Shown: piece by piece, positions 1 to 64,000 of the stretch
Layout: each line of letters begins with the position of its first letter
How positions within the stretch are numbered: the first letter of the stretch is position 1
Assembly: GCA_902617045.1 (NCBI GenBank)
Contig: CACMVA010000004.1
Location: 1,976-65,975 of the forward strand
DNA length: 64,000 nucleotides
Direction of reading: 5' to 3'
Source: an uncultured SAR86 cluster bacterium
GTDB taxonomy: Bacteria; Pseudomonadota; Gammaproteobacteria; Magnimaribacterales; D2472
Made by a program: the position numbers and the translations under genes
The notes under the pieces: generated by a model
What the model was told of the DNA's origin: nothing
What the model saw: the letters and a program-made list of their open reading frames with translations, nothing else
The model's database searches: none

Positions 1-348
1 AGAGGAAAAATTTGTGATAAAGATGCAATTGCTAGGGCATTAGAATCGGGTCAATTAAGTGGATATGCTGGAGACGTTTGGTTTCCTCAACCAGCACCTA
101 ATGATCATGTGTGGCGAACAATGCCCAATCATGGAATGACTCCTCATACTTCGGGAACGTCATTGTCTGCTCAGGCAAGGTATGCTGCTGGTGTAAGAGA
201 AATATTGGAGTGTTTCTTTGAAGGTAAACCTATTAGAGAGCCATATTTGATCGTTCAAAATGGAGATCTAGCTGGTATGGGTGCTCACTCTTATACCAAA
301 GGTACTGCAACTGACGGTTCTGAGGAAGCAGCGAAGTACCAAAAATAA
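1..348 (+). CDS. fdh: NAD-dependent formate dehydrogenase, C-terminal part (truncated by the window edge)
   Basis: Frame 1 is open from base 1: RGKICDKDAIARALESGQLSGYAGDVWFPQPAPNDHVWRTMPNHGMTPHTSGTSLSAQARYAAG. GDVWFPQP and MTPHxSG are hallmark motifs of the metal-independent NAD-FDH. Confidence 0.93.
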   Translation, partial: RGKICDKDAIARALESGQLSGYAGDVWFPQPAPNDHVWRTMPNHGMTPHTSGTSLSAQARYAAGVREILECFFEGKPIREPYLIVQNGDLAGMGAHSYTKGTATDGSEEAAKYQK

Positions 349-364
349 TCAATATATTTTCAAT

Positions 365-402
365 TAGAGATAGGGCACAACCCTATCTCTACCTCTTCTT
401 TT
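365..402 (+). terminator. Probable intrinsic terminator after fdh
   Basis: TAGAGATAGGG-cacaa-CCCTATCTCTA 11-bp stem, followed by a pyrimidine/T-rich tract. Confidence 0.7.
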
Positions 403-429
403 ATTTTTAAGTGTCCTTATATATAGTCT

Positions 430-1152
430 ATGAAAAAAAATGTCGCAGTAATTGGATCTTCTGGAGCAATTGGTAACGCTGTATCTAAAATTCTTCTAGA
501 TGATGAATCAATTGAATCTGTGTACAACTTTTCAAGATCTACTTCAGATAACTCTTCCGAGAAAAGCAAAAATATCTATATAGATATTGAAAGTGAAGAA
601 TCTATTAAAGATGCAGTTAATAAAATTCCAGATGATATAAGATTTGACTTAATATTTGTGGCCACAGGAATACTTCACAATGACAGTGATGTATATCCTG
701 AAAAAAGTATCCGTGATATCTCTGCTGATAAATTCAAGAAAGTTTTGATGATAAATACAGTTGGACCGGCGTTAATTGGTAAATACTTTATTCCTTTTCT
801 AAATAAAGATAATAAAAATGTTTTTGCTTTTCTAAGTGCTCGAGTTGGAAGTATTTCAGATAATAAGATTGGTGGCTGGTACTCTTATCGTGCAAGTAAA
901 ACGGCACTCAATCAAATAGTGAAAAATTTTAGTATAGAAATTAAAAGATCAAATCCAAATTCAATCTTTATAGGATTGCAGCCAGGTACTGTAAAAAGTA
1001 ATTTAAGTAAGCCATTTGAGAAGAATGTTAAGTCTGATAATCTTTTTACACCAGATCACAGTGCTTCAAAACTCTTAGAAGTTATTGATAGTCTAACTTC
1101 TGATGATTCTGGTAAATTTTACGCTTGGAATGGAGATGAAATTCAACCATAA
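430..1152 (+). CDS. Short-chain dehydrogenase/reductase, CsgA (C-factor)-like
   Basis: GSSGAIG Rossmann motif, PEKS, SARVGSISDN, catalytic YRASK, LQPGTV. Confidence 0.88.
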   Translation: MKKNVAVIGSSGAIGNAVSKILLDDESIESVYNFSRSTSDNSSEKSKNIYIDIESEESIKDAVNKIPDDIRFDLIFVATGILHNDSDVYPEKSIRDISADKFKKVLMINTVGPALIGKYFIPFLNKDNKNVFAFLSARVGSISDNKIGGWYSYRASKTALNQIVKNFSIEIKRSNPNSIFIGLQPGTVKSNLSKPFEKNVKSDNLFTPDHSASKLLEVIDSLTSDDSGKFYAWNGDEIQP

Positions 1153-1179
1153 AAAAACCCAGCATATAGCTGGGTTTTT
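1151..1179. terminator. Bidirectional intrinsic terminator between the convergent SDR and proteorhodopsin genes
   Basis: AAAAAAACCCAGC-atata-GCTGGGTTTTT with A/T tails on both sides. Confidence 0.85.
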
Positions 1180-1193
1180 CTGAATAATAAATA

Positions 1194-1925
1194 TTATTCT
1201 GAGTCGCTAACAGCAGCTACATAAATAGCTAAACCAAATGCGATTTTGTTAATAAAATCAGCATAGTTGTATATTAAGTTAGCGTTTGCCATGTCAGCAT
1301 TTGCTCCGACACCTACCCAATATCCTATTGGATAAATAGCCCAACCTATAGTAACAATTAATCTAATTGTTCCAAAGGCACTTTGAGCAGCAGCATTACC
1401 ACTTGAAGCATTAAGTTTTCCAGCTTCACCAGAAAATACTTCATAAATGATATATAACCAAGCAATTACTCCAACGATACCAGCTGCATTAGCTGGAGCA
1501 GAACCAGTTTCTCCCATGAAACCAGCAATAAGCATTACTAAAGATGCTCCAAGTAGTTTCCAGAAAAGACCAGAGCTTACGTTAGTGCAAACTTTAAGAA
1601 TCAAGTAGAACTCGATAATTTGAAGCGGCACTGTAATTAACCAGTCGATATATCTGTATACGGTAGGAGATGTACCTGTATCGGCCCAAACACCTCTCAT
1701 ATATAGATAATGCCAAAACGCCACACCAGTAACTAAACCAGCAACTGATAATGAAGTTTTCCATTTGCCGTGTACTCTATCTCTTTCAACAAAGAAGAAT
1801 ACTGTAGCAGCAAGCATAGCAGCAGTTACTATCCAGAATGACATTCCTGTCATATCACTTGTGCTTAGATCTGAAGCAAAAGCAGGAAGCGCAACCACGC
1901 CTGCAAGTGTTAATAAAAATTTCAT
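1194..1925 (-). CDS. Proteorhodopsin, DTE proton pump, blue-absorbing (Q105 type)
   Basis: FWHY (His75 equivalent), RYIDWLITVPLQIIEF (D97/T101/Q105/E108 equivalents), GWAIYP, retinal lysine in DFINK. Start moved to ATG 1925, which follows an AAGGAG SD and begins a signal peptide (MKFLLTLAGVVALPAFA). Confidence 0.97.
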   Translation of the reverse strand: MKFLLTLAGVVALPAFASDLSTSDMTGMSFWIVTAAMLAATVFFFVERDRVHGKWKTSLSVAGLVTGVAFWHYLYMRGVWADTGTSPTVYRYIDWLITVPLQIIEFYLILKVCTNVSSGLFWKLLGASLVMLIAGFMGETGSAPANAAGIVGVIAWLYIIYEVFSGEAGKLNASSGNAAAQSAFGTIRLIVTIGWAIYPIGYWVGVGANADMANANLIYNYADFINKIAFGLAIYVAAVSDSE

Positions 1926-2080
1926 ATATAACTCCTTATATAAGTAGTGGAGCAATAATTTACTCCCCCCATTTCATATGAACCTAATATGATACAAAAA
2001 ACTCAAAAATCTATCAAATTTAGGGTTTTTTCGTAAAATCGCATTTTTTTGAATTATTTTGATTAAATTCTAATGTTTAG

Positions 2081-3384
<1,304 letters not shown>

Positions 3385-3387
3385 GTC

Positions 3388-4722
3388 TTATTTAAGTAAA
3401 TTATTAATTTCTACAATATCACTAGGATTTATTGTTCCAGCAGCAAGTGCTAGTCTCAAGTTTGCAAGGATATAGTCATATTTTGCATTAGCGAGATTTT
3501 TTTCAGCGCTATATAAGTTCTTTTCTGCCTGAAGTAGATCCACAACATTCCTAGTTCCAACTTTGTATCCCACCTGAGTTGCCTCTAGAGCACTTGTTGC
3601 AGAAACCACTGCTTGTTCTTGAGCTTCTACATTTGCAACTAAGGTGACTACGTTTGAGAACTGAGATCTTACTTCTTGAATAACTCTCCTTTCAGTGAAG
3701 AGAGTATTTTCATCAGCTTCATTATATTGAGAGTATGCTTGCTTTCTTCTTGAACTTACAGCTCCACCTTGAAAGATCGGTACACTCAATTGAATTGCAT
3801 AATTTCTTCTACCAGTCACGGCAGGTACAGGAATTCCTTGACCATTAATCTCGAATCCTTCGTAGTTAAATTGATTAGTTTCAGATTCTGATCCAGAACC
3901 CACTATATCTATTTTTGGAAGATGATTAGAAGCAGCACTTCTTGCATTGCTTTTGGCTGCATCTTTTCTTAAATAAGCTGCCTTTAGTTGATAATTATTT
4001 TCTAATGCTGTTTTTACCCATTCTTCTTTAGAATTTGGAAATGGGGATGAAACGCTAAGACCTTCACCCAACTCATCAAGGGAAAATATCTCCCTTCCAA
4101 TTAGAGCATTTAAAGCTTCTCTTGCAGAAAATAAATTACCCTCACTGTTAATCCTTGAAGCTTTACTTAGATCAAATGCTAATTGTGCTTCTTGAACACC
4201 AGTGATTGCTGATAGACCTACCTCGAATCTTTGTTGAGCTTGGTCAAGTTGTTTTTTTATTGCTTTTTCTTCTGAAATCGCAGCATTCAAATTATCTATA
4301 GCTCTTAAAACTCCAAAATATAATTCAGCCGTTCTTAATAAAAGATTTTGTTGTTGATATGCAAAATCTGCTTCTGCAGCATTTGTTAAAGATTTTGATC
4401 TTTTAAAATTAAACCATGTATCAAGTCTAAAAAGTGGTTGCGATACTCTGGCAGATTTAGAAAACGAGTTATATTCCTGTTGAAGAACATCATTTTGATA
4501 ATATTCATTCCAGTTTGTTGAGCCACTTAAGGTTATGCTTGGTAAAAGCGCTGCTCTTCCTTGGACAACTATTTGTTTGTCAGCTAGATATGAGTATTCA
4601 GCTGCCTTGTATGTTGGATCATTTTCTAGAGCCTCGTTATATATTTCTAAGATATTTTCAGAATTAATATTAGAACTTATTATAAAAATAAAAATAAACT
4701 TTAATCTTTTTAAATGCAGCAT
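3388..4722 (-). CDS. tolC: Outer membrane channel TolC
   Basis: Signal peptide, ALENDP, ALLPSI, RFEVGLSAIT, GYKVGTRNVVDLL, AKYDY; divergent from parE as in other gammaproteobacteria. Confidence 0.92.
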   Translation of the reverse strand: MLHLKRLKFIFIFIISSNINSENILEIYNEALENDPTYKAAEYSYLADKQIVVQGRAALLPSITLSGSTNWNEYYQNDVLQQEYNSFSKSARVSQPLFRLDTWFNFKRSKSLTNAAEADFAYQQQNLLLRTAELYFGVLRAIDNLNAAISEEKAIKKQLDQAQQRFEVGLSAITGVQEAQLAFDLSKASRINSEGNLFSAREALNALIGREIFSLDELGEGLSVSSPFPNSKEEWVKTALENNYQLKAAYLRKDAAKSNARSAASNHLPKIDIVGSGSESETNQFNYEGFEINGQGIPVPAVTGRRNYAIQLSVPIFQGGAVSSRRKQAYSQYNEADENTLFTERRVIQEVRSQFSNVVTLVANVEAQEQAVVSATSALEATQVGYKVGTRNVVDLLQAEKNLYSAEKNLANAKYDYILANLRLALAAGTINPSDIVEINNLLK

Positions 4723-4745
4723 AGTTTCATTTTAACCCATTTAAT

Positions 4746-4768
4746 TAATGTGTGCAGTGTAAACATTA
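4746..4768 (-). promoter_or_regulatory. Putative TetR-family operator upstream of tolC
   Basis: Minus strand TAATGTTTACACTGCACACATTA matches the operator at 35158-35180 at 21/23 positions; 23 bp upstream of the tolC ATG. Confidence 0.72.
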
Positions 4769-4937
4769 TTAAAATAATTACAATAGTTAATAAATCATTG
4801 ACTATATAAAATTTAAAAAGTTCAAATAAAGCGTTTTTTCTATTTGTTTAGAGTAGAATATCTAAAATTAAAAAAACTTTTTATGAAAAAAAATATTTAC
4901 AAAAGTTTTTACAAATTATCTTTAAAGGCATAACAAG

Positions 4938-6830
4938 TTGGCCAAGAATACATACGACTCAAAAGCAATTGAAGTTCTTTCTGGTCTTGACCCTGTCAAA
5001 AAAAGACCAGGGATGTATACGGATACCTCATGCCCAAATCATTTAATACAAGAAGTTCTTGATAATTCCGTTGATGAGGCAATCTCAGGACATTGTACAA
5101 ATATTAAAATTAAGATTCAGAAGGATGGATTTATAAATGTTTCTGATGATGGAAGAGGGATGCCGGTTGATATTCACCCTGAACATAAGCTTAGTGGAGT
5201 CGAACTAATACTATGCAAATTACATGCAGGGGCTAAATTTTCAGGTGATGAATATAATTTTTCAGGCGGCCTTCACGGCGTAGGAGTTTCAGTTGTTAAT
5301 GCATTATCAGAATCACTGCAAGTTAACATCAAAAGAGACTCAAAAGAACATGAGATGAGGTTTTCAAATGGCGATAAAAAAAATGAATTAAAAGTTGTTG
5401 GTGATGTTGGTTTGAGAAATACAGGAACTTCAATAAAATTCAAACCAAATCCAGAGTATTTTGAATCTGACAAAATCAAAACAAAAGAGTTAAAGCATTT
5501 ACTAAAAGCAAAAGCTGTTTTATGTCCAGGATTAACAATTGATTTTCATGATGAATCAAAGAAAGAAAAAATTAAATGGTTTTATGAAGACGGATTAAAG
5601 AGCTATTTAGAAGATCAATCAGACGGAATTGATTTAATTCTGAGTGAATCGATAGTTTCCTCAAATTCTTCAAAAGATCAAGAGGTTGAATTTGTAATTA
5701 ATTGGACATCTAAACCTTACAAAAACAAACTTGATGAAACATATGTAAACTTAATTCCTACTGCTCAAGGTGGATCTCATTTAAATGGCTTTAAGTCTGG
5801 TCTTTTAGATGCATTAAAAGAGTTTTGTGAATATCGAAGTTTGCTACCAAAGGGACTTAAGATAAATGCAGATGACGTAATAAATAATGCTATTTTTGTT
5901 GTTTCATCAAAGATGCAGAACCCTCAATTTGCTGGTCAAACAAAAGAAAGGCTTGATTCTAAGGATCATATGACTTTTGTATCTGGTTCTACGAAAGACA
6001 TTCTAAGTATTTGGTTTAATAAACATACTGAGGAAGGTGAAAAAATAGCAGAACTAGCAATTATATCTGCTCAAGCAAGAGTTAAGGCATCATCCACTGT
6101 AGAAAGAAAGAAAACTTTTAAAGGACCTGCTTTACCTGGAAAGCTTTCCGATTGTAACAGCGAAGATCTAAATAAAACTGAATTATTTTTAGTCGAAGGA
6201 GATTCTGCTGGTGGTTCAGCAAAACAAGCACGAGAAAGATCATTTCAAGCAATAATGCCACTTAGAGGAAAAATTCTAAACACATGGGACTTAGAGAGTA
6301 GTGAAATAATTAAGTCCCAAGAAATAAAAAATCTTTCTACTGCGATTGGAGTTCTGCCTGGAAATGCGGATGTATCCTCCTTGAGGTATGGGAAAATATG
6401 TATTTTAGCTGATGCTGATTCAGATGGCTTACATATTGCTACTTTATTGTGCGCATTATTTTTAAGACATTTTAAGCCACTTGTAAACGATGGGAGAATT
6501 TTCATTGCAATGCCCCCACTTTACAGAGTCGACTGTGGAAAAGAGGTTTTATATGCGTTAGATGAATTACAAAAAGATAAAATAGTTAAAGATTTTAAAA
6601 ATAAAAAGGGCAAACCAAAAATTAATATACAAAGATTTAAAGGCTTGGGTGAAATGAATCCATCTCAGCTAAGAGAAACTGTTATGGATCCAGAATCAAG
6701 ACAACTAGTTAGGTTATCAATTTCAGCTACCGATAATGCAAATGCAATGATGGATCTTTTACTTTCAAAGAAAAATGCGCCGGCAAGGAAAGAGTGGCTT
6801 GAAAAGAAAGGTTCACTAGTGAGGATGTAG
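4938..6830 (+). CDS. parE: DNA topoisomerase IV subunit B
   Basis: [59 protein letters not shown]; 630 aa, followed by parC. Confidence 0.96.
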
Positions 6831-6832
6831 GA

Positions 6833-9079
6833 ATGCCAAAAGATCAATCTAATTCAATTAGCCTCAAAAAATACGCTGAGGAATCTTATTTAAATTACGC
6901 GATGTATGTCATTCTTGATCGGGCACTTCCAAATGTTGGTGATGGTTTAAAACCTGTTCAAAGAAGAATTTTGTATGCTATGTCAGAATTAGGACTAGAT
7001 GCAGGCTCGAAATATAAAAAATCTGCACGTACAGTTGGAGACGTAATCGGAAAATTCCATCCTCATGGTGATAGTGCTGCATATGAAGCCATGGTTTTAA
7101 TGGCTCAAAACTTCTCATTTAAATATCCATTAGTTGATGGTCAAGGAAATTGGGGTTCTCAAGATGACCCAAAATCCTTTGCAGCAATGAGATATACAGA
7201 ATCAAAGTTAACAAATTTTGCAAATCTACTAATTTCTGAACTTAAGTCTGGAACTGTTGACTGGCAGCCAAACTTTGATGGCTCATTACTAGAGCCGGTA
7301 ATTTTTCCTGCAAAAATACCTATGATTCTTTTAAATGGCACATCTGGAATAGCTGTGGGTATGGCAACAGATATCCCATCTCATAATATAAATGAAGTTA
7401 TTGATGCTACTATAAAAATACTTGAGAAACCTAAGTCAGATCTAAAAGATTTACTTAAAATCATTAAGGGTCCTGATTTTTCAAATGATGCTTCTATTGT
7501 TGCAAGTCCAGAAGAGTTGGAAGAGATGTATTCATCAGGCAGAGGAGGTTTTAAAGTTCAAGCTCAGTGGAGGCAAGACAAGAACCAGATAATTATTAAT
7601 GCACTCCCATATCAGGCTTCAGGTTCAAAAATATTAGAGCAAATAGCAGAACAAATGATCAATAAAAAACTTCCTATGGTCGTTGATTTAGCTGATGAGG
7701 GTGATCATGAAGATCCAATACGATTAGTAATTACCTTGAAATCAAATAGAGTTAATGCCGAAGATGTAATGAATCATCTCTATGCTTCCACAGATCTTCA
7801 AAAAAATTATAGAGTCAACATGAACCTTATTTCATTGAAAGGCGGACCAAAAGTTTTCTCACTTGTTGACCTTCTAAAAGAATGGGTAATCTTTAGAAAA
7901 GATACTGTAAAACGAAAGCTTGAACATCGTCTTGATCAAGTTAACGATAGGCTGCATATTCTTGAAGGGCTGCTAACAATCTTTGTTGATTTAGATAAAG
8001 TAATAAAAATCATTAGAAACTCAGATGAACCAAAGAAAGAATTAATAAAAGCATTTAAATTGTCTGAGATCCAAGCAAATGCAATTTTAGAAATTAGGCT
8101 AAGGCAATTAGCAAAGTTAGAACAGCTTAAAATAGAAAATGAAAGAAATGAATTGGTTGATGAACAAGATGATATTGAAAAAATTTTAAAATCAAAATCA
8201 AGACTCAAAACATTAATTAAGAATGAATTAAATGAAATTAAAGAACTATTTGGAGAAGAGAGAAAATCACCAATTATTGAATCAACAAATGCAAAGATTT
8301 TTTCTGAGGAACAAACAATTGTTACAGAGCCTATCACCGTAGTTTTATCAAAAGCTGGATGGGTGAGAAGTGCAAAAGGACATGACATCGATCCAAATAC
8401 ACTGTCATACAGAGGAGATGACTCTCTGCAAGATTTTGCAAGAGGCAGAAGCAATCAGCTGGCTGTTTTCCTTGACTCAAATGGGAAGGCATACTCAATA
8501 CAAAGTCATTCTTTACCATCTGCAAGGGGTATGGGTGAACCAATTACTGGAAGACTAAATGCTGATTCGGGTGTCCAATTTATTTCTTCGGTAATTGGAG
8601 TTGAAGGAAATAAATTTTTGATAATGAATACCGCAGGATATGGTTATATTTCTGAATATCAGAACATGATCTCAAATAAAAAAACGGGAAGGGCATTCAT
8701 GAAGTTACCTGATAATGCAAAAATGTTGAAAGCTATTCCTGTAAAAGATAATCATACTCATATAGCTGCAGTTTCAAATATTGGGAAGCTTTTAATTTTT
8801 AATATAGAGGAGTTACCAATTCTTGGAAAAGGTAAGGGCAATAAGATAATAAATATACCAAAAGATAAACTTGCTGCTGGAGAGGAATTTATGGCACATG
8901 CTCAACTCCTTGCAGATGATAGTTCTCTCAAAATAGAGGTAGGTAAAAGATCTGTAACCTTAAAACCAAAAGATTGGTCAGAGTATGTTCTTTCAAGGGC
9001 TAAGAGAGGAAAAAAAGTTGGTAAATTAATAAATATTGAAAGGTTGATAGAAGAACCAAAATCTCTAGAAGAACAATAA
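6833..9079 (+). CDS. parC: DNA topoisomerase IV subunit A
   Basis: [31 protein letters not shown] catalytic tyrosine. Confidence 0.96.
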
Positions 9080-9103
9080 TTTACTAGAAAAGGATTTAAA
9101 AAA

Positions 9104-9598
9104 TTGATTTCAGTTGAAAAAAAAGAAAGTTCTAGTTATTTAATTTCTTTAAGTCCAAATAGCTCACTAGTTGGTATATATAGAGTCATCTTTCTAGCAA
9201 GCATAACTTTGGTTTGTGGAGGAATAGCAACTATTTTTTATTTTTTTGGGGCAGCATTAATTCTTCCATTTGCTGGATTAGAATTGACTATATTATTTAT
9301 CGCATTTTATCTAAGCTTTAGATGGAGCAGCAAAAAAGAACAGATTTATATCTCTCAAGATATTGTAAGAATAGAAAAAGGTATTAAAAAAGCAGAGTAC
9401 TCTTGGGAGGAATTTCGAACTTTTACATCATTTCAGGTTAAAAGAAATAAAGATAAAAGTTTAAGATTAAGCTTTAGATCAAAAGGCGAGGATGTCCACG
9501 TTGGTGATTTTCTTAATGAGGACGACAAAAACTTATTGAGAGATACTATCAGTGAAATTATTGAAGACCTAAATTCTTTATCTAATCCTTCCAACTAG
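9104..9598 (+). CDS. DUF2244-like integral membrane protein
   Basis: LSPNSSL, two hydrophobic segments with LILPFAGLE, VGDFLNEDDK. Confidence 0.75.
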   Translation: MISVEKKESSSYLISLSPNSSLVGIYRVIFLASITLVCGGIATIFYFFGAALILPFAGLELTILFIAFYLSFRWSSKKEQIYISQDIVRIEKGIKKAEYSWEEFRTFTSFQVKRNKDKSLRLSFRSKGEDVHVGDFLNEDDKNLLRDTISEIIEDLNSLSNPSN

Positions 9599-10838
9599 GA
9601 AGTTTCTTTTTTACCTCGACTAGTTTTAATTTTTGAGAATGAGGAATGCCATTTTTAAACTTTGGATATGCTTCTCCTTGAATAAGAGGCTTGAGATATT
9701 TAATTGCTTTTGCAGTTACATCAAACCCATCTTTTGATATAAATGAATTTGGCAGTTTTTTTTCAACATTAGCTATTTTTGATAATGGTGCTGGTATTAT
9801 CTTCCATGAATATTTTTCGCTCTTAGATCTAACAATAATAGGCATAACACCATTCAATCCTTTGATAGCATATCTTACGGCATGAACTCCAACAGCCTCA
9901 GCATGAAGTAAATCTGTCTTTGAAGAAATATGACGAGCACTTCTTTGTAAATAATCAGAAACAGCCCAATGATTTTTTAAATTTAGTTTTTGTGAAATTA
10001 ATCCTGCTAAATATGGTGCCACTCCTCCAAGTTGCGAATGACCAAAAGCATCTTTTCTATCTGATTCGGCTAAAAATTTTCCTTTACTATTTTTCACGCC
10101 TTCGGAAGCAACTATTACACAATATCCATTTTTTTTAATAACATCTTTTACCTTATTTAAAAATTTAACCTGATTAAATCTTATTTCTGGTAATAAAATT
10201 ATATGAGGCGCATCTTTTTGATCAATTCTTGCTAAGGCAGATGATGCAGCCATCCAACCTGCATGTCTTCCCATCACCTCTAAAATAAAAACTTTTGTTG
10301 ATGTTTCAGACATAGATGCTACATCTAGAGATGCTTCCATTGTAGATGTGGCTATATACTTTGCTGCAGAACCAAATCCAGGGCAACAATCTGTTTCTGC
10401 TAAATCATTGTCAACAGTCTTTGGTATTGCAATGCAATTGATTGGATAACCAAGCTTCTTACTTATCTGAGAAACCTTATAAGCCGTATCAGCAGAATCA
10501 TTTCCACCGTTATAGAAAAAATAACCAATATTATGAGCTTTAAAAACTTCTACTAATCTTATGTATTCTTTTTTATTTTCCTCAAAGCTTTTTAACTTAA
10601 ATCTACAAGAACCAAATGCTCCTCCTGGAGTTGACTTAAGAGAATTGATAGCAGATTTGCTTTCTTTTGATGTGTCGATTAATTCCTCTTTAAGTGCGCC
10701 TAGAATTCCATTCTTTCCAGCATAAACTTTACCAATTTTTGATTTATATTTTTTTGATTCTAAAATTACTGATGCAGCAGTAGCGTTTATAACTGAGGTT
10801 ACTCCACCTGATTGAGCATAAAATGCATTTTTTTTCAT
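9582..10838 (-). CDS. pfp: 6-phosphofructokinase, pyrophosphate-dependent type
   Basis: AQSGG, GGNDS, PKTVDND, EVMGRHAGW; the Asp and Lys signature residues are those of PPi-PFK. Confidence 0.85.
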   Translation of the reverse strand: MKKNAFYAQSGGVTSVINATAASVILESKKYKSKIGKVYAGKNGILGALKEELIDTSKESKSAINSLKSTPGGAFGSCRFKLKSFEENKKEYIRLVEVFKAHNIGYFFYNGGNDSADTAYKVSQISKKLGYPINCIAIPKTVDNDLAETDCCPGFGSAAKYIATSTMEASLDVASMSETSTKVFILEVMGRHAGWMAASSALARIDQKDAPHIILLPEIRFNQVKFLNKVKDVIKKNGYCVIVASEGVKNSKGKFLAESDRKDAFGHSQLGGVAPYLAGLISQKLNLKNHWAVSDYLQRSARHISSKTDLLHAEAVGVHAVRYAIKGLNGVMPIIVRSKSEKYSWKIIPAPLSKIANVEKKLPNSFISKDGFDVTAKAIKYLKPLIQGEAYPKFKNGIPHSQKLKLVEVKKKLPSWKD

Positions 10839-10890
10839 TATTTCCCCGCTTTAGCTTTGAATAAAATTCAAGTGTCGTATTATAACTAAT

Positions 10891-12189
10891 ATGAGAATAC
10901 ATATCCTAGGCATTTGTGGAACCTTTATGGCTGGTCTTGCACAAATTCTAAAGGAATCTGGACACGATGTTTCTGGAGCAGATGCTAAGTTCTATCCACC
11001 AATGTCTGATTATTTAAAAAAAATAGGCATTAAAACAATTCAAGGCTATGAGAAAAAATCTCTCCCTGAAGCTGATCTTTATGTAATTGGTAATGCTTTA
11101 TCGAGGGGAAATGAGTGTGTAGAAGAAATTTTAGATCAAAAATTACTATACGTTTCTGGACCTGAAATGTTAGGAAAGGAATTAAAAAATAGAAATGTTT
11201 TTGCAATATCTGGAACGCATGGAAAAACAACAACTTCATATATGTTAGCGCATATATTTTTAGATCAAGGAAGAGAAATTGGATATCTTGTCGGGGGCAT
11301 TTCTGATGATTTTGATAATCCAGCATGCTTAGGAAAAGATCCTATTTTTGTTATTGAAGCTGATGAATATGATTCTGCTTTTTTTGATAAACGCTCAAAA
11401 TTTATTCACTACTCTCCTACTAATCTAATTATAAATAATATCGAATTTGATCATGCGGACATATTTAACGACATCGAAGATATCAAAAAACAATTTCACC
11501 ATCTAATAAAAATTATTAAATCATCAGGCAATATTATTTATTTTGATGATGATAGTGCCTCCAAAGAAGTAATTGAAAAAGGAATTTGGTGTAACAGAAT
11601 TGGAATAAATTCAAATGGAGTAAAAGCTGACTTTGAATCTAAAGAATTAATAATAGATGATGAAATATTTCAATTGAACGAACTTCCATTAATAGGTGAA
11701 CATAACTTTAAAAATTATGTTTGTTCAATATTAGCAGCTAAGCTTGTGGGAATTTCAGAAACAGAATCAATTAATTCTCTTAAAAAATTTAAGGGTGTTA
11801 AAAGAAGAATGGATTTCATTAAAGAAATTTCAGGCATAAGAATATATGATGATTTTGCTCATCATCCAACAGCAATAAAATTATCATGTAGAGCAATCCG
11901 AAATAAATATTCAGATAAAAAAATTCTTGGTCTTATCGAGTTGGGTTCAAACACGATGTCATCAGGTTACCATAAAGAAAATTTGATAAATTCTTTTGAT
12001 TCATTGGACGAATTTTTAATGTTAGATCCTAACAAGAATTATAAAATTAATAATGCGTTTGATTCTGAAAATGAACTTTTAAAAGATTTGGAAGAAAAAA
12101 TTTTTGACTATGATATTATTTTGATTATGACTAACAAAGATAGTCAAAAGTTTATAAATCCAATAATTAATAGCATTGAAAAAAAATAA
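10891..12189 (+). CDS. mpl: Murein peptide ligase
   Basis: HILGICGTFM, YPPMS, GTHGKTTT, EADEYDSAFFDKRSKF, DDFAHHPTA. Confidence 0.95.
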   Translation: MRIHILGICGTFMAGLAQILKESGHDVSGADAKFYPPMSDYLKKIGIKTIQGYEKKSLPEADLYVIGNALSRGNECVEEILDQKLLYVSGPEMLGKELKNRNVFAISGTHGKTTTSYMLAHIFLDQGREIGYLVGGISDDFDNPACLGKDPIFVIEADEYDSAFFDKRSKFIHYSPTNLIINNIEFDHADIFNDIEDIKKQFHHLIKIIKSSGNIIYFDDDSASKEVIEKGIWCNRIGINSNGVKADFESKELIIDDEIFQLNELPLIGEHNFKNYVCSILAAKLVGISETESINSLKKFKGVKRRMDFIKEISGIRIYDDFAHHPTAIKLSCRAIRNKYSDKKILGLIELGSNTMSSGYHKENLINSFDSLDEFLMLDPNKNYKINNAFDSENELLKDLEEKIFDYDIILIMTNKDSQKFINPIINSIEKK

Positions 12190-12763
12190 TTTACCTGTTT
12201 TTCCTTTAGGCCTAGTAGCTTTACCTGGCACAATTCAAAATTTGCAAATTTTTGAGCCTAGATATATCAGCATGGTTAAAGACTGTATGAAAAACAATCA
12301 TGGCTTTGTGATAGTTTTTCAAAAATCTGCTGAAGGCAATGACTTTGAAATATCTAAAAAGGGTTCATATGTTGAGATTATTGATTTTAATAATTTGCCT
12401 AATGGTTTGCTTGGAATCTCTGTCAAATCTATTAATAAAGTTGCAATTAGTAATTTAGTTCAGCTTCAAGATGGACTTAACGTTGCTGAGGTTAACCCTT
12501 TAATTGATCCTGAGGTTGATGATCAAGCTCTGTTAGCAGAATTTCCTGAAATTAGTAATATTTTGAATCAGCTTGTTAAGCATCCAAGAGTTGCTGATAT
12601 GCCTATTGAGGTTGATTTTAACTCCGCTGATTCCGTGGCATATCATCTTGCCGGATTGATACCAATTCCATGGACTCATAAACAGAGTCTTCTTGAGGCA
12701 TTTGATGCCACTCAAAGATTCGCAATTCTTTCTAAGTATATTGAAGAAATTTCTTCAAGCTAA
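12176..12763 (+). CDS. Lon protease N-terminal (substrate-binding) domain protein
   Basis: LPVFPL, LQIFEPRY, LPNGLLGI; usual neighbour of mpl. Confidence 0.85.
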   Translation: MKKNNLPVFPLGLVALPGTIQNLQIFEPRYISMVKDCMKNNHGFVIVFQKSAEGNDFEISKKGSYVEIIDFNNLPNGLLGISVKSINKVAISNLVQLQDGLNVAEVNPLIDPEVDDQALLAEFPEISNILNQLVKHPRVADMPIEVDFNSADSVAYHLAGLIPIPWTHKQSLLEAFDATQRFAILSKYIEEISSS

Positions 12764-12770
12764 AATAAGA

Positions 12771-13193
12771 TTAAACTTTTAAAGGTTCTTGATTTGATCT
12801 TTTTCTTAACCAATTTATGGTCTTGAGAACGCTTGGAATTGCTATAAACTTCCTTTCAATAAAATATTTGCCAGGATAATTACTCATCATTAACCCAATA
12901 AATATTGTGAATAACCCCTGTCCAGGCAGGACAAGCATAAGAATTCCACCGATAATTAAAACGTATCCAATTAAATTTTTAATTATCATTGAAACTAGCC
13001 ACATTACAGGATATTTGGATTTAAATTTTGAAGGCTTTTTATTTATAAAATAATCACTTGGTATGAGTGACACTAGCCATTTAATACTCATTAGACTAAA
13101 AATAAATATTGCAAAAGATATAGCTCCAAGCCAAAAAATATACGACTTGTAATTTATAATTTGCTGACTGAGTTGTTCAAAAATAATTTCCAA
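12771..13193 (-). CDS. Small membrane protein, PGPGW-like family
   Basis: IPSDYF, KNLIG...GILMLVLPGQG, YPGK, INWLR; several hydrophobic segments. Confidence 0.65.
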   Translation of the reverse strand: MEIIFEQLSQQIINYKSYIFWLGAISFAIFIFSLMSIKWLVSLIPSDYFINKKPSKFKSKYPVMWLVSMIIKNLIGYVLIIGGILMLVLPGQGLFTIFIGLMMSNYPGKYFIERKFIAIPSVLKTINWLRKRSNQEPLKV

Positions 13194-13284
13194 TAAATTA
13201 CTTACCCTTTTTCATTAATTTGATTTAGTATATCAATAAGAACATTTGTAGAGATAATTATTAGACCCATAATTTTATTTAATC

Positions 13285-13629
13285 TTGTCTAAAAAAACAC
13301 TTTCAGAAATATGCAACAATAGTCTAACTGACAGCAAGGCAGAAGATTTACTTGTCTTAGATGTAGAAAACATCTCATCATTTGCAGATAAAATCATTAT
13401 AGCTACCGCAACTTCAAATCGTCATGCTCTATCTGTTTCAGAAAAGCTTGTAGAATCGCTAAAAGAAAATAAATTTAATATTCTTGGAGTAGAAGGAGAA
13501 ATTGATTCAGGATGGGTTTTGGTAGATTGTGGAGACATCGTGGTTAATATAATGAAAAAAGAGCAACGAGACTTTTATGACTTAGAAGGACTTTGGGGAG
13601 AAAAAACTCTATTAACTCAAGAAAGCTAA
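13285..13629 (+). CDS. rsfS: Ribosome silencing factor
   Basis: KAEDL, ATATSNRH, GWVLVDCGDIVVNIM...RDFYDLEGLW. Confidence 0.93.
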   Translation: MSKKTLSEICNNSLTDSKAEDLLVLDVENISSFADKIIIATATSNRHALSVSEKLVESLKENKFNILGVEGEIDSGWVLVDCGDIVVNIMKKEQRDFYDLEGLWGEKTLLTQES

Positions 13630-14093
13630 TGATCATTAAAATTATTAGTATTGGAAATAAACTTAATACATGGGAGCAAGACAGCATTAATTTCTATTTA
13701 AAACAATTGCCAAGAAATTTAAAAATAGAATTCATAAATTTAAAAAGTCATCAAAATCCAAACTATTCTGAATCTGAGGTAGTAAAAAAAGAATCGCAAT
13801 TGATAATGTCAAAACTAACTAAAGAGGATTTTATTATTGCATTTGATATGAATGGCGATCAAATTTGTAGCAAAAAATTTAGTGATCTTATATTTAATAA
13901 TCAAGAATCTGATAAAACAATAACTTTGGTTATAGGTGGCTCATTTGGATTGTCATCAGAAATAAAAGATAATTCTAACAAGGTATTGTCTGCATCTTTG
14001 TTCACATTTCCTCACAGATTGTTTAGATTAATATTGGTTGAACAAATTTATAGGGCACACACAATTGTAAATAATATGCCATATCACAAATGA
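13629..14093 (+). CDS. rlmH: 23S rRNA m3Psi1915 methyltransferase
   Basis: IGGSFGL, TFPHRLFRLILVEQIYRA, C-terminal PYHK; ATG 13629 overlaps the rsfS stop (TAATG). Confidence 0.93.
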   Translation: MIIKIISIGNKLNTWEQDSINFYLKQLPRNLKIEFINLKSHQNPNYSESEVVKKESQLIMSKLTKEDFIIAFDMNGDQICSKKFSDLIFNNQESDKTITLVIGGSFGLSSEIKDNSNKVLSASLFTFPHRLFRLILVEQIYRAHTIVNNMPYHK

Positions 14094-15931
14094 TAGATTT
14101 AAACGAAAGGTTTTCAGAAAAAAGAAATTTCTTCAATAGGCTTGTTTTTGTTTATGTTTTCTTTGGCGTTCTATTTTTGTATTTGATTTATAAAACATTT
14201 TCTCTTCAAATTTCAAGTTATTCGGACTATGAGCTTGCATCGCTTGAAAATAAGACAAGAGAATTTTTGGTCCAACCAAGAAGAGGAATTATTTACGATA
14301 GAAATGGTGAAATTATTGTAAACAATAAACCCAGTTATAACATGATTCTTGACCCAGAAAATGTTGATGACATTAATGAGTTGATATTTGAAATTAATAA
14401 ATTTGTTAATTTATCTGATGCTGAAATTAAAAATATAAATAACATTTTTCCAAACAAGAAAAAGCTTAATAGAGAAGTTGTGCTCAAAAGAAACTTAACT
14501 ACTGAAGAAATTGCAAAATTTGAAGTAAGAAATTATAGATTTCCTGATATTCAAATTGCTGAGAGGTATTCAAGAGAAAATCTTTATCCGTACCTATTCT
14601 CACATTCCATAGGATACGTTGGCAATCTTGATGAGGAAAAACTTCAAGAAATATTATCATCTCAAGAACTTGAATCAAATGAGACAATTTTTACTTATTC
14701 AAATGGTTTTTTGAATGGAAAAACTGGCATTGAATATGTTTATGATGAAAAATTGCGAGGTTTATTTGGTAAAAAAATATATGAAGTTGATGCATCTGGC
14801 AGGCTATTACAAGAAAAACAGATGATACCTGCTGTTGCAGGTGAAGATATTTTTACTTCTCTTGACCTCCCAAGCCAAAAAGTTGCTTATGATGAGTTAA
14901 ATAATAGAAGGGGCGCAGTAGTAGCAGTGGACATAAATGATGGCTCAATTGTTACCTATGTAAGCTCCCCATCATTTTCTGTAAATAAGATCGCTAACGG
15001 ACTCACACAAAACGAATTTGATGAGTTAATAAATGATGATGATAAACCATTTTTTGATCGAGCAGCTCAAGGCAGGTATTCACCAGCATCAACAATTAAA
15101 CCTGCTATTGGTCTATTCGGAATTGATAAAGATATTTTAGATTGGGAATATACTATTCAGGACCCTGGATATTTTATATTACCTGAAGATGGAAGAATCT
15201 ATCGAGGATGGAAAAAAGGTGGCCATGGTGAAATTAATCTCAAAGATGCAATTATAGAAAGCTCAAATACTTTCTTCTTTTCACTTGCCTATCAAACAGA
15301 AATAGAAGAGTTAAGAGCGCACTTGTCGAATTTTGGATTTGGTAAAAATGTTTGTGATGATTGTTTTATGCCAGATAATGGACTGCTTCCAAGTCCAAGG
15401 TGGAAAATGAATACACATAATTTTGGCTGGTTTAAAGGCGATACAGTAAATGTGGGAGTTGGGCAAGGATATATAAATGCTACGCCAATTCAGCTTGCAT
15501 ATTATTCTGCCTTTCTAGCAACAAAAGGTAATATAAATAAATTCTCTTTTGTTCAAGATAACAAAAATGTTGATAAGAATATTTTTAACTCAAAAAATAT
15601 TAAAAACATTGATTGGGATAATATTCATGAGAGCATGATAGGCGTAATTGAAAGTCCAAAAGGAACTGCGGGCAGACTCCGATCATTAAAAGATTACGTA
15701 ATAGCTGCAAAATCAGGAACTGTAGAATTAGTAAGCACTGAAACCAAAGAAGATTATCAAATAATACGAGAAACTGAAGGCAAAAGAGACCACGCTATAA
15801 TAATTGCTTTTGCTCCTATGCCAAATCCAAAATATGCGATAAGCGTTGTAATTGAAAATGGTGAAAGTGGTGGATCAGTTGCTGGACCGGTAGCAGTCGC
15901 AGTTCTAAATAGCCTAGTCAAAAATGATTAA
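14090..15931 (+). CDS. mrdA: Penicillin-binding protein 2
   Basis: N-terminal TM, PRRGIIYDRNG, STIK, SSN, KSGT; lies before rodA. Confidence 0.94.
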   Translation: MIDLNERFSEKRNFFNRLVFVYVFFGVLFLYLIYKTFSLQISSYSDYELASLENKTREFLVQPRRGIIYDRNGEIIVNNKPSYNMILDPENVDDINELIFEINKFVNLSDAEIKNINNIFPNKKKLNREVVLKRNLTTEEIAKFEVRNYRFPDIQIAERYSRENLYPYLFSHSIGYVGNLDEEKLQEILSSQELESNETIFTYSNGFLNGKTGIEYVYDEKLRGLFGKKIYEVDASGRLLQEKQMIPAVAGEDIFTSLDLPSQKVAYDELNNRRGAVVAVDINDGSIVTYVSSPSFSVNKIANGLTQNEFDELINDDDKPFFDRAAQGRYSPASTIKPAIGLFGIDKDILDWEYTIQDPGYFILPEDGRIYRGWKKGGHGEINLKDAIIESSNTFFFSLAYQTEIEELRAHLSNFGFGKNVCDDCFMPDNGLLPSPRWKMNTHNFGWFKGDTVNVGVGQGYINATPIQLAYYSAFLATKGNINKFSFVQDNKNVDKNIFNSKNIKNIDWDNIHESMIGVIESPKGTAGRLRSLKDYVIAAKSGTVELVSTETKEDYQIIRETEGKRDHAIIIAFAPMPNPKYAISVVIENGESGGSVAGPVAVAVLNSLVKND

Positions 15932-17024
15932 CTTTAAAAATTTTATTAAGGATAAAATCTATATCGATTCGTATTTATTTATTTCAATCACATTACTTTC
16001 AATCATGGGTCTTGTATTTTTATATAGCGCCTCTCAAGGGAACATAGAGACAATCATTAAACAGTCTTTTTTTGTTATATTTGGTTTGTTTTTAATGTTT
16101 ATCGTTAGTCAGCCTGATCCAGATTTCTACAAAAATAATTCAGCAATTTTTTTAATCTTTTCCTTAGTTCTTGTTTTGATCACTCTTTTTTTTGGAAAGG
16201 AAGTAAATGGAGCAAGAAGGTGGCTCGATCTTGGATTCTTCACATTACAAACATCAGAAATTATCAAAGTTGCTTTACCAGTATTTTTAGCTGCATATTT
16301 ATATGACAAACCCTTACCAATAAATTTATTCAATACCTTTACTACATTGGTCTTGATTCTTTTAATAGTTAATCTAGTTAGAATTCAGCCAGACTTGGGG
16401 ACAAGTTTAATAATTTTGATAGCGGGTCTGTATATTTTATTCTTAGCCGGATTAAGCTGGAGATTTATTGGAATTTCATTCGGAATTTTTATTTTGTCTC
16501 TGCCTTTTATTTGGAATAATTTTTTAGAACCATTTCAAAGACAAAGAATTTTAACTTTATTAGATCCCAATGCAGACCCTTTTGGATCGGGATGGAATAT
16601 TACTCAATCAAAGATAGCTATTGGATCAGGCGGACTTCAAGGAAAAGGATATCAAATGGGCTCTCAAGCCCATTTAGATTTTTTACCAGAGACTGAGACA
16701 GATTTTATTTTTTCAGTAATTGCAGAGGAATTTGGTTTTATAGGAGTATGTATTCTTTTATCTATTTTCTTATTTATCTTACTAAGATGTTTATATTTGG
16801 CTTTTAATGCAAGAGATAGATTTTGCAGATTAACCATTGGTGGACTTAGTCTATTATTTCTATCTACAGTATTCATAAATTTATCAATGGTGGTTGGAAT
16901 TATTCCAGTCGTGGGCATGCCACTTCCATTTATAAGCAAAGGAGGCTCATCTTTGTTATCATTTTACATAGCATTTGGAATAATAATTTCTATGGCAACA
17001 CACAAAAAATTGATGCAAAAATGA
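15924..17024 (+). CDS. rodA: SEDS peptidoglycan glycosyltransferase RodA
   Basis: GARRWL, QPDLGT, QSKIAIGSGG, FLPETETDFIF, GMPLPFIS. Confidence 0.95.
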   Translation: MINFKNFIKDKIYIDSYLFISITLLSIMGLVFLYSASQGNIETIIKQSFFVIFGLFLMFIVSQPDPDFYKNNSAIFLIFSLVLVLITLFFGKEVNGARRWLDLGFFTLQTSEIIKVALPVFLAAYLYDKPLPINLFNTFTTLVLILLIVNLVRIQPDLGTSLIILIAGLYILFLAGLSWRFIGISFGIFILSLPFIWNNFLEPFQRQRILTLLDPNADPFGSGWNITQSKIAIGSGGLQGKGYQMGSQAHLDFLPETETDFIFSVIAEEFGFIGVCILLSIFLFILLRCLYLAFNARDRFCRLTIGGLSLLFLSTVFINLSMVVGIIPVVGMPLPFISKGGSSLLSFYIAFGIIISMATHKKLMQK

Positions 17025-17908
17025 AAAACTTTTTATTTCTCATATTTATACTAGTAAATTTTAGTTATGCAGATTACTTTGAGCATCCTGAATCTCAAGA
17101 AATTATCAATGAGCTTGTTGAAATTCATGGCTTTGATAAAAAATATGTTGAAACAGTACTCAAAGACGCAAAAAAACAACAAAAGATCATTGATTCGATT
17201 TCCAAACCTGCTGAATTTACATGGACATGGGAGAGATATAAAAAGCTATTTATTGAAGAAAAAAGAATTAGAAATGGCAAAAAGTTTATTAAAAATAATT
17301 TAGTTACTTTGGAGAGAGCAGAAAAAGAGTTTGGTGTACCCAAAGAAATTATTACTTCAATTCTCGGTATTGAAACAAGATACGGAAAAATTTTAGGAAA
17401 TTATAGGGTTATTGATAGCTTAACTACTTTAGGTTTTGATTATCCAAGAAGGTCTGCATTTTTTAAAGACGAACTCACAAAGTTTTTTTTGTTAACAAGA
17501 GAAAATAATTTGGATATTTACTCTGTAAAAGGTTCTTACGCCGGTGCAATGGGATATGGACAATTTATATCTTCAAGCTATCGCGCATACGCTATTGATT
17601 TTGATGGAGATAATAACGTTGATTTATTTAACTCTGTTGATGATGCTATTGGAAGTATTGCAAATTATTTAAAAGTTCATGGGTGGAAAAAAAATGGAGA
17701 AATTGTTAATGAGTTATCCATAAATAATGTAAGAGAAATCTATAAACCGCATGATAGTCTTTCAAAATTCATTCCTTTGAGTTTTAATGAAGATGGAAAA
17801 GACAATTATTTTATTGGAGATGATAACTTTGTTGCAATTACCAAATATAATAGAAGTCACTTTTATGCAATGGCTGTATATTATTTAGCAGAAGAGTTTA
17901 AAAAATGA
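17021..17908 (+). CDS. mltB: Lytic murein transglycosylase B (compact)
   Basis: GIETRYG, LTTLGFDYPRR, GSYAGAMGYGQF, AIDFDGD, ITKYNRSHFYAMAV. Confidence 0.92.
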   Translation: MKNFLFLIFILVNFSYADYFEHPESQEIINELVEIHGFDKKYVETVLKDAKKQQKIIDSISKPAEFTWTWERYKKLFIEEKRIRNGKKFIKNNLVTLERAEKEFGVPKEIITSILGIETRYGKILGNYRVIDSLTTLGFDYPRRSAFFKDELTKFFLLTRENNLDIYSVKGSYAGAMGYGQFISSSYRAYAIDFDGDNNVDLFNSVDDAIGSIANYLKVHGWKKNGEIVNELSINNVREIYKPHDSLSKFIPLSFNEDGKDNYFIGDDNFVAITKYNRSHFYAMAVYYLAEEFKK

Positions 17909-19053
17909 AAAGAATTATATTATTTATATTATTTGTACCAAATCTTGTTGTTGGACAGAGCTTTGTTCCAAATGCTCCTGAATTAAATTTAAAAAGTTAC
18001 ATGTTAATTGAGCCTAAAACGAATACTGTTATTGCAGAGTCAAATGCAAGTGGTTTAATTGAGCCAGCAAGCATGACTAAAGTCATGACTGCTTATGTTG
18101 TTGCCGACCAGATTAAAAATGATCTCATTAGTCTTGATGATAATGTTCTTATAAGTGAAAAAGCATGGAGAATGGGCGGTTCAAAAATGTTTATCGAAGT
18201 TGGAAAAAGGGTAAGCATACTTGATTTGCTAAAAGGTATAATTATCCAGTCAGGAAATGATGCTTCCGTTGCAATTGCTGAATATGTTGGGGGTACTGAA
18301 GCTGGATTTGTTGATCTTATGAATTCCTATGCTGGAGCTTTGGGGATGACTGACACAACTTTTATAAATTCCACAGGTCTTCCAAATGAGGGGCATTTAA
18401 CATCAGCAAGGGATCTTGCAACTCTTACTTCAAACTTTATGACAAATTTTCCAGACATTTATGCTCTTTTCAAAGAAAAAGAATTTGAATATGGGGGAAT
18501 TACAGGAAATAAATATAACAGAAACAAATTACTTTGGAGAGATGAGAGTTCTGATGGAGTTAAGACAGGACATACATCCTCAGCTGGATATTGTCTTATT
18601 GGATCTGCCAAAAGGGGTAACATGAGACTAATCACAGTTGTGGCTGGAAGTGATACTGCAAATAATAGCTTCTCAGATACACAAAGACTTCTAGAGTATG
18701 GATTTAGATTTTATGCTACTCAAAAGTACTTTGATGCAGATAAAGAATATACAACTGCAAAAGTTTGGGGCGGTAAGAACGACAATATAAGCCTAGGTGT
18801 AGTTGAAGATATATTAATAACTTTACCTAGAACAAGTTTTAAGAACGTCAAGGTTAATTTTAATGTGAAAAATAATGTCCAAGCTCCTATAAGAAGAGGT
18901 GATAAGCTTGGAACTTTAGATATTATTAGTAATGATGAGGTTGTTCTAACAACTGATCTGCTTGCATTGAATGACGTTGATGCTAAAGGCTTTTTTGGAA
19001 GGATTTGGTCAAAATTCGTCCTCTGGATAATGAGCTTATTTGGATTAGCATAG
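17905..19053 (+). CDS. dacA: D-Ala-D-Ala carboxypeptidase (PBP5/6)
   Basis: PASMTK, SGN, KTG motifs. Confidence 0.9.
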   Translation: MKRIILFILFVPNLVVGQSFVPNAPELNLKSYMLIEPKTNTVIAESNASGLIEPASMTKVMTAYVVADQIKNDLISLDDNVLISEKAWRMGGSKMFIEVGKRVSILDLLKGIIIQSGNDASVAIAEYVGGTEAGFVDLMNSYAGALGMTDTTFINSTGLPNEGHLTSARDLATLTSNFMTNFPDIYALFKEKEFEYGGITGNKYNRNKLLWRDESSDGVKTGHTSSAGYCLIGSAKRGNMRLITVVAGSDTANNSFSDTQRLLEYGFRFYATQKYFDADKEYTTAKVWGGKNDNISLGVVEDILITLPRTSFKNVKVNFNVKNNVQAPIRRGDKLGTLDIISNDEVVLTTDLLALNDVDAKGFFGRIWSKFVLWIMSLFGLA

Positions 19054-19881
19054 ATGGAAAATGTTCATGCTGTATTCAATGGAACATTTGATAACTTAGA
19101 AAATATAAAAATATCACCCTTAAGCAGAGCCTATACCTTTTCAGATAGTGTTTATGAGGTCATTCCTTTTCATAATGCAAAGGGTATTGCTTTTGATAGA
19201 CATATAAAGAGACTTCAAAAAAGTTGTAATTCGTTATCAATTTCAGCAAATATTGATTTAATTTCAAAAGAGATCATTGAACTTATTAGTAAAAGTAAAT
19301 TTAAAGATGGTTATGTTTACTATCAGGTTTCAAGAGGAGTTGATCAAATACGGTCACATATGTTTAATGCAGATATTTCAACTGAAACATTTGGTTATGT
19401 CGTAGAACATACCTTTCAAGCACAATCACTTAAGGTGATGTTATGTGAGGACGTAAGATGGCAGAGGTGTGATATTAAATCCACTTCATTATTAGGCAAC
19501 ATAATGAGTATGAATAATGCCAAAAATAGCGGATGTGATGAAGTAATTATGCATAAAGACAGAGTAATTACTGAGGGCGGAGCTTCAAATGTTTTTTTTG
19601 CAAGTAATGATTGTGTTTACACACCCAATTTGTCTAAAAATATTCTCCCTGGTATTACCAGAGAACTTTTAATTGAAAAAATCAAAGCATCTGGAATTAA
19701 TGTTCAGGAGGGCAGCTTTAAAATTGATGATCTTACAGATGCAAAATCAATATGGTTAACTAGTTCTACGAAGGGGCTTGCTCAAGTAATTGAAATTACA
19801 AATCAAGAAACAAATATTGTTGTAGATCATCCTTTATTTTTAGAGTGTGAGAAAATATTTAAAAATAACTTTCTTAGTTAG
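19054..19881 (+). CDS. Class IV PLP aminotransferase, D-amino-acid aminotransferase-like
   Basis: DSVYEVI, YYQVSRG, RWQRCDIKSTSLL, EGGASNVF, LPGITR. Confidence 0.82.
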   Translation: MENVHAVFNGTFDNLENIKISPLSRAYTFSDSVYEVIPFHNAKGIAFDRHIKRLQKSCNSLSISANIDLISKEIIELISKSKFKDGYVYYQVSRGVDQIRSHMFNADISTETFGYVVEHTFQAQSLKVMLCEDVRWQRCDIKSTSLLGNIMSMNNAKNSGCDEVIMHKDRVITEGGASNVFFASNDCVYTPNLSKNILPGITRELLIEKIKASGINVQEGSFKIDDLTDAKSIWLTSSTKGLAQVIEITNQETNIVVDHPLFLECEKIFKNNFLS

Positions 19882-20851
19882 AAGTTAGACTAATTACCAT
19901 ATTATCTAGCTCTTGCCAAAACTGATCTTTTGTCATGCCGCCCAATCCTTTTGAGGCTAAATCTAATTCATAAACTTTTTTCTGAAGTAAAAGCATTTTT
20001 TTGAGCGGGTTCTTTTTAATAAAATTTATATAGTTTGGAATTTTATTTTTCCATATTCCAGCTTTTTCTAAATTAACATTGTCTTGAAGCGATCCAACAC
20101 AAGTATTTATAATTTTTCCAATAATCCAAACTAAGAGAGGGCCATAGTGATCATCATTTTTTTTGATTGATTTGGTTATTCGCAAAGCATATTTTGTATT
20201 AAGTTCAACAATTTTATCTTCTAGCTGGTAGGGTAAAAATTCTGCATTATCATAGCCTATTTTCTTATCTTTATTATTTTCTGAATAAGTTAGCTTAAGA
20301 ATATTTATCTCATTTTGTTGAGCAATCAAATTGCCTGAAAAAATATCTGTAATTCTTATTGAAAATTCTTTGGCATCTGATTCGTTCATAAAACCTAATT
20401 GATTTTTAACCCAAGTTTTTTCTTCAAATGATTTAAGTTTGTTACATTCAACCATCAATCCAAGACTATCCATCAATTTAACCCATTTGGTACTTTTATT
20501 AATCTTTTCAGTAGAAGATTTAATAATCAATGCAATATTATTGAGTTCTTTAATATTCTTCATTTCAAAAATATTAGTAATTTCTTTTGGTATTTTTCCT
20601 TTATGATGACCAATTTCAATAATTATCTTAGATCCAAACAAAGAACCTGAGGCATTCTCAATTATCATATTTTCTATTTTTGAGTAGTCAGCTTCAGTAA
20701 TAATTTTCTTTTCAGTAAAGTTCTGTTCCTTCAAAAACGAATTGATTTGATCAACTGAATTATTTTTTAAAACAATCTCTGAGCCAAAAACAAAAAATAT
20801 ATTTGAAGATTTACTTATGTATTTATTTAATGATGTAGACTCACAAATCAA
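19874..20851 (-). CDS. holA: DNA polymerase III delta subunit (divergent)
   Basis: FVFGSE, SLFGSK, GNL...QNEI, GIWKNK, DLASKG; leuS-lptE-holA synteny. Confidence 0.8.
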   Translation of the reverse strand: MICESTSLNKYISKSSNIFFVFGSEIVLKNNSVDQINSFLKEQNFTEKKIITEADYSKIENMIIENASGSLFGSKIIIEIGHHKGKIPKEITNIFEMKNIKELNNIALIIKSSTEKINKSTKWVKLMDSLGLMVECNKLKSFEEKTWVKNQLGFMNESDAKEFSIRITDIFSGNLIAQQNEINILKLTYSENNKDKKIGYDNAEFLPYQLEDKIVELNTKYALRITKSIKKNDDHYGPLLVWIIGKIINTCVGSLQDNVNLEKAGIWKNKIPNYINFIKKNPLKKMLLLQKKVYELDLASKGLGGMTKDQFWQELDNMVISLTSN

Positions 20852-21365
20852 TTAAGTTAACCTCTAGCATTAGTTGCTCAATGACATCATTCATAATTTC
20901 CTCTTCCATAAATTTGCTCATCTGATTTTCTGCCAAAGGATTAAGTTCTAATGCACTAAATCTTTTCATTGAATTGATAGTTTTTATGTTATTTGAGTGA
21001 TTCATATGCATAGAGTGATTAGAATGCATGGAATGATCCATTTTCATTGATTTTGAATCATCAATGTTGAAATTTAATTTTGCTTTGAGTTCAATTTCCA
21101 TAGCTCTCAAAGATGTTCCAGAGTAAACTTCATATTTATTTAAATCAAAGCTACTTACATTTATGTGAATTTTTTTGTTATCAACTTTTTCAAAATTATC
21201 ACCAAAAACTTTTTTAATTTTTAATTGAAAGTTATTAGGAACTTCCTGATCAAATGAAAAGTAATATTTATTTTTATCAAGCTGTAATTTTTGATACTCA
21301 TTTAAGTTACATGAAGTAATTACAATGCTTAGCAATATTAGAAGTAATCCTTTTGTATATCTCAT
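20841..21365 (-). CDS. lptE: LptE-like lipoprotein with a His/Met-rich insert
   Basis: Lipobox IVITSC; sits between leuS and holA; C-terminal NPLAE...MEEEI helix. The sequence is divergent, so the call rests mainly on synteny. Confidence 0.6.
   Translation of the reverse strand: MRYTKGLLLILLSIVITSCNLNEYQKLQLDKNKYYFSFDQEVPNNFQLKIKKVFGDNFEKVDNKKIHINVSSFDLNKYEVYSGTSLRAMEIELKAKLNFNIDDSKSMKMDHSMHSNHSMHMNHSNNIKTINSMKRFSALELNPLAENQMSKFMEEEIMNDVIEQLMLEVNLIDL
20994..21047 (-). repeat. Imperfect 18-bp tandem repeat encoding MKMDHS-MHSNHS-MHMNHS
   Basis: atgaaaatggatcattcc / atgcattctaatcactct / atgcatatgaatcactca on the minus strand. Confidence 0.7.
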
Positions 21366-21407
21366 AGCCTTAAATGTTAGTTAAGATATTATATTTTATG
21401 TTTTTGT

Positions 21408-23813
21408 TTAAATTACAAAATTTATAAGTTTATCTTTAACAAAGATAGCTTTTTTAATCTCACTATCTGCAATGATATTTTTAACGTTTTCGACTTCTAA
21501 TGATAGATTTTTAACAGTTTCTTCATCTAAATTTTTACTAATATTTAACTTTCCACGAACTTTACCATTAACTTGTATTATCAACTCGAATTCATCTGAT
21601 TCAATAATAGCTTCATCGTACTCTGGCCAAGATGACTCGATACATGATCCATCATTTACAAAACTGCTCCATAAATATTCACAAATATGAGGAGATATTG
21701 GAAATAACATTTTTAGAGAAAATAGAATCGCTTCATTAAGACAAAACTTTTGAGCATCAGTAGCATCATCTTTTTTGAATTCATTTGGAATATGATTTAG
21801 TAACTCCATTATTGCTGCAATTGCAGTATTAAAAGAAAATCTTGATTCATAATCATTCTCTACTTTTTTCAATGTAGAGTGACATTTTCTTCTTAACTCA
21901 ATTTCTTCTTTTGAGAATTCAAATTTCATGTCCAGTTTAATATATTTTTTTCCTTCAATAAGACTCCAAATTCTCTTTAAAAATCTTGAAGCTCCTTCAA
22001 CAGACGATTCGCTCCATTCCAAGCTTTGTTCAGGTGGTGATGTAAACATCATATAAAGCCTAACGGTATCTGCTCCATATTTCTCAATGTATGATTGCGG
22101 GTCAACAGTATTACCTTTAGATTTAGACATCTTTGCGCCATCTTTAAGCACCATTCCTTGAGTAAGTAATCTTTTAAAAGGTTCATTACCTTCAACCAGT
22201 CCAATATCGCGAAGAGCTTTATGAAAAAATCTTGAATATAGCAAATGCAATATAGCGTGCTCTATACCACCAATATATAAATCTACAGGTAGCCAATATT
22301 TAGTATTTTCATCAAAAATTTCATTATTATTGTTTGAAGATGTAAATCTAGCGTAATACCAAGATGAATCCATGAAGGTATCGAATGTATCACTTTCTCT
22401 AAAAATATTATTATTCAAATTTATAAAATCTTCATTTTGACTTAATGGAATAGGTGGCGAATTCTTTTTAAGTTTTGGTAGCTCAACAGGCATATCCTTT
22501 TCGTCAATAACTTTTGGATCGCCGTTTTCATAAATAACAGGTATTGGACAACCCCAATATCTTTGCCTACTTACTCCCCAATCTCGGAGCCTGAATTGAA
22601 TAAGCTGTTTACCAGATTTTAATTTAACTAACTCTTCGATGATTTTTTTTGATCCTTCTTCTGATGAAAGACCGTTAAATTTATCTGAATTTATTAAAAT
22701 TCCATTTTCAGTTCTTGGTAACTCCTCTTCATTATTTTGAATGACTTCTTTGATATTAAGATTATATTTTTTTGCAAATTCATAATCTCTTGAATCGTGA
22801 GCTGGAACTCCCATTACAACCCCTGTTCCATAGTCAAGCAATACAAAATTTCCAATCCATACTGGTAATTTTTCTCCAGTTAAAGGATGAATTACTCTTA
22901 GATTTGTATCAATACCAAGTTTTTCTGCCTTTGCCATATCAGCTTCTGCAGCCTTAGCTTCTTTGCATTTTTCAAGAAAGTTCGATATTTTCTCATTATC
23001 TTTAGCAATCTTTATTGCAAGGGGGTGATTGGGAGATATTGCAAGAAAAGATACTCCGAAGATAGTATCTGGTCTTGTCGAGAAGGTTATTAGTGAATCT
23101 TTACTAGCATCAATTTTATATTTAATCTCAGCACCAAATGATTTTCCAATCCAATTCTTTTGCATCAACTTAACATTTTCTGGCCAATCAAGCTCTTCAA
23201 GTGAAGATAGAAGCTCATCAGCATAGTCAGTGATTTTTATAAACCATTGATCTATTTCTTTTATTTCAATTTGAGCTCCGGAGCGCCAACCTTTTCCATC
23301 TATTACTTGCTCATTTGCTAAAACGGTTTTATCTTCAGGATCCCAATTAACCATAGATTTTTTTCTATAAACAAGACCAGCGTCGTAAAATTTTTTAAAA
23401 ATTAACTGTTCCCATTTATAGTAACTTGAGTCACATGTTCTTAGTTCTTTTGACCAATCATAACTAAAACCAAGAGATTGAAGTTGAGATTTCATGTTTT
23501 CAATATTTTGGTTTGTCCAATCGTTTGGACTTACTTTGTTTGCAATAGCAGCATTCTCTGCAGGCAGACCAAAAGCATCCCAACCCATTGGCTGAAATAC
23601 ATTAAAGTTTTTCATTCTTTTATATCTAGATATAACATCACCAATCGTATAATTTCTTACGTGACCCATATGCAATTTTCCAGAAGGATAAGGAAACATT
23701 GATAGACAGTAATATTTTTCTCTTTTATCTATTTTAGAAACATATCTTTTTTCTTCATTCCATTTGTTTTGAATGATTTCTTCGATTGTTTTGTGATTAT
23801 AGATTGAGCTCAT
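21408..23813 (-). CDS. leuS: Leucine--tRNA ligase
   Basis: [18 protein letters not shown] editing motif, [21 protein letters not shown]. Confidence 0.98.
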
Positions 23814-23860
23814 TATTAGAATTTTAAAAGTTATTTATTGAACTAATTATTAAAATTTAA

Positions 23861-24016
23861 TTAATTACCAGTATCGTTATCAGAAGATTCTTTAACATCT
23901 ATGTTATTTGATCCCTTAGTAATTCGAACTGACTCTTCTCCCTGACTTACTTCAATTTCTTTTAAATTTGATTCTTCTAGCATTTCAATCAAAGTTTTTA
24001 TTTTTCTTATATCCAT
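23861..24016 (-). CDS. 51-aa ORF consisting only of the AccB (BCCP) N-terminal domain, with no biotinyl domain; mini-protein or remnant
   Basis: Translated by hand: [51 protein letters not shown]. Compare E. coli AccB [34 protein letters not shown]. Lies 3 bp after the aroQ stop, with AAGAAGG upstream. Confidence 0.8.
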
Positions 24017-24019
24017 AAT

Positions 24020-24457
24020 TTATACCTTCTTATTTTTTAAAGCCTCATCTAAAGCAAGAACATAGCCTTTCGTTCCATGCCCACTAAAAACTTTTTCTGC
24101 AATATCACTAAAGTAAGATTTTTTTCTAAATTCTTCTCTAGAATTAATATCTGATATATGAACTTCATAAAATGGTATTTTCACAGCTAAAATTGCATCT
24201 CTTAAGGCTATGCTTGTATGTGTGTAACCCGCAGGATTAAAAATTATTGAATCAGTCCCATTTTCAAAGGCTGTATGAATTGCATCTATTAGTTCATGTT
24301 CTGCATTGCTTTGATAAAAGTAAACTTCACATTCATTGCCATCAGCTTTATTTTTTAATTTTGCCTCAATATCATCTAATGTCTCAGATCCATAAATATC
24401 TTCCTCGCGCATACCAAGCATATTAAGATTTGGACCATTGAGTACTAATATCTTCAT
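24020..24457 (-). CDS. aroQ: Type II 3-dehydroquinate dehydratase
   Basis: LNGPNLNMLGMRE, QSNAE, NPAGYTHTSIALRDA, EVHIS, REEFR. Confidence 0.96.
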   Translation of the reverse strand: MKILVLNGPNLNMLGMREEDIYGSETLDDIEAKLKNKADGNECEVYFYQSNAEHELIDAIHTAFENGTDSIIFNPAGYTHTSIALRDAILAVKIPFYEVHISDINSREEFRKKSYFSDIAEKVFSGHGTKGYVLALDEALKNKKV

Positions 24458-24497
24458 TTAATAGATTTTAACAGAATTTAAATGCATTTTAAGGATT

Positions 24498-24917
24498 TTA
24501 TCTAATATTTTTATTTTGAACTGGATAGCAAAAGCCTCTATCAGAACAGCCCTGATATGTTATTTCAATTAAATTTGTTTCAATCTCTTCTATAGACGAA
24601 ATCTCTAGTATATTTCTTATGATTTTGGTTTCACCAAAAAATTCGTCTTCATGATCAATAATCATTCCATCAGTGACATCAAAATCAACAATTTCTTGAT
24701 TTTCTTTAATAAGAATCGAATCAAAATATAAATAGTAACCATCTTCAATCGACCAATTTACTTTTAAAACACCCCCGTCCTTAGAATAGCTCATTATAAA
24801 TACCTCGTCGGCAGGCTTTATTTCGTTATCCTGTAAATACATGAAAGATATATCTTGGTCAGCCTTAGTATAGCCACCACATAACAAATAGAATATTAAA
24901 AATAATGTCTTTTTCAT
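24498..24917 (-). CDS. Stand-alone DsbD N-terminal (alpha) domain protein
   Basis: Signal peptide, PADEVF, WSIEDGYYLY, HEDEFFGE, YQGCSDRGFCYP; ends right after the redox Cys pair. Confidence 0.82.
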   Translation of the reverse strand: MKKTLFLIFYLLCGGYTKADQDISFMYLQDNEIKPADEVFIMSYSKDGGVLKVNWSIEDGYYLYFDSILIKENQEIVDFDVTDGMIIDHEDEFFGETKIIRNILEISSIEEIETNLIEITYQGCSDRGFCYPVQNKNIR

Positions 24918-24982
24918 TAATAACTAGGATAAACTTGCCAAATTATAAAGCGAAAACGAACTTTATTTATAATTAAAATTAA

Positions 24983-25993
24983 ATGATAAGAAATTTTTTA
25001 ATAAATATTTTATTTTCAATACCTGTTTGGTTAATTGAACTCGTGTACAAATTTAATAAAGATGTTAAGAGAGGATTTATTTTTGATTCTCAATCAAGGA
25101 TGTTATTTGCTTTAATGCCAAAATTTGATTTGCATAAGATAGAGGATGACGAAATTCCAAAAATTAGAAATCTTATTAATGAAAAAAGAAAGAATCTTAG
25201 ACTTTCTAATAAAACAAAAAAAAACGTAACTACTAAGGATCATTTTATCGACCAAGAAAATAACTTAAAGTTGAGAGAGTACATCCCATATAAAACAGAT
25301 AATAATAATGTCATTCTCTATTTTCACGGTGGCGGCTATGTATTAAATTCAATTGATACGCATAACCTTACAGTTTCTTATTTTTCTGAAAAGTTAAGAA
25401 CAAGAATATTTTCTTTAGCTTATGGTTTATCTCCTGAAAATAAATATCCTCATGCAATGAATCAGGCATTATCAGCAATAGATTGGTTAGTCAAAAATGG
25501 TAATCACATCAAAAATATTAGCCTTTGTGGTGACAGTGCTGGCGCTCATCTTGCTGCCTCAGTATCTCATTCATTAGCAAATAACCAAAATGAAAATGTT
25601 CATAGTCAATTTCTTATTTATCCAATGTGTGATCCAAGTTGCGCAAGCGAATCAATCGAGCTTTTTAAAGATAATTATTTATTAACGAAAGAGTCCATGG
25701 AATGGTTCTGGGAAAAATTCAAAAATAATGATGAAGATAACTTAAAAGATACATTTAATTTACTGCTATTCAACCCAAATAGAGATTTTCCAAAGACAAT
25801 CATTGTTACTGCTGGGTTTGATCCGCTTTCAGATGAAGCAGAAAAATATGCTTTTTTACTTCATGAAAATGGTAGTTATGTGAAACAATTACATTATCCA
25901 TCTTTATTTCATGGGTTTGCTGCCATGACTAGATTGAAATCCGCTAATAAAGCGGTAAATGATTTTTTATTAGAGTATAAAAAAATTTTATGA
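24983..25993 (+). CDS. Alpha/beta hydrolase, HSL-family esterase/lipase
   Basis: HGGG oxyanion motif, GDSAG nucleophile, DPL, HGF. Confidence 0.9.
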   Translation: MIRNFLINILFSIPVWLIELVYKFNKDVKRGFIFDSQSRMLFALMPKFDLHKIEDDEIPKIRNLINEKRKNLRLSNKTKKNVTTKDHFIDQENNLKLREYIPYKTDNNNVILYFHGGGYVLNSIDTHNLTVSYFSEKLRTRIFSLAYGLSPENKYPHAMNQALSAIDWLVKNGNHIKNISLCGDSAGAHLAASVSHSLANNQNENVHSQFLIYPMCDPSCASESIELFKDNYLLTKESMEWFWEKFKNNDEDNLKDTFNLLLFNPNRDFPKTIIVTAGFDPLSDEAEKYAFLLHENGSYVKQLHYPSLFHGFAAMTRLKSANKAVNDFLLEYKKIL

Positions 25994-27576
25994 GTAATAT
26001 TGTAGAAATCAGAAATTTAAGCATCGACTTTAATGTAAGAGATGGAAAATTTCGAGCAGTTGATAGTATTAGTTTTGATATTCAGCAGAATAAAACTTTG
26101 GCTTTAGTTGGTGAATCTGGATCAGGTAAATCAGTTACAGCGATGTCAATAATGCAGCTCTTACCATTTCCTCAATCATCTTACACTAGCGAATCCTCAA
26201 TTAAATTTAATAATAAAGAAATTATAAATGCCTCAAAAAAAGATCTTTTATCTTTAAGAGGAAATATAATTTCTATGGTTTTTCAAGAACCAATGACATC
26301 CTTAAATCCTTATCATAGAGTGGGAGATCAAATTACAGAATCAGTATTGCTGCACTCTAAAGTTTCAAAGAAAGAAGCAAAAGATGAGGCAATTAATTTA
26401 ATGAATTTAGTTGAGATTGATGATGTTGAAAGAAGATTTAATTCATATCCTCATGAATTATCAGGTGGTCAACGCCAAAGAATAATGATTGCTATGGCTC
26501 TTGTTAATAAACCTCAATTGTTAATTGCCGATGAGCCTACAACTGCACTTGATGTAACTATACAAGCACAAATTTTGGATCTTATGTCTAAACTTAAGAG
26601 AGAGCTCGGTATGTCAATTCTATTTATTACTCATGATTTGGGTCTTGTTAGAGAGTTCTCTGATCAGGTTTGTGTAATGCAGAATGGAAATATCGTTGAG
26701 AATGGGAATACAGCCGATGTCTTTGATAATCCTAAACATGCCTATACGCAAAAATTATTAAACGCCGAACCTAAACCAAAAACAATAATAAATCATAAAG
26801 AGGACCCACTGATTAAAATTGAAAATTTAGATGTTTTTTATAATATGCCTAGAACCAGTTTTTTTAAGAGCAATAGATTCCATGCTGTAAAAGATACGTC
26901 AATTAATATATATAAAAATACGACAATTGGCTTAGTGGGCGAATCAGGGTCAGGTAAATCTACTCTAGGAAAGGCCATAGCAAATCTTACTCCTTATGAA
27001 GGAAAAATATATTATGACGGGCAGGACATTGCATCATCCTCAAAGGAAATTAAGAAACACATCCAAATAGTGTTTCAGGATCCATATGGATCTTTATCAC
27101 CAAGAATGACTATAGGAGAAATAGTTGGAGAGGGACTGGGAGTGCATTTTAATCTTTCAAAAAAGGAATCAGATATAAAAATTGATAAAGTTTTAACAGA
27201 TGTAGGAATTGAGCTTAATGCAAAAAATAAATATCCGCATGAATTTTCTGGTGGTCAACGTCAAAGGATAGCAATTGCTAGATCATTAATAATGAATCCT
27301 AATTTTATGATTCTGGATGAACCAACATCTGCTCTCGATAGATCAATACAAATTCAAGTGATAAATCTTTTAAAAGATATACAAAATGAATATGAATTGA
27401 CATATTTGTTTATTAGTCATGATTTAAAGGTAATACGCTCAATGTCTGATTATATTTTTGTAATGAAAGACGGAATAATAGTAGAATCTGGACTGTCAAA
27501 TGATGTTTTTGACTATCCAAAAGAAAAATATACTAAAAAATTGCTCTCAGCTGCGTTAAGATACGCAACCGATTGA
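25990..27576 (+). CDS. Peptide ABC transporter ATPase with two fused domains (YejF-like)
   Basis: Two GESGSGKS Walker A motifs, SGGQRQR signatures, DEPT Walker B. Confidence 0.9.
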   Translation: MSNIVEIRNLSIDFNVRDGKFRAVDSISFDIQQNKTLALVGESGSGKSVTAMSIMQLLPFPQSSYTSESSIKFNNKEIINASKKDLLSLRGNIISMVFQEPMTSLNPYHRVGDQITESVLLHSKVSKKEAKDEAINLMNLVEIDDVERRFNSYPHELSGGQRQRIMIAMALVNKPQLLIADEPTTALDVTIQAQILDLMSKLKRELGMSILFITHDLGLVREFSDQVCVMQNGNIVENGNTADVFDNPKHAYTQKLLNAEPKPKTIINHKEDPLIKIENLDVFYNMPRTSFFKSNRFHAVKDTSINIYKNTTIGLVGESGSGKSTLGKAIANLTPYEGKIYYDGQDIASSSKEIKKHIQIVFQDPYGSLSPRMTIGEIVGEGLGVHFNLSKKESDIKIDKVLTDVGIELNAKNKYPHEFSGGQRQRIAIARSLIMNPNFMILDEPTSALDRSIQIQVINLLKDIQNEYELTYLFISHDLKVIRSMSDYIFVMKDGIIVESGLSNDVFDYPKEKYTKKLLSAALRYATD

Positions 27577-27591
27577 GAAAATGTACACAAA

Positions 27592-29250
27592 ATGAGCTCT
27601 AGAAAATATTCAAAGGAATTAGTTGATGGTCCAAATCAGGCCGCATCTCGTTCTATGCTTCGAGGTGTAGGATTTACATCTGAGGACTTTACAAAGCCAT
27701 TTGTTGGAATTGCATCAACTGGAGCCAAAGTTACACCATGTAATATGCATATCAATCAATTATCAGAATTGGTAGAAGGTTCAATAAATGCATCTGGTGG
27801 CAAAGGTGTTTTATTTAATACAATTACTGTTTCTGATGGCATTTCAATGGGAACGCAAGGAATGAAATATTCTCTTGTTTCTAGAGAAGTTATTGCTGAC
27901 TCAATTGAAACTGTTGTAGGTTGCCTAGGATATGATGGATTAATTGCAATTGGTGGATGTGATAAGAACATGCCTGGATGTCTTATTGGTATGGCAAGAT
28001 TAAATAGACCGTCAATATTTATTTATGGTGGATCTATAAAACCAAGCAATGAGAATACGGACTATGTAACCGTCTCAGAAAAAGTTGGAGAATTCTCAAA
28101 GGGCTCTATAAATGAAGATGAGCTAATTCATTATGAAAAGATATCAGTTGACGGACCAGGCTCATGTGGCGGAATGTATACAGCAAATACAATGGCATCT
28201 GCTATAGAAGCATTAGGAATGAGTTTGCCAGGTAGCAGTAGCCAAGATGCAACATCTAAATCAAAGAATGCTGACTGTGTGAATACTGGATCGGCAATCA
28301 TGAATTTACTAGATAAAGATATTAAACCTTCTGACATTATGACAAGAGAAGCATTTGAAAATGCTATAACTGTTGTAATAGCTCTAGGAGGATCAACAAA
28401 TGCCGTTCTTCATTTATTGGCCATGGCTCATTCAATTGGAGTTGAACTTTGCTTAGATGACTTTACTTTAATCGGAAAGAAAACACCTGTATTAGCGGAC
28501 CTAAAGCCCTTTGGAAAACACTATATGTCTGAGCTTAATGCAAATGGAGGAATTCAGCCCTTAATGAAAACTCTTTTAGACAAAGGACTTCTTCATGGTC
28601 AATGTATGACAGTTACAGGCAATACCTTAGAAGAAAATTTAAAAGACATAAAAGCATATGAGACGAGTGAAATAATTAAAGATTTTAATAATCCAATCAA
28701 AAAAGATAGTCATCTTAGAATTTTATACGGTAACCTTGCTAAAGATGGCGCGGTTGCAAAAATTACAGGTAAAGAAGGAACATCATTTGAAGGAAAAGCA
28801 AAAGTATTTAATTCAGAAGAAGAGGGCGTAAGTGCGATTCTATCAAATAAGATTAATGATGGTGATGTAATCGTAATAAGGTATGAGGGTCCTAAGGGTG
28901 GGCCTGGCATGAGAGAAATGCTAAAACCTACTTCTGCAATTATGGGATTAGGACTAGGAGATAAAATAGGATTTATTACAGACGGAAGATTTTCAGGTGG
29001 CACCCATGGTTTTGTAGTTGGACATGTTTCTCCAGAAGCAGCTGAGGGTGGTTTAATAGCATTAGTTGAAGACGGAGATACTATACTTATTGATGCAGAA
29101 AGTGATCAGCTTGTTCTAAAAGTTGATGACGATGAAATTAAAAGAAGACAATCAATTTGGAAAAATCCAAACAGCAAACCAAAAAAAGGAGTACTTGCTA
29201 AGTATGCTGAGAGTGTAAAATCTGCAAGCCTGGGAGCTATAACTGATTAA
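27592..29250 (+). CDS. ilvD: Dihydroxy-acid dehydratase
   Basis: PCN, VSDGISMG, GGCDKNMPG, CGGMYTANTM, TDGRFSGGT. Confidence 0.97.
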   Translation: MSSRKYSKELVDGPNQAASRSMLRGVGFTSEDFTKPFVGIASTGAKVTPCNMHINQLSELVEGSINASGGKGVLFNTITVSDGISMGTQGMKYSLVSREVIADSIETVVGCLGYDGLIAIGGCDKNMPGCLIGMARLNRPSIFIYGGSIKPSNENTDYVTVSEKVGEFSKGSINEDELIHYEKISVDGPGSCGGMYTANTMASAIEALGMSLPGSSSQDATSKSKNADCVNTGSAIMNLLDKDIKPSDIMTREAFENAITVVIALGGSTNAVLHLLAMAHSIGVELCLDDFTLIGKKTPVLADLKPFGKHYMSELNANGGIQPLMKTLLDKGLLHGQCMTVTGNTLEENLKDIKAYETSEIIKDFNNPIKKDSHLRILYGNLAKDGAVAKITGKEGTSFEGKAKVFNSEEEGVSAILSNKINDGDVIVIRYEGPKGGPGMREMLKPTSAIMGLGLGDKIGFITDGRFSGGTHGFVVGHVSPEAAEGGLIALVEDGDTILIDAESDQLVLKVDDDEIKRRQSIWKNPNSKPKKGVLAKYAESVKSASLGAITD

Positions 29251-29251
29251 A

Positions 29252-30244
29252 ATGTCTATTTTTAGAAAATATCCAAGTACCCGCTTAAGAAGGTTAAGAA
29301 AGAACCTAAATCTAATTGAACTTGTATCTGAAACTAACTTAACTTCAAAAGATCTTATACAACCAATCTTCATTAAAGAAAATTTTGAAGGCAAAGAAGA
29401 AATCGAATCAATGCCAGGTATCTTCAGATTTGGCTTAAATCATGTGCTGAGTGAAATAGAAGAAGTTATAAATGCAGGCATAAATGCTATAGCTGTTTTC
29501 CCAGTCATAGAATCTTCAAAAAAAGATGAAAAAGGGTCAGAGGCATTAAACAAAAGCAATTTTATCGCTCATTCAATCAATAAAATTAAACAAGAATTTC
29601 CTGAATTAATATTAATCGCAGATGTTGCATTAGATCCTTATACAGATCATGGTCATGACGGTATTTTAATAAATAACGATGTTGCAAATGATGAAACTTT
29701 AGAAGTTCTAATTGAGCAATCTATATTACTCGCTGAGGCTGGGGCGGATATTATTGCTCCTTCTGATATGATGGATGGAAGAATTGGATTAATTAGAGAT
29801 TCTCTTGAAAAACAAAATTTAAAAGACACTATCTTGTTATCTTATGCTGCTAAATATAATTCAAAATTCTATGGACCATTTAGAGATGCAGTAAATTCTG
29901 CATCAAATCTTGGTAATTCCTCAAAATCATCATACCAAATGAATATATCAAACAAGAACGAAGCTTTGCATGAAGTCGCCTTAGATGTAAATGAAGGCGC
30001 AGACATAGTAATGGTAAAACCTGCAATGCCTTATTTAGATGTTATTCAATCGATCAAAAAAGAATTCAAAGTACCAACCTTTGCTTATCAGGTTAGTGGT
30101 GAATTTAGTATGCTTAAAAATGCTATTAATCATGGATGGCTTGATAAAGAGGTTATGCTAGAATCATTGGTAAGCATAAAAAGAGCGGGTGCTGATGCAA
30201 TTCTTTCATACGCAGCTAAAGAAATTTCAAAGGAGATAAAATAA
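29252..30244 (+). CDS. hemB: Porphobilinogen synthase, Zn-independent (Asp-rich) type
   Basis: RLRRLR, DVALDPYTDHGHDG, APSDMMDGR, MVKPA, AYQVSGE. Confidence 0.97.
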   Translation: MSIFRKYPSTRLRRLRKNLNLIELVSETNLTSKDLIQPIFIKENFEGKEEIESMPGIFRFGLNHVLSEIEEVINAGINAIAVFPVIESSKKDEKGSEALNKSNFIAHSINKIKQEFPELILIADVALDPYTDHGHDGILINNDVANDETLEVLIEQSILLAEAGADIIAPSDMMDGRIGLIRDSLEKQNLKDTILLSYAAKYNSKFYGPFRDAVNSASNLGNSSKSSYQMNISNKNEALHEVALDVNEGADIVMVKPAMPYLDVIQSIKKEFKVPTFAYQVSGEFSMLKNAINHGWLDKEVMLESLVSIKRAGADAILSYAAKEISKEIK

Positions 30245-30246
30245 AT

Positions 30247-30573
30247 ATGAGTAACGTAGTAGTAGTTGAAAATAAAGATGATTTTCAAAATGAAGTTATT
30301 AACGCAGAAGGTCCTGTATTGGTTGATTTTTGGGCGGAATGGTGTGGTCCATGTAAACAGCTTGCTCCTCTAGTCGAAGATGCATCGGAAGAATTCAAAG
30401 ATAAAATTAAAGTATGTAAGATGGACGTAGATGCAAATAGAGAGACTGCTGCAGAATATGGCATCAGATCAATACCTACTCTCATGATATTTGAAAATGG
30501 AGAACTGGTTGGAACTGAGATTGGTGCTCTATCAAAACTTCAACTTGAAGAGTTTATTAGATCTAAGATCTAA
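30247..30573 (+). CDS. trxA: Thioredoxin
   Basis: DFWAEWCGPCK, IRSIPTL; trxA-rho synteny. Confidence 0.97.
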   Translation: MSNVVVVENKDDFQNEVINAEGPVLVDFWAEWCGPCKQLAPLVEDASEEFKDKIKVCKMDVDANRETAAEYGIRSIPTLMIFENGELVGTEIGALSKLQLEEFIRSKI

Positions 30574-30687
30574 TTTTTATACTTATATCTTTGCTTATTT
30601 TAAAAAAAGAGTTATTATTTCCTATCCAGAGTTAATAAAACCTTCCATTTATACCATTTCGAATTAAAAAAATAGTGGAATAATTAT

Positions 30688-31965
30688 ATGAATCTTAGTG
30701 AAATAAAAGATAAACCTATAAGTGAGTTAGTCGATATTGCTTCTGAATTAGGTTTAGAAGATTTAGGTCGCCTAAAAAAACAAGAAATAATTTTTAGAAT
30801 CTTTAAACATAAAGCTTCTGAAGGAACTGATATTTATGGCGGCGGTGTTTTAGAGATTCTAAATGATGGTTTTGGGTTTCTGAGATCACCACAGGGATCA
30901 TACTGCGCAGGTGAAGATGACATATATGTTTCACCTAGCCAAATCAGAAAATTTGGTTTAAGAAAAGGTGATTCCGTTGAAGGCAAAATTAGAACACCTA
31001 AAGATAAAGAAAGATATTTTGCTTTAATTCAAGTCGATACCATAAATGGTGAGGAGCCTGCAAAAACAAAAAATAAAATACTTTTCGAAAATTTAACTCC
31101 ACTTTTTCCAACAGAAAGATTAATGCTTGAGCAAGGAAGTGGTTCAAATGAAGACTTATCATCAAGAATTATTGATCTAATTGCACCAGTAGGAAAAGGT
31201 CAAAGAGGTTTAATTGTTTCACCTCCAAAAGCTGGTAAAACTTTAATGCTTCAAAGTATTGCTCATTCTATTAAAAGTAATAATCCAGAAGTTGAGCTAA
31301 TAGTTTTATTGATTGACGAGAGACCAGAAGAAGTTACAGACATGTCTAGAACTGTAAAAGGAGAGGTGGTAGCAAGCACTTTTGATGAGCCACCTACAAG
31401 ACATGTTCAAGTTGCTAACATGGTTATTGAAAAGGCAAAAAGATTGGTCGAGCATAAAAAAGATGTTGTGATTTTGCTTGATTCAATTACAAGACTAGGT
31501 AGAGCTTATAATGCTGTTCAGCCAGCATCAGGTAAAATTTTGAGTGGTGGTGTGGACTCAAATGCTCTAGAAAGACCTAAAAGATTTTTTGGTGCAGCTA
31601 GAAACTTAGAGGAGGGCGGAAGTTTAACAATTATAGCCACTGCTCTAGTAGAAACTGGTTCAAAAATGGATGAAGTGATTTTCGAAGAGTTTAAAGGGAC
31701 TGGAAACATGGAAATCCATTTAGAGAGAAAGATTGCTGAAAAAAGAATATATCCCGCAATTAATGTCAGAAGGTCTGGAACTAGAAGGGAAGACCTTTTA
31801 ACGTCAGATGATGAATTACAAAGAATGTGGATACTTAGAAAAATTCTTGACGAAATGGAAGATGCTCAAGCAATACAATTTTTAATTGATAGAATTAAAT
31901 CTCATAAAACAAATGATGAATTCTTTAGTTCTATGAAAAATGGAAATGGTAAGAAGTCTAAATAG
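30688..31965 (+). CDS. rho: Transcription termination factor Rho
   Basis: [40 protein letters not shown]. Confidence 0.98.
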
Positions 31966-32611
31966 AGTCTTTAATTGATTTTGTAATGTCTTTAGAAAAA
32001 TAGTCTATTAAATCTGAATCCAAATCATAGCTCGAAATATAATCTATTATTCTTTTTGATATACCAAACAATTTAGCTTTAACTTTAGTTGAATATATTT
32101 CTTCAAAAAATATTTTAAAAGCATAAGTACTAGGGAAAATAATTGCATCGGCATCATAAAATTCATTCCTAACATTTTCATAGCTTTCTAATTTAAATCT
32201 TTTATAACAATTTATTTCTTCAACATACTCATTAGATGAATTTAGATAATTCGAAATTTCATTAAGGCCATTTTCACCCTTTACAATTAAATAATTACCA
32301 CTCTTTTTGTTTTTAGATAAAAGTTTTTTTAATTCCTCAGATCCAGGAATACTTGGACACACAGATTTTATGCCTTGTTTTGAAAGATAATCTTGAGTCG
32401 ATTTCCCCATTGAGAATACATTTTTATTTTTTAAAGACTTGAATTCATTAAAGAAAGCTACAGATGAAATGCTCTGGAAAATTATATTTTCAAATTTATG
32501 GATATCTATTTGGTATTGAATTCCTTTTGTTCTAAATAGAGGAATATTTTTTATAGACCCACAAGATTTATTTATAGAAGTAGTGCCTGAGCTTGTATCA
32601 ATTATGTTCAT
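31958..32611 (-). CDS. hemD: Uroporphyrinogen-III synthase (divergent)
   Basis: [29 protein letters not shown]; directly after hemC. Confidence 0.72.
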
Positions 32612-33458
32612 TTAAAAACCTTCGACCATTTTGTCTTTCGATATCTTCAACCGCTTCTATATCTGAAGCACCAGAAAATGTTATAAATTCTTTAACACCA
32701 TATATTTCGCCTCTGATAATTTGTTTAGAATTTTCTGAAATACTCTCAATTGCAATTGCAGAATTACATCCAGCATCAACTCTTTCTAAAATATTTCTTT
32801 CATACTCAATGCCATTTGTAGCTAATTTATCTTTAATATTTGAGTGAATTTCTAATAATTTTTCATTTTCATGAAAGGAATCTGTCATTTCAACAGCCAA
32901 CGTTCCTTGCCCTGAGGCAGTTATCCAATCCATTTCTTCATAATTTAGTTCATCAAGTAATCTCAATCTTTCAAGACCTGCTTTTGCCAAAATTATGCAG
33001 TCGTAATCTCCTCGATAAAGTTTTTCTAATCTTGTATCAACATTTCCATTTATATCAAAAACATTTGTTGATTTTAAGAAATGGAACGCCTGTAATTTTC
33101 TCCTTAAGCTGCTAGTACCAAGCTTCATGCTTGAATTAAAATTATTATTATCTTTAAATATCAATACATCCTTTGAAGTTCTACTAATTATAAAATTTCT
33201 TTCAATTCCATTTGTCTTTTTTGCAGGAGTATCTTTTGCAGAGTGAACTGCAATATCTGCATCTCCTCTTAAAAGACTTTTTTGAATATCTGATACAAAG
33301 TGAGCTTTATCAAAAAGCGTCTCTCCTTTTGAGCTTTTGACGTCTCCTTCAGTTTTAATCTTAATTATCTTGTAATCAGATATATTGTATTCAGATACAA
33401 ATTCGTCTACTTGGGCTAAAGCCAATTTAGAGGATCTTGTTGCTATCTTTAAAGTCAT
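32598..33458 (-). CDS. hemC: Hydroxymethylbilane synthase
   Basis: IATRSSKLALAQ, TEGD, AVHSAKD, GTSSLRR, GNVDTRL, ILAKAGLERL, cofactor Cys in AGCN. Confidence 0.92.
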   Translation of the reverse strand: MTLKIATRSSKLALAQVDEFVSEYNISDYKIIKIKTEGDVKSSKGETLFDKAHFVSDIQKSLLRGDADIAVHSAKDTPAKKTNGIERNFIISRTSKDVLIFKDNNNFNSSMKLGTSSLRRKLQAFHFLKSTNVFDINGNVDTRLEKLYRGDYDCIILAKAGLERLRLLDELNYEEMDWITASGQGTLAVEMTDSFHENEKLLEIHSNIKDKLATNGIEYERNILERVDAGCNSAIAIESISENSKQIIRGEIYGVKEFITFSGASDIEAVEDIERQNGRRFLNEHN

Positions 33459-34009
33459 TTTTTTGAAATAAGAAGTGCTCTTACGTCTCCAATCATTTTA
33501 TCTTTAATAATTTTAAACGAGTTAGGTAAATCAATTTTAGTGAATTTATTAAATTCGATATAGATTTTACAAGATAATTTTAAATTTTCATTCTTGTGGA
33601 AAATTTCTAATATTTTTTTTTCAATGTCTTGATTGAATGGAGGATCTGCAAATATTAAATCAATATTTGATAAATCATTATCCTTAATCCAATTGATACC
33701 ATTTTTAAATAGAACCTTTGAGTTTTTCTCTAAACCAAGCTCTTTAATAGAATTTCTTAATAATAAGAAGTTTTTTTTATTTGATTCTATAAAAATTGAT
33801 CTTTGAGCACCTCTTGATAAGGCTTCTATGCCTAACGCGCCAGTTCCAGCAAATAAGTCAAGACAATTGCATTCTTGAATCTCAAACTGAAGCCAGTTAA
33901 ATAATACTTCTCTTAACTTACTTGATGTAGGTCTCAATGAGGATCTGAAATCAAATGGGATTTTCTGTCCTTTGAGGCTACCTCCTGTTATTCGTATACT
34001 GTTTTTCAT
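33455..34009 (-). CDS. rsmD: 16S rRNA m2G966 methyltransferase
   Basis: IRITGG, LRPT, REVLFNWL, LDLFAGTGALGIEALSRGA, DPPF. Confidence 0.95.
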   Translation of the reverse strand: MKNSIRITGGSLKGQKIPFDFRSSLRPTSSKLREVLFNWLQFEIQECNCLDLFAGTGALGIEALSRGAQRSIFIESNKKNFLLLRNSIKELGLEKNSKVLFKNGINWIKDNDLSNIDLIFADPPFNQDIEKKILEIFHKNENLKLSCKIYIEFNKFTKIDLPNSFKIIKDKMIGDVRALLISKK

Positions 34010-34041
34010 CTATAATATTTTTATTAAGTATAATTCAAACT

Positions 34042-34506
34042 ATGAGTATTCAAGATAATTTTAGATTAGCAATGAGAAGATATGTTTACTCAGTAAGCAT
34101 TCTTTCAAATAAGGATTCTGATGGTAATTCAAATGCAATAACCGTATCTTCTGTAACATCAATCTCTATGGACCCTCCAAGCTTATTGGTTTGCATCAAT
34201 AAAAACTCTAGAATTCATAATAGCCTAACTGTTGGCTCTAAATTTTGTATTAATCTTCTTAATAAAGATCAAGAGGATCTTTCCAATATATGTTCTGATG
34301 ATGATAAATATGACCAAAGATTTAATGATAAAAATTGGAATCTTGATGATGTTCCATTCTTAGCAAATGCACAATCAAATATCTTTTGTTCCATTGAGAA
34401 TGTAACATCTTTCCATACTCATTCGATTATTGTCGGTCTTGTAGAGGATTCAAAGTATAAAAATGAAATAAAAACTCTCACCTACGTGGACGGAGAGTAT
34501 TCATAG
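34042..34506 (+). CDS. Flavin reductase-like protein
   Basis: FRLAMRR, SVTSISMDPPSLLVCIN, FCINLL, THSIIVG, LTYVDG. Confidence 0.88.
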   Translation: MSIQDNFRLAMRRYVYSVSILSNKDSDGNSNAITVSSVTSISMDPPSLLVCINKNSRIHNSLTVGSKFCINLLNKDQEDLSNICSDDDKYDQRFNDKNWNLDDVPFLANAQSNIFCSIENVTSFHTHSIIVGLVEDSKYKNEIKTLTYVDGEYS

Positions 34507-34510
34507 TTTT

Positions 34511-35119
34511 TTAGAATTTATTAAAGAATTTTTCTAGGTAAGAATCCAAATTCTTACTAATTAAATTAATTGCCTTGAATGGGGTATCTGGCATTTCCAC
34601 AAGTTTAACAGGAACCACTTCCAGTTTTCTAAGAAGACCAACCATTCCATGAATCTTAGCCCATATATCAATACAGCTTTCTTCTATGTATAAATCATCT
34701 TTATTTTTTGAGAATTCTTTAAATGTTGAACGAATATGAAGATATGTTTTATTTGCTGCCTCAAAGAGCATTGGATATTTTGTAAAGTCTTTAATTGCAG
34801 TTCCAAACATAAGGTCATATATATTTGCATTTTTTAGACCAAATTTTATATAAGCTTTTGCACCATCTATTAAATTTCTCTTAGAATCATTTGAATCATA
34901 TTTAGATATGGCTTTATGAATCTTATTAAAACCCTCTATTGCAACTTCAGCATAGAGATCTTCTTTTGTTTTAAAGTGTCTATACGGAGCGGTTTGAGAA
35001 ACATTACTCTCTTTGGCAAGAGACCTAATACTGAGTTTAGTATATCCATCGCGCTCACACATTTTAAGTGCGCAATCGAGCAGTTCTTTTTTTAGATTTC
35101 CATGATGATAAGAATTCAT
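34511..35119 (-). CDS. TetR/AcrR-family regulator (WHG-type C-terminus)
   Basis: YHHGNLKKEL, LSIRSLA...VSQTAPYRHF HTH, YDLMFG, WAKIHG. Start moved to ATG 35119 because the ORF-track extension runs through the operator region. Confidence 0.92.
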   Translation of the reverse strand: MNSYHHGNLKKELLDCALKMCERDGYTKLSIRSLAKESNVSQTAPYRHFKTKEDLYAEVAIEGFNKIHKAISKYDSNDSKRNLIDGAKAYIKFGLKNANIYDLMFGTAIKDFTKYPMLFEAANKTYLHIRSTFKEFSKNKDDLYIEESCIDIWAKIHGMVGLLRKLEVVPVKLVEMPDTPFKAINLISKNLDSYLEKFFNKF

Positions 35120-35129
35120 TTGACTATAA

Positions 35130-35180
35130 TAATGTTGACACTGCTTACATAATACATTAATGTTTACACTGCTTACATTA
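35130..35180. promoter_or_regulatory. Two tandem 23-bp imperfect palindromes (putative TetR operators) in the divergent tetR/RND promoter
   Basis: TAATGTTGACACTGCTTACATAA (35130-35152) and TAATGTTTACACTGCTTACATTA (35158-35180), dyad ATGT-N3-CA-N-TG-N3-ACAT; each contains a -35-like TTGACA/TTTACA. Confidence 0.8.
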
Positions 35181-35205
35181 AAATCTTTAATAGTAAAAGT
35201 CAAAT

Positions 35206-36171
35206 ATGATAAAAATTTTTAATACTTTAGTTTTGTTTTTAGTATCTTTGAATATTTATTCAATTGAGGTTCTAGAAGTTGAGATATTAGATTCTTATCA
35301 GTTAAAAAAAGAATTTCCTGGAAAACTACTACCAGTTGAACAATCAAAATTAGCCTTTGAAATACCAGGAAAAATTAAATTTATATATGTTGATGTTGGT
35401 GACAAGGTCGAAAAAGGGCAAATCTTAGCAAAATTAGACGACAGGGAGGCTAATGCAAGATTAAATCAAGCTAAGGCTAGTTATGAACTTTCTGTTCAGG
35501 TCTTTGATAGATTTGAAGATTTGAGACAGCAAGGACACATTTCTATTCAAGATTTGGACAAAGCAAGATCAGATTTAACTATAGCTAAATCACAGTATGA
35601 GTTCTATAAAGTAAAACTTGAACAAACCAATCTTATGTCTCCATATTCAGGAATAATTCAAAGTAGATTTCTTGATAGTGGAACAGTTATTAGTCAAGGC
35701 ATTCCAATATTGGAAATAATAGATTCAGATTATGTAGAAGCTCATATTTCAGTTCCAGTTTTATATTTAAATGATATGGAAATTGGTAATGAGTATGATT
35801 TTGAGGTTGATGGGAAAAAAACTAAAGCAGAATTTTCAAGGTTGGCTCCAATGTCACCAGGTGGCTCTGACAGTAGATTAGCTATTTTTAAATTTAACAG
35901 TTTTTTAAATCCTGGCTCCATAGCAAAGCTTAATATAAAAATAAATAAACAATCTAGAGGAACATGGGTTCCACTCAGATCACTTTCACAGTCTGATCAA
36001 GGCTTATGGGCTTTATACACTATTAACGAAGAAAACACCGTTGTAAGAGATTTGGTTGAGATAGTATATTTTGAAGATCAATATGCTTTCGTTAATGGAA
36101 CAATAAAAGATGGAGATCTGATTGTTCTAGGAGGCGCAACTAAAATTATTCCTGGTAAAAAAATAGATTAA
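35206..36171 (+). CDS. RND efflux membrane-fusion (adaptor) protein
   Basis: LAFEIPGKI...VDVGDKVEKGQILAKLD lipoyl half, coiled hairpin, SPYSGII, WVP. Confidence 0.92.
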   Translation: MIKIFNTLVLFLVSLNIYSIEVLEVEILDSYQLKKEFPGKLLPVEQSKLAFEIPGKIKFIYVDVGDKVEKGQILAKLDDREANARLNQAKASYELSVQVFDRFEDLRQQGHISIQDLDKARSDLTIAKSQYEFYKVKLEQTNLMSPYSGIIQSRFLDSGTVISQGIPILEIIDSDYVEAHISVPVLYLNDMEIGNEYDFEVDGKKTKAEFSRLAPMSPGGSDSRLAIFKFNSFLNPGSIAKLNIKINKQSRGTWVPLRSLSQSDQGLWALYTINEENTVVRDLVEIVYFEDQYAFVNGTIKDGDLIVLGGATKIIPGKKID

Positions 36172-36175
36172 TTAA

Positions 36176-39100
36176 ATGAAATTTATAAGCGTTTTTCTAG
36201 AGAGACCAAGAATATTATTTCTTACTTTAGCTTTTATCCTTCTTTCAGGGATTTCATCATTAGTTAGCGTTCCTATTCAAGAAAATCCGGAACTTGCAGA
36301 GAGATGGGGAAACGTGAGTGTTTTTTATCCAGGAGCATCTCCTGAGAGAATTGAAACACAAGTAATTAACGATCTAGAAATAAAGTTAAGAGAAATAGTT
36401 GAGATAGATGAACTAGACTCAATAATTTCTCAAGGCTATTCAAAAACTCATATAGAGTTAGAAGACAGTGTACCATTTGGAAAAATTGAAGAAACTTGGT
36501 CAAGAATTCAGGGAAAGGTCGATCAAATAATTCCTCCAGATAATGTGGCCTTGATTCTTAATAGAACAGCTGGACCGCCAATAACTCTGGAATATGCTAT
36601 TGACTGGAATGGTGATGGAGAACCTCCATTAATCATGATGTCTAGATTGGCTCAACAATTAAAAAGAAAATTTAGTTCTATATCACTTACAAAAGAAACT
36701 GCAGTCTATGGAGCAACAGATGAAGAAATAGTTGTTGAAATAGATTCAGCAAAAATGTCTTCATTAAATTTAACTTATCAAGATGTAGCAAAAGCAATTA
36801 GTTCATTTGATAACAAAAAACCTGTTGGTGTTGTCTCTGATGATAGGTCTGAATACCTTATTAGACTAAAAGATAATATAAATTCACCACAAAAGGTTGG
36901 TGAAATTCCAATAAAAGTTCTGAATAACTCTGAAATTATAAGAATTCAGGATATTGGCAGTGTTTCCATTCAACCTGGAACACCAATAGAAGATATTTTT
37001 TTATATAACGGTAAAAAAGTTATTTCAGTATCGACAACCGGCACGATGTCTCAACGAGTTTATGACTATGTTGATAGAGTAGAAGCAGTCGTTGAAGAAA
37101 TGAGGGAGGTTCTCCCAGAGGAATTTAGCATTGAAGAAATTTATGACGAATCGTTATATGTTTCGTCAAAATTTAGTGAGTTGATTAAGAGTTTTTCATT
37201 AGCAGCCTTTTTTGTATTAAGTATAAGTTTCTTTCTTCTTGGAATAAGGCCGGGATTAATTGTTACAGCTATTTTGCCATTTTCAGTTTCATTAGTTTTA
37301 TTAGGTTGTCAACTTATAGGACTGCCGTTACATATGACCTCGATAACAGGAATAATAATTGCCTTGGGGTTATTAATTGATAACGGGATTATCGTTGTTG
37401 AGGACTATAAATTCAGAAGATCTCAAGGCCTATCAATAAAAGAGTCTATTAATGAAACTTTAATCCAGCTTACAACACCATTAGCTGCTGCAACTGGCAC
37501 TACAGTGTTTGCTTTTATGCCAATTGTTACAGGCGAAGGCTCTAGTGTTGAGTTTGTAGGAGGTCTAGCAATAACAGTAATAATGTCTATAGTTTCATCT
37601 CTAGTTTTGGCATTAATAATGGTACCTGTTCTTATGAGCTACATGGAAAAAATACCTTATTTTGCAAATATAAAGGTTCATGAAGAAGGCTACAACAATA
37701 AAAGGTTGCATGCGCAATATAGAAAATTTTTAACTTGGGCTTTTGATGTTCCTAGAAGAGCAATACTAATTTCTTTATCTCTACCAGTATTAGGATTTCT
37801 ATTATTTGGAACAATTGAGAAAGATTTTTTCCCATCGAGTGATAGAGATATGTTTAGAGTTCATATTGATTTACCGGAAAATTCTTCGTCAAACAAGACT
37901 GCAGAAAAAGCAAAAAAAATAAGAAAAGAAATTATAGAAAGCAATTTAATTGAGATTGAAAAAGATTATTGGTTTGTTGGGAGATGGATGCCAAGAGTAT
38001 TAATGAATATTGTTGGAGGAAAAGAAAAAACTGGATCAAACAACTCTGCTCAAGCTGTTTTTTTTGCAAAAGATTATTATGAGATGATTGAAAATCTTCC
38101 AGATCTATCAAGGTTAATAGTTTCAAAAAATCCTGATCTAGTTGTTTATATTGATAGTTTTTATTCTGGGCCGCCATTCTTTTCGGATATTAGATATGAC
38201 ATCTTTGGGGATGATGAAAACGTTCTCGTAGAATTAGGATCTGAACTTGAGCTAATAATAAATAATGCTCCAGACATCAGTCATACCAGATCAGAAGCAA
38301 CTAACTCAAATACTAATGTTGAATTTGAATTTGATAGTTCAAATATATCTTTATCAGGAAAAAATACAGAACTTATGGTGAATGAATTATTTGCAGCTAA
38401 TAACGGTCTCCTAATTAGCTCTATGCTAGATTCAAATATAGAAATACCCATTAGACTCAAAGGAATTTCAAATTCATCTGATTTAACAGGAGGTTCAAAT
38501 TCATTGTCTATCCCATCATCTAACAATATTGATTTAATAGGTAATTATTCAACAACTTCTTTAAATAAAAGCACAAGCACTATTACAAGAATAAGCAGCC
38601 AGAGAGTAAACATTGTTGAAGGCTGGGTTTGGACAGGAAAGTTAGCATCAGAAACTGAGATATATATAAAAGATGAAATTGAAAGATTTAAAAGTAATTT
38701 ACCTCCTGGCTATACATTGAGACAAAGTGGTGAGGCTGAGGTAAGAGGTGAGTCTCAATCACAAATTTGGTCATCAGCGATTATTTACATTTTCCTCATA
38801 ACTATAGGGTTGGTATTTGCATTAAATTCATTTAGAGAAACTATACTAATCCTTTCTGTAGCACTTTTATCAATTGGATTATCCTTTATGGGTTTAAAAA
38901 TTGGATTTCAAAATTTTGGATTTATAGCAACTATTGGAGCAATTGGAATAATAGGTCTATCAATTAATGATTCAATTATAGTTCTTTCCCACATCAAAGA
39001 AAGGGCGAAAAAATCTTTAATGACAAAAACTGATCTTATAGAAGTAGTTATAAGATCTACAAGACACATTATTACAACGTCGCTAACAACGCTGGGTGGA

Positions 39101-39238
39101 TTTGTCCCTTTAATATTTGCAAGTATTTTCTTTAGGCCGCTAGCATGGGCAATGAGTATTGGAGTTTTAGGAGCAACACTTACTGCGCTTTTATATATTC
39201 CAGCCATGTATATATGGATGAAAAAGGTTAAGAATTAG
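36176..39238 (+). CDS. RND efflux permease (AcrB/AcrD/AcrF family)
   Basis: 1020 aa; YPGASPERIE, ALGLLIDNGIIVVE, FFPSSDR, RHIITTSLTT. Confidence 0.93.
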   Translation: MKFISVFLERPRILFLTLAFILLSGISSLVSVPIQENPELAERWGNVSVFYPGASPERIETQVINDLEIKLREIVEIDELDSIISQGYSKTHIELEDSVPFGKIEETWSRIQGKVDQIIPPDNVALILNRTAGPPITLEYAIDWNGDGEPPLIMMSRLAQQLKRKFSSISLTKETAVYGATDEEIVVEIDSAKMSSLNLTYQDVAKAISSFDNKKPVGVVSDDRSEYLIRLKDNINSPQKVGEIPIKVLNNSEIIRIQDIGSVSIQPGTPIEDIFLYNGKKVISVSTTGTMSQRVYDYVDRVEAVVEEMREVLPEEFSIEEIYDESLYVSSKFSELIKSFSLAAFFVLSISFFLLGIRPGLIVTAILPFSVSLVLLGCQLIGLPLHMTSITGIIIALGLLIDNGIIVVEDYKFRRSQGLSIKESINETLIQLTTPLAAATGTTVFAFMPIVTGEGSSVEFVGGLAITVIMSIVSSLVLALIMVPVLMSYMEKIPYFANIKVHEEGYNNKRLHAQYRKFLTWAFDVPRRAILISLSLPVLGFLLFGTIEKDFFPSSDRDMFRVHIDLPENSSSNKTAEKAKKIRKEIIESNLIEIEKDYWFVGRWMPRVLMNIVGGKEKTGSNNSAQAVFFAKDYYEMIENLPDLSRLIVSKNPDLVVYIDSFYSGPPFFSDIRYDIFGDDENVLVELGSELELIINNAPDISHTRSEATNSNTNVEFEFDSSNISLSGKNTELMVNELFAANNGLLISSMLDSNIEIPIRLKGISNSSDLTGGSNSLSIPSSNNIDLIGNYSTTSLNKSTSTITRISSQRVNIVEGWVWTGKLASETEIYIKDEIERFKSNLPPGYTLRQSGEAEVRGESQSQIWSSAIIYIFLITIGLVFALNSFRETILILSVALLSIGLSFMGLKIGFQNFGFIATIGAIGIIGLSINDSIIVLSHIKERAKKSLMTKTDLIEVVIRSTRHIITTSLTTLGGFVPLIFASIFFRPLAWAMSIGVLGATLTALLYIPAMYIWMKKVKN

Positions 39239-39446
39239 TACATTCTTTTGAGCAATATTTTTTTCCGAACCTTGAAATAAGCAGATCCTCATGTACAAAT
39301 GTTCCGCACGAATCACAAGAAATCATTTCTTTTGATTTTTGTGTAGTCTTTTTTGTAAATAAGGTTGAGAGTATGTATGACTTAGCTAATCTGATTAATA
39401 TTAGAATTAGGAATGGTGCTAATAATGGTATTAACTTAACAATCAC
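39228..39446 (-). CDS. PP0621-like small membrane-anchored Cys-cluster protein
   Basis: N-terminal TM, MISCDSCGTFV...YCSKEC; follows bamD as in Pseudomonadales. Confidence 0.7.
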   Translation of the reverse strand: MIVKLIPLLAPFLILILIRLAKSYILSTLFTKKTTQKSKEMISCDSCGTFVHEDLLISRFGKKYCSKECTNS

Positions 39447-39448
39447 TA

Positions 39449-40267
39449 TTATTCGTCTTTTTTATCAGGTCTATCAAGGAAGTTCCAAGACCATTCTCTT
39501 GTTCTTGAAGTCTGATTAGACTCTTTACCTAAATAATTAGAACTTAGAACTTGCCTAACATCCTCAAGAAGTTCTGTATAGCCTAATGCTTCATAACTTT
39601 CTTCAAGAATCTTAAGAGCTCTATAGTTTTCACTAGAATTTGGAATATTTTCAATAACATAATTTGCTCTTCTAATCGCTCCGACATGCGCGTCAATTGT
39701 AAGGTAATAATCTGCAGCACTTAATTCACTTTTTGCTATCAAATTTCTAAGATAAATATTCCTTTGTTTTGCATATGAAACATATTGACTATCTGGAAAT
39801 CTTGTAATGAACTCAGTTAACTCAGCAAACGAGGCTTTTGCTCCAGAGACATCTCTATTAGATATATCAGTATCAGTAAATCTTATTAGTAAGTCTCTGT
39901 CTCTTGTATAGCTTGAAAGACCTTTCATGAAATATGCATAATCAATATTAGGATGCCTTGGATGTAACCTAATAAATTTTTCAGCAGCAGAGTGTGCAGC
40001 TTCTGTTTCAGTATTCATAAAATGAGCATAAATTAGCTCAATTTGAGCTTGTTCAGCATATTTACCAAATGGATATCTTGTATCTATGGCTTCTAGAGAT
40101 TCAATAGCCCCAAAGTAATTACCAGATGACATTCTTGCTTGCGCCTGGTCATAATATATTTTTTCAGGTTGTTCAATTTCCTCTCCATCAGATTTGCATC
40201 CGGCAATAATTAAAGTTAGAAATAAACCAAATATAAGTGTTTTGATATTTTTTTTAAAATCTTTCAT
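39449..40267 (-). CDS. bamD: Outer membrane protein assembly factor BamD
   Basis: Lipobox IIAGC, RYPFGKYAEQAQ, FIRLHPRHPNIDYAYFMKGL, FPDSQY; divergent from rluD. Confidence 0.95.
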   Translation of the reverse strand: MKDFKKNIKTLIFGLFLTLIIAGCKSDGEEIEQPEKIYYDQAQARMSSGNYFGAIESLEAIDTRYPFGKYAEQAQIELIYAHFMNTETEAAHSAAEKFIRLHPRHPNIDYAYFMKGLSSYTRDRDLLIRFTDTDISNRDVSGAKASFAELTEFITRFPDSQYVSYAKQRNIYLRNLIAKSELSAADYYLTIDAHVGAIRRANYVIENIPNSSENYRALKILEESYEALGYTELLEDVRQVLSSNYLGKESNQTSRTREWSWNFLDRPDKKDE

Positions 40268-40352
40268 AGATATTCTGATAATTTTACCTTCATAATTACA
40301 TTTTGGATTATAAAAACATAAAATTAGAACAATTATTTTTGAATTAGTTCAA

Positions 40353-41288
40353 ATGGAAGTTACAAAAAAAATTACAGAAGATCTCTCTATGGAGAGATTT
40401 GATAAGGCATGTGCATTAATTTTTAATGATTACTCTAGATCTCAGCTCAAAAAATGGATTATTGAAGGGCGAGTTCTGCTTAATAACGAAATAGCATCAC
40501 CAAAAGAAATTGTGACGACAGATGATGAGATAAGCTTAAATCCCATATTTAAGAAAATAATCCAATGGGAGCCTGAGAATATTGATTTTGAAGTTATTCA
40601 TGAAGATGAGAATTTTTTAATAATCAATAAACCAAGCAAATTAGTTATCCATCCTGGATCAGGCTGTGACAGTGGAACTTTAGCAAATGGACTGTTGTTT
40701 AAGTATCCTGAGCTAAATAAGATGCCAAGAGCTGGTATTGTTCATAGACTTGATAAAGATACATCTGGGATATTATTAGTTGCAAGAACAGAAAAGTTTA
40801 GAAATTATTTTGTTAGCCTTCTTCAAGAAAGAAAAGTAAAAAAAATCTATAAAGCTGTGGTTGTTGGAAAGATAATCGGTAGTTTTCAGATCAATGAACC
40901 TATTGGTAGAGATAAAACGAATAGAATTAAAATGTCAATTAGATCAGATGGAAAGGAAGCAATTTCCTTTGTAAAACTGCATGAAAGTTTAGGTAATTAT
41001 TCAGTTGTGGATGTATCAATTGAAACAGGAAGAACGCATCAAATAAGGGTTCATTTAGCAAATAAAAAATTACCTATAATTGGAGATAAAACTTATAATT
41101 CAGCCGGAAATATTGCAAAAGAAACTTCTCAAGAGTTGACCGAGTCAATAAGGTCTTTTCCAAGGCAAGCACTTCATTCATGTAATTTATCTTTTAAAGA
41201 TATTTCTTCAGATAACATCATATCTTTTGAGTCAGACTTACCAAATGACATCAAAACACTCATAAATACAATTAAAAAACATATTTAA
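40353..41288 (+). CDS. rluD: 23S rRNA pseudouridine synthase D
   Basis: S4 domain, NKPS, HRLDKDTSG, ETGRTHQIRVH, RQALH. Confidence 0.93.
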   Translation: MEVTKKITEDLSMERFDKACALIFNDYSRSQLKKWIIEGRVLLNNEIASPKEIVTTDDEISLNPIFKKIIQWEPENIDFEVIHEDENFLIINKPSKLVIHPGSGCDSGTLANGLLFKYPELNKMPRAGIVHRLDKDTSGILLVARTEKFRNYFVSLLQERKVKKIYKAVVVGKIIGSFQINEPIGRDKTNRIKMSIRSDGKEAISFVKLHESLGNYSVVDVSIETGRTHQIRVHLANKKLPIIGDKTYNSAGNIAKETSQELTESIRSFPRQALHSCNLSFKDISSDNIISFESDLPNDIKTLINTIKKHI

Positions 41289-41354
41289 AAATTCCTAAAA
41301 AGCTTGTTTTTACAAGTAAGATTAATGTATAAACCTTTTTCTTAGGTAAATATT

Positions 41355-43087
41355 ATGAAATTGGCCGGTAATGACATATTAATTCAATCTCTTATAGAGG
41401 AGGGAGTTGAATATATTTTTGGTTATCCAGGCGGTGCAGCTCTTCATATATATGACTCAATTTTTAAGCAAAAAGAAATGGAACACATTCTTGTTAGACA
41501 TGAACAAGGCGCTACTCATGCCGCTGATGGTTACGCAAGAGCAACAGGAAAGCCTGGAGTAGTTTTGGTTACTTCTGGTCCAGGGGCCACTAATGCAATA
41601 ACCGGAATAGCAACTGCATTTATGGACTCTATACCAATGATTGTTATATCAGGCCAAGTTGCAAAACACCTTATTGGCACAGACGCTTTTCAAGAAACTG
41701 ATATGATTGGTATTTCACGTCCGATTGTAAAACATAGTTTCACTGTCGATAGTGCAGAAAATATACCAGAAATTGTTAAACAAGCCTTTCATATTGCAAC
41801 TTCTGGGAGACCTGGCCCTGTCGTAATAGACGTTCCTAAAGATACTACTGCGCCAGATAAGTTATTTGAATTTAAATATCCTAATGATGTAAATATTAGA
41901 TCTTATAAACCTCCAATTGATCCTGATCCAAGACAAATTGAAAGAGCCGTAGATGCAATCATAGAATCAAATAAACCTGTTATTTATGCTGGAGGTGGTG
42001 CAATAAATAGCAATGCCTCTGAAGAGCTTATTCGATTAAATGAAATCTTAGATTTTCCAGTTACCAATACTCTTATGGGATTAGGTGTTTATCCTGCTAC
42101 TCATAAAAGATTCTTGGGAATGCTTGGCATGCATGGGACATACCAAGCGAATATGTCAATGCATAATGCAGATTTGATAATTGCAATTGGAGCAAGATTC
42201 GATGACAGGATTACCAACACACCAAAATTATTTGCTCCTAAAGCAAAAATAATACATTTAGATGTTGATTACTCATCAGTATCTAAAATTATTGAGGCAA
42301 ATATCGCAGTATTTGGTCAAGTTAAAAACGCATTATTAGAGATGATTAAATTATTAGAAGTTAAAAAAGAATTAATTGACCCAAAAAAGATTCTCCCTTG
42401 GAAAGAACAAATTTCGGATTGGAAATCACAACATGGTTTAAATCATGAAATGCACTTATGTGAAACGGACGATAAACCAATAATGCCACAAGCAGTTGTT
42501 CAACATTTATACAACATTACAAATGGAAAAGCATTTATAACTTCTGATGTAGGACAACATCAAATGTTTGCCGCTCAGTATTATCATTTTGATGAACCAA
42601 GAAAATGGATCAATTCTGGTGGCTTGGGAACAATGGGCTTTGGTTTACCTGCTGCAATGGGCGCAAAACTTGCATATCCAAATGATGAAGTAATTTGTAT
42701 TACAGGCGAGGGTAGTATTCAAATGTGTATTCAGGAATTATCTACATGCACTCAATATAATTTACCTATAAAAATAATTAATATTAATAATGAGGCTCTT
42801 GGGATGGTTAAACAATGGCAAGACATGAATTATGGAGGACGTCATTCAGCTAGCACCTATCAGAGCTCATTACCTAACTTTGTTGAGCTAGCAGAATCAT
42901 ATGGACATGTTGGAATAAAAATTGAAAAAAATTCTGAATTAAAAAGTGGACTCGAAAAGGCACTTTCTATGAAAGATAGATTGGTATTTGTAGATGTTTA
43001 TGTTGACCCTAACGAGCATGTTTATCCAATGCTTGTTGCGCCAAACGGTAGTTTAAAAGATATGTGGCTAGATAAAGAGACTAAAAC

Positions 43088-43091
<4 letters not shown>
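41355..43091 (+). CDS. ilvI: Acetolactate synthase III large subunit
   Basis: FGYPGGA, RHEQGA, TSGPGATN, DVGQHQM, SGGLGTMGFG, GMVKQWQ. Confidence 0.95.
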
Positions 43092-44415
<1,324 letters not shown>

Positions 44416-44420
44416 TAAAA

Positions 44421-44492
44421 AAAGGCTTTCTTCTTACATCTAAGTCCGTTAGAATACGCTTCCCGACCTTCGAGTCGGATAGTTCTTTAAAA
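44421..44492 (+). promoter_or_regulatory. rRNA promoter/leader: -10 element, boxB-like hairpin and boxA
   Basis: TAGAAT (44450-44455), GC-rich discriminator ACGCTTCC, hairpin CCGAC-cttcga-GTCGG, boxA-like AGTTCTTTAAAA (44481-44492); the -35 is poor. Confidence 0.65.
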
Positions 44493-44570
44493 TATTTGGT
44501 TACTCGTGTGGGTGTTCAAAATACGAGAAAAAATTTAGATTTTTTATTTAAAAATCAACAAACATGATAT

Positions 44571-46104
<1,534 letters not shown>

Positions 46105-58726: not shown

Positions 58727-61009
58727 CTAGAAGGTTAGATTAAATTTTAATCCGTAATTTCTTCCAGGAAGAGGAACTTCATTTTTCACAAAAGAAGAGT
58801 GATTCCTGGCAACTTCATCAAGAAGGTTATTAGCGAAAAGCGAAACTTTTAGTTCACCTTCGCCCATTCCTTTGAATGTTTTGGTTAGTCTTGTGTTAAG
58901 CATTTGATAAGAATCAGTTGCTGTTTCACCTTCACCAATATCATTTTGTTTTTCAACATCTTTAAGCATTAGTTTAAAGAGCAAATCATCTTGAGTATAA
59001 ACTAAAGAATAAATGTTTCTTGCTGGATTAATTCTTGGTACGTAATGTCCATCTGCGAATTCAGCATTCACAACATCTCTTCCAAAAGATAAAGCAAGCT
59101 CGCCAGAGCCAAGATCAAAACTTCTTCCAAATTCAATCTCGTATCCATCAAACTCAGCATCTTCTTGCATGTAATTAGCATGAATTAAATTACCATGACC
59201 ATGATCATCATGCTCGTCTTCATGATGCTCGTCCTCACCTTCATGATGCTCATCTTCGTCTTCATGATGCTCGTCTTCACCCATGTGATCATCTTCTTCA
59301 TCTATTAGAGCGATGTAATTATCCACATCAGTGATATAAAAACTTGCGAGAGCATAGAAATCACCATTATCAAAATTAAAAGTGATATCAAAGTTATTTG
59401 AAGTTTCACTGTTAAGATTTGGATCACCAACTTCAAATCTTCCTGTTGCCATATGAGGTCCATTCATGAAGAGCTCAATTGAAGATGGAAGTCTTTCAAC
59501 ACTTGCATACCCAAGACTAATACCAAGATTATCACTTAGGTCTCTGCCAAGAGTTATAGCAAAACTACTTGTTGTATCATCTATGTTGTAATAATCAACG
59601 TCTCCATGTTCATCACCATGTTCATCACCATGATCATCTCCATGATCATCTTCATGTTCTTCCTCAGAAACACTTCCACTTCTTTCAATTTGATCCAATC
59701 TAAAACCAAAATCAAGATCAAATGTTCCTAGGTCTTTACTTAAGTAATAACCAATTGTGAATTCTTCACTATTTGCAGGATTCATGAACGCTTCTTCGCC
59801 AACAATAGAGTTATCTTCATCGACAAAATTTACAACAACCTTTTGAGTTGAAGAGTCATTTGAAATATCAAAAGTAGCACCATACTCAACAGCCTCATTC
59901 ATGAAAACGGTTGGAGCATGTTCTTCATGTTCTTCTTCCTCTTCATGATCTTCTTCTTCGTGATGCTCTTCTTCAGCATGAGCCTCTGTTAAAGAGTAAT
60001 CTGAATCTCGGTATGTAAAGTCAACTTTATTAACAAGACTTCCATTGACATTGTATGAACCTCTGATAGAAGAAGTCTCAGAATCAGTAGTGGAAAAAAT
60101 TCTTTCCTCACCATGCTCTTCTTCATCACCATATTCATCTCCATGCTCATCGCCATGCTCATCTCCATGCTCATCGCCATGAAAGGGAATACCATAAACA
60201 CTTTCAAGATTATCAATTCCAAAGCCAATATAGCCCCAGTCTGTTAATTTGGATACACCAAACTTTGTTGCCTCTACAGCAAAATCAGAGTTATTTATGT
60301 ATCCTAAATCCTCTTCAGAATGTTCATCATCATGATGTTCATCTTCATCGTGATCTTCATCATCATGATGCTCCTCCTCTGAGTGAATTACAGCACCACT
60401 AGGAACATCATAGTTTCCAAAATCAGTATTTTTATAGCCAAAATTAACATTAAAACCACCAACATTGCCTTTTAAATTCACAAATTCTGAATTTCCGTCA
60501 TTTACAGATTGAGATTCATATCCAACTGAAACCTCAGGAATTTCAAAATTCTTAGTTGAAATTAAATCATCAACAACATTGATAATTCCTCCTATGGTCC
60601 CATTTGCATATAGAAGTGATGAGGGTCCTTTGACAATTTCTACTTGAGAAATATCATTCAAGTCCACGTCATTCAAGTGATCAACACCAAGACCAGACAC
60701 ATCTCTGTTGACGACACCATTTTTAAGTATTTTTACTCTTGGGCCTGACATACCTCTAATAATTGGTTGGCCAACAGCTGAACCATAGTCTGCAATTGAA
60801 AGACCAAGATACTCATCAATCGCATCACCCAAACTTGTAGTTGCTCCATCTGAAAATTCAGAACCATCAATAACGTATAGCGGATTGTTAATTTCACTAG
60901 TATCGATAAAAGCTGAAGTAACAACAATTTCTTCAACCTCATCCTGTGAAATTATATTTATCGAATGAAAAGCAATTAATACAATAACTGCGTTAAAAAA
61001 TTTTTTCAT
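58727..61009 (-). CDS. TonB-dependent receptor, ZnuD-like, with five His/Asp/Glu-rich loops (probable Zn/transition-metal uptake)
   Basis: EEIVVTS, GQPIIRGMSGPRV, DVSGLGVDH, KGPSSLLY, YGIPFH, ELFMNGPHMAT, ARNHSSFVK..VPLPGRN, terminal Phe; strong SD AAGGAGG. Confidence 0.88.
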   Translation of the reverse strand: MKKFFNAVIVLIAFHSINIISQDEVEEIVVTSAFIDTSEINNPLYVIDGSEFSDGATTSLGDAIDEYLGLSIADYGSAVGQPIIRGMSGPRVKILKNGVVNRDVSGLGVDHLNDVDLNDISQVEIVKGPSSLLYANGTIGGIINVVDDLISTKNFEIPEVSVGYESQSVNDGNSEFVNLKGNVGGFNVNFGYKNTDFGNYDVPSGAVIHSEEEHHDDEDHDEDEHHDDEHSEEDLGYINNSDFAVEATKFGVSKLTDWGYIGFGIDNLESVYGIPFHGDEHGDEHGDEHGDEYGDEEEHGEERIFSTTDSETSSIRGSYNVNGSLVNKVDFTYRDSDYSLTEAHAEEEHHEEEDHEEEEEHEEHAPTVFMNEAVEYGATFDISNDSSTQKVVVNFVDEDNSIVGEEAFMNPANSEEFTIGYYLSKDLGTFDLDFGFRLDQIERSGSVSEEEHEDDHGDDHGDEHGDEHGDVDYYNIDDTTSSFAITLGRDLSDNLGISLGYASVERLPSSIELFMNGPHMATGRFEVGDPNLNSETSNNFDITFNFDNGDFYALASFYITDVDNYIALIDEEDDHMGEDEHHEDEDEHHEGEDEHHEDEHDDHGHGNLIHANYMQEDAEFDGYEIEFGRSFDLGSGELALSFGRDVVNAEFADGHYVPRINPARNIYSLVYTQDDLLFKLMLKDVEKQNDIGEGETATDSYQMLNTRLTKTFKGMGEGELKVSLFANNLLDEVARNHSSFVKNEVPLPGRNYGLKFNLTF
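59218..59280. repeat. Three 21-bp tandem units (encode HHE(D/G)EDE-type repeats)
   Basis: cttcatgatgctcgtcctcac / cttcatgatgctcatcttcgt / cttcatgatgctcgtcttcac. Confidence 0.85.
59601..59660. repeat. Five imperfect 12-bp tandem units (HGDE/HGDD)
   Basis: tctccatgttca tcaccatgttca tcaccatgatca tctccatgatca tcttcatgttct. Confidence 0.85.
60123..60182. repeat. Five 12-bp tandem units (four HGDE, one YGDE)
   Basis: tcatcaccatat tcatctccatgc tcatcgccatgc tcatctccatgc tcatcgccatga. Confidence 0.88.
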
Positions 61010-61026
61010 GTTTCCTCCTTTATGAA

Positions 61027-61059
61027 AAATTAGTTAAAAATTTATTAATTAACTAATTT
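61027..61059 (-). promoter_or_regulatory. AU-rich hairpin overlapping the leader ORF stop, upstream of the receptor SD
   Basis: Minus strand AAATTAGTTAA-N11-TTAACTAATTT, then TTCATAAAGGAGGAAACATG. Confidence 0.55.
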
Positions 61060-61316
61060 AAAGGTGGAGCTCTTGATAGATTTGATTTTTGTTTTTGACT
61101 TACAAATCTATTGATTAGATTTGATTCAGGGGATTCTTTTAAAAAATTGTTTTTATTTTTTGTTGAAGCAATTTTAATTTCAACATTTTCTTCACAAGCC
61201 TGGCATTCAGCCAAATGCTCTTCTTCAAAGCTGAAGTGATCATGATGATCTGCAAAGCTGTGCAACGACAAACTTGCTATAAATAGAAATGAATATAGTA
61301 GATATTTTTTATTCAT
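61053..61316 (-). CDS. DUF2946/CruR-like leader protein: signal peptide, His cluster, CxxC and C-terminal RAPP arrest motif
   Basis: MNKKYLLYSFLFIASLSLHSFA-DHHDH...EEEHLAECQAC...NLSRAPPLN*; directly upstream of a TonB-dependent receptor; alternative start at 61322. Confidence 0.78.
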   Translation of the reverse strand: MNKKYLLYSFLFIASLSLHSFADHHDHFSFEEEHLAECQACEENVEIKIASTKNKNNFLKESPESNLINRFVSQKQKSNLSRAPPLN

Positions 61317-62376
61317 GATCATGAGTCAGGCATACTAAACCATTAATCTTTCCATTTTTCAAGTCATTTAAAGTTTTATTTGCCTCTGAGGCATTTCTTC
61401 TTTCAACCTCTACATGCTCAATCTTGTTTTCCCTTACAAGCTCCATTAATTCACTCATTTCTTGCAGACTTCCAACATAGACTCCTCGAATGGTTCTTGC
61501 AGTTAAAGTTGTCATTGGAAGCTGTAAGTTTGTTTCTCCTCCAATCAAACCAACAATTACATATGTGCCACCTCTTTTCATACCGAACATTCCAGATGCA
61601 AGCTCAAACGTCTCAGCTGCACCTACAAAATCAATGACACTGGTGGCACCACCATTAGTAAGTTCTGCAATTTTTTCGTACAACTTCTCATCTCTTGAAT
61701 TAATTACTTCAGATGCTCCAGCTTGTTTTGCTAGTTCAAGTTTTTCATCGTCAATGTCAACAACTATAGGATTAATAGAATAGGCTGCTTGAATTATTTT
61801 TAATGAAAGTAATCCAAGCCCTCCAGCGCTTATGATAACAACAGAATTTTGACCTTTAACTAAATCCGCTTTTTTAAGCGCACTGTACGCAGTCAAACCT
61901 CTGCAAGCGTAACTTCCAGCAACTTCGTCTGGAGTATCTCCGGCATCAAATAAATATTTAGAATCTGGCACAAGAACATATTCTGCATAACCACCGTCTA
62001 CATTAATACCTAAATTTTTTGTTGTTAAAGGTGAACAATAATGCTCTCTATCATTAGCGCACTCATCACAATTACCACATCCTATCCAAGGATATGCAAC
62101 ATATTTTTTTCCAATTTCAATATCCGAAACATCTTCCCCTAACTCAACCACTTCACCATATATTTCATGACCCATAGCAAGCGCATCTGTCATTAGAGGT
62201 ACTGGAAGTTTTGCTTCTTCCCCCAAACTAAAAAAACCTTCATGTATATGGACGTCTGAATGACAAACGCCACATGCTACAGTTTTAATTAAAATTTCTT
62301 TACCAGTCGGTTTGGGTTTTTCTATTTCTCTTTTTTCTAGAGGTTTGCCGTTTTCAACAACTTGATATGCTTTCAT
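61309..62376 (-). CDS. Zinc-dependent alcohol dehydrogenase (MDR family)
   Basis: CGVCHSD, GHE, structural Zn site CGNCDEC...HYC, AGGLG. Confidence 0.93.
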   Translation of the reverse strand: MKAYQVVENGKPLEKREIEKPKPTGKEILIKTVACGVCHSDVHIHEGFFSLGEEAKLPVPLMTDALAMGHEIYGEVVELGEDVSDIEIGKKYVAYPWIGCGNCDECANDREHYCSPLTTKNLGINVDGGYAEYVLVPDSKYLFDAGDTPDEVAGSYACRGLTAYSALKKADLVKGQNSVVIISAGGLGLLSLKIIQAAYSINPIVVDIDDEKLELAKQAGASEVINSRDEKLYEKIAELTNGGATSVIDFVGAAETFELASGMFGMKRGGTYVIVGLIGGETNLQLPMTTLTARTIRGVYVGSLQEMSELMELVRENKIEHVEVERRNASEANKTLNDLKNGKINGLVCLTHDHE

Positions 62377-62421
62377 ATATATTTTTGTGTTTTATTTATT
62401 ATAGATTATATTATTCATTAT

Positions 62422-63792
62422 ATGACCAAGCTAATAAAATACTCTTTTTTAATTTTTGCGTGCTTTATTGAAGCAAAGCCATTTGAATCAACTTACGAAC
62501 CTTTACCTTCAGAGAATATTCTTATTAGAAATGCAAATATTTATGATGGAGAAGGAAATGAATTTAATGAAACAGATCTTTTAATTCAGGATAGAAAAAT
62601 TGTTGCTATTGGTAAAGATTTACCAGTTGGTAGTGAATTTTTGATCATTGATGCATCCAATAAATGGGTAACTCCTGGAATTATAGATATTCATTCTCAT
62701 ATGGGCGTTTACCCAGCTCCTGGGGTAAGCACAAGTTCTGATGGAAATGAAGCAACGAGTCCTGTTACTGCAGATGTATGGGCTGAACATTCAATTTGGG
62801 TTCAAGATCCTCAGTATGCTCTTGCTTTAAAAGGAGGGATAACTGCTTTTCATATTTTGCCAGGATCGGCAAATTTGATTGGTGGTAGGGGAGTAACTGT
62901 AAAAAATTTACAAAGAAACACCATCAATTCTATGAAATTTCCTGATGCACCACATTCATTAAAAATGGCCTGTGGAGAAAATCCAAAAAGAGTTTATGGA
63001 AATAGACAACAAGCTCCATCCACAAGAATGGGTAACGCAGCAGGTTATAGAAAATCTTGGATTCAAGCTGAAGCTTATTTAAGTCGGTTAGATGAATACG
63101 AAGCTAAATCTGAGGAAGCTAAAGAAATAGGATATGCACCTCAGAGAGATCTTGAGATGGATACTCTTGCGGGAGTACTGCGAGGTGAAATATTAGTTCA
63201 CAATCATTGTTATAGAGCTGAGGAAATGGCAACAATGATAAATATTGCAAATGAATTTAATTATAAAATTACAGCTTTCCATCATGGTGTTGAAGCATAC
63301 AAAATTGCAGATTTATTGGCAGAAAATAATATATGTGGAGCTTTATGGGCAGATTGGTGGGGGTTTAAACACGAGGCATATGATATGGTTCAGGCTAATA
63401 TAGCCATTGTTGATCAAGCTCTTGGTGGCAAAGGGTGTGCAATTGTTCACTCTGATGATGCCATAGGGATTCAGCATCTCAATCAAGAAGCATCAAAAGC
63501 TTTAGCTGCTGGTTTGAGAGCTGGTTTTGATATATCAAAAGCAAGAGCTATGAATTGGATTACTTCTAACCCAGCAAAAGCTGCGGGTATTTATGATCAA
63601 ACTGGATCATTAAAAGTTGGCAAAAACGCTGATGTCGTCATTTGGTCAAAAAATCCTTTTAGTGTATATGCTCTTGTTGAGAGAGTTTTTATTGATGGCG
63701 CAACAGCTTATGACAGAAAAAATAATTTCCAACCTGCAAGTGATTTTGATGTTGGAATAATTAGTCCAGAAAAAAATAGGATAGAAGAATGA
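62422..63792 (+). CDS. Secreted amidohydrolase-family protein
   Basis: Signal peptide from ATG 62422; PGIIDIHSHMG, LKMACGENPK, HCYR, HHG, HSD, NPA, GSLKVGKNADVV. Confidence 0.9.
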   Translation: MTKLIKYSFLIFACFIEAKPFESTYEPLPSENILIRNANIYDGEGNEFNETDLLIQDRKIVAIGKDLPVGSEFLIIDASNKWVTPGIIDIHSHMGVYPAPGVSTSSDGNEATSPVTADVWAEHSIWVQDPQYALALKGGITAFHILPGSANLIGGRGVTVKNLQRNTINSMKFPDAPHSLKMACGENPKRVYGNRQQAPSTRMGNAAGYRKSWIQAEAYLSRLDEYEAKSEEAKEIGYAPQRDLEMDTLAGVLRGEILVHNHCYRAEEMATMINIANEFNYKITAFHHGVEAYKIADLLAENNICGALWADWWGFKHEAYDMVQANIAIVDQALGGKGCAIVHSDDAIGIQHLNQEASKALAAGLRAGFDISKARAMNWITSNPAKAAGIYDQTGSLKVGKNADVVIWSKNPFSVYALVERVFIDGATAYDRKNNFQPASDFDVGIISPEKNRIEE

Positions 63793-64000
63793 TAAGCCAA
63801 TCAAAGAAAGTTCTTTTTTTAGTGTTTATTTTTTTTAATGGAATTATAAATTCTGAAAGTATCCTTATTCAAAACGCAACAATTTATGATGGAAAAAATA
63901 ATAATGCTTTTGTTGGAAATGTTTTAGTTGACGGAAACAAAATATCTCGAGTCTCAACAGCTAATCTTCGAGGAGACAAGATAATAGATGCAACAGGAAA
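63789..64000 (+). CDS. Second amidohydrolase-family protein, N-terminal part (runs off the window)
   Basis: Translated by hand: MISQSKKVLFLVFIFFNGIINSESILIQNATIYDG...GNVLVDGNKI...IIDATG; ATGA overlap with the previous gene. Confidence 0.8.
   Translation, partial: MISQSKKVLFLVFIFFNGIINSESILIQNATIYDGKNNNAFVGNVLVDGNKISRVSTANLRGDKIIDATG

What the first reader, a model, noticed from the sequence alone, without database searches (positions are those of the whole stretch)
61009..61316. Candidate metal-sensing ribosome-arrest leader (signal peptide, His/CxxC, RAPP) controlling a hyper-His-rich uptake receptor
Seen: an 87-aa ORF with a Sec-type signal (residues 1-22), DHHDH...H, C38-x-x-C41, a 40-residue low-complexity linker and R82-A-P-P two codons before the stop, 43 bp upstream of a ZnuD-like receptor. 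Known: RAPP is a ribosome-stalling motif (ApdA/ApdP class), and DUF2946 leaders with CxxC and RAPP (Bordetella CruR before bfrG; related Rhodobacter CutF) regulate downstream copper genes post-transcriptionally. Inference: the 40-residue spacer is about one exit-tunnel length, so the metal site would just emerge when the ribosome stalls. The characterised cases sense Cu. Here the target looks like a Zn/Co/Ni receptor and I see no Zur box, so this could be transcription-factor-free trace-metal sensing in an abundant streamlined marine clade.
Basis: partly seen in the sequence, partly recalled or inferred. Interest (0 to 1): 0.85.

Follow-up and report, generated by a model that had tools for sequence, protein, structure and literature searches.

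The report
Metal-sensing stalling leader before zinc-type receptor
A tiny conserved gene that probably makes the ribosome pause, and senses a trace metal while it does so, sits just before an outer-membrane metal-uptake receptor in a group of small-genome marine bacteria; it is a new, well-conserved example of a regulator type already known for copper.

Summary
On the minus strand, 61053-61316 encodes an 87-aa peptide: signal-like N-terminus, DHHDH...H, C38xxC41, 40-residue spacer, R82APP, two codons, stop. The TonB receptor ATG lies 43 nt downstream.

The peptide is conserved. A family profile finds it in 158/201 genomes of the order (51/57 high-quality), about one copy each. In 77 loci examined, [R/Q]APP lies 1-4 codons before the stop (RAPP 75, QAPP 2). 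The Cys-to-RAPP spacing is 40 or 41 in 77/77 although the spacer sequence drifts. CxxC is present in 70/77.

The receptor's Shine-Dalgarno pairs with the leader's last codons in 73/77 minimum-energy folds. The hairpin shows compensatory changes.

The receptor is closest to the zinc transporter ZnuD, far from copper OprC. Only Fur, no Zur, was found.

Best reading: a CruR/CutF-type metal-responsive arrest leader. A stalled ribosome unmasks the receptor's ribosome-binding site, and metal (zinc favoured, unproven) releases the stall.

It fails the Pfam DUF2946 model. Signal-peptide RAPP leaders before TonB receptors are already described as widespread, so this is a new member of a known kind, with variant features. 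Stalling and metal response are untested.

The parts
61053..61316 (-). Leader ORF (87 aa plus TAG stop at 61053-61055)
   Evidence: Orthologues in 31/36 other genomes of the genus at E<=1e-20. Family profile in 158/201 genomes of the order.
61251..61316 (-). Residues 1-22: signal-peptide-like N-terminus (MNKK, hydrophobic core, SFA|D)
   Evidence: By inspection. A hydrophobic N-terminus is present in all aligned family members. No signal-peptide predictor was run.
61215..61250 (-). His cluster D23-H34 (DHHDH...EEEH), putative metal ligands
   Evidence: 1-10 His precede the Cys motif in the 68 loci that could be read (of 77). H25 is nearly invariant in the 76-sequence alignment A3.
61194..61205 (-). 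C38-Q-A-C41 (CxxC)
   Evidence: C38 and C41 are invariant in A3, though A3 members were chosen for having CxxC. Among 77 loci of the order, CxxC occurs in 70 and the first Cys alone in 7.
61074..61193 (-). Spacer, residues 42-81: variable sequence, fixed length
   Evidence: Spacing is 40 (42 loci) or 41 (35 loci) in 77/77 loci. The sequence is poorly conserved.
61062..61073 (-). R82-A-P-P85 arrest motif. [quoted passage not shown]
   Evidence: RAPP in 75/77 loci, QAPP in 2/77, always 1-4 codons before the stop. The stall register is taken by analogy with ApdA/ApdP and CruR (PMC10951233 and PMC12992588, passages). It was not tested here.
61013..61068 (-). mRNA hairpin. The 5' arm (61049-61068) covers the last base of the A83 codon, the P84 and P85 codons, the two tail codons, the stop and 4 nt beyond. 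The 3' arms are 61028-61037 (inner) and 61013-61022 (outer, containing the Shine-Dalgarno).
   Evidence: MFE -15 kcal/mol, z -2.3. Same architecture in 30/30 genus loci. Covariation was counted on the 60 of 76 loci that the covariance model retrieved. The SD pairs with the leader 3' end in 73/77 loci.
61013..61021 (-). Shine-Dalgarno AAAGGAGGA of the receptor (GGAGG at 61014-61018)
   Evidence: It is the only GGAGG among the 37 ORFs of >=200 aa in the window; 24 of the 37 have no SD-like triplet.
58727..61009 (-). Regulated gene: 760-aa TonB-dependent receptor, ZnuD-like, with five His/Asp/Glu-rich segments. In the model these lie in loops L2, L3, L4, L6 and L8, the extracellular side by the canonical receptor topology.
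   Evidence: Pfam Plug plus barrel. NCBIfam ZnuD 186 bits versus TonB-copper 37.7. PDB 4rdr E 4e-30. Foldseek top hit ZnuD, E 3.5e-31. Loops are read from the model.
61309..62376 (-). Upstream Zn-type alcohol dehydrogenase. Its stop overlaps the leader start (ATGAATAA), so the two are probably co-transcribed and translationally coupled in this genus.
   Evidence: A same-strand ORF overlaps, abuts or ends within 60 nt of the leader start in 56/77 loci. An RNA contig spans 61066-61866.

Best explanation
The 87-aa ORF is a regulatory leader of the CruR/CutF type: a nascent-chain metal sensor joined to a RAPP ribosome-arrest motif.

Steps shown by sequence and comparison:
(1) A small signal-bearing peptide carries a His cluster and CxxC a fixed 40-41 residues before RAPP, and RAPP lies 1-4 codons before the stop.
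(2) It always sits 36-54 nt upstream of one orthologous ZnuD-like TonB receptor.
(3) The receptor's unusually strong Shine-Dalgarno is base-paired with the last codons of the leader. In this genus the pairing partner is the RAPP codons themselves.

Steps inferred:
(5) Its footprint (to about +15 nt) covers the 5' arm of the hairpin. The Shine-Dalgarno stays free and the receptor is translated.
(6) At the stall, C41 is 43 residues and the His cluster 57-61 residues from the peptidyl-transferase centre. That places them just past the exit tunnel, or at or inside the Sec channel if the signal peptide is engaged.
(7) Metal binding there folds or pulls the chain and releases the arrest. The ribosome terminates two codons later and leaves, the hairpin re-forms, and the receptor is shut off.

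The result is metal scarcity = receptor ON and metal sufficiency = OFF, without a transcription factor. Zinc is the favoured metal (ZnuD-like receptor, His/Cys/Glu ligand set, no Zur). This choice is the weakest link.
For: Anatomy.

Conservation. 31/36 other genomes of the genus have the ORF at E<=1e-20. The family profile finds it in 158/201 genomes of the order, 51/57 high-quality genomes and 21/22 genera, mostly as one copy. In 77 loci: RAPP 75 and QAPP 2; tail 1-4 codons; spacing 40 or 41 in 77/77; CxxC 70; synonymous codon variation at A, P and P. Against 1.84 billion representatives the profile finds 112 proteins, all 54-118 aa. Of these, 80 hold CxxC...RAPP with spacing 40-44.

RNA. MFE hairpin z -2.3, seen in 30/30 genus loci. 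Covariation on the 60 loci (58 distinct rows) that the model retrieved from 76: 84.7% of cells paired versus 70.7% in shuffles; 14/19 pairs with compensatory changes; score 0.295 versus 0.105 (0/500 shuffles reach it); slid controls 0.013-0.093. The SD pairs with nucleotides inside the footprint of a RAPP-stalled ribosome in 73/77 loci, median z -3.4. Other clades use a different anti-SD (R-A-P codons, or tail codons) but always at the leader's 3' end. The receptor holds the only GGAGG among 37 long ORFs of the window.

Precedent (established knowledge). [quoted passage not shown] CruR: CXXC plus RAPP, spacing conserved, copper relieves the stall, the target is a TonB transporter (PMC9426467, passages). 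CutF: the stall melts a stem-loop that shields the next gene's ribosome-binding site (10.1101/2025.02.05.636593, abstract, introduction, discussion).

Receptor. ZnuD is the best hit by HMM, sequence and fold. D110, H111, E342, H344 and H519 are invariant in 41/41 orthologues. D110/H111 and H519 align with ZnuD ligands Asp-99/His-100 and His-499 (PMC4557270, passage).

No Zur. There is one FUR-family gene per genome in 30/30 high-quality relatives. The two examined are Fur, not Zur.

Expression. The leader region is covered by contigs from marine metatranscriptome runs of 4 studies.
Against: No experiment exists: neither stalling nor a metal response has been shown for any member.

The Pfam DUF2946 model does not recognise the family. 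Profile-profile comparison with a DUF2946 alignment gives only 25% probability over 14 columns around CxxC.

CCNCC (Pro-Pro codons) and GGAGG are complementary by nature. With the spacer shuffled, the SD is still mostly paired (mean unpaired probability 0.13 versus 0.10 native). Masking the stalled-ribosome footprint raises it only to 0.40 on average, at 20 C.

RNAalifold on a plain MAFFT alignment found no structure. The covariation count rests on an alignment fitted to the model, and 16/76 loci were not retrieved by that model. In 4/77 loci the SD is not paired with the leader end in the MFE.

R is Q in 2/77 loci although Arg is critical in characterised RAPP peptides. The second Cys is missing in 7/77 loci.

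7/41 orthologous receptors lack His-rich loops.

All characterised relatives sense copper.
Confidence: 0.68

Rival explanations
1. Same arrest-leader mechanism, but the metal sensed and imported is copper, as for CruR-BfrG. The ZnuD-like fold would then reflect ancestry only.
For: Both characterised relatives (CruR, CutF) respond to copper (PMC9426467; 10.1101/2025.02.05.636593). CxxC is a classic Cu(I) motif. Leaders outside the order that the same profile retrieves grade into true DUF2946 (L062, 24.5 bits, above the 23.7 cut-off).
Against: The receptor scores 37.7 bits on TonB-copper (cut-off 472) against 186 on ZnuD. ZnuD is the top fold hit, E 3.5e-31, against OprC 2.9e-23. The receptor has no Cys. 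Residues aligning with the ZnuD zinc ligands are invariant. The second Cys of the leader is dispensable in 7/77 loci while the His cluster stays.
Confidence: 0.25
2. CutF-like polarity: metal binding prolongs the stall, so the receptor is induced when its metal or substrate is present (substrate induction) rather than when it is scarce.
For: In CutF copper induces stalling and opens a stem-loop that masks the ribosome-binding site (10.1101/2025.02.05.636593). The hairpin logic here (stall = ON) is the same. Nothing in the sequence fixes the sign of the metal effect.
Against: For an uptake receptor of a scarce nutrient, repression by sufficiency is the usual logic, and it is what CruR does for its TonB transporter (PMC9426467). 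This is inference only.
Confidence: 0.12
3. The hairpin acts mainly on transcription. Either the inner A/U stem followed by a U run is an intrinsic terminator, or ribosome release exposes a Rho entry site as in CruR. The stalled ribosome then prevents termination, and the Shine-Dalgarno pairing is secondary.
For: The inner stem is followed by UUUUU in the genus. CruR works through Rho (PMC9426467). Two RNA contigs from different studies end at 61056 and 61066, at the start of the hairpin. Contig depth in one run is 741 over the leader against 2-82 over the receptor bins. These are weak hints, because contig depth cannot rank genes.
Against: The terminator scan lists nothing here; the stem has no G-C-rich core. 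The intergenic region is 36-54 nt against 162 nt in CruR. One RNA contig bridges the leader and the receptor start (60961-61310). The SD itself is the pairing partner in 73/77 loci.
Confidence: 0.15
4. The ORF encodes a functional secreted metal-binding peptide (a periplasmic chaperone or partner of the receptor), and RAPP is not a regulatory arrest.
For: It has a signal-like N-terminus and conserved His/Cys residues. The ORF is called as a protein in many assemblies.
Against: Only the motifs and the spacer length are conserved, not the spacer sequence. RAPP is strongly avoided in proteomes except in arrest peptides (PMC12992588, abstract). The motif always lies 1-4 codons from the stop and inside the anti-SD arm. 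CruR and CutF peptides are not detectable in cells (PMC9426467 and PMC9973294, passages).
Confidence: 0.07
5. It is a secretion monitor of the ApdA/ApdP/SecM type, reporting Sec capacity rather than metal.
For: Signal peptide plus C-terminal RAPP is the format of those monitors (PMC7897499, abstract from the search listing only).
Against: The downstream gene is a metal-type receptor, not a Sec or YidC component. The conserved His/Cys cluster at a fixed distance has no role in that model.
Confidence: 0.04

Closest known systems
CruR (Bordetella pertussis bp2923, DUF2946) upstream of the TonB transporter bfrG
   Same: Small exported uORF. CXXC at a conserved distance from a RAPP motif a few residues before the C-terminus. 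First gene before a TonB-dependent transporter. Expected logic: stall = downstream gene ON, metal relieves the stall (PMC9426467, passages). The arrest at RAPP was shown in vitro (PMC12992588, passage).
   Different: 87 aa versus 145 aa. Spacing 40-41 versus 45 +/- 1-2. An added His cluster. No match to PF11162. Intergenic region 43 nt with an SD-sequestering hairpin, versus 162 nt with Rho-dependent termination. A/T-rich versus 71.6% G+C. The target is ZnuD-like and the metal is unknown, versus copper.
CutF (Rhodobacter capsulatus cutFOG) and 'CutF-like proteins'
   Same: Sec signal, Cys/His metal motif and a C-terminal proline arrest. A stem-loop shields the next gene's Shine-Dalgarno and is melted by the stalled ribosome. 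The survey reports short intergenic regions, TonB-like neighbours and members that are 'not all Cu-specific' (PMC9973294, passages; 10.1101/2025.02.05.636593).
   Different: CutF has CXXXC and PPP, depends on EF-P, is stalled by copper and controls a detoxifying oxidase. Here the motifs are CxxC and RAPP, the target is an uptake receptor, and the anti-SD lies within the leader's last codons. In this genus those are the arrest codons themselves.
RAPP-class arrest peptides (ApdA, ApdP; SecM RAGP)
   Same: RAPP near the C-terminus of a small secretory protein. [quoted passage not shown] The downstream gene is controlled through mRNA structure (PMC10951233; PMC12992588).
   Different: Those peptides monitor Sec or YidC and precede localisation genes. 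This one carries a metal-ligand cluster and precedes a metal receptor.
ZnuD (Neisseria meningitidis zinc TonB receptor, PDB 4rdr)
   Same: Best sequence and fold match. Plug D-H and loop-7 His align with Zn ligands Asp-99/His-100 and His-499. A His/Asp-rich loop 3 sits at the same place (PMC2895646, passage).
   Different: About 20% identity. Below the NCBIfam cut-off (186 versus 950 bits). Five His/Asp/Glu-rich loops instead of one. No Cys pair in loop 3. No Zur control.

Membership tests
Pfam DUF2946 (PF11162; CruR/CutF family as curated) | Match to the family HMM at or above the gathering score (23.7 bits) | tested here: not met
   No hit at E<=1 for the window peptide. 0/61 genomes of the order at E<=10, while the Caulobacter control scores over the cut-off. 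3/76 family members have weak hits, best E 0.032. hhalign against a 20-sequence DUF2946 alignment gives 25% probability over 14 columns.
Pfam DUF2946 (PF11162; CruR/CutF family as curated) | CXXC and RAPP separated by a conserved 45 +/- 1-2 residues (PMC9426467) | tested here: not met
   The spacing is conserved, but at 40-41 (77/77 loci). It is 40-44 among the 80 of 112 profile hits that hold both motifs. Three true DUF2946 proteins fetched here have 43, 47 and 47 by my hand count on the output.
CutF-like / RAPP-uORF class (functional class: metal-sensing arrest leaders) | Small (<150 aa) protein with an N-terminal Sec signal | tested here: met
   87 aa. Charged n-region plus hydrophobic core in all aligned members. 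By inspection only; no predictor was run.
CutF-like / RAPP-uORF class (functional class: metal-sensing arrest leaders) | [quoted passage not shown] | tested here: met
   The first Cys is present in 77/77 loci at the fixed distance. CxxC occurs in 70/77. A His cluster lies upstream of the Cys motif in the 68 loci and in the 7 CxxX leaders.
CutF-like / RAPP-uORF class (functional class: metal-sensing arrest leaders) | C-terminal proline arrest motif (RAPP) a few residues before the stop | tested here: met
   RAPP in 75/77 and QAPP in 2/77 loci; tail 1-4 residues.
CutF-like / RAPP-uORF class (functional class: metal-sensing arrest leaders) | Located immediately upstream of a metal-homeostasis gene, with mRNA structure masking its ribosome-binding site (CutF type) | tested here: met
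   A TonB receptor follows at 36-54 nt in the 68 loci measured of 77. The SD pairs with the leader 3' end in 73/77. Covariation supports the hairpin.
CutF-like / RAPP-uORF class (functional class: metal-sensing arrest leaders) | Ribosome arrest at the motif, modulated by metal | not testable with these tools
   Needs in vitro translation or toeprinting and reporter assays.
ZnuD (zinc TonB-dependent receptor) | NCBIfam NF038289 at its cut-off (950 bits) | tested here: not met
   186.3 bits. It is the best of 22 families but far below the cut-off.
ZnuD (zinc TonB-dependent receptor) | Buried high-affinity site Asp-99, His-100, Glu-340, His-499 (PMC4557270, passage) | tested here: inconclusive
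   D110-H111 and H519 align with chain residues 113-114 and 513 of 4rdr. These equal the published numbers if the chain is offset by +14, which is my inference. All three are invariant in 41/41 orthologues, as are E342 and H344. The Glu-340 region was not aligned.
ZnuD (zinc TonB-dependent receptor) | Closest solved structure and a His/Asp-rich extracellular loop 3 | tested here: met
   Foldseek rank 1-4 are ZnuD, E 3.5e-31, TM 0.71/0.76, next family 8e-24. The second His-rich segment aligns at the ZnuD loop-3 His/Asp stretch. However, 7/41 orthologues have no His-rich segment.
OprC / TonB-copper receptor (TIGR01778) | HMM at its cut-off (472 bits); Cys/Met/His copper site | tested here: not met
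   37.7 bits. The receptor has 0 Cys. OprC ranks below ZnuD by 8 orders of magnitude in E-value. The OprC ligand set is recalled, not read.

The most novel reading that the evidence does not exclude
This order of small-genome marine gammaproteobacteria has Fur but no Zur, and no ZnuA was found in this assembly. It may set its zinc (or other non-copper trace-metal) uptake entirely at the ribosome. A co-translationally exported His/Cys mini-sensor, held a fixed 40-41 residues from a RAPP arrest site, would read the metal and release the stall. The last codons of the leader (in this genus the arrest codons themselves) would act as the anti-Shine-Dalgarno that gates a ZnuD-like receptor. That would be the first non-copper member of the CruR/CutF class with a defined readout. 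It would also be a transcription-factor-free metal homeostat in a group that the profile finds in 158 of 201 genomes.
Probability: 0.35. Interest if true: 0.65.

Novelty: new member of a known kind. Interest (0 to 1): 0.45.

Why it matters
If the reading holds, it gives the first concrete regulatory mechanism for trace-metal uptake in this abundant, uncultured, regulator-poor marine group. It would extend the copper-only experimental record of CruR/CutF-type nascent-chain sensors to a ZnuD-like, probably zinc, system.

The system is compact: 87 codons plus 43 nt. It has clear knobs to test, namely the His cluster, CxxC, the 40-41-residue ruler, RAPP and the anti-SD. It is also naturally replicated across many genomes, with informative variants (QAPP, single Cys, different anti-SD registers). 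That makes it a convenient test bed for how metal binding to a nascent chain releases a RAPP arrest.

It also shows that the Pfam DUF2946 model misses a whole branch of these leaders. DUF2607 (PF10795) matched one outside-order leader of the same format and may hold another branch.

Tried and rejected
Known-family searches on the leader: Pfam and NCBIfam gave nothing meaningful. The PF11162 search of 61 relatives gave nothing. Rfam over 60800-62500 gave one chance-level hit, E 0.42.

RNAalifold on a MAFFT alignment of 34 intergenic regions predicted no pairs, because indels in the A/U-rich loop misalign the arms. I replaced it with a covariance model built from 12 well-aligned sequences.

I used the genome search with the profile instead.

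Consensus scans with sequences recalled from memory: the Zur box gave 6 hits against 9.5 expected, none near the locus. The Fur box gave 0 hits.

The promoter and terminator scan listed no terminator at the hairpin. It listed one promoter-like site inside the leader (61183-61155), no more than shuffles give.

Background SD-sequestration control within the window: only 4 genes had an SD of >=4 nt, too few to use.

Taxon name: cluster look-up returned only 'Gammaproteobacteria bacterium'.

RNA contig coverage gaps and depths cannot rank genes or prove transcript ends. I use them only as weak hints.

Literature: a search for RAPP + arrest peptide + zinc found 2 papers, of which 1 was listed, and it is unrelated. 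A search for SAR86 + TonB-dependent + zinc listed 5 papers, none about such a leader, judged from the listing only. I therefore found no print record of this particular family. The supplementary lists of PMC9973294 and PMC12992588 may contain it and could not be read.

Full report
**What is there.** The finding lies on the minus strand. Window 61053-61316 is an 87-codon ORF. It encodes a signal-like N-terminus (residues 1-22, by inspection), then DHHDH (23-27) and H34. C38-Q-A-C41 follows, then 40 poorly structured residues, R82-A-P-P85, L86, N87 and a TAG stop. The ATG of a 760-aa TonB-dependent receptor (58727-61009) lies 43 nt downstream. It is preceded by AAAGGAGGA. Upstream, a zinc-type alcohol dehydrogenase (61309-62376) ends inside the leader's start (ATGAATAA), so there is no intergenic space for a promoter here.

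**Is it conserved?** A six-frame search with the peptide found full-length orthologues at E<=1e-20 in 31 of 36 other genomes of the genus. Two further 'hits' were noise inside a 481-aa ORF, and three genomes had none. In the 30 loci fetched, ECQACEEN and SRAPP are identical while the spacer varies.
- Five loci from the three other families of the order have almost unrelated sequences. They keep the same plan: hydrophobic N-terminus, His cluster, CxxC, 40-41 residues, RAPP, 1-2 residues, stop, then a TonB receptor.
- A profile of 22 leaders, searched against 1.84 billion representative proteins, found 112 proteins, all 54-118 aa. Of these, 80 hold CxxC...RAPP, with spacing 40 (21), 41 (39), 42 (3), 43 (5) or 44 (12). 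The rest are mostly truncated or chimeric calls.
- A 76-sequence profile finds the leader in 158 of 201 genomes of the order, 51 of 57 high-quality genomes and 21 of 22 genera, mostly as one copy.
- In 77 loci of the order that I read in full: RAPP 75 and QAPP 2; tail 1-4 codons; Cys-to-RAPP spacing 40 (42 loci) or 41 (35 loci); CxxC 70, with the second Cys replaced in 7.
- All four Ala and Pro codons are used at the motif. The peptide is therefore under selection, not only the RNA.
- A ruler of fixed length with a free sequence is what an arrest-peptide sensor needs. It is not what a folded protein shows.

**The RNA.** The minus-strand RNA from the RAPP codons to the receptor ATG folds into a two-tier hairpin (-15 kcal/mol, z -2.3).
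- CUCCACCUUUA (end of the A83 codon, P84, P85, L86) pairs with UAAAGGAGGA, the receptor's Shine-Dalgarno.
- An inner A/U stem includes the stop codon.
- The same architecture is the minimum-energy fold in all 30 genus loci.
- A covariance model built from 12 sequences retrieved the element in 60 of 76 loci. On that alignment (58 distinct rows), 84.7% of cells pair against 70.7% in shuffles. 14 of 19 pairs show changes on both sides. The covariation score is 0.295 against 0.105, reached by 0 of 500 shuffles. Sliding the partners drops it to 0.013-0.093.
- Folding each of the 77 loci alone, the SD (GGAGG in 56, GGAG in 21) pairs with nucleotides between the Arg codon and stop+3 in 73. All of those partners lie within +15 nt of the first Pro codon, the reach of a ribosome stalled there. 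Median z is -3.4.
- Other clades use another register: AGAGCUCC (the R-A-P codons) against GGAGUUCU, or the tail codons. The partner is still always the leader's extreme 3' end.
- This genome hardly uses Shine-Dalgarno sequences. Of 37 ORFs of >=200 aa in the window, only the receptor has GGAGG and 24 have nothing SD-like.

**Caveats on the RNA.**
- Pro-Pro codons are complementary to GGAGG by nature. With the spacer shuffled the SD still pairs (unpaired probability 0.13 against 0.10).
- Masking the footprint frees it only to 0.40 on average.
- RNAalifold on a plain alignment saw nothing.
- The pair counts come from a model-fitted alignment.
- Four loci (L077, L085, L103, L104) do not show the pairing.

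**The receptor.**
- Pfam finds Plug plus barrel.
- The best NCBIfam model is ZnuD (186 bits, cut-off 950), against 37.7 for TonB-copper.
- The best PDB sequence is ZnuD 4rdr (E 4e-30; next is ShuA at 1e-7).
- An AlphaFold model built on 41 orthologues (pLDDT 68, pTM 0.71) matches ZnuD first (E 3.5e-31, TM 0.71/0.76). PhuR, OprC and ShuA follow at about 1e-23.
- The five His/Asp/Glu-rich segments (207-234, 278-300, 347-363, 451-468, 573-606) are the low-confidence stretches between strand pairs. By the canonical topology they are extracellular loops L2, L3, L4, L6 and L8. The second aligns at ZnuD's His/Asp-rich loop 3.
[quoted passage not shown] With a +14 chain offset, which I infer, D110-H111 and H519 align to three of them. 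These residues, plus E342 and H344, are invariant in 41/41 orthologues.
- The receptor has no Cys.
- The hyper-His loops are variable: 0 to 5 per orthologue, and none in 7 of 41.

The core receptor is therefore ZnuD-like. The His-rich loops are an embellishment of some lineages, including this one.

**Regulators.** FUR-family genes occur once per genome (30/30 high-quality relatives). None was found in this 87.5%-complete assembly. The two I classified, both from another family of the order, are Fur (165-172 bits, cut-off 146), not Zur (25.9 bits in one, no Zur hit listed for the other). No ZnuA-family protein was found in this assembly. Recalled Zur-box and Fur-box consensus sequences do not occur near the locus. 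In 56 of 77 loci a same-strand ORF overlaps or ends within 60 nt of the leader start, on a crude start-codon rule. This leaves little room for a dedicated promoter. These points fit control after transcription, but they are indirect.

**Expression.** Contigs from marine metatranscriptome runs of four studies cover the leader.
- One contig spans the leader and the dehydrogenase 3' part (61066-61866).
- One spans the receptor start and the leader (60961-61310).
- Two end at 61056 and 61066, where the hairpin begins.
- One run shows much higher contig depth on the leader than on the receptor.

Contigs cannot define transcript ends or levels, so this shows presence in RNA libraries and at most hints at attenuation.

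**How it most likely works.** Established knowledge:
[quoted passage not shown] Arg is critical, and EF-P does not rescue it (PMC10951233, passages; PMC12992588, abstract and passages).
- CruR, with CXXC and RAPP at a conserved spacing, stalls in vitro. It keeps a TonB transporter gene ON until copper relieves the stall (PMC9426467 and PMC12992588, passages).
- CutF's stall melts a stem-loop that hides the next gene's ribosome-binding site (10.1101/2025.02.05.636593).

Combining these with the anatomy gives the following model. The ribosome stalls at P84/P85 and covers the anti-SD arm, so the receptor's SD is free. At that moment C41 is 43 residues and the His cluster 57-61 residues from the catalytic centre. 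That is just outside the tunnel, or at the Sec channel if the signal peptide is engaged. Metal binding compacts or pulls the chain and the arrest is released. Termination follows two codons later, the hairpin re-forms, and the receptor goes OFF.

The architecture and the hairpin are shown. The stall, its release by metal, the sign of the effect and the compartment of sensing are inferred. I put 0.68 on the arrest-leader mechanism as a whole. Within it, zinc is ahead of copper (roughly 0.45 against 0.25).

**Comparison with the known families.** It works like CruR in target and expected polarity, and like CutF in readout. It is not a detectable member of Pfam DUF2946.
- There is no hit for the window peptide, none in 61 genomes, and 3/76 weak hits.
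- hhalign gives 25% probability over the CxxC only.
- The spacing is 40-41 rather than 45.

The boundary is soft, however. The same profile retrieves leaders in 18 genomes outside the order, among the roughly 397 such genomes sampled from the class. I read 16 of the fetched outside-order loci, and 12 showed a CxxC...RAPP ORF. These have spacing 41-45. They sit before TonB receptors in four loci, before porin-like or unassigned outer-membrane-type genes in seven, and before an unrelated ORF in one. I scanned six of these leaders against Pfam. One reaches the DUF2946 cut-off (24.5 against 23.7 bits), three score just below it, one had no hit, and one matches DUF2607 (30.4 against 24). So this is a divergent branch of one broad class.

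That class is in print.
- One survey catalogued 5,334 CutF-like proteins in 29 sequence clusters. They carry Cys, His or mixed motifs. TonB-like genes are their second commonest neighbour and most intergenic regions are under 100 nt. The authors state that not all are copper-specific (PMC9973294, passages).
- RAPP/RGPP uORFs with signal peptides are reported as over-represented upstream of TonB receptors across Gram-negative bacteria (PMC12992588, passages).
- I could not read those papers' supplements, so I cannot say whether these particular peptides are already listed.
- Searches for RAPP + arrest peptide + zinc, and for SAR86 + TonB-dependent + zinc, found nothing on this system (listings only).

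**Verdict.** This is a real, strongly conserved feature. It is a new member (a divergent sub-family, unrecognised by Pfam) of a known kind of regulator, and its variant features are worth testing:
- a ZnuD-like target in genomes without Zur;
- a 40-41-residue ruler;
- a His cluster in addition to CxxC;
- an anti-Shine-Dalgarno built from the leader's last codons (in this genus the arrest codons).

I rate interest 0.45.

Noticed in passing
window 56058-58625 (-); also L031, L034, L036: A second TonB-dependent receptor (855 aa, weak heme/siderophore-type hits) follows the His-rich receptor after 101 nt. A second receptor-like ORF also follows directly in loci from two other families of the order and in another genome of the genus. 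The pair may therefore be one conserved unit under the same leader.
   Followed up: partly
whole window (37 ORFs of >=200 aa): Shine-Dalgarno sequences are rare in this genome. 24 of 37 long ORFs have no SD-like triplet within 20 nt of the first ATG, and only the His-rich receptor has GGAGG. Starts were taken crudely as the first ATG.
   Followed up: partly
window 61309-61322: The stop codon of the zinc-type alcohol dehydrogenase overlaps the leader's start (ATGAATAA). The same dehydrogenase sits upstream in other genomes of the genus (L036, L037) but not in other families. This suggests translational coupling of the leader to a housekeeping gene in this genus.
   Followed up: partly
L051-L054, L062-L064 (genomes outside the order): CxxC-(43-45)-RAPP leaders with a His cluster precede genes of about 400-450 aa rather than TonB receptors. 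Of the four downstream proteins scanned, two had only weak, below-cut-off porin-type Pfam hits (Porin_O_P, BBP2), one had no hit and one had only noise. One such leader (L052) matches Pfam DUF2607, which may be another unrecognised family of arrest leaders.
   Followed up: partly
proteins P0171, P0190, P0213, P0216, P0217 and others: A sub-group of profile hits of unknown origin has a different N-terminus (MKNLLIIYN...), runs of up to nine His, a C-x-E-C motif and a spacing that appears to be the 44-residue class (spacing was tallied for the set, not per protein), ending SRAPPIS. It is probably another lineage's version of the same device.
   Followed up: no
L091, L094 (one genus of the same family); P0169, P0195: Leaders with QAPP instead of RAPP, otherwise intact (CxxC, 41-residue spacing in the two loci, hairpin with CCUCC:GGAGG). 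This is either a weakened stall or evidence that Gln can replace the 'critical' Arg in this context.
   Followed up: partly
window 52893-52927: lpxC (52928-53848) and secA (50184-52892) are 35 nt apart, with no secM-like ORF between them. The classical SecM monitor is therefore missing here, although a RAPP leader is used elsewhere in the genome.
   Followed up: no
window 61089-61219, run X2: In one metatranscriptome the summed contig depth over the leader is 741, against 2-82 over the receptor bins and 58-172 over most of the dehydrogenase (342 in the bin that spans the leader start). This could reflect a stable or attenuated leader RNA, but contig depth is not a valid expression measure.
   Followed up: no
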